The notes beneath the pieces are model-generated. The model ran no database searches and was not told the DNA's origin. It saw nothing but the letters and a program-made list of their open reading frames with translations. A DNA stretch of 29,943 nt from Candidatus Heimdallarchaeota archaeon. GTDB lineage: Archaea > Asgardarchaeota > Heimdallarchaeia > Heimdallarchaeales > Heimdallarchaeaceae. Positions 1 to 29,943 of this stretch are shown here, one piece after another (positions within the stretch are counted from its first letter, which is position 1; the number at the start of each line of letters is the position of its first letter). The stretch is taken from assembly GCA_030668825.1 (NCBI GenBank), contig DAOVET010000030.1:1-29943 (forward strand). Direction: 5' to 3'. The position numbers and the translations under genes were made by a program.

Positions 1-389
1 TTGAAAGGTCCATCCCCAGGTTCGAAGAACAGTTTTTCCCTATCAAATAAATGTACCTTCCGGTATTTGGCTACAAAGCCTTCAGGACCCACCAATACTG
101 AAGAATTAAAGTACTTACTTCCATTTTTTTCACAGACTCCACAGACTATATAACCATTTTTTTGTTTGGCTAATTCAACTAATTTCTCAACAAAATATCC
201 TGAAGGAATTTCTTCAGAAATTTTTGCTAGTTCTTCCTTCTCCACAAAAACATATCCTGAATTCGCTAATTCCGGAATAACCAATAAATCAAAAGATTTT
301 GTTTCTTCAATAAGTTTAGAAATCACATCAATATTTGTCTCAACATCTTTTAAAACTGGCTGAAACTGTAGAAAACCTACTTTCATCAT
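1..389 (-). CDS. Carbon-nitrogen hydrolase (nitrilase superfamily), 5' part; runs off the left edge of the window
   Basis: Not in the ORF track. Manual translation from ATG 389/386 gives MMKVGFLQFQPVLKDVETNI...DLLVIPELANSGY...YIVCGVCEKNGSKYFNSSVLVGPEGFVAKYRKVHLFDREKLFFEPGD. It has the catalytic Glu (PEL) and Lys (YRKxHL) motifs. The catalytic Cys would lie outside the window. Confidence 0.92.
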   Translation of the reverse strand, partial: MMKVGFLQFQPVLKDVETNIDVISKLIEETKSFDLLVIPELANSGYVFVEKEELAKISEEIPSGYFVEKLVELAKQKNGYIVCGVCEKNGSKYFNSSVLVGPEGFVAKYRKVHLFDREKLFFEPGDGPF

Positions 390-403
390 TTTTCGTTTGA
401 TAT

Positions 404-1099
404 TCATCTATTTAAATCTGTGGCAGAGAGGTTTACTGATTTCTTGAAGGAATCAATCAAAGAGATAAGTTCAGAAATATCATATATATTATAATCTGGT
501 TTTAATTTCATCACTTTTTCAGGAGAAGAAGCTCCATAATATGCAAAAACAGAATTAACTCTCGCTTGTTTTGCACTTCGTATATCAAACTCTGTATCAC
601 CTATCATGAATGTGCGACTATTTGGGATACTGAAATCATTCATGATTTGAATAATAGCTTTTGACTTTGTTTTATCAAGAGTACCTATTGGTCTATCAAA
701 TAGATGAAATATTTTAAAGTGTTGCAACCATTTTTCCATCCTTTCTTGAGATTTTCGAGACACTAACCCAATATAATTTGTTTTTTTAAGTTCTTCAAGC
801 GTTTCTCTTACTCCAGAATAGAGACTTCGTAAAAATGAATATTTATCTGTAATGTTTACATAATATTGAAGAGCCAAATCTAATAATTCAGGATTATCAT
901 TTTCCAGAAATTCAATGAAATCCTGTTTCTGATCAGTATTTCCCACCCTTTCTTTGAAAACCTTATCAGATAATTTCTTACCCGAGAAATGTTCTACTGT
1001 TTCTTGCATCTGCATAGCATATGCTTCTTTGGAATCAGCTAATACTCCATCAAAGTCAAAAATGATTAAACAACATTTTTCTCGATTTCTTAAACCCAT
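404..1099 (-). CDS. HAD-superfamily hydrolase (phosphoglycolate phosphatase-like)
   Basis: Motif I IFDFDGVLAD, motif II (VSRK), motif III Lys and motif IV MIGDTEFDI. Confidence 0.9.
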   Translation of the reverse strand: MGLRNREKCCLIIFDFDGVLADSKEAYAMQMQETVEHFSGKKLSDKVFKERVGNTDQKQDFIEFLENDNPELLDLALQYYVNITDKYSFLRSLYSGVRETLEELKKTNYIGLVSRKSQERMEKWLQHFKIFHLFDRPIGTLDKTKSKAIIQIMNDFSIPNSRTFMIGDTEFDIRSAKQARVNSVFAYYGASSPEKVMKLKPDYNIYDISELISLIDSFKKSVNLSATDLNR

Positions 1100-1142
1100 T
1101 ACACCGTAAGAAAAGAATCAAAATAAATAGTTTGGGATGAGA

Positions 1143-1886
1143 CTATTCATCCTTTTTTAAAGGTGCACTGCAATTTGTGCAGAAATAAGCATCCATTTCA
1201 TTTCTGGCATCACAGTTCCAACATTTTACAGTAGTTGAACTTTTTTTCCCAGATAAAATGCTTGCTTTTTCTTTCCAATCAAATTGATCAAAACCAGAAG
1301 ATTTTTCTTCCATTCTTTGTGCAATTTTGTCTTCAACTCTGTGAAGACCATCATAAAATCCATCTATTTGATCAGTTCTATCCCTGAATTTTCTGGCTTC
1401 TTTGGCTCTAGCCTCAAAATTGAAAACATATTTAATATATTGAAATATATTCATTTTTCTATCTTTCAGATGACGGTTGATTAAGAACAGAATTGCTCCA
1501 ACTTCAAGCACACCTAAAATAACATAGATAATAATTAGAACTGTTTCTCCTGGCGGCTTGAAGAATGCAAGTAAAATACTCACTGGCAGAAATCCTGCAG
1601 AGATAACTAGTATTGGTAGTCCAAGAACTAAATAAACAAGTTCATTCATGGCACTTGCGACACTATAACCTGCCCCAGAGAAGAACTCTATAATATAATA
1701 AGTTATGAGCATTGTTCCAACAATACATATTGCTAGAATTGACAGAACTTTAAGAAGTTTGATATCTAAAATAAATGAATAGGCAACGCAAGCTACTATA
1801 ACACCTGCAAGAATAGCTTGCTGCATAACATTTTCTCTCTTGAAAACTTTACGTTTTCCCTTGGGTATTCCATGCATAGACGTCAT
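1143..1886 (-). CDS. Membrane protein (about 4 TM) with C-terminal zinc ribbon
   Basis: Four hydrophobic segments, a charged helical linker, then CWNC-x10-CTNC. Confidence 0.75.
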   Translation of the reverse strand: MTSMHGIPKGKRKVFKRENVMQQAILAGVIVACVAYSFILDIKLLKVLSILAICIVGTMLITYYIIEFFSGAGYSVASAMNELVYLVLGLPILVISAGFLPVSILLAFFKPPGETVLIIIYVILGVLEVGAILFLINRHLKDRKMNIFQYIKYVFNFEARAKEARKFRDRTDQIDGFYDGLHRVEDKIAQRMEEKSSGFDQFDWKEKASILSGKKSSTTVKCWNCDARNEMDAYFCTNCSAPLKKDE

Positions 1887-1979
1887 CCCAAATGAAAATC
1901 ATATACTTATTTATTTTACTATTTGTGCAATGGTACCAAAAATTAAGTAAAATAAAAATAAAAAAGATAGAGAAGAGTT

Positions 1980-4667
1980 CTATTCTTCTTGTTTTCTTCT
2001 TCTTCGATATACAACCATGGCTTGAATTACCAACAAAGTTGCTCCAATAGAAAGCAAAGTTAGTGCATCAAAACCTGTTTTGGTAACAGGAGATTCAATG
2101 CATATTGTATAATTGCTTAATGTTCTATAAAACGTACCATTAATATCAACTACACTGATAAAGAATTCAATAATTGTATTTGCATCAAATCCTTTACCTA
2201 ATTCGAAGTAGTAAAATGGGTCGTCAGCAGTTCCATTGTAGTCCATTATAGCTGTATATCCAGTTGTGACATTATTGTTCGGATCAAATTCTGACCATGT
2301 GATGTTTACATGATTCTTACCTGATCTGATCTCAAGATCAGTTCTGTTAGTAATCTCAACAGTAACCATATATTTTTCATTTTCATAGAAGAGATTGGTC
2401 GGTAAAGTAACTTCTTGACCATCTTCATCAGTGGTCAAAAGGTTGATTTCAGGAGTTGAGATATAGACAGGTGTAAAATCAGATTCAAGTACCACATAAC
2501 TATCATTTTCGGAAAAGACTTGCTTTACAACTAATTCATCAGAGTATTCCACCATAATTCGGTAGATTATGAGATTATCATAGTCAAATGCAGGAAGAAT
2601 TCCTGAATAAGAGCTAATTGCACCAATTGAACCTATAGGAGTTCCTGAAGAGGTTATCTCAGTATTAATCCATGTTGGGCCATTGTTAAGAAGATATTGA
2701 AGATAGACTTTAACATTTTCTGTATCAGTAGGTACAAATATTTGAGATTCAATAAATACTTCATCAATGTCTTGTGGATGAAGGATGTCTCTTGCTACAT
2801 ATTCAATTGAAGGGATAACTGTATAACTATTTTCGAGAGGATAGAGGTCTTTAATTTCATGAACAACAGAATCAATTGTAACAAGATCAATTAAAACCTC
2901 GGTTGGCCAAGGTTCATTTAAATAATGATTACCAACAAAAGTAACGTTATCAAGTTGTTTATAGAAAAGACCTAAACAATCAGTTATTGAACCATATTGT
3001 CCAACAGTTCCAAAATTGTTATTGTATACAGAGAAACCGTTACTATCAATGAAAGTTATTGCTGCTCCAACAATTGAATCAAATGAATTTCCAGTTACAA
3101 TTGGAGATGTAGATCCAATAATTTGTATACCTGTATTTAACGCCTTATAGGTTCCATCACGAATTTGCAAATACAGTGTATTTCTGGCAACAATTCCAAT
3201 GTCTGAAGTGTTTACGTCATTCCCCATAAGTCTGATATTGTCTGAGAACCAGATACTGACCCCATAAACAGAGTCAAATATACCATTACTAGCTAAAATA
3301 CCGTAACTAGTTGACCAGAGGGATATTCCGTATTCTGCATTAATCGCTCCGTTAGCTGTTATAACTACTTCTTTAGTTTGTTCAACATAAATACCAGTTA
3401 TTGTATTATTAATAATATTACCAAGAATTATTACTTCTCTTGAGGAGACTACGCTTATTCCTTCACCTACAAAGGTTAAAATATTAGATTCAATTTCATT
3501 ATCTCTTCCACCTAGAAGATTGATTCCTGTTGTAGCATTATAAAATACATTAAAAGATATTACAGCGTCTCTTGAATCAACTATATCAACAGCTTTTTCT
3601 GATATGTTATAGAACTCGTTATTTGACACTTCAATTCCGTCAGAATCTAGTACAGCTATACCATTATCAAGATTATCAAAGTAATTGTTTATAATCCAGT
3701 TTGGTGATGTGAAAAAATCAATAGCTTGATTACTATCAATGAATCTATTTTCAGTTATTAAAGATGCTCTTGTGCCTTCTGCCTCTATACAAACATCTGA
3801 AACATCTGTGAAGTTATTGTTGCTGATTGTCGATAAATCCGCATTATCTAAAACAATACCATTATCAAGAACGCCAAGTATATTATCTGTCATTGTTAGT
3901 CTTGAATCTTCAATATAAGCGCCTAGCTTACTATTTGTGAAATAACTATTTGTAATTCCTACTGGATTGATATCATCGATTTGCAAACCAATTTCAGTCA
4001 AAGAATTGAATTCAGTATAATCAATAGTTAGACTATCTGCATTATCAATCAACAGTCCAAATTTAGCATTAGCAAAAAAACTATCATAGATTTCAATTGA
4101 TCCACTATCTACTAGCTCTAAACCTGTTTCACCTAGATAAAATTCAGAGTTATCAATAAATATATTCTGTCCATATTTAATATAAAATGAACTTTCAATA
4201 ATATCTGAACCTTCAATTGTGATATCTGCTGCATTCCTTATGTCAATTAATGCTTTTTCTACACTAATACCTAAGAAAGTAATTGATGATTCTATGCTTA
4301 CATTTGTGCTTATATCAGTACCCAGAATTGTGAAATTATATGATAAATCAGTTGGTTGTAGAATACTGTTTTCGACATAAAGTTTGGCTCCATCCATCAT
4401 TTCAATTGTACATGAAAAAGTTTGATTTGCTAGAAAATCCACGGTTGAGTTAATAATTCTCAACTCTCCACCTTCTTCAATAAGTATAGAACCATTAATA
4501 ATTACATCGTCAGTTATTGTTTCCAATCCTGATATAATCCAAACTCCTTCTGTTGGAGGTTGTAATTTGACAAAACTGTTTGAAGCTCTCGAAACAGTTC
4601 CAACTGTTAACAAACCAACTATTAGCGTAAATGTGAAAAGCGTTACTATTTTCTTAGAAACCTTCAT
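1980..4667 (-). CDS. Cell-surface right-handed parallel beta-helix (NosD/CASH-type) protein with C-terminal membrane anchor
   Basis: N-terminal signal peptide, many I-x-x-N-x-F/I...G-I repeats, Ig-like C-terminal regions and a GF-TM-RRRRK tail. RBS-like GAGGT lies upstream. Confidence 0.85.
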   Translation of the reverse strand: MKVSKKIVTLFTFTLIVGLLTVGTVSRASNSFVKLQPPTEGVWIISGLETITDDVIINGSILIEEGGELRIINSTVDFLANQTFSCTIEMMDGAKLYVENSILQPTDLSYNFTILGTDISTNVSIESSITFLGISVEKALIDIRNAADITIEGSDIIESSFYIKYGQNIFIDNSEFYLGETGLELVDSGSIEIYDSFFANAKFGLLIDNADSLTIDYTEFNSLTEIGLQIDDINPVGITNSYFTNSKLGAYIEDSRLTMTDNILGVLDNGIVLDNADLSTISNNNFTDVSDVCIEAEGTRASLITENRFIDSNQAIDFFTSPNWIINNYFDNLDNGIAVLDSDGIEVSNNEFYNISEKAVDIVDSRDAVISFNVFYNATTGINLLGGRDNEIESNILTFVGEGISVVSSREVIILGNIINNTITGIYVEQTKEVVITANGAINAEYGISLWSTSYGILASNGIFDSVYGVSIWFSDNIRLMGNDVNTSDIGIVARNTLYLQIRDGTYKALNTGIQIIGSTSPIVTGNSFDSIVGAAITFIDSNGFSVYNNNFGTVGQYGSITDCLGLFYKQLDNVTFVGNHYLNEPWPTEVLIDLVTIDSVVHEIKDLYPLENSYTVIPSIEYVARDILHPQDIDEVFIESQIFVPTDTENVKVYLQYLLNNGPTWINTEITSSGTPIGSIGAISSYSGILPAFDYDNLIIYRIMVEYSDELVVKQVFSENDSYVVLESDFTPVYISTPEINLLTTDEDGQEVTLPTNLFYENEKYMVTVEITNRTDLEIRSGKNHVNITWSEFDPNNNVTTGYTAIMDYNGTADDPFYYFELGKGFDANTIIEFFISVVDINGTFYRTLSNYTICIESPVTKTGFDALTLLSIGATLLVIQAMVVYRRRRKQEE

Positions 4668-4863
4668 CTAATTAACCTCGAGTATTTGTCTTAATTTAAT
4701 CAATCGTGACGAATGCATATTATTAAAGTTTCTGTAAGAACTGTGATTTCAGATTTTATCCGTTTGAGAAGTCAATGGCAAATTAAGGTCCTAGACAACC
4801 GAAACGAGTAAAATTCAATTGATAAATTGACTGAATAAATCTGTTAACTTGAAGTATTATCTT

Positions 4864-5808
4864 CTAATTTTTCTTTGTTTTAGATTTCTTTTCCTTTCGT
4901 CTAACTTTCTCACGAGCTATACGGTCTTTCTTATATTTCTTCAGCATAAGTTTATCCAGCTGTTCATCAGTTAAATCAGGAGGATTTATCAGAGGTTCTG
5001 GGTGTTCAACTAGCTTTTTTAACAAATCAATAGTTGGTCCACTATAACTTCCTGGTGTGATTCGATCATCTATGCAAACTTTAATATCCATCACATTTCG
5101 TATATCAACTTCTTCAGTTTCTTGATTTACTACTTGAACCTTGTGCATTTTTCCGATTGTTACCAGAACTCCTGTTGTTCCAAGTTCAAAGAGATGGTGA
5201 TAAACAGCATCTACATTTATTGATCCTAAATGAGCTAGAAATACTGTTGACCACATTGGGATGTCTTTAGTGAAAGCATATATTGGAATATTGTGTTCGT
5301 CTGTCCAACGTATTAACCAGAAAATAAAACGAATCACCCATCTGGGAAAGGCACCCCAAAATTTGACATCTTTTTCATTCGGGTTTTCTCCATAACGAGC
5401 TTCATAAAGTTCTCTTTTAACAATTTTTTGAACAGAATCCAAAGTATCAAATGGATCAAATTCAATCATTGCATTTATTTCATCTCCATCCTCAGTTTTT
5501 TCCTTTTTAACTACAAAAGATATAATTATCTTATTTCTTTGCCATAGCCTACGACCAGATACAAAGCGATTAATTTTTGGACGTAAAGAAATGGTTCTAA
5601 TTGCGGCTGCTAAATAAATCTGAAACAAGGTTATTTTATCTTCTTCATCTCGATTTTTATTATATTTTTCAAGAAATTTGAAGGTATTAGTAAGATCTAT
5701 CTGAGTTTTAGAATAAATTGAACTTCCTGTTTTTGTTCGCATTATAAGAAATTCGAATTCATGAAATTTTGTAGTTTTTACTAATTCTGCATCTGGTCTT
5801 CTTGGCAT
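4864..5808 (-). CDS. Stand-alone 2-oxoacid dehydrogenase E2-like acyltransferase catalytic-domain protein
   Basis: Segments KITLFQIYLAAAIRTISLRPKINRFV, LAHLGSI and CIDDRITPG match the E2 catalytic core. There is no lipoyl or E3-binding domain. Confidence 0.75.
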   Translation of the reverse strand: MPRRPDAELVKTTKFHEFEFLIMRTKTGSSIYSKTQIDLTNTFKFLEKYNKNRDEEDKITLFQIYLAAAIRTISLRPKINRFVSGRRLWQRNKIIISFVVKKEKTEDGDEINAMIEFDPFDTLDSVQKIVKRELYEARYGENPNEKDVKFWGAFPRWVIRFIFWLIRWTDEHNIPIYAFTKDIPMWSTVFLAHLGSINVDAVYHHLFELGTTGVLVTIGKMHKVQVVNQETEEVDIRNVMDIKVCIDDRITPGSYSGPTIDLLKKLVEHPEPLINPPDLTDEQLDKLMLKKYKKDRIAREKVRRKEKKSKTKKN

Positions 5809-5922
5809 TTAATCACATCTTTATTATAACAGGCTTTTTTATTTGAATAAAACGCTTTTTTAAATATATTTCGTTTCTTAGGGTTTTATAAAAATATTTT
5901 TTAAACGACGCTCTGCACATAC

Positions 5923-7251
5923 TTGACCACCTTGATTCATACTGAAGAAGAAATACCTCAAGAAAAAGCAATTAAGAAAGATAAAATTAAGACTTATGCA
6001 ATTGCTGCAGCTAATAGTGGTGGGCAGCAGTTTTACTTTAACTATGCTACTTTGATTGCTGTTGGAATAGGAGCAACCCCATTACAGATGTCCTTCATTA
6101 CAGCTATTCAAAATTTAGGGTCATCTCTTCTACAAGGTTTTTTTGGTCGGTTATCAGATAGAATAGGTAGAAAATTAGTCTTATTATTTGGGTTCATTAT
6201 TGCTACTATAACTACAGTTAATTTAGCATTCATTACTTCACCTGTTCTTTTTATGGTTATTATTGGAATCTATTCTTTAGGAATAAGCATGGTTATTCCT
6301 TCCTGGAATGCACTAATGGGAGACATTACCACAGAAAAAACTAGAATAAAAGTAATAAGTCAACTCAGCATGGTAGGAACTCTCACATCTTCAGTTTTGC
6401 TACTTCTATTAGGCTTTATCACTGATTTAATACCTTTCAAGAATACAGAATTAGAAACAAAATACAGAGTTATGGTTTTAGTGGGATCCTTGTTCTTTGC
6501 TCTAGCAGCTATCGTAATCTTAACCCTATCAGAAACTAACAGAACAAAATCAGTAAGGAAAGCTGTTCCAATTAAGACTCTCCTGAAGAACAAATCATTT
6601 GTAATTTTCGTCGGAACTACAATGATATGGTGGCTGATAATGAGTTTATTATGGCCTTTATCTCCCTTCGTTCTTAGTAGATTGGAACCTAGCACATCTG
6701 CAGTAGCTATTCTTTCTGCTGTTTTTTCAGCAAGCATGGCCATTGGTTTCATGATTACGTTTAAAATAGGTAATAGAATCGACAGAAAATTCATGATATT
6801 TATTGGGTTCATTTCACTCTGTTTAGTGCCTATAACTTTAGCTTTTAGTACTCACTGGGCTCTGATTATCATTACTAATTTCTTTGGCGGATTAGGAAAT
6901 GGTTTAGTTAATGTCTCTGTTAGTACAGAAATTCTCAATCTTGCCGATCCAGAAATCAAGGGAACATATAGTGGAACATATAATGTTTTTCTAGGTATTT
7001 TAACTTTTACAGGTTCCTTTATTTCAGGACTAATTTTCGAATTCTTTACAAAATCCAGTGTTTCTTTAATTTCTAAATCACTTTGGTTAGATTTTTCAAC
7101 AAACATTTTTTCAAAGTTTTTAGATTCTTCTTTAGATAGTTTTGGACTCTTTCTTAGAAACTTCCTTATCATAATTACTTGTCTAAGACTACTAGCTGCC
7201 ATTCCTATACTTGTTTTGGCTTTAAAAGAAAGAAGAAAAGCTAAATTATAA
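5923..7251 (+). CDS. MFS transporter
   Basis: About 12 TM segments and MFS motif A GRLSDRIGRK. TTG start. Confidence 0.92.
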   Translation: MTTLIHTEEEIPQEKAIKKDKIKTYAIAAANSGGQQFYFNYATLIAVGIGATPLQMSFITAIQNLGSSLLQGFFGRLSDRIGRKLVLLFGFIIATITTVNLAFITSPVLFMVIIGIYSLGISMVIPSWNALMGDITTEKTRIKVISQLSMVGTLTSSVLLLLLGFITDLIPFKNTELETKYRVMVLVGSLFFALAAIVILTLSETNRTKSVRKAVPIKTLLKNKSFVIFVGTTMIWWLIMSLLWPLSPFVLSRLEPSTSAVAILSAVFSASMAIGFMITFKIGNRIDRKFMIFIGFISLCLVPITLAFSTHWALIIITNFFGGLGNGLVNVSVSTEILNLADPEIKGTYSGTYNVFLGILTFTGSFISGLIFEFFTKSSVSLISKSLWLDFSTNIFSKFLDSSLDSFGLFLRNFLIIITCLRLLAAIPILVLALKERRKAKL

Positions 7252-7293
7252 TCCTCTGCGAAACAGTTAAAATCCTCTCACAAAATTAAAGTT

Positions 7294-7776
7294 ATGAAAT
7301 TTGTTCATAGGACTAATTACTGTAATAAGTGCAACAAAAAAGCATTTTATCCCCAGTTAGTAAACAAAGAAACGATAGAACAAAACAAAAAGTGTCCTAG
7401 ATGCGGTACTGACGTAGTTTCATTTTGGGAGGAGTTAAATAATAAATATATTTTACCATATTTTGTAGGTATGCCTTTTTTTGCAATGTCTGCAATTTAT
7501 GGTTTTTGGACATCCACTTTAGATCAGATAAAACCTGTAGATATATTTGTAATTATTTTCAATGTTATAATGGCTGGAGTTTTCACAGTTTATGGGTTGC
7601 GGTATCGTAAACTAAAAGAAATTCCTCAAACCAATGATAATTCTCTAGAAATGTTAAAATCATTTAGAAAACAAACACTATATACTTTTCTTTATACTTT
7701 GTGTGGTTTTGCGATAGTAATTATTCTAGATATACTTATAGTCCTTATTTGGCTAGGTATAGCAAAAATAACATAG
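7294..7776 (+). CDS. Small membrane protein with N-terminal zinc ribbon
   Basis: CNKC...CPRC followed by three hydrophobic segments. Confidence 0.7.
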   Translation: MKFVHRTNYCNKCNKKAFYPQLVNKETIEQNKKCPRCGTDVVSFWEELNNKYILPYFVGMPFFAMSAIYGFWTSTLDQIKPVDIFVIIFNVIMAGVFTVYGLRYRKLKEIPQTNDNSLEMLKSFRKQTLYTFLYTLCGFAIVIILDILIVLIWLGIAKIT

Positions 7777-7820
7777 GTACTGTTAAGTTAGTACAAAAAA
7801 AGAATAAGTGAAAATTCATT

Positions 7821-9020
7821 CTACTCTAGATAAAGAGTTTTCTCCTTTTGTATTCCTCTTGTAGAAAGGAAGATTAACATTCCTAAGAGTGCAATCATCA
7901 AAGAAATATAAACCACGATTTCAATGCTAAATTTTCCAGATACTAACAATAAACTTACTCTATAACACCAGTAAAAAGGGTTAATCATTGATGTTGTCGA
8001 TGAACTGAGTGGATTTGACACAGCTCCGAAATAAAAAAACATAGCTAATCCAATAGAAACCAGAGGAGAAATCCTTTCTGATGCTTCTCTAGCTAAATTG
8101 CTATCTATTGCCATGGTGAGGAGTAGCGATATAAGTAACGCTAGAACTGCGAATAAAATCGTAACAATGATGTCTCCAGCATTTAGAACTCCTAGATTCA
8201 ATCCAAAGATTTCAAATATACTACTAAAACTTGCTCCAGAAATTTGAGTTGCAGCAATAATTCCTAAAACATAGGATAGTGTTGAACCCAAGGAAGCAAC
8301 TAAACCAGTTATTGCTTTTGAGATTACGAGATCACTGTGACGATGAGTATAAGCTAAAAGAATTTCCATTGTTCTCATTCTTTTCTCTCTAGCAAAACCA
8401 ATACTGGAATAAGAGCCAGAGTTAAGGGCTATAAGTAGAAAAATCATATAACTTAAAGGCATTGCTAGAGCAGCTGCTTTTGGTCCTAAAAGTGATTCTT
8501 CTGGTATGGAAGCGGGTGCAACTTCTTCTTGATTAACCGGAGGAATGGTTCTATTTGCTAGAGTTGTCGCAATTACGCTGTTTGCAATACTTCTGACGGT
8601 TGCAAAAATACTTTCAGAGAAAAGTGATTGAGTAGCATCTACAACATAATAAGTTGGTACTCCTAGAAATGCTAGTTCAGAGAAGTTAGAAGGGATATAC
8701 AAACCAAATTCATCTGTATAAGTTACAGCGGATAAATTTGCTACTACCTCTACTTCAATTGTAGAATCACTCAAGAAATAATATGTGAGATTTCCAAGAA
8801 TAGAATCTCCTATATTTGTGCCAGAATAACCAAAGTCATCGCTACAAATTAATAATGAAGATGTTTGTTGTGAGCTAAATAAAGAAGGTAGACCAATAAG
8901 CAGGAACATCATTATAAAAGGACCTCCAAACACAAAAATAGCAACTCTCTTTCTGAATAAGAGTCTCAAATCTTTTTTCAACAATGTCTTGAGTTGACTT
9001 GTTCCTTTCTTTTTACTCAT
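7821..9020 (-). CDS. ABC-2 type transporter permease (NatB-like)
   Basis: N-terminal TM, extracellular loop, several C-terminal TMs and the motif AREKRMRTMEILL. It overlaps the ATPase stop by 4 bp (ATGA). Confidence 0.88.
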   Translation of the reverse strand: MSKKKGTSQLKTLLKKDLRLLFRKRVAIFVFGGPFIMMFLLIGLPSLFSSQQTSSLLICSDDFGYSGTNIGDSILGNLTYYFLSDSTIEVEVVANLSAVTYTDEFGLYIPSNFSELAFLGVPTYYVVDATQSLFSESIFATVRSIANSVIATTLANRTIPPVNQEEVAPASIPEESLLGPKAAALAMPLSYMIFLLIALNSGSYSSIGFAREKRMRTMEILLAYTHRHSDLVISKAITGLVASLGSTLSYVLGIIAATQISGASFSSIFEIFGLNLGVLNAGDIIVTILFAVLALLISLLLTMAIDSNLAREASERISPLVSIGLAMFFYFGAVSNPLSSSTTSMINPFYWCYRVSLLLVSGKFSIEIVVYISLMIALLGMLIFLSTRGIQKEKTLYLE

Positions 9021-9796
9021 AGTAGTCCCTCCTTTCCAGGACTTGAACTCTTCATTGGTGTTTTAAATGCTTCAATAATTGCATCTTCAAACTCTTGAGT
9101 ATCAGGAGCATAAGTATTGATAATTTCCTCCTTTTTCCCTTGAAAAATCAATTTTCCTTGTTTAAGAATCCCACAATAATCAGCAAGTTCCTCTAAATCT
9201 GAAACAATGTGAGAAGAAAGCAAAATAGTTTTTCCTTCTTCTTCAACTAGCTTTTTGATAATTGATCTAATATATTTGGCTCTAGCAATATCTAATCCTG
9301 TAGTAGGTTCGTCGAGAATCATAAAATCTTTGTTTGTCATTACAGCCATAATAAAACTAATCGATCTTTGTTCCCCCCCAGAAAGTTTTGAAAATGGTTT
9401 ATTCAACAACTCATGTGTTATTTCTAAGGTTTGAAAATAACTTACTAAAGTCTGGTTAACTCCCTCATATGAAATTCCGTTCAATTCCAGAACAAATTTG
9501 ATATTTTGCATAGGGGTTAAATCATAATACGCAGCAGAAAATTGTGGTAATAGACCGATTTTTCCTCGAATAGCTTTTGGATTCAATGTTACATCGATAC
9601 CATTAACAGTTACACTTCCAAAAGTTGGTTTTAGTAGCCCAAGCAACATTCTAATTGATGTGGTCTTACCGGCTCCATTTGGGCCTAAAAGTGCATAAAT
9701 CTTCCCTTTTGGTATCTCCAGATTCACTCCATCTACTGCTAGTAGCAATTTGAATTGTTTAGATAGTTGTTGTGTTTCAACCATTAAATCTGACAT
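9017..9796 (-). CDS. ABC transporter ATP-binding protein
   Basis: Walker A GPNGAGKTT, signature LSGGE, Walker B ILDEPTTGLD and H-loop SSH. Confidence 0.96.
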   Translation of the reverse strand: MSDLMVETQQLSKQFKLLLAVDGVNLEIPKGKIYALLGPNGAGKTTSIRMLLGLLKPTFGSVTVNGIDVTLNPKAIRGKIGLLPQFSAAYYDLTPMQNIKFVLELNGISYEGVNQTLVSYFQTLEITHELLNKPFSKLSGGEQRSISFIMAVMTNKDFMILDEPTTGLDIARAKYIRSIIKKLVEEEGKTILLSSHIVSDLEELADYCGILKQGKLIFQGKKEEIINTYAPDTQEFEDAIIEAFKTPMKSSSPGKEGLL

Positions 9797-9898
9797 TAGA
9801 ATGAATAAGTCAACTGTATTTTTAAAACTATTTCTATCTTAATTTTCTCATCGGCATTATAGAGTATATTTTTTAAACTCTCCAAGCCTCATATCTCA

Positions 9899-10870
9899 AT
9901 GACTATTGATTATGCCATTTGCGGTACTCGCAATTCTAACATAGGTTTACCAACTGGTTTGAAAATTCTTAGAGAAGGTGGTAACGCTTTAGATGCTGTT
10001 GAAGAAAGCATCAAATTAATAGAAAACAATCCTTTTGATATTACTGTTGGTTTCAATGGTTTTCCCAATCTTCTTGGAATTGTTGAGCTTGATGCGTCTA
10101 TTATGGAAGGTAAGACACGAAATGCTGGTGCTGTTGCAGCTGTTAAGAATTTTCGTCATCCCATCTCAATCGCTAGAAAGGTTATGGAGATCAGTCCTCA
10201 TGTGATGCTAGTTGGAGAAGGCGCAGAAAGGTTCGCAAAAGCATTGGGGTATCAGGAAGAAGAAATCATTGATGAACTAGGTATTCAAAACTATCACAAC
10301 ATCATGGGTGGGAAAAGTCTTGAAATGCCTCTTGAAGCCCAAGAATTGGTTAGAGAGCTTTTTATGAGATATGATGTTCATCTCAAGGAAGTAATGGAAA
10401 ATTATTCAATCAAGGAATGGTACAGAAAATTAAGTTTTGACAAGCATGGAACAACAAATGTAATTGCTTTAGATAATGAAGGTAATCTTGCAGTAGGTGT
10501 TTCAACTTCAGGATTAGCTATGAAATTTCCAGGCAGAGTTGGAGATTCACCCATTTTTGGTGCAGGAATTTATTGTTCTGACAAAGCAGGTGCTGCATGT
10601 ACTGGAACTGGTGAATTAGCAATTCGATTGTCAACTACTCGTTTGGTTGTTGATAGGGTTCATCGAAATATTGCTATTGATAAGGCTACAGAGATGGGAA
10701 TTTTGGAACTAAAACAGCTCAAAGAAGATGGAGTCTTACACATTATTTCTATGGCCAAATCTGGTCTATGTGCGGCATTTACCAATAAGGATGGTTTATT
10801 CCATTATTATGCAGATTCATCTATGGAAGAACCTGAAAAAAGACAAAGTGTTTTTCTAAAAATTCAATAA
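9899..10870 (+). CDS. Isoaspartyl peptidase/L-asparaginase or glycosylasparaginase (Asparaginase_2, Ntn hydrolase)
   Basis: Motifs ALDAVE, ELDASIM, HPISIAR, the autocleavage site HG|TT, STSG, GRVGDSP and TGTGE. Confidence 0.92.
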   Translation: MTIDYAICGTRNSNIGLPTGLKILREGGNALDAVEESIKLIENNPFDITVGFNGFPNLLGIVELDASIMEGKTRNAGAVAAVKNFRHPISIARKVMEISPHVMLVGEGAERFAKALGYQEEEIIDELGIQNYHNIMGGKSLEMPLEAQELVRELFMRYDVHLKEVMENYSIKEWYRKLSFDKHGTTNVIALDNEGNLAVGVSTSGLAMKFPGRVGDSPIFGAGIYCSDKAGAACTGTGELAIRLSTTRLVVDRVHRNIAIDKATEMGILELKQLKEDGVLHIISMAKSGLCAAFTNKDGLFHYYADSSMEEPEKRQSVFLKIQ

Positions 10871-10894
10871 AGAAGAAAAAAGATAGAGGTGAAT

Positions 10895-12598
10895 CTATCC
10901 GAAGAATAGAGCTAGAATATGAATAATGAACCCAGTGAAAATTCCTATGTTAATAAGACCTACTAGAACATAGGTTGATATTGTTAGTATTTTAAATCCT
11001 TTTTCTTCAACTCTAACTGCTATAAATAGATATACTATTGGTAATATAACAAGCGCTACTACAAATGTTGCTTGTAACACTAATGTTACTAAATGAATCA
11101 ATTCAAATCCGAATCCATAAAAGGCTCCAAAAAGTGCTACCACAGTCATAACACAAAGTACTACCTCAAATAATAAAATAAAGAATAACCCATTGAAGTA
11201 CATCCTAATATTGTCCATTGTTCTATCTTCTTTGACATTTTGAACTATTTTGTAAATAATGTGAATAGACAACGGTATTACAATCAATGCTATGACCCAA
11301 GTAAAGCTTAAGACAATTTGGAGACTTGTAGTAGTAAACACTCCGTTTGTTATAATCCCATTTAAGATAAATTGAACAACAATAAAAATCAGAGTGGGTA
11401 ACATGATAAATCTTAAAGTTGAGGATAACAAATCTTTAGTTCTTATTTCAGGTGGTTCAATTGATTCGTCCCTATCAGGTGCTGCTATAACGTTTATTTC
11501 ATCTCTCTCATATTTAATCATTGAATACTGATAAGCTATTATAGCTGCCCCAGCTAATAGAATTCCATCATGTGGAAACATGTTCCATGGAAGTATAAAT
11601 GCAAATGCAAAGAAAGTGACAAAAATTGAAATCCACATACTGTTAACGATATGCTTGTTGGGTTTTTTATCGATATTTTTCTCGCGTTTTTCTTTTCCTG
11701 TAATAGTTCTTCCCATCTTATTAAAAAACAATTGAATATGATATTTCATTTGACTAAAAATGTTCTTTTCATCAATGAATCCAGATCTTCTGTCAAAATC
11801 TGCGAGTCTAGCTTTTTGAATATCTCTTTTTTCTCTTTTTGTCTTCCTTGATGTGTAGAACACAGCCACCAATAAAAAGGTGAAAGCAAAGGGATAAATC
11901 AACCCATAGGAAACTTGTAGAGTATTATAGTGAAATCTTGAATCACTGATAACACTGAAGAATCCCAGAATAACTTCCAGACCCCAGAAAAATAGTGCTG
12001 GTACAAAAACCAACATCATCAATCTTCCTCCAAGCCTGGGAGAGTAATCAGGTTTTTTTGATGTCCAGAAGGATACACTCAATAATAGCAAAAACAGAGT
12101 AATTACATAGATTACTTGTTGTCCGATTATGTATCCATAGTTATCTTTTGAACTAAACAGAAATAGACCGAAAAATGTTGCAATAAATACAAGTAGTTTT
12201 AGAATAGAATAAACTGTAGTTCTGGTTAATAAAACTCTTTCTTCCTTAGTATTTGTTTTTGCATCTTTATAACCTACCTCTGCTAGTTTCTTATCAGAAT
12301 CATTTTTTGCTGTATAAATTTCAGATGTAACGCGTGAAAAAAGTAGAAGGCACATTGCGATAATAAGAATTCTAAAGCCAAAAATTACCATTTGATACGT
12401 TATAGTAACGCTGTCTTTCAGAGGATTAGAGAGAAGTATTACAGTAGGAAGACCGAAAATAAGTGTTGTTGCAAAAAGAACCTTAAACACACTTTTCATG
12501 CTTGAAGATTTATTTAAAGAGGCTCCCAAAGCATCATATCTTTGTCTTTGTAAAATAAGGCTATCTTTAATTGAATCTGGATTTGACATTATGAACAA
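10895..12598 (-). CDS. Hypothetical polytopic membrane protein
   Basis: A 567 aa ORF with about 12-13 hydrophobic segments and a central basic cytoplasmic loop. No motif recognised. Confidence 0.7.
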   Translation of the reverse strand: MFIMSNPDSIKDSLILQRQRYDALGASLNKSSSMKSVFKVLFATTLIFGLPTVILLSNPLKDSVTITYQMVIFGFRILIIAMCLLLFSRVTSEIYTAKNDSDKKLAEVGYKDAKTNTKEERVLLTRTTVYSILKLLVFIATFFGLFLFSSKDNYGYIIGQQVIYVITLFLLLLSVSFWTSKKPDYSPRLGGRLMMLVFVPALFFWGLEVILGFFSVISDSRFHYNTLQVSYGLIYPFAFTFLLVAVFYTSRKTKREKRDIQKARLADFDRRSGFIDEKNIFSQMKYHIQLFFNKMGRTITGKEKREKNIDKKPNKHIVNSMWISIFVTFFAFAFILPWNMFPHDGILLAGAAIIAYQYSMIKYERDEINVIAAPDRDESIEPPEIRTKDLLSSTLRFIMLPTLIFIVVQFILNGIITNGVFTTTSLQIVLSFTWVIALIVIPLSIHIIYKIVQNVKEDRTMDNIRMYFNGLFFILLFEVVLCVMTVVALFGAFYGFGFELIHLVTLVLQATFVVALVILPIVYLFIAVRVEEKGFKILTISTYVLVGLINIGIFTGFIIHILALFFG

Positions 12599-12650
12599 TC
12601 ACTTCATAGTTTAGGTGTTTATAATATTTTCTCTGCCGAGTTAATATTTG

Positions 12651-13090
12651 TTACTCTATACTTAAATAAGCTAAAATCTCCTCAATTGATTGTTCTAGTA
12701 CTGAAACAGCTATTTCAAGCACTTTTTGGCCCTTTTCTAAAGAAATACCTTCTAATGATCCAGCAATTCATGAAGAAGAGAATTGATCTGTTCTAGAAGG
12801 TAAATATAATGCCTCTATTTCTCTTCCCCATTTAGATGATGATGTAAGATTTTCAAATCTGTCCTTATGCGCTAGTTCTAGTTTTGCAGCAAGTATTACT
12901 GAAGTTTCTACAGCATCAGCATGCTCACAAGATTGTTCCTCAAATACAGAAGTAACAAGAGTAGGGTGCTTCCACCATTCAAAGAGCATACATGTCATTT
13001 TAGATTACCATTACAATATGAAATTGCATTTAATATTGAAGACTTGTTCCCCCCGTATCCATTTACGGTTGTGGCTTGTTTGATAGCCTT
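12651..13090 (-). pseudogene. Degraded creatininase-family (creatinine amidohydrolase/ArfB/MftE-like) gene remnant
   Basis: The minus strand reads VNGYGGN (family NGHGGN), then a frameshift near 12998, then EWW...EHADAVETS (family HAG..ETS). An in-frame TGA at 12768-12770 sits where a Gly is expected, followed by IAGSLEGISLEKGQKVLE to TAA at 12651. The 5' third of the gene is missing. Confidence 0.8.
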
Positions 13091-13182
13091 AAAACATTAG
13101 GAACAATCGAAATAGGATTTTGTTTTTAGATAGAAAAGCTTAAAATTCAATTTGTTAGAAACAAAATGTAACAGATAACCTC

Positions 13183-13320
13183 GACCAGGTAGTCAAGCTT
13201 GGATGAGTAACACTGCGAGTGAACTCAGAGAAATATGATACATCCTTGGGGACTTGAAAGGATGTTTCCCTCAAGCTATCATGGATGTGATCGGGGGTTC
13301 AAATCCCCTCCTGGTCACCA
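13183..13320 (+). tRNA. tRNA-Pro(GGG) with two BHB introns (13203-13233 in the D-loop, about 19/20; 13252-13281 at 37/38) and encoded CCA
   Basis: Acceptor stem GACCAGG/CCTGGTC, A73, CCA. D stem GTCA/TGAT. Anticodon stem CATCC/GGATG with spliced loop TT-GGG-G-T. T arm GGGGG-TTCAAAT-CCCCT. Removing 31+30 nt gives a 77-nt cloverleaf. Confidence 0.88.
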
Positions 13321-14682
13321 TTATATTTTCTTCCTTTTGGTTCTACGATTTACTGTATATACTAGAAAAATTGTTGCCAGTATGCTCCATATAAGTCCAG
13401 CAAATGAAGAATGTGTAGGTTCTTCAACATATTCACGCAGATTTTCAATCGGTGCCCACTCTTGACTCGAAAATATAATTAAACCATATAGACATGATTC
13501 TATGGTTATTTCCTTATCTGTCAAATTCTCATAAAACCCATCTCCAAAGATGTAATTCAATGCAGTTGCATTTACCACTTCTGAGCCAACATTTTCTAGG
13601 TTCATTAAATACGAAATTAGTGAGAAATATGCTTGATTCTTTAGAATAAGAAGATCATCAGTTCTATCTGTTTCATGTACTAGCCATACTTCGTCTATAA
13701 AATTTGAAATCACCCTTTGATGTATATAATAACTGCTATAATAGAAGTAGTAGTGATCATATCTAAGTTTTTCAGCTCTTGAAAGTCCAATTGCTAGATA
13801 CATTAAATCCAAAGCGCTAGCAGTTTGTGATACCTCACTTGAAGTTAAATTATATTCAGAATAAATTTCATTTGTTGATGCATTTACTAGGTGGATATTA
13901 ATGGAACTTAGAATGGGTTGTATGTAATCAGAAGCACACATACCATAACAATAATTTTGTTGAAAAAGAAGTTGACAAGTTGTTAATAACCATAAACCTA
14001 ATGCTTGATCTAATAGATAACTGCTGTTACTATAGGGTTGGATGAACATATCGAGTGGTTCAAAATAAAACTGGTTGATTAAAGATGAAAAGGCTTCATT
14101 AATTAAATTAGAACTAAAGGTGCTATTAGTATCTTTAAGAGCATAATATGCTTGAATTAATGCATAAATACCAATTATTTGAGATGTTAGGTTTAGATTT
14201 TCTAGTAGATTTTCAATTTCTCGAAATGCTCCGTTTTTAAGTATTTCAAGAATTATAGAAATTTTACCAAGGACCTCATTAGTACTAGGTAAGTATCCTG
14301 CTTGAAGAAGTAAAGAATTTGTTAAAGAGGAAAGAATGATTAATTCAGAAGATGTATTAGATGCGGTTTTTTCATAAACTGGATATCCATTCTGATCAGT
14401 AAAATTTGCATCAATCAGATTTACAGTTACTTCTACTGATTCAAAGTTAGGAGGAGTAATGATAGAAGACCTGCCAGGGAGCATAAGAGGGATGAAAGGT
14501 GATACTATTACAAGAATAGAAATTACTGTGAAAAGGAATTTGTGTTCTACTATTAAGAACCGAAGTTTTCTTCTCGGTTTTTTACCTTTTTTTAAACGTT
14601 CTATGTTCTTTTTCGAATCTAGAAGATAATCACGAACTTTTTCCATTTCTCCTTCTGTCTTTGTTTCTTTGCGATTAGTCAT
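13321..14682 (-). CDS. Hypothetical membrane protein with large extracellular helical domain (possible degenerate alpha/alpha-toroid)
   Basis: Basic cytoplasmic N-terminus, a TM, a domain with many N-x-S/T sequons, then a C-terminal TM and RRTKRKKI. The stop codon directly abuts the tRNA CCA. Confidence 0.72.
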   Translation of the reverse strand: MTNRKETKTEGEMEKVRDYLLDSKKNIERLKKGKKPRRKLRFLIVEHKFLFTVISILVIVSPFIPLMLPGRSSIITPPNFESVEVTVNLIDANFTDQNGYPVYEKTASNTSSELIILSSLTNSLLLQAGYLPSTNEVLGKISIILEILKNGAFREIENLLENLNLTSQIIGIYALIQAYYALKDTNSTFSSNLINEAFSSLINQFYFEPLDMFIQPYSNSSYLLDQALGLWLLTTCQLLFQQNYCYGMCASDYIQPILSSINIHLVNASTNEIYSEYNLTSSEVSQTASALDLMYLAIGLSRAEKLRYDHYYFYYSSYYIHQRVISNFIDEVWLVHETDRTDDLLILKNQAYFSLISYLMNLENVGSEVVNATALNYIFGDGFYENLTDKEITIESCLYGLIIFSSQEWAPIENLREYVEEPTHSSFAGLIWSILATIFLVYTVNRRTKRKKI

Positions 14683-14690
14683 TTTAATCC

Positions 14691-15449
14691 TTATATTAGT
14701 TTCATTATCTCTTTTATTGATTTCATAAATTCCTCAGGTACTTCTTCCTCAAATGCGTATATCTTCTCACTCAAGATGTTGAAATATGGAATTTCCAGCA
14801 CAGCCGAGAATTTCTCTTTACCTATTCTCTTAAGCTCTGATAAGTTTTTCTCGAAATCTTCTTTATCAGCTTCAATTCCCTCTTCATCAATTTTGTTTAT
14901 TAATAAAATCATTCTAGTATCTTCTTCTAACATAGCATAAATATTGTCCGTTAACTCTTTCAGTCCAAGAACATTTGATGTGCTTGGAGTTGCTATGACA
15001 ATTATTACATCTGAAACCATCATTGAATCAATAGATCTGTAAAAAAATCCAGGAATTGTATCAATCAGCAGATAATCATATTTTTCTGAGATTGTATGTT
15101 GCAACTGATATAATTTTGTAAGATATTTAGAATCATCTCTAGAGAGCTTATCTCTCTGTTTTGAGTGTTGTTTGAGAAACTCCATTGAGGAGAAAATCAA
15201 ATCAAGCTTTACTCCATTATCTGCAGTACATGGAAAAATAATTTTAGAAAGTGAAGCACCTTCGAGTAGATAATCAGATAAAAATAAAGGGTTTTCTACT
15301 TTAAAGTATGATTGAAATGATGGAGCCCTAAGGTCATAATCTAATGCCAAAGCTTTTCTTCCTTCCTTAGCTAAAGACCCTGCTATATTTAACAAGAGAG
15401 TGGTTTTTCCTGTACCACCTTTGTAACTATGTACACTTATTGTTTTCAT
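14691..15449 (-). CDS. MinD/ParA-family ATPase
   Basis: Deviant Walker A KGGTGKTT, LDYDLRAPS, Walker B DYLLIDTIPG and INK. Confidence 0.92.
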   Translation of the reverse strand: MKTISVHSYKGGTGKTTLLLNIAGSLAKEGRKALALDYDLRAPSFQSYFKVENPLFLSDYLLEGASLSKIIFPCTADNGVKLDLIFSSMEFLKQHSKQRDKLSRDDSKYLTKLYQLQHTISEKYDYLLIDTIPGFFYRSIDSMMVSDVIIVIATPSTSNVLGLKELTDNIYAMLEEDTRMILLINKIDEEGIEADKEDFEKNLSELKRIGKEKFSAVLEIPYFNILSEKIYAFEEEVPEEFMKSIKEIMKLI

Positions 15450-15845
15450 TTATTTTATCTCCTTTATGAAATATCTCACTTCTGTACCACGACTTTCAGG
15501 ATTATCTTTACTTGGTTTATCAATAGCACTTCTCTCTCTATCTAGGAACCCTTCTTTGTGCAGAGCTACTAAATATCTAGACTCAAGATTGAATGCTCTC
15601 CCTGTAACAGCTGCTACTTCTTTACAAGTAGCTTTTCCTAGTTTTTGTACTGTAAAATAGGTTTTAATATGAGATTTATTTATTCTGATTTCAGGATCAT
15701 AAGCAGATTTTGAAAGTATATCTAATGCAGATATACCAGTTTTTACTGCTGTTTCTTCTATGTTTAGTTTACCCTCTATATTCTTCAGTCTTTTACTTAT
15801 TTCTTCAAGTAAGCTAATCATTTTTTTGAAGTGTTTTTCTGACAT
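15450..15845 (-). CDS. Coiled-coil plus winged helix-turn-helix DNA-binding protein
   Basis: N-terminal coiled coil (ISLLEEISKRLKNIEGKL), HTH ATCKEVAAVTGRAFNLESRYLVALHKEGFLDRER and a wing ending VRYF. The start was moved to ATG 15845 because a TATA box overlaps the longer ORF start. The stop abuts the MinD ATG. Confidence 0.8.
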   Translation of the reverse strand: MSEKHFKKMISLLEEISKRLKNIEGKLNIEETAVKTGISALDILSKSAYDPEIRINKSHIKTYFTVQKLGKATCKEVAAVTGRAFNLESRYLVALHKEGFLDRERSAIDKPSKDNPESRGTEVRYFIKEIK

Positions 15846-15868
15846 CAAGATTACAGTAATATAAAACA

Positions 15869-15876
15869 TATATAAA
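15869..15876 (-). promoter_or_regulatory. Archaeal TATA box for the wHTH-MinD-membrane protein operon (probably a leaderless transcript)
   Basis: TTTATATA on the minus strand, about 23 nt upstream of ATG 15845. Confidence 0.5.
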
Positions 15877-15936
15877 TATATCGGAATTTTGATACCTTTA
15901 TCGAAGAGCAGTTACAAAGGGCAAGAACAGCCGAGA

Positions 15937-15952
15937 GAGAAAGACTTATTAA
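15937..15952 (+). promoter_or_regulatory. BRE/TATA-like promoter for the vWA-RING operon
   Basis: Purine-rich GAGAAAGA followed by CTTATTAA, about 30 nt upstream of ATG 15982. Confidence 0.4.
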
Positions 15953-15981
15953 TATCTCGCAATAATGATATGTTGATACAC

Positions 15982-18051
15982 ATGAAAAGAAAAGGAATAA
16001 TTTTTTGCACGATTGTGCTGGTAGGTTTATTCACACCTATCATGCATGTAATTAGTAAAACTGAGAGTTTTTCACCAGTTATAAATCAGTTAAGTCTTGA
16101 AACAACAGGTCCTTTAGATAATGTCTCAATTGAGATGATAACAGACTTACCTTCCTACCGTTCGGATAACATTCCAAGTACTCTACCTGGAGATTCTTTT
16201 AGTGTTTGTTTTAATGTGACAAATAATTCGGACCAAAATCTTAATCTTCTGGAATTTTATACACAAACAAACGACTTTGGGACAATACAGAATCCGTCTG
16301 ATTCTACTAAAGATTATCTTGAAATAGGAGAATCATGGATAACTAACGAACATTCAATCCTAACTGAACCCACTGCAGGAGTTTCTTCTGATCTAGATTT
16401 GGTCATCGTTCTTGATCAGTCTGGTTCTATGGGTGATGAAATTGAAACTTTAACTAGCGAATTAATCAGAGTTATTGATGAAATTGATTTAGAAGTCCCT
16501 GATCTCCGAGTAGGTTTAGTCCTCTTTGGGGGTAATCCAGATTATAACCCCTATCTTGAAGAAAGCTTGATTTTCCCCCTTACTTTCGATGTTGTAGATA
16601 TTGTTAATGTATTAGATCAAACTGCAGCTAATGGTGGTACAGAACCGTGGGGTGATGCACTATATGCTACTAAGGTGAATCTTGATTGGCGTACTGATGC
16701 AGTTAAATTGGTAGTGTTAATTACTGATGAAGAAAATAATGGTGGAACTGTCATTAAATCAGCTTCTCAACTAAACGATATCTATCAACAATATGCAGTT
16801 GAAGGGTTCATACTGTGTACCATTGCAGCTACTGGTTCGAATACTCAGGTTTTTGACCAGCTACGTTCTGGAGCTGAAATAACAGGAGGAACTTATATTG
16901 AAATTGGTTCAGAATATCCTCAGACAATAGACATTCCAGATATCATTGGAGAATTAATAGTACTCTATGCAGTTGAATTGGATTTCAGAATAACCGTTCA
17001 ATTATCACACATGAATGATCAAGATGAAAGAAGTAGCATCGAAAAAACATTTGTTGTTTTATTAGACGATTTACCTCCGGAAATTGATACTTGGGTCTAC
17101 TTTAGTGAAGATTTTCTAACTGATGAAAGGCAAGTAAATATTATGAGTGAAATAAAAGATGTTACAGGAGTTTCATTTGTTGAGATTTACTATAAATTCG
17201 ACAGAGCTATGTTTTGGACTATTGCTAATGCCACATCATTATTCAACGACTCATACTGTCTATCTTTACTATTTACTGATCAAACAGAGTTTTTGTCTTA
17301 TCAAATCTATACTGAGGATTGGTTAGGAAATGAAATTTATTGTGAGATACAAGAAATAGATCTAGCTGACATCTATAAATATTCAACCATACCTTTTGAT
17401 AAGAAAAAAGAGATAATACTACAACCAAATCAGAGAGTTGTTTATCGCTTAACTAGCCATCCTATAACTGATTCCTATGGCATAATAATCGGTGATGATT
17501 ATGATACTTATGACATCTTTGCAATAGATACAACAGATTCTTCTATCAGATTAGATAAACTAGATTCAAACTATGATACTTTTGTAATCCCAGCTGATCA
17601 TACTATAAAGATCTCTTTGGTTTCTTCTGAAATCGTGAAAGTACTTATAGCAAACGCTATACCACAGAGACTTGAATTAGGAGACACAACAAGTGTTATT
17701 ATTGGAACTGAAGACGCTTATCTGTTTGAGATAGATAATAGAATAGAATCTACAGAATATCGCAAATTTTATGCTGATTCGTATGTGGTTCAAACAGGTA
17801 TCTATGTTTTCAATGCAAGTAATATGGACTACCTATACAAACGAAGTAGTGAAGTTTACCTTACAGAAGATGAATTCTTACTGTTGGTTGTTGCAGATTA
17901 TCATGTTGGAGAGATTGACATAGGTTTTGTTGGTGAGTATATGTACGACACACATGACCATTATTACGCCAAATCTTCATCTTGGTCAATCTTTGTGACT
18001 ATACTTGGATTAACAGCTTTACTTGGATTCTTAAAACGTAAGAAACGGTGA
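15982..18051 (+). CDS. Surface-anchored vWA (MIDAS) domain protein with Ig-like domains
   Basis: Signal peptide MKRKGIIFCTIVLVGLF (likely start 15982; the ORF track extends to 15889). MIDAS DLVIVLDQSGSMG, GGTEPWG and VLITDE. C-terminal TM plus KRKKR. Confidence 0.88.
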   Translation: MKRKGIIFCTIVLVGLFTPIMHVISKTESFSPVINQLSLETTGPLDNVSIEMITDLPSYRSDNIPSTLPGDSFSVCFNVTNNSDQNLNLLEFYTQTNDFGTIQNPSDSTKDYLEIGESWITNEHSILTEPTAGVSSDLDLVIVLDQSGSMGDEIETLTSELIRVIDEIDLEVPDLRVGLVLFGGNPDYNPYLEESLIFPLTFDVVDIVNVLDQTAANGGTEPWGDALYATKVNLDWRTDAVKLVVLITDEENNGGTVIKSASQLNDIYQQYAVEGFILCTIAATGSNTQVFDQLRSGAEITGGTYIEIGSEYPQTIDIPDIIGELIVLYAVELDFRITVQLSHMNDQDERSSIEKTFVVLLDDLPPEIDTWVYFSEDFLTDERQVNIMSEIKDVTGVSFVEIYYKFDRAMFWTIANATSLFNDSYCLSLLFTDQTEFLSYQIYTEDWLGNEIYCEIQEIDLADIYKYSTIPFDKKKEIILQPNQRVVYRLTSHPITDSYGIIIGDDYDTYDIFAIDTTDSSIRLDKLDSNYDTFVIPADHTIKISLVSSEIVKVLIANAIPQRLELGDTTSVIIGTEDAYLFEIDNRIESTEYRKFYADSYVVQTGIYVFNASNMDYLYKRSSEVYLTEDEFLLLVVADYHVGEIDIGFVGEYMYDTHDHYYAKSSSWSIFVTILGLTALLGFLKRKKR

Positions 18052-18055
18052 TCAA

Positions 18056-19336
18056 ATGAGCAAATCAAAAACTCTCATTCTTTTTTTTATTACTCTTTCA
18101 TTAACTATGACATTACTAAATCATACAAATGGATTGTATGCCACTGATGACATAACAACAAAAGCTGTAGATAAAAGTTATAGTCTTAAAGTTAGTTCTT
18201 CCTATAACAACAGTGAGTATTTCATTCTTATCGAAGGAGCAGTATTCGAATTTAGTATTTCTGTTCAGGAATGGGGAAGTATTATACAAGGCCCCTACAA
18301 CGGTCTAATGATACAATTAGTCTTAGACCAGAGTGAAACCATTTACGATAGTTGGCTAATCAATCATGGTGATACAGGAATACATCATTTTACAACTGGA
18401 GTGGAAATTTACGAGATTATTAGAGTTAGAGTAAGTTCTCTTTATGTTGAAGAATGTTTATTTAATTTCACTGTATCAGATGTTTATCCTATCTGGGCAT
18501 ATTCCTTGAATCTTAATTTAGAACCTCAATTTTTCTTTGGAGTAGAGAGATTTGCAGAATATTACTATAGAATTGACAAATTAGTTACTATATTAGACAG
18601 CAAATACCTTGAAACAGCTAATTACACACTAAATCTTCTTAATAGAAATCAGACGACAATCAAATCAGAAACTGATAATTTCGCAATAAGTGACGTATCA
18701 GAGTTAAATTTAGAGATAGCTGAAGGGGTATTTGAAGGGGATTGGTATGAAATAATCTTTAATTTTAATGATTATAATGCTGAGAATGATATTCTAATTA
18801 GTTTGTTTTATGATCATATTCAAACTGAAAATATCGCAAGGTTATTTATTAATACAGGAGAAAAAAATCTTGATGAGATTCCCATTGATAAAAAATATTC
18901 AGATTTAGCTTTTCAGTGGAAAATCATAAATGATTCTATCGATACTAATACAACACGATTTATCATAGGTAATCCAATTTACGTATTATGCTCAATTTTA
19001 TATCTTGCTGGTGTTTTCATTGCTTTCAAATTCTTCCAGCGGAGAAAAAAGAACAAAGCAATAGATTACAATTTGAATAAGAATAAGGTTGAATATTCAC
19101 CTAAGCTTGTTTATGATGTTGATTTCCAGAAAAAAGACATTAACTATAATCTAGTTACAAGAGAAGCCATCACTGTAACCTGTTCCATATGTTTACAAAC
19201 TATTTCAAAGAAAAATACAATCATACGATGTCCTTCTTGTGATATAGCGTTTCATAAAAATCACCTATATCAATGGTTAGTTGGAAATGGAACTTGCCCA
19301 GCTTGCAATGCAAGACTAAAGATTCAAAAAGAATAA
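18056..19336 (+). CDS. Single-pass transmembrane protein with C-terminal RING finger (putative E3 ubiquitin ligase)
   Basis: Signal peptide, ectodomain of about 280 aa, TM (IYVLCSILYLAGVFIAFKFF) plus QRRKKNK, then C-x2-C-x12-C-x2-C-x4-H-x2-H-x3-W-x6-C-P-x-C at 19181-19306. Confidence 0.85.
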   Translation: MSKSKTLILFFITLSLTMTLLNHTNGLYATDDITTKAVDKSYSLKVSSSYNNSEYFILIEGAVFEFSISVQEWGSIIQGPYNGLMIQLVLDQSETIYDSWLINHGDTGIHHFTTGVEIYEIIRVRVSSLYVEECLFNFTVSDVYPIWAYSLNLNLEPQFFFGVERFAEYYYRIDKLVTILDSKYLETANYTLNLLNRNQTTIKSETDNFAISDVSELNLEIAEGVFEGDWYEIIFNFNDYNAENDILISLFYDHIQTENIARLFINTGEKNLDEIPIDKKYSDLAFQWKIINDSIDTNTTRFIIGNPIYVLCSILYLAGVFIAFKFFQRRKKNKAIDYNLNKNKVEYSPKLVYDVDFQKKDINYNLVTREAITVTCSICLQTISKKNTIIRCPSCDIAFHKNHLYQWLVGNGTCPACNARLKIQKE

Positions 19337-19458
19337 GTCCTATTCTGCCTATCTTTATCTAAACAAATTTTTTTTCCTATTCTTCTAGTGACATGTCCCA
19401 ATGTTAGTTTTTTTAAATGCATTCGAAAGTAACAAGTCAAAAGGAGTCTATTCTAAAA

Positions 19459-19692
19459 ATGACACAAGCAGCTTATATTCTTCTAAACGTCCAATCGGGC
19501 ATGTTAGAAAAAGTTCAAGAAGGTCTTAAACACATTGCAGAAGTTACAGAAGTATATGCAGTGTACGGTATCTATGATTTAATTGTAAAGATTGAATTCG
19601 GTACAATGGATGAATTAAAAAATCAAGTATTAAACCACAGTATAATTCTAGAAGGAGTAAAGAATTCAATGACAATGATTTGTGTCAATTAA
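19459..19692 (+). CDS. Stand-alone Lrp/AsnC ligand-binding (RAM) domain protein
   Basis: Motifs AYILLNV...EVTEVYAVYGIYDLIVKI...GVKNSMTMI with no HTH. AGGAG RBS upstream of ATG 19459 (the ORF track starts at 19417). Confidence 0.85.
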   Translation: MTQAAYILLNVQSGMLEKVQEGLKHIAEVTEVYAVYGIYDLIVKIEFGTMDELKNQVLNHSIILEGVKNSMTMICVN

Positions 19693-19695
19693 TCT

Positions 19696-20898
19696 CTAAT
19701 CCTTCGAATCTCTTGGTTTTGATAGTATATTCTCAATTCTCTCTACAAGAACAGTTGCAGGAATATCAAAAGTTGTTATTTTGGCTCGTCTTCCTCGTTT
19801 ACCCTCTTCAATTGGTCCTACGCTTTTACCAATAACACCCACTTTATCTAAGGTTTCTATAGCAGATCTAAAAGTCGATTTTCCTCTTGAATCTTCTTCA
19901 TATTCTTCACAGGCTAAAAGATAGCTTTCATAGCCTTCATCTACTGTTGTTGATGTAACACCTTTTAGCGAAAGTTTTTTCGCTACACCTAAAGCAGTTA
20001 ATAATTCATGATCTCTAAGTTCAGATAAAACATCTCTTCTTAGTTCTGGATAAACATCAGCTTTTGCAGCTCTGATATAATCCGGAACAATAAAGTTCTC
20101 TTGTTTTAAATCAGTCAATTTTCCAGATCTATAAAGAATTTCGAGACCATGTCTTGCATTCTGAGAAGAAGAACAAATATCTGCAATAAAATTCAATGTT
20201 TCATCAGAGTAAGAAGTTGGATAGAGTGCCATGCTAGCTCTATATTCAAGAATTTCCAGCAATTGATCCCTTGAATAACCAGGAACATCTAATTGATCAT
20301 GAATATGTCCAGACAGAGGTACATTTAGAAGAGATTTCCATTCAGTAGGTCTGGAAATTATTATTGTTGAAATCATGCTTTGCTCTGAACCGAAGTACTC
20401 ACCAGCATGGAAGATACTAAGGATGTCTTCAGAATTCAACATATTAGCTTCATCAAGAGCAATTATTAATCGAATATCTTCTTTTGTTAATCTTTTTACT
20501 AGCATATCTAGAATCTCTTCATCGCTAAAACCTCGAGATTGAATGTGGAAGTGTTCTGATAAGACATTACGTAAAATAGCTGTTTTACTTCTGAAAGAAT
20601 GACAATTATAATATAAGAATTTTACATTTATGTGTCTTGAATTTGCTGTACTTTCAAACCTTTTCATAGTATATTTACACAAATTAGTTTTTCCAATTCC
20701 AGCATTTCCCACTATTGCAACATTAACTGAAAATGAGCCTTCTCGTCCTAGAAGTGATCGGAAATTTCTTGCTAGTCTCTTGATCTCCTCTTCTCTTCTT
20801 GGAAGTTCTGGTGGAACATACTCTGGATAGAGAGTAGATTCATTTTTGAAAATGGATTTCCCAAACATTGCTTCTTCTACAAAATCAAAGCCAGACAT
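19696..20898 (-). CDS. cdc6: Cdc6/Orc1 replication initiation protein
   Basis: IFKNESTLYPEYVPPELPRREEEI, Walker A GNAGIGKT, YYNC, Walker B IIALDE, sensor-2 NAR and a C-terminal winged helix with GKRGR. Confidence 0.95.
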   Translation of the reverse strand: MSGFDFVEEAMFGKSIFKNESTLYPEYVPPELPRREEEIKRLARNFRSLLGREGSFSVNVAIVGNAGIGKTNLCKYTMKRFESTANSRHINVKFLYYNCHSFRSKTAILRNVLSEHFHIQSRGFSDEEILDMLVKRLTKEDIRLIIALDEANMLNSEDILSIFHAGEYFGSEQSMISTIIISRPTEWKSLLNVPLSGHIHDQLDVPGYSRDQLLEILEYRASMALYPTSYSDETLNFIADICSSSQNARHGLEILYRSGKLTDLKQENFIVPDYIRAAKADVYPELRRDVLSELRDHELLTALGVAKKLSLKGVTSTTVDEGYESYLLACEEYEEDSRGKSTFRSAIETLDKVGVIGKSVGPIEEGKRGRRAKITTFDIPATVLVERIENILSKPRDSKD

Positions 20899-21026
20899 AA
20901 TTTCTCCTCAACAGAGATATACTTTGTGACTTAAATAAAAAATCTTCCGCTTAGAAGAGACTAGTACCATATATAGTTTTATTAAAAGAAGAAACATAGT
21001 TTAGGATAGGTTAAGGGGTGAATTAA

Positions 21027-21470
21027 ATGGAAGAACATCAAGAGCAATCTGATGTGAAAGTTCACATAATTGATTATGATGATGTCCCTAGTCACCAATT
21101 TCCTTTCTTTGTTTCCTATAGAATGTTCTTTGATGAGCAAATTAAATGCTATGGGTTTTTCGTTGGAGATGAGTTAGTTGCTGTAACAGCTGTTATTCCC
21201 AATGAACCTGGATATGATGGTGGTTTTGTTTCTGTAGGATGTCCGATAATCTATGTTTTTGAAGTAAGAGAGGACATGAGAAGAAAAGGCATGGGTTACA
21301 AATGTGCTCAAGAACTGATAAACAATGTCATAGAAGAAGATACAATCCAGCTTTGCTGTTCACCTTTTGTACAACCATTCTGGTCAAAAGTAGGATTCGA
21401 AATTACGTTTTTCGATCAATCACTCTATATGAATAAAATGATTCTGAAAAAAGAAGAAAAGGAGAATTAA
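21027..21470 (+). CDS. GNAT-family N-acetyltransferase
   Basis: Acetyl-CoA motif A FEVREDMRRKGMG and motif B PFWSKVGF. GGGGTGA RBS. Confidence 0.82.
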   Translation: MEEHQEQSDVKVHIIDYDDVPSHQFPFFVSYRMFFDEQIKCYGFFVGDELVAVTAVIPNEPGYDGGFVSVGCPIIYVFEVREDMRRKGMGYKCAQELINNVIEEDTIQLCCSPFVQPFWSKVGFEITFFDQSLYMNKMILKKEEKEN

Positions 21471-21478
21471 GTTTTTTC

Positions 21479-23002
21479 TTATTTTTTAGGACCAGAAGAA
21501 ATTCTCTTTATAATCATACCTTCTAGTAGGTAAGGGTTAAGATTCATTGCTAAGTTGAGAGCTTCAGTCAATCTGCCTTCACTATTTGAGTAGACAGTCA
21601 TCAGTTTTTCATCTTGTTTGCAAAAATCACCAATCTTCTTATGAAGATAAACTCCAGCTTCTTTATGACTTGGTGCTCCAGCAGCTTTTGCTATTCTTTT
21701 TACAGCAGAATTTGATAATTTTACAATGTATCCGTCTTTAGGAGCTAGTACATCAGAAGTAAATTCACCAACAACTACTTCGTCTCCTGTAACTGTTGCA
21801 TTTCCCCCTTGAACGCCAATAATCTCTTCCATTTTAGCCTTGGTTTTGCCTTTCATAATATAATCAGCTGCTAGAGCAGCACCTTGAGCAGGTTGAGCAA
21901 GACCTGCTAATTCAAAGAGAATTCCTGCAAGCTCACTACTTTTTTCAAATACACTTGTTGGTCCTTTACCCTCAATAACATCAAGAGCTTCTCTCGCTTC
22001 AAGAGCTGGACCTACAGCTTTTCCAAGAGGTTGTTCCCCATAGCTTAAAGCTGCTTCAATTTGAATTCCAAGTCTTCTACCTAACTCTGTAGCCTCATGG
22101 GCATAATCGATCGCATCTTCTTTTGTAGGCATTTTGGTTCCTATGCCTGTAGGTATATCAAGAACCATATGATCTACACCAGTAGAAACTTTTTTACTAA
22201 AAATACTAGCAAGCATCTGACTGTGAGGATCTATCCCTAATGGCTGCTCGACTTTATGAATTACAATTTCATCTAAAGGTGACAAATCTAGTGTTCCACC
22301 CCAAACTAACATCCCTCTTGTTTTAGGTGCAATCTCTAAGATCTCATCTGCTGTAAAGTTTACATCACAAAGTACTTCCATTGTATCAGCGGTTCCAGAA
22401 GGGCTTGTTATTGCCCTGGAACTTGTTTTGGGTATAAGTAAACCTGCTGCTGCTACAGTTGGTACAATTACAAGACTCACTTTATTTCCTGGAATACCAC
22501 CAATTGAATGTTTGTCATAAACTGGTTCTTCAAAATTAAGTGTAGTACCATATTCAGCCATAAAGGTTGTAAGATATTGAATTTCATCCATATTCAAACC
22601 GAGATAATATTGAGCGAGGGTAAACATGGATATTTCTAAGTCAGTATAGTGCCCACTACATATATCATTAACAATTGAACGTATTTCTCCCTCTTTCCAG
22701 ACACTTCCATGCCTCTTATTCTTAACATGTTCAATCGATGTAGGTCTTCGGCGAACAAAAACATTCACTTTTTTGTTTGATCCCACATTTAACAGCTCAA
22801 GTGTTTCACTTTTTAATCCAACAAAACCTGGTTCAATCAGTTCTTCAGTGGCAATCACTTCGCACATAATTTCTCCGTTATCACTTTTAACTTTAACATT
22901 TGCAGAATGCTTTATTTTTAAATCATTAAGCGTTTCTGCATTTAGGAGAGCAAAATCTCTCTCTACTTTTAAATCAACTTTTTTAGTTTTTAATGTAGTC
23001 AT
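21479..23002 (-). CDS. deoA: AMP/NMP phosphorylase (archaeal thymidine phosphorylase family)
   Basis: DKHSIGGIPGNK, IPKTSSRAITSPSGTADTMEVL and GPALEA, with the N-terminal extension typical of AMP phosphorylase. Likely start ATG 23002. Confidence 0.93.
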   Translation of the reverse strand: MTTLKTKKVDLKVERDFALLNAETLNDLKIKHSANVKVKSDNGEIMCEVIATEELIEPGFVGLKSETLELLNVGSNKKVNVFVRRRPTSIEHVKNKRHGSVWKEGEIRSIVNDICSGHYTDLEISMFTLAQYYLGLNMDEIQYLTTFMAEYGTTLNFEEPVYDKHSIGGIPGNKVSLVIVPTVAAAGLLIPKTSSRAITSPSGTADTMEVLCDVNFTADEILEIAPKTRGMLVWGGTLDLSPLDEIVIHKVEQPLGIDPHSQMLASIFSKKVSTGVDHMVLDIPTGIGTKMPTKEDAIDYAHEATELGRRLGIQIEAALSYGEQPLGKAVGPALEAREALDVIEGKGPTSVFEKSSELAGILFELAGLAQPAQGAALAADYIMKGKTKAKMEEIIGVQGGNATVTGDEVVVGEFTSDVLAPKDGYIVKLSNSAVKRIAKAAGAPSHKEAGVYLHKKIGDFCKQDEKLMTVYSNSEGRLTEALNLAMNLNPYLLEGMIIKRISSGPKK

Positions 23003-23165
23003 TAAAATCAACTCATGGTTATTTTACATTAAAATTCCATTATTTTTCTTTCGGAAGAAAAAAACTGTTAAAGAAACATATAACATTTTCGTTATCGGGT
23101 AAAATTGGACAAAAATGTGCTATTAACAATTTGAAAAGACAAATTAAAAGAAAAGAAAAGAAAAT

Positions 23166-24140
23166 TTATTTCTTTTGAGCTATCTTTCTTGCTTCCAAAT
23201 AGAGTTTGAACCTTTGGAAAGCACGTAACCTGATTGCTACAATTAATCCAACTATAACCAAAAGTATGGGAATCCACACTACCCAAGTTGTAATAGTATA
23301 CGGCAGCCCCCATCCATGAAGTCGAATTAAAGTCATGTTAACACCAGCTAAGTGTCCAGTACCATTTATGAATGAAGCATTGTAGTACATTGTATTAGCC
23401 AAACCCGTCGCTTTGTCATAAGTTATCTCAATTTGAGTTACATTATTTGTCTCAGTGGTAATTGTGTTAGTATATACTACTGTATCATCTAGCACAGTCC
23501 ATAGTGTTGTATTAATATAAGGTGATCTAGTTAAATAATCAGAGAAACTTGTTTCATTAAAGAAGAATGTTTTATTATAATGAGTTACTGCAAAATCAGT
23601 AAAGTTGTAATTAGCTTCATAGTAGTCTAAAAACGCTGATGAATTATAATAATCATCAGTGAAGTTATCCCAGTGATCAATTCCAATTGGTTGAACAAAC
23701 TTGAAAACAGCTCGACCATGGATAGCATCATTACCATATCGTGCCATTACATCGTTGACATAAATCTGGCACCAAGCATGTGGATGATTTAATTGTAGAG
23801 ATGGATCAGTACCAATGATGATGATTATTTTATCTCCTTCCTTTAATTTCTTATCACCTTCTGCAAGATGGAAATTATCTGTTCTTTCTAATGTTTCTAC
23901 TTTCCATTTGAATCTCCTGTCTCCTTTAATATCTTCATGATATTCATACTGATATAATTGTGACATATTGACAACTCCAGGAGCATTAATCGATTGTGTA
24001 ATATCATCCTTCAATTCATACTCGTTATTCTGAATATGATCATATAGAGCTGAAGCAGTCCACATATTGATAGAAGAAGAACTTAGAATTATGAGAACAG
24101 TGAATAAACCTACGAGTCTGCTCAATTTCATAAATATCAC
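23166..24140 (-). CDS. Hypothetical secreted, membrane-anchored glycoprotein
   Basis: Signal peptide, dense N-x-S/T sequons, C-terminal TM and basic tail. Confidence 0.72.
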   Translation of the reverse strand: MIFMKLSRLVGLFTVLIILSSSSINMWTASALYDHIQNNEYELKDDITQSINAPGVVNMSQLYQYEYHEDIKGDRRFKWKVETLERTDNFHLAEGDKKLKEGDKIIIIIGTDPSLQLNHPHAWCQIYVNDVMARYGNDAIHGRAVFKFVQPIGIDHWDNFTDDYYNSSAFLDYYEANYNFTDFAVTHYNKTFFFNETSFSDYLTRSPYINTTLWTVLDDTVVYTNTITTETNNVTQIEITYDKATGLANTMYYNASFINGTGHLAGVNMTLIRLHGWGLPYTITTWVVWIPILLVIVGLIVAIRLRAFQRFKLYLEARKIAQKK

Positions 24141-24232
24141 TTTATCTTCTAGTATATTTGTTTTATCGTTGAATAAGACACATTATTAACTTTATTGGTT
24201 AATCCTACAGAGAGAACTATTAGAGAAAATAA

Positions 24233-24952
24233 TCAGGGTTTAACTGTGAAGTATAATCGCTTCTTATCCTTCCCTCTATTTTCAGTTTTCAAAGGAACAA
24301 ATGAACCTATTTCCTTCGTACTGTTAACATGAACTCCTCCATCAGCTTGGCGATCAATATTTTCTATATCTACTATTCGTAAAATCTTCACATTCTCAGG
24401 AATGAGATTAACTTTTGTTCTAATTAAGTCTGGGTCTTTCAGAGCTTCTTCTCGTTCTAAGAAAGATACAGATACTTTATGATCACCCTCTATTATCTTC
24501 TTCACAGTAGTTTCAATTTCTTGAATTCGTTCTTGTCTTAAATGATCAATATCAAAATCTACTCTACTCTTCTCAGGAGTAATATTACCTCCTGTAACAG
24601 TAGTACCATATTTTTTGTACAGAATGCTAGAAATTGTGTGTAAAACTGTATGTAACCTCATCTGTTTGTACCTTCTCTCCCAATCTAAAATACCCTTTAC
24701 TGATGTTCCGCTATATTTGCTATCAGGATTTGATGAAAGCTTGTGATAAATCTTCCCACCTTTGGAAGTAACTTCAATAACATCCAGTTGCTTTCCATCA
24801 TCAAATGATAAAGTTCCAAGATCTGAAGCTAAACCCCCTCCTTTTGGAGCAAAGGCTGTTTTATCTAATATTACTGAATCCTCGATGATTTCAATGATTT
24901 TTGCTTCAAATTCTTTTAGATAAGAATCTCGTTGGAAAAGTAGTTCTGTCAT
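24233..24952 (-). CDS. alaXM: Alanyl-tRNA editing protein AlaX-M
   Basis: LDKTAFAPKGGG, DWERRYKQMRLHTVLH (HxxxH), QADGGVHVNSTKEIG. Confidence 0.92.
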   Translation of the reverse strand: MTELLFQRDSYLKEFEAKIIEIIEDSVILDKTAFAPKGGGLASDLGTLSFDDGKQLDVIEVTSKGGKIYHKLSSNPDSKYSGTSVKGILDWERRYKQMRLHTVLHTISSILYKKYGTTVTGGNITPEKSRVDFDIDHLRQERIQEIETTVKKIIEGDHKVSVSFLEREEALKDPDLIRTKVNLIPENVKILRIVDIENIDRQADGGVHVNSTKEIGSFVPLKTENRGKDKKRLYFTVKP

Positions 24953-25006
24953 GAATCTAATAAAATACAGAGAAATTAAAAATGTTATGACTGGGAATTT
25001 AAAGAT

Positions 25007-26773
25007 TTAATCTTCAATTACTGAAACTTTGGTCATTGTATCTACATCTATCAATCCATGATCTGTAATTTTTAAGTGTGGAATTACTGGTAAAGATACG
25101 AATGCAAGTGCCATAAATGGCTCAGAAATTGTTGTTTTCAAATCCTCTAAAGATTCGTGTAATTGTTGAGTCTTTGAAACAACTTCCTGAAAAGGCTTGG
25201 TACTCATTATTCCAGCAAATTCTAGAGGAAGAATAGTGATTTTTTCCTTAAAGACAACCACTTGTCCACCCTTTGATTCTTTAATAGCTTCAATAGCTCT
25301 CAACATAGATGAATAGTCTGTTCCCACACATATTAATTGATGACTATCATGTGCAACAGTACTAGCTATAGCACCTTCTTTAATCCCCAATCCTTTAACA
25401 TAACCTTTACCGATTTTTTGCTCAGCAGAGTGTCTGTTTATAACAACAATTGGTAGAATGTCATTTTCTAAGTCAGGAAGAATTGCACCATTTTCAACTT
25501 TCAAAGTGTGCTTTGTATGGTCTGTTATTAGGGAGTGTTCATTTAAAGAAATTACTCTCACATTAACAGTTTCTACATCTGCTATTTTTAGTTTTAAATC
25601 GTCAATTTCTGGAACTTGAAGTTTTGTTAGCGTGTCTAGAATGAAATTTGGGTAACTGGGTTTTTCAAGATCATAATTAATTCTTCCAGCTTCTACCACA
25701 ATTTTTCCAGCAATTAGTACTAGTTCAACATTGAATTCTTGTAAATTATCTACCACAATAAGGTCTGCATTCTTTCCAGGTCCTAAACTGCCAATTTCAT
25801 CATCTACTTTAAGATGATTAGCAGGATTTATTGTTAGCATTTGAATAGCTTCCAGGGGGTCAATTCCCGTATTAATGAGTAGGCGATATGTATAATCAAG
25901 ATGACCTTTTTGTAGTAAATCTATTGGATTTCTATCATCAGACGAAATTAGAATATTTCGAGTATCTATTTCATAATCTTTCAATTCAGAGATTATATTA
26001 ACCAAATCTTTGGCAAATGAACCCTCTCTTATTTGAAGTTTCATTCCCAGCCGAAGTTTTTCTAAAGCTTCATCGATTGATGATGCTTCATGATCTGAAC
26101 ATATTCCAGATGCTATGTAAGCTTGAAGTTCCTTTCCTGAAAGCAGAGGAGCGTGACCTTCTATCATTTTATTAGTTTTTTTAGCTGCTTCAATTTTACT
26201 AATAACTTCATCAAAACCAAGATAAACTCCAGGATAATTCATCATTTCAGCTAAAGCAAAAATCTCATCTCTACTCATTAATTCTTCAATATCCTTTGCG
26301 GTTATTTCACTACCAGAAGTTTCAAATCCAGGAAGAGATGGCACACAAGAAGGAGCTTCAACAAAATACCTGATTTTCTGCTGTTTAACTTCATCCAGCA
26401 AAACATTTAATCCTTTTACTCCTGCAACATTTGCTATTTCATGAGGATCTATAACAGCAGCTGTTGTTCCATGAGTTATTACCAGTTTAGTAAATTCAGT
26501 TAAAGTTAACATCGAAGATTCTATATGTATGTGTGATTCTATCAAACCAGGACAAACGATTTTCCCATTTACATCTATAATGTTTGTATTCTCGTCCTCA
26601 AATTCATCAGTTTGAAGACCTACATGAACAATTTTCCCTCTCGTGACAACGATATCTCCTTCTAGAAGTTCTCTAGTAAACACATTAACATATTTTCCTC
26701 CGCGTAAGATTATATCAGCCTTTGTTCTAGCCATAGCACCATCAATTATTTCCTTAGTTTTCATTGCGAACAT
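25007..26773 (-). CDS. ade: Adenine deaminase
   Basis: HIHIESSM, DPHEIANV, PSCVP, LAEMMNYPGV, SDHE, ASTVAHDSH and LPVIPHLKITD. Confidence 0.95.
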   Translation of the reverse strand: MFAMKTKEIIDGAMARTKADIILRGGKYVNVFTRELLEGDIVVTRGKIVHVGLQTDEFEDENTNIIDVNGKIVCPGLIESHIHIESSMLTLTEFTKLVITHGTTAAVIDPHEIANVAGVKGLNVLLDEVKQQKIRYFVEAPSCVPSLPGFETSGSEITAKDIEELMSRDEIFALAEMMNYPGVYLGFDEVISKIEAAKKTNKMIEGHAPLLSGKELQAYIASGICSDHEASSIDEALEKLRLGMKLQIREGSFAKDLVNIISELKDYEIDTRNILISSDDRNPIDLLQKGHLDYTYRLLINTGIDPLEAIQMLTINPANHLKVDDEIGSLGPGKNADLIVVDNLQEFNVELVLIAGKIVVEAGRINYDLEKPSYPNFILDTLTKLQVPEIDDLKLKIADVETVNVRVISLNEHSLITDHTKHTLKVENGAILPDLENDILPIVVINRHSAEQKIGKGYVKGLGIKEGAIASTVAHDSHQLICVGTDYSSMLRAIEAIKESKGGQVVVFKEKITILPLEFAGIMSTKPFQEVVSKTQQLHESLEDLKTTISEPFMALAFVSLPVIPHLKITDHGLIDVDTMTKVSVIED

Positions 26774-26885
26774 TCTTTTATTTCTCCTCCTCCATTATAA
26801 ATTTTCAGAATTCTATCTATCAGATCATAGATTTAATTTCCCCAAAAGGTTTTTTACACTAGTATTTAATTTTGAAATGAGCTAA

Positions 26886-27749
26886 TTGAAAATAAAAGTA
26901 CTAACAGACTCCGCAGCAGATTTGCCAAATGAGTTAAAGGAAAAGTATCAGATATCATCTGTTCCACATGTAGTATTCTTCGAAGAAAGACCATGGAAAC
27001 TTGGTGTCGATATATCAATAGAAGATTTTTATTTGCGTCTGAAAGATTCTAAGTTCCTTCCATCATCCTCTAATCCAGAAGCATCAGATTTTCTAAAAAT
27101 AATTGAAGAGAGTCTTGCAAAGAAAAATTATGACCATGTCTTCTGTGTTTCTGTTGCACAGGAGCTCAGCAGTTCAACATTTTCTGCATATAGACTTGCA
27201 ACTAAGAAGTTTGAAGATAAAACAACCGTTATCAATACAGAATCAGCTTCTGGTGTTCAAGGTTTAATGGCGCTTTATATCTCCGAATTAGCTCAAAGGG
27301 AAAAAAGTATAGAAGAAATAATAAAAACCATCGAGAACCTGAAGAAGAAATATTATCTTAATGTTGGGTTTCACACCTTGGATAATGTCTATAAATCAGG
27401 AAGAATTAAATCAAAATCAATTCTTCACCTAACTAAAATAATTGGTGTTAAACCCATTGCTCAAATGGAGAGACCAGGAAAACTAGTATCAACAATGCCT
27501 GTATTTTTCAGTAAAAAAGGCATGTTAAGGAAATTACTGAAACTTGCAATAAGGGGAACAGACGAGAACATTAAGTATGATTTAGTGATTTCTCATGTTG
27601 AGAATTTTAAAGGGGCTCAATTTATCTCAGAAAAACTAAAGAAAGCTAGAAATATTAATAGAGACTTCATAACTTTTGCATCCCCCATTATAGGAAGCAA
27701 CACTGGAATGGGTACAATTATTGTTTCCTTGCTTCCTTCTTTAGAATAA
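26886..27749 (+). CDS. DegV/FakB-family fatty-acid-binding protein
   Basis: KIKVLTDSAADLP, SSNP, TLDNVYKSGRI, GVKPI and SPIIGSNTGMGTI. Confidence 0.88.
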   Translation: MKIKVLTDSAADLPNELKEKYQISSVPHVVFFEERPWKLGVDISIEDFYLRLKDSKFLPSSSNPEASDFLKIIEESLAKKNYDHVFCVSVAQELSSSTFSAYRLATKKFEDKTTVINTESASGVQGLMALYISELAQREKSIEEIIKTIENLKKKYYLNVGFHTLDNVYKSGRIKSKSILHLTKIIGVKPIAQMERPGKLVSTMPVFFSKKGMLRKLLKLAIRGTDENIKYDLVISHVENFKGAQFISEKLKKARNINRDFITFASPIIGSNTGMGTIIVSLLPSLE

Positions 27750-27765
27750 AACTTTGAAAAATAGG

Positions 27766-28605
27766 TTATCTACCTAGTTCTTGGAGAAATTCGTTAAATT
27801 TCTCAGCTATTATTTTTTCATTACCCATCTGTATTCTGTGGAAATCAGCTTTTAATTCAACAATTTTTGAGTTTTTATTATTTAGGAACTTCTTAGAAGT
27901 TTCAGGATCAACGAAATAATCTTCTGCTCCCACAAACATTAACATTGGAATTTCTATTTCATTTAGTCTTCCTTGAACAGAATAGTTGATTACAAACTCA
28001 AATACATATCTTCGAAGACACCATGCATCATTCTCTTTCAACTGCTTCGCGGCCCATCTCACATTTTGTGTTTCTTCTGGTTTTTTGAATTTCAGCATTA
28101 AATTCAAGAAGAAAATAATCATTTTTTGGAAAAAGCTCATAATAAAGGAGGGTAACAAACCTAAAGCAGGTAACCAAAAGGGAGTTTTATATTTTTCTTG
28201 AGGGCTAATTGCTGCAATCAAATCTGGTTTTAGACCATCGCTATTAATATAGTAATTGAATACTTGAGAAGCTCCTGAACAGCTTCCAAAAAGAATGAAC
28301 TCCTTCTCTTTTAATTTAAGAGCTTTAATTATGGTTCCTAACTCTTCATTATATGCGTCAGGAGAGAAAAAACCCTTTTTATGAGGTGTTTTAGATTTCC
28401 CATAACCTCTTGATTCATAGACATAGATATTACCATAATTAGAAAGACTTGTAGCCAATTTCACAAATCCATCAATAGTGCTTAACCAACCTGGAATAAG
28501 TATTACATGACGAGATTTATATTTCTCATTTTGTGAATAGAACTTAGCAACTCTCACCTCGATTACTGGATCATCTTTGGTTTGAATGTATTCTATTTTA
28601 GTCAT
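27766..28605 (-). CDS. Alpha/beta-fold hydrolase
   Basis: LIPGW (oxyanion region), YESRGYGKS, nucleophile elbow GSCSG, GAED (acid) and DFH (His). Confidence 0.85.
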   Translation of the reverse strand: MTKIEYIQTKDDPVIEVRVAKFYSQNEKYKSRHVILIPGWLSTIDGFVKLATSLSNYGNIYVYESRGYGKSKTPHKKGFFSPDAYNEELGTIIKALKLKEKEFILFGSCSGASQVFNYYINSDGLKPDLIAAISPQEKYKTPFWLPALGLLPSFIMSFFQKMIIFFLNLMLKFKKPEETQNVRWAAKQLKENDAWCLRRYVFEFVINYSVQGRLNEIEIPMLMFVGAEDYFVDPETSKKFLNNKNSKIVELKADFHRIQMGNEKIIAEKFNEFLQELGR

Positions 28606-28691
28606 GAGTGTGAAATATACTAGGGAATTATATGCATTTCCTTAAGAAAAATTAGTATCTTCTTAAAAAGAAGAAAAAAAGAATAGATCGT

Positions 28692-29360
28692 CTATTCAGG
28701 ATTCGTTTTATGGCAGAGCCACCAATCAAGACAGGTTATAGAATTATCTTCCAATCTTTTCTTAGCTGTTTCTACATCGCCAGCTGGAGGAACAATAACA
28801 TCATCCCCAAAAAGTTCGTTCTGAGGCCAGTTAGCAGGAAGAGCTACGTTATGCTTAGATGCAACTTTCAATCCTTTAATCATACGAATTATTTCTTTCA
28901 TATTTCGTCCAAGTTCTGAAGGATAGTAAAGTATTGCTCTAATAATCATCTTTGGATCTATAATGAAAACAGCACGTACTGTACTACTACCTTTTGCATG
29001 TAACATTCCTAATTGTCTTGCCACTTCACCATGATCTGCAATTATAGGAAATTTAATTTCTACATCCAGATTTTCTTTAATCCAATCTACCCATTTAATG
29101 TGACTATATACTTGATCAATGCTTAAACCTAATAGTTCAACATTCATTGTTTGAAATTCCTCAAAATGTTTCTGGAAAGAAACAAATTCTGTGGTACAAA
29201 CAGGTGTGTAATCAGCTGGATGACTGAAAAGAACAAGCCATTTACCTTCATAATCACCAGGTAACTTCTTCATACCATGGGTTGTATTTACAACCATTTT
29301 TGGAAATCTTGTACCAATTAAGGGGATTTTCCCAGTTTCTTCATATTCTTTGAGAGACAT
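28692..29360 (-). CDS. Peroxiredoxin (archaeal Prx6-type)
   Basis: [15 protein letters not shown] (peroxidatic Cys), GRN and C-terminal CLDWWLC. GGTGA RBS. Confidence 0.96.
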
Positions 29361-29401
29361 TTTATCACCATTTTGTTAAATGAATATCTTTTCATAAACA
29401 T

Positions 29402-29441
29402 TTCTGAATATCAAAACATCATGGTTCGATTATCAAACCAT
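29402..29441. promoter_or_regulatory. Two tandem palindromic Lrp/Ptr2-type operator sites
   Basis: TTCTGA-ATA-TCAAAA (centre 29409) and ATGGTTCGA-TTA-TCAAACCAT (centre 29431). They lie immediately upstream of a TTTATGAA TATA-like box (minus strand, 29391-29398) of the prx gene. Confidence 0.6.
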
Positions 29442-29872
29442 ACAAATCTCAAAAATAAGATTACAGATGCAGATATTATCAAGATTCTTATGGTTGATGG
29501 GCGTAGAACTTTTGTTGAAATTGCTAAAGATTTAGAGGTACTGAAACTGCAATACGAAAACGAGTTAAACGTATGGAAAACGAAGGTATCATAGAGGGCT
29601 ACACAGTTGAAATAAATCCTAGAAAGCTTGGATATGGAATTAAGGCTATAATAGGTATTGATACAACACCGCAAAGATATATATCCACTATCCAAAAACT
29701 AAAACGAGATGCAGATATCTTAAGAATTTATTCCTCAAATGGCGATCATATGATCATGCTTGAGTGTTGGTTTGAAGATGATGATGAATTATCTTCTTTT
29801 TTGTCAAAAATAGAAACAATTGAGGGTATAACCGATATATGCCCGGCTATACTTACTGATATAATTAAGTAG
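29421..29872 (+). pseudogene. lrpA: LrpA/Ptr2-type Lrp/AsnC transcriptional regulator, split by a 1-nt frameshift in the HTH
   Basis: ORF 29373-29594 gives ...ILMVDGRRTFVEIAKDLEV. The other frame continues TETAIRKRVKRMENEGIIEGYTVEINPRKLGY...GDHMIM...ICPAIL. One base is missing at about 29539 (GAG GT ACT GAA). Confidence 0.85.
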
Positions 29873-29943
29873 ATTAAGAATAGCCCAAATATCTTTTTCT
29901 TATGAATCTAAGAGGTTACCTCTATTCTCATCTTGAGCTTTTT

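What the first reader, a model, noticed from the sequence alone, without database searches (positions are those of the whole stretch)
18056..19336. Receptor-like transmembrane RING E3 ligase in an archaeon
Seen: signal peptide, ectodomain, single TM with a positive-inside tail, and a terminal cytoplasmic RING with ligands C,C,C,C,H,H,C,C. It keeps the hydrophobic E2-contact residues (CSIC Ile, following Leu, Trp, Pro of CPxC). Known: this type I membrane topology is that of the eukaryotic RNF43/ZNRF3/RNF13-type ligases that ubiquitinate surface proteins, and Asgard archaea encode ubiquitin, E1, E2 and RING proteins. Inference: this may be a prokaryotic surface-sensing ubiquitin ligase. The sixth metal ligand is His, a variant between RING-H2 and RING-v. 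The position after the last Cys is Asn rather than the common linchpin Arg.
Basis: partly seen in the sequence, partly recalled or inferred. Interest (0 to 1): 0.82.

Follow-up and report, generated by a model that had tools for sequence, protein, structure and literature searches.

The report
Archaeal membrane RING ligase with partner
An Asgard (Heimdall-group) archaeon encodes a surface-exposed, single-pass membrane protein with a cytoplasmic RING finger of the ubiquitin-ligase type, apparently paired with an integrin-like neighbour, which would put ubiquitin tagging under the control of events at the cell surface in a prokaryote.

Summary
ORF 18056..19336 (+, 426 aa) has an N-terminal signal-like segment, an all-beta ectodomain of two sandwich domains, one TM helix (302-328) followed by QRRKKNK, and a C-terminal RING (375-418). 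The RING scores Pfam zf-RING_2 32.7 bits against a cut-off of 27.3. All eight ligands (C,C,C,C,H,H,C,C) are invariant in 25 of 25 orthologues, and its nearest solved sequences are all RING E3 ligases. The genome is Heimdallarchaeaceae-like and carries ubiquitin, E1s, two catalytic-type E2s, UEVs, a JAB peptidase and ESCRT-III.

New here: the gene sits 4 nt after a type-I membrane vWA/MIDAS protein with integrin/ANTXR-like fold matches. The pair is adjacent wherever both are assembled. A controlled complex prediction supports ectodomain-ectodomain binding (0.67 against 0.00 for controls).

The full-length family is confined to one archaeal family, evolves fast, and has been deleted or has decayed in some close relatives, so it is accessory.

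It is not a PA-TM-RING member, because the ectodomain differs, but it has the same architecture. Ligase activity, the ligand and the substrate are untested. No paper describing such an archaeal receptor-like RING turned up in seven full-text searches. I rate it a new variant of a known kind.

The parts
15982..18051 (+). Upstream partner gene, 689 aa from the likely start at M32 (the longest ORF starts at 15889). Order of parts: signal peptide, N-terminal beta domain, vWA domain with the DxSxS MIDAS motif (D176, S178, S180 invariant), beta-sandwich domains, a C-terminal TM helix and a 5-residue basic tail.
   Evidence: VWA 44.2 bits; orthologues start at MKRKG; invariant columns; AF2 model, pLDDT 80.5; integrin headpieces, PitA, ANTXR2 as best fold matches.
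18056..19336 (+). The whole gene of the membrane RING protein, 426 aa. It starts 4 nt after the stop codon of the vWA gene.
18056..18133 (+). Residues 1-26: basic n-region (MSKSK), a hydrophobic run and a polar stretch ending ..HTNG. This is a signal peptide or an N-terminal anchor.
   Evidence: conserved pattern in the orthologues; helix 3-24. No dedicated predictor was run.
18161..18520 (+). Ectodomain 1 (residues ~36-155), a jelly-roll beta-sandwich. It holds the predicted contact surface for the vWA protein (85-87, 98-115), which includes the invariant S99, W100, D106 and H110.
   Evidence: pLDDT about 85-92; Z about 10 to PirA, PPC/collagen-binding, GOLD and SIDT domains.
18527..18865 (+). 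Ectodomain 2 (residues ~158-270), a second all-beta domain.
   Evidence: (pLDDT about 62-88).
18959..19039 (+). Transmembrane helix (residues 302-328), followed by the stop-transfer sequence QRRKKNK.
   Evidence: (helix 307-333).
19082..19171 (+). Conserved cytoplasmic juxtamembrane linker (residues ~343-372) with invariant Y347, P349, F357 and Y364 (the 'YSP' motif). Its role is unknown.
   Evidence: The AF2 confidence here is low.
19178..19309 (+). RING finger (residues 375-418). Ligands are C376, C379, C392, C395, H400, H403, C414 and C417. Position 418 (the linchpin position) is Asn.

Best explanation
The gene encodes the cytoplasm-facing output subunit of a two-protein surface complex.

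The protein is inserted as a type-I membrane protein. Two beta-sandwich domains face outward, there is one TM helix, and a RING finger of the RING-H2 lineage (ligand pattern C4H2C2) sits in the cytoplasm.

Its first ectodomain binds a beta-sandwich domain of the co-transcribed vWA/MIDAS membrane protein. That protein has almost no cytoplasmic tail and resembles integrin- or ANTXR-type adhesion receptors.

The RING recruits one of the genome's ubiquitin-charged E2s to the membrane. There it promotes ubiquitin transfer to lysines on itself (its juxtamembrane region is Lys-rich), on the partner's tail or on nearby membrane proteins.

What is shown computationally: gene reality, domain identity, conservation, operon adjacency, and presence of the ubiquitin toolkit.

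What is supported by a model only: ectodomain-ectodomain binding.

What is inferred: topology (from sequence rules), E2 recruitment, ligase activity, substrates, and any coupling of ligand binding to activity.

My odds, step by step: membrane protein with a cytoplasmic RING 0.9; active E3 0.7; complex with the vWA protein 0.6.
For: RING identity:
- zf-RING_2 scores 32.7 bits against a cut-off of 27.3.
- PF13639 is precomputed on 30 of 30 homologue clusters.
- All 22 of 22 PDB sequence matches at E <= 0.01 are RING E3 ligases, best Arkadia at 1.5e-6.
- The eight ligands, W407 and P415 are invariant, and I378 is I in 24 of 25. The linchpin position is K or R in 24 of 25.

Topology: a single TM with a +5/-1 charge flank on the C-terminal side, and an N-terminal signal-like segment. 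The AF2 model gives an all-beta ectodomain, a TM helix at 307-333 and a folded RING.

Ubiquitin system in the same genome:
- 4 UQ_con matches. Two of them carry HxN...Cys.
- 2 ubiquitin matches, one ending in GGL.
- 4 ThiF matches, two of them in the ubiquitin clusters.
- 2 Snf7 matches.
- An operon of E2, JAB, a RING-like protein, Ub and E1 on contig C96.

Precedent: an Asgard E1/E2/RING cascade worked in vitro (bioRxiv 10.1101/2023.07.25.550441; passages read).

Partner:
- The gap between the two genes is 4 nt.
- vWA followed by RING is found in 20 of 20 same-genus loci, own locus included, and in 3 of 4 loci from other genera.
- Across the 31 genomes of the family, 23 have both genes, 6 have neither and 2 have a RING remnant only.
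- Complex prediction: score 0.67 (runs 0.58, 0.67, 0.72) against a best control of 0.00. The runs agree in >= 73% of contacts and the partner's pLDDT is >= 66. This mark was reached by 58 of 80 solved complexes and 2 of 110 mismatched pairs; the counts hold only roughly because my own alignments were used.
- Interface residues on the RING-protein side are more conserved than the rest of the ectodomain (0.73 against 0.51; 3 of 20000 random sets reach that value).
Against: - No experiment has been done. The complex score is the model's own confidence.
- On the vWA side the interface is not more conserved than the rest (0.66 against 0.61, p 0.22).
- Conserved columns also feed the predictor, so the conservation test is not independent of the prediction.
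- Adjacency within one archaeal family is partly inherited gene order. AsnC and Orc1 are syntenic there too.
- This copy has Asn, not Lys or Arg, at the linchpin position.
- Ligands 3 and 4 form a CPxC knuckle rather than the C-x-H of RING-H2. The cross-brace geometry could not be inspected.
- The gene is not in either ubiquitin cluster of the genome.
- The pair is dispensable. It is deleted in G009, whose Orc1 is 98% identical. It is absent beside AsnC-Orc1 in G011, G002 and G003. The RING gene is broken by stops in G005 and truncated in G007.
- Lysine in the partner's tail is not invariant.
Confidence: 0.55

Rival explanations
1. The RING is a non-catalytic zinc finger. The protein is a membrane adaptor whose cytoplasmic finger docks other proteins (cytoskeleton, ESCRT or a signalling partner) without promoting ubiquitin transfer.
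For: - The ligand pattern is atypical: C4H2C2 with a CPxC knuckle.
- The linchpin position is Asn in this copy.
- The gene lies outside the ubiquitin operons.
- Nothing here measures activity.
Against: - The E2-contact signature (I378, W407, P415) is invariant or nearly so, and the linchpin is K or R in 24 of 25 orthologues.
- All 22 of 22 nearest solved sequences are active-type RING E3s. Human RNF24 also aligns an Asn at that position.
- The genome carries E1, E2 and Ub.
Confidence: 0.15
2. It is an active membrane RING ligase that works alone. The vWA gene is only an operon neighbour, a separate surface adhesin, and there is no physical complex.
For: - Conserved order within one family can be inherited synteny.
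- The vWA-side interface is not enriched for conservation.
- By the tool's own figures, 7 of 44 blind-picked neighbours passed the complex test.
Against: - Complex score 0.67 against 0.00 in three controls.
- Invariant residues of an otherwise fast-evolving ectodomain sit at the interface.
- The two genes share the same narrow phyletic range and are lost together.
- The vWA protein has no cytoplasmic domain of its own.
Confidence: 0.17
3. It is a quality-control ligase of the Hrd1-Hrd3 (ERAD) kind. The outward-facing domains recognise misfolded or unassembled secreted proteins at the membrane, which in an archaeon is the topological equivalent of the ER. The RING marks them for Cdc48/proteasome extraction.
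For: - The RING belongs to the RING-H2 lineage, as Hrd1's does (recalled). The complex pairs a large exoplasmic partner subunit with a RING subunit.
- Archaea have Cdc48 and 20S proteasomes (PMC13328587; passage read).
Against: - A housekeeping role fits poorly with restriction to one archaeal family.
- It also fits poorly with fast divergence: 33-36% identity where Orc1 keeps about 83%.
- Repeated loss or decay in close relatives argues against it as well.
- The protein is single-pass, so it offers no retrotranslocation channel.
Confidence: 0.08
4. The ORF or its motif is a chance feature or an annotation artefact.
For: None found.
Against: Full-length orthologues at 33-86% identity fall in 25+ clusters with invariant ligands. 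There are 11 representative clusters at E <= 1e-30 among 1.84 billion proteins. Pfam scores above the cut-off.
Confidence: 0.01

Closest known systems
Eukaryotic PA-TM-RING ligases (RNF43/ZNRF3, RNF13, RNF128/GRAIL, plant RMR)
   Same: The order of parts is the same: signal peptide, ectodomain, one TM helix, cytoplasmic RING of the RING-H2 lineage. The ZNRF3 RING (E 3.1e-3) and a plant AT5G66160 RMR-type RING (E 7.1e-4) are among the sequence matches. As with ZNRF3 and its co-receptors (recalled), a second surface protein appears to engage the ectodomain.
   Different: - There is no PA domain. Pfam finds none at E <= 0.1.
- The ectodomain models as two all-beta sandwiches with jelly-roll-type matches.
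- The ligand pattern is C4H2C2 rather than C3H2C3.
- The organism is an archaeon without a known endocytic pathway.
Small TM-anchored RING-H2 ligases (human RNF24, plant ATL/EL5)
   Same: These are close RING sequence matches: RNF24 at 2.1e-5 and EL5 at 2.8e-4. RNF24 aligns an Asn after the last Cys, as this protein does. Both are membrane-anchored (recalled).
   Different: They have an N-terminal anchor and no real ectodomain (recalled). This genome has that class too, for example the ORFs on C135, C62 and C102.
Asgard/Aigarchaeal operon-encoded RING E3s (Helarchaeial cascade, bioRxiv 10.1101/2023.07.25.550441; Caldiarchaeum cascade of Hennell James et al. 2017, seen only as a reference)
   Same: Archaeal host with eukaryote-like Ub, E1 and E2, and a RING finger. 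This is biochemical precedent that Asgard RINGs work as E3s.
   Different: Those RINGs are encoded inside ubiquitin/ESCRT clusters and were handled as soluble proteins. This gene lies elsewhere (contig C18, against the clusters on C2 and C96), has a 270-residue ectodomain and is paired with a vWA protein.
Hrd1-Hrd3 ERAD ligase complex
   Same: A membrane RING subunit paired with a single-pass partner that has a large exoplasmic or luminal domain (the comparison is recalled; the pairing here comes).
   Different: Hrd1 is polytopic and essential for a housekeeping pathway (recalled). This protein is single-pass, lineage-restricted and dispensable.
Integrin beta I-domain / ANTXR2 (CMG2) / pilus-tip vWA adhesins, for the partner protein
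   Same: An extracellular vWA domain with an intact DxSxS motif is followed by beta-sandwich domains and a TM anchor. The best Foldseek matches are integrin headpieces (E 4e-11 to 1e-9), PitA and ANTXR2 (TM-score on the target up to 0.48).
   Different: TM-scores are low overall (about 0.2 on the query), so the match is mainly the vWA domain. The cytoplasmic tail is only 4-10 residues. No alpha-subunit-like propeller was found.

Membership tests
RING finger (Pfam zf-RING_2, PF13639) | Profile match above the curated cut-off | tested here: met
   32.7 bits against 27.3, residues 375-418. In the six-frame genome search the score is 37 bits. PF13639 is precomputed on 30 of 30 homologue clusters.
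RING finger (general) | Eight Zn ligands with C-x2-C ... C-x2-C spacing compatible with a cross-brace | tested here: met
   The spacing is C376-x2-C379-x12-C392-x2-C395-x4-H400-x2-H403-x10-C414-x2-C417, and all eight are invariant in 25 of 25. Only the sequence was tested.
RING finger (general) | Cross-brace geometry: ligands 1, 2, 5, 6 on one zinc and 3, 4, 7, 8 on the other | not testable with these tools
   Model coordinates cannot be read and zinc is not modelled. The AF2 RING region has pLDDT 68-84.
RING E3 ligase (functional class) | Hydrophobic E2-binding residues (Ile after Cys1, Trp after ligand 6, Pro in CPxC) and a basic linchpin after Cys8 | tested here: met
   I378 is I in 24 of 25, W407 in 25 of 25, P415 in 25 of 25. 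The linchpin is K in 22, R in 2 and N in 1, the last being this copy. That these positions contact the E2 is recalled knowledge.
RING E3 ligase (functional class) | E2-dependent ubiquitin transfer | not testable with these tools
   This needs biochemistry.
RING-H2 (C3H2C3) | His at ligands 4 and 5, Cys at ligand 6 | tested here: not met
   Ligand 4 is Cys (a CPSC knuckle), ligand 5 is His and ligand 6 is His. In the Arkadia alignment C395 aligns with ligand 3 and Ile stands where His4 would be. The finger is closest to this class by sequence but is a variant of it.
RING-CH / RINGv (C4HC3) | Cys at ligand 6 and the longer C4-to-H5 spacing | tested here: not met
   Ligand 6 is His403 and the spacing is x4. 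The class definition is recalled.
PHD finger (PF00628) | Profile match above the cut-off | tested here: not met
   13.2 bits against a cut-off of 24, E 0.094.
Prok-RING_1 (PF14446) | Profile match above the cut-off | tested here: not met
   18 bits against a cut-off of 29.1.
PA-TM-RING family (RNF43/ZNRF3/RNF13/RMR) | Protease-associated (PA) domain in the ectodomain | tested here: not met
   Pfam finds no PA match at E <= 0.1. The ectodomain models without any helix, as two beta-sandwiches. That the PA domain is alpha/beta is recalled. The absence of PA chains from the fold lists is not counted as evidence.
PA-TM-RING family | Signal peptide, a single TM helix and a C-terminal cytoplasmic RING | tested here: met
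   This rests on sequence rules and the AF2 helix; no dedicated topology predictor was run.
Asgard ubiquitin-operon RING E3 | Encoded within a Ub/E1/E2 (or ESCRT) gene cluster | tested here: not met
   The gene is on contig C18. The ubiquitin clusters are on C2 and C96.
vWA domain with MIDAS (partner protein) | VWA profile match and a DxSxS motif | tested here: met
   VWA scores 44.2 bits against a cut-off of 23.8. D176, S178, S180 and T279-D280 are invariant in 27 of 27.

The most novel reading that the evidence does not exclude
The vWA protein and the RING protein form a prokaryotic adhesion receptor whose signalling subunit is a ubiquitin ligase.

Ligand capture at the MIDAS site outside the cell changes RING activity inside. 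The ubiquitinated complex or its neighbours are then read by the genome's UEV-Vps23-like protein and ESCRT-III and shed by outward budding. Outward budding is topologically the same event as sorting into multivesicular bodies.

On this reading, ubiquitin-dependent down-regulation of surface receptors existed in Heimdall-group archaea before endomembranes.
Probability: 0.2. Interest if true: 0.88.

Novelty: new variant of a known kind. Interest (0 to 1): 0.62.

Why it matters
Ubiquitin-controlled turnover of surface receptors is regarded as a eukaryotic trait tied to endocytosis and ESCRT sorting. Asgard archaea are known to have ubiquitin, E1, E2, RING and ESCRT genes. The RING ligases studied so far, however, are the operon-encoded ones acting on ESCRT components.

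A receptor-shaped RING protein would be a concrete, clonable candidate for a link between the cell surface and the ubiquitin system in a close relative of eukaryotes. It is conserved across a Heimdall-group family and is predicted to bind an integrin-like vWA subunit.

It also shows that the type-I 'ectodomain-TM-RING' design arose with a different ectodomain from the eukaryotic PA-TM-RING family.

The finding is limited by the narrow distribution of the pair and its dispensability. It remains a prediction until activity is measured.

Tried and rejected
- Fold identity of the ectodomain. Foldseek against PDB gave only low TM-scores (<= 0.22 on the query) to SIDT ectodomains, BcsB, collagen-binding and CBM domains. 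VIA-align wide gave many tied matches at Z 8-10 for residues 36-147 (PirA, PPC/collagen-binding, GOLD, SIDT). I read this as a common jelly-roll sandwich and assign no family. Domain 2 and the RING were barely tested by that search.
- ESM Atlas on residues 27-300: best score 0.77, below the useful range.
- PADLOC and NCBIfam: no match for either protein of the pair, so there is no link to a known defence system.
- Expression: no RNA holder was listed. Two runs labelled RNA-Seq are 'probably DNA', and their short contigs do not cover the RING gene. This is no evidence either way.
- The bacterial promoter/terminator scan found fewer sites than in shuffles and does not apply to archaea.
- Similar-sized (~435 aa) C-terminal RING proteins in other families of the class might have been distant orthologues. 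They are not. Of the 7 I fetched, 6 have an N-terminal anchor followed by a helical cytoplasmic region and the seventh has no TM segment.
- Other vWA genes of the genome (contigs C91, C69, C19, C105) are not on contigs that carry RING genes.
- Earlier findings of this scan were not open.
- Burroughs et al. 2011 on prokaryotic RINGs was not held. It may describe related membrane-linked RING architectures that I could not check.
- Supplements of the Asgard papers were not consulted.
- No E2-RING complex was predicted, because the single job went to the more open question of the vWA partner.
Full report
**1. The observation**

The ORF listing gives one ORF at exactly 18056..19336 on the + strand, 426 aa. 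Its parts are as follows.

- It begins MSKSK followed by a 16-residue hydrophobic run.
- It has a single Kyte-Doolittle transmembrane segment at 302-328, followed by QRRKKNK. There are 5 K/R and 1 D/E in the 15 residues after the segment, against 2 and 2 before it.
- It ends in a cysteine/histidine-rich domain.
- Pfam places zf-RING_2 on residues 375-418 at 32.7 bits (cut-off 27.3, E 9.3e-8).
- All other finger families fall below their cut-offs: zf-rbx1 19.3/31, Prok-RING_1 18/29.1, PHD 13.2/24.
- G+C content is like the rest of the window.

**2. It is a real, conserved gene of a Heimdall-group archaeon**

- The word-indexed search found 30 clusters, full length at 33-86% identity. All carry PF13639. 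The six clusters that carry a source name are named Heimdallarchaeota (including AB_125), Heimdallarchaeaceae or 'Asgard group', and NCBI calls some of them 'E3 ubiquitin protein ligase' or 'RING finger domain-containing protein'.
- The exhaustive HMMER search over 1.84 billion representatives gave 277 hits at E <= 1e-3. Only 11 reach E <= 1e-30. Full-length matches number under twenty, and the rest match the RING or TM-RING part only.
- In 83 genomes of the class, full-length matches occur only in the window's own family. These are 20 genomes of its genus (own included) plus G004, G005, G006 and G007. Elsewhere only the RING matches.
- In the alignment of 25 orthologues the eight ligands, W407 and P415 are invariant. 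I378 is I in 24 and V in 1. L380 is L or M.
- The residue after the last Cys is K in 22, R in 2 and N in 1. The Asn is private to this copy.
- Mean identity to this protein is 0.70 for the RING, 0.38 for the ectodomain and 0.25 for the TM region.

**3. What kind of finger**

A sequence search of the last 87 residues against all PDB chains returned 22 distinct sequences at E <= 0.01. All are RING E3 ligases: Arkadia (1.5e-6), RNF24, RLIM, RNF38, EL5, ZNRF1, a plant AT5G66160 protein, RNF165/ARK2C, listerin and ZNRF3.

- The alignments put H400 on ligand 5 and H403 on ligand 6 of RING-H2.
- C395 falls on ligand 3, and a non-ligand Ile stands where His4 would be. The fourth ligand is therefore supplied by C392, three residues upstream, in a CPxC knuckle.
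- The pattern is thus C4H2C2. It is closest to RING-H2 by sequence but is neither RING-H2 nor RING-CH by ligand definition.
- The same CPxC...HxxH arrangement recurs in other RING proteins of this genome and of other families of the class, so it is a lineage-typical variant.
- RNF24 aligns an Asn after the last Cys, as here.

**4. The ubiquitin toolkit**

The window is contig C18 of a 2.76-Mb, 138-contig genome that is 90.6% complete. The genome contains:

- Four UQ_con matches. The ORFs on C133 and C96 have an HxN motif followed by a Cys. Those on C138 and C2 lack the Cys and look like UEVs, and the C2 protein is 455 aa with a long tail.
- Two ubiquitin matches, one ending ...KGGL.
- Four ThiF matches, two of them beside the ubiquitins.
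- Two Snf7 genes next to the C2 ubiquitin cluster.
- On C96, an E2, JAB peptidase, polytopic RING-like protein, Ub-like protein and E1 operon.

Twelve RING matches exist in the genome. Eight of the twelve ORFs have predicted TM segments. Membrane attachment of RING fingers is therefore the rule in this organism. A large ectodomain occurs only here and in a 907-aa protein on C4.

An Asgard E1/E2/RING cascade has been reconstituted in vitro from a Helarchaeial operon (bioRxiv 10.1101/2023.07.25.550441; passages read).

**5. Structure**

AlphaFold2 with the 25-row alignment gave mean pLDDT 72. The model has these parts:

- helix 3-24;
- an all-beta domain at 39-155 (pLDDT about 85-92);
- a second all-beta domain at 158-270;
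- a disordered stalk;
- helix 307-333;
- a low-confidence linker;
- a folded RING (pLDDT 68-84).

Fold searches match domain 1 to many jelly-roll sandwiches at similar scores. With VIA-align these are PirA, pre-peptidase C-terminal/collagen-binding domains, p24 GOLD domains and SIDT ectodomains at Z 8-10. With Foldseek the TM-scores are low. I take this as a generic binding-module fold.

It is not a PA domain by Pfam and the model has no helices, so the protein is not a PA-TM-RING family member. It does share that family's order of parts.

**6. The neighbour**

The upstream ORF ends at 18051, 4 nt before the ATG.

- Its orthologues begin at the internal MKRKG, so the likely start is 15982 and the protein is 689 aa.
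- It has a signal peptide and a VWA domain (44.2 bits) with invariant D176-x-S178-x-S180 and T279-D280.
- Several beta-sandwich domains follow, then a C-terminal TM helix and a tail of only 4-10 mostly basic residues.
- Its AF2 model (pLDDT 80.5) matches integrin headpieces, the pilus adhesin PitA and ANTXR2 best. The match is driven by the vWA domain, with TM-score about 0.2 on the query and up to 0.48 on the target.
- Full-length orthologues (42 clusters) carry only Heimdall-group or 'Asgard group archaeon' names.

**7. Linkage of the two genes**

- The order vWA, RING, AsnC-type gene, Orc1 (opposite strand) holds in 19 of 20 same-genus loci. The twentieth ends after the RING gene.
- vWA next to RING is also seen in G006, G005 and G004 from other genera (the G004 contig is partial). 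It is not seen in G007.
- Where Orc1 stays about 83% identical, the RING protein drops to 33-36% and the vWA protein to 41-50%. Both evolve fast.
- Across the 31 genomes of the family, 23 have both genes and 6 have neither (G009, G011, G027, G029, G002, G003; completeness 72-95%). Two have a RING remnant only. Relatives are not independent and adjacent genes are lost or unassembled together, so this is weak evidence of function.
- The absences are partly real. G009 has an Orc1 98% identical to this one but keeps only the last 26 codons of the RING gene. It lacks about 6.5 kb that here holds a 453-aa ORF, a ParA/MinD-like ATPase, a 139-aa ORF, the vWA gene and the RING gene.
- G011, G002 and G003 have AsnC-Orc1 without the pair.
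- In G020 the contig ends inside the RING gene.
- G005's RING gene carries two stop codons.
- G007's copy lacks the signal peptide, and its vWA gene is gone.

The pair is accessory.

**8. Predicted complex**

- The score was 0.67 (runs 0.58, 0.67, 0.72) against 0.00 for the best of three controls.
- The runs agree in at least 73% of contacts, and the partner's pLDDT is at least 66.
- This mark was reached by 58 of 80 solved complexes and 2 of 110 mismatched pairs. The counts hold only roughly, because my own alignments were used.
- The interface joins vWA-protein residues 430-447 and 474-484 (a sandwich domain after the vWA domain, which leaves the MIDAS face free) to RING-protein residues 85-87 and 98-115.
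- On the RING-protein side these 17 positions are more conserved than the other 257 ectodomain positions (0.73 against 0.51; 3 of 20000 random sets reach that value). They include the invariant S99, W100, D106 and H110.
- On the vWA side there is no enrichment (0.66 against 0.61, p 0.22).

The model supports binding but does not show it.

**9. Mechanism proposed**

The vWA subunit has a ligand-binding MIDAS domain but no cytoplasmic part. The RING subunit has a cytoplasmic effector and an ectodomain predicted to hold the vWA subunit. Together they look like a receptor with a ligase output.

The RING would bring an E2~Ub to the membrane. Candidate targets are its own Lys-rich juxtamembrane segment, the partner's tail (its lysine is not invariant) or neighbouring proteins.

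Downstream reading by the UEV-Vps23-like protein and ESCRT-III of the same genome is possible but is pure inference. The conserved cytoplasmic 'YSP' stretch (Y347, P349, F357, Y364 invariant) is unexplained.

Fast evolution and repeated loss fit a role in interaction with the environment (adhesion, partner cells, viruses) better than a housekeeping quality-control role.

**10. Literature**

Seven full-text searches found no paper describing a receptor-like, ectodomain-bearing RING ligase or a vWA-RING surface pair in Asgard archaea.

I read passages only of 10.1101/2023.07.25.550441, PMC11188069, PMC13734099, PMC7159879, PMC11354881 and PMC13328587. Burroughs et al. 2011 was not held, and supplements were not seen. 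The library lacks most subscription journals, so prior description cannot be excluded. The RING itself is already recognised by automatic annotation.

**11. Verdict**

New here are the conserved pairing and predicted binding with an integrin-like vWA protein, the narrow and unstable distribution of the pair, and the precise ligand variant. I rate it a new variant of a known kind, with moderate to high interest pending a ligase assay.

Noticed in passing
window 12600-19336, compared with L058 (G009:C115): A close relative (Orc1 98% identical) lacks about 6.5 kb. Here that stretch holds a 453-aa ORF, a ParA/MinD-like ATPase, a 139-aa ORF, the vWA gene and all but the last 26 codons of the RING gene. 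A 185-aa ORF lies there instead. The five genes may form one accessory module. ParA and the 139-aa ORF also accompany the pair in two other genera (L039, L041).
   Followed up: partly
G000:C96:30000-35600 (L057): A complete ubiquitin operon on one strand: E2 (176 aa), JAB/MPN peptidase (239 aa), a polytopic membrane protein with a weak RING match (22.8 bits), two small ORFs, a Ub-like protein with an acidic N-terminal extension ending ..STAG, and E1 (416 aa).
   Followed up: partly
G000:C2:11800-19200: An ESCRT/ubiquitin cluster: two Snf7 genes, a 455-aa UEV-like protein without a catalytic Cys (likely the UEV-Vps23 type), a ThiF-type E1 and a 78-aa ubiquitin ending ..KGGL.
   Followed up: partly
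G000:C4:8267-10990 (L056 4267-6990, minus strand): A second receptor-like RING protein of 907 aa. It has an N-terminal signal-like segment, about 560 residues with no Pfam match, several TM segments and a canonical C-x-H...H-x2-H RING at the C-terminus. Relatives of about 1000-1030 aa occur across the genus. Its neighbours are a Cas12f/TnpB-like ORF and an Eco57I-type methylase.
   Followed up: partly
G000, all 12 zf-RING_2 matches: Eight of the 12 RING-bearing ORFs have predicted TM segments, and three of the 12 lie in tandem on contig C42. Membrane anchoring seems to be the default for RING fingers in this genome.
   Followed up: partly
L049-L055 (other families of the class): Seven fetched RING proteins of 341-440 aa. 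Six have an N-terminal TM anchor followed by a long helical cytoplasmic region and the same CPxC...HxxH RING, and they are conserved across at least two other families. The seventh (L052, 341 aa) has no predicted TM segment.
   Followed up: partly
window 19307-19309 (residue 418): Asn stands at the linchpin position only in this genome's copy. The two closest cluster representatives (86% and 84% identity) have Lys. The identical protein was seen on 6 contigs, so it is unlikely to be an assembly error.
   Followed up: partly
window 19082-19171 (residues 343-372): A conserved cytoplasmic motif between the TM helix and the RING (..EYSP...Y.V.F....Y.L), with four invariant aromatic or Pro residues. 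It is modelled with low confidence and its function is unknown.
   Followed up: no
window 19417-20898: A stand-alone 91-aa Lrp/AsnC ligand-binding-domain protein lies next to an Orc1/Cdc6 gene on the opposite strand. Both are highly conserved (67-98% identity) across the family, while the adjacent pair varies.
   Followed up: no
window 10895-12598 and 13321-14682 (minus strand): Two large ORFs (567 and 453 aa) have no Pfam, NCBIfam or PADLOC match.
   Followed up: no
L040 8934-9878 (G007): A 314-aa ORF that I take to be a transposase and an HD-domain-like ORF (both read by eye from the translations, no family search run) lie where the vWA gene sits in the sister genome G006. The adjacent RING gene there has lost its signal peptide.
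   Followed up: partly
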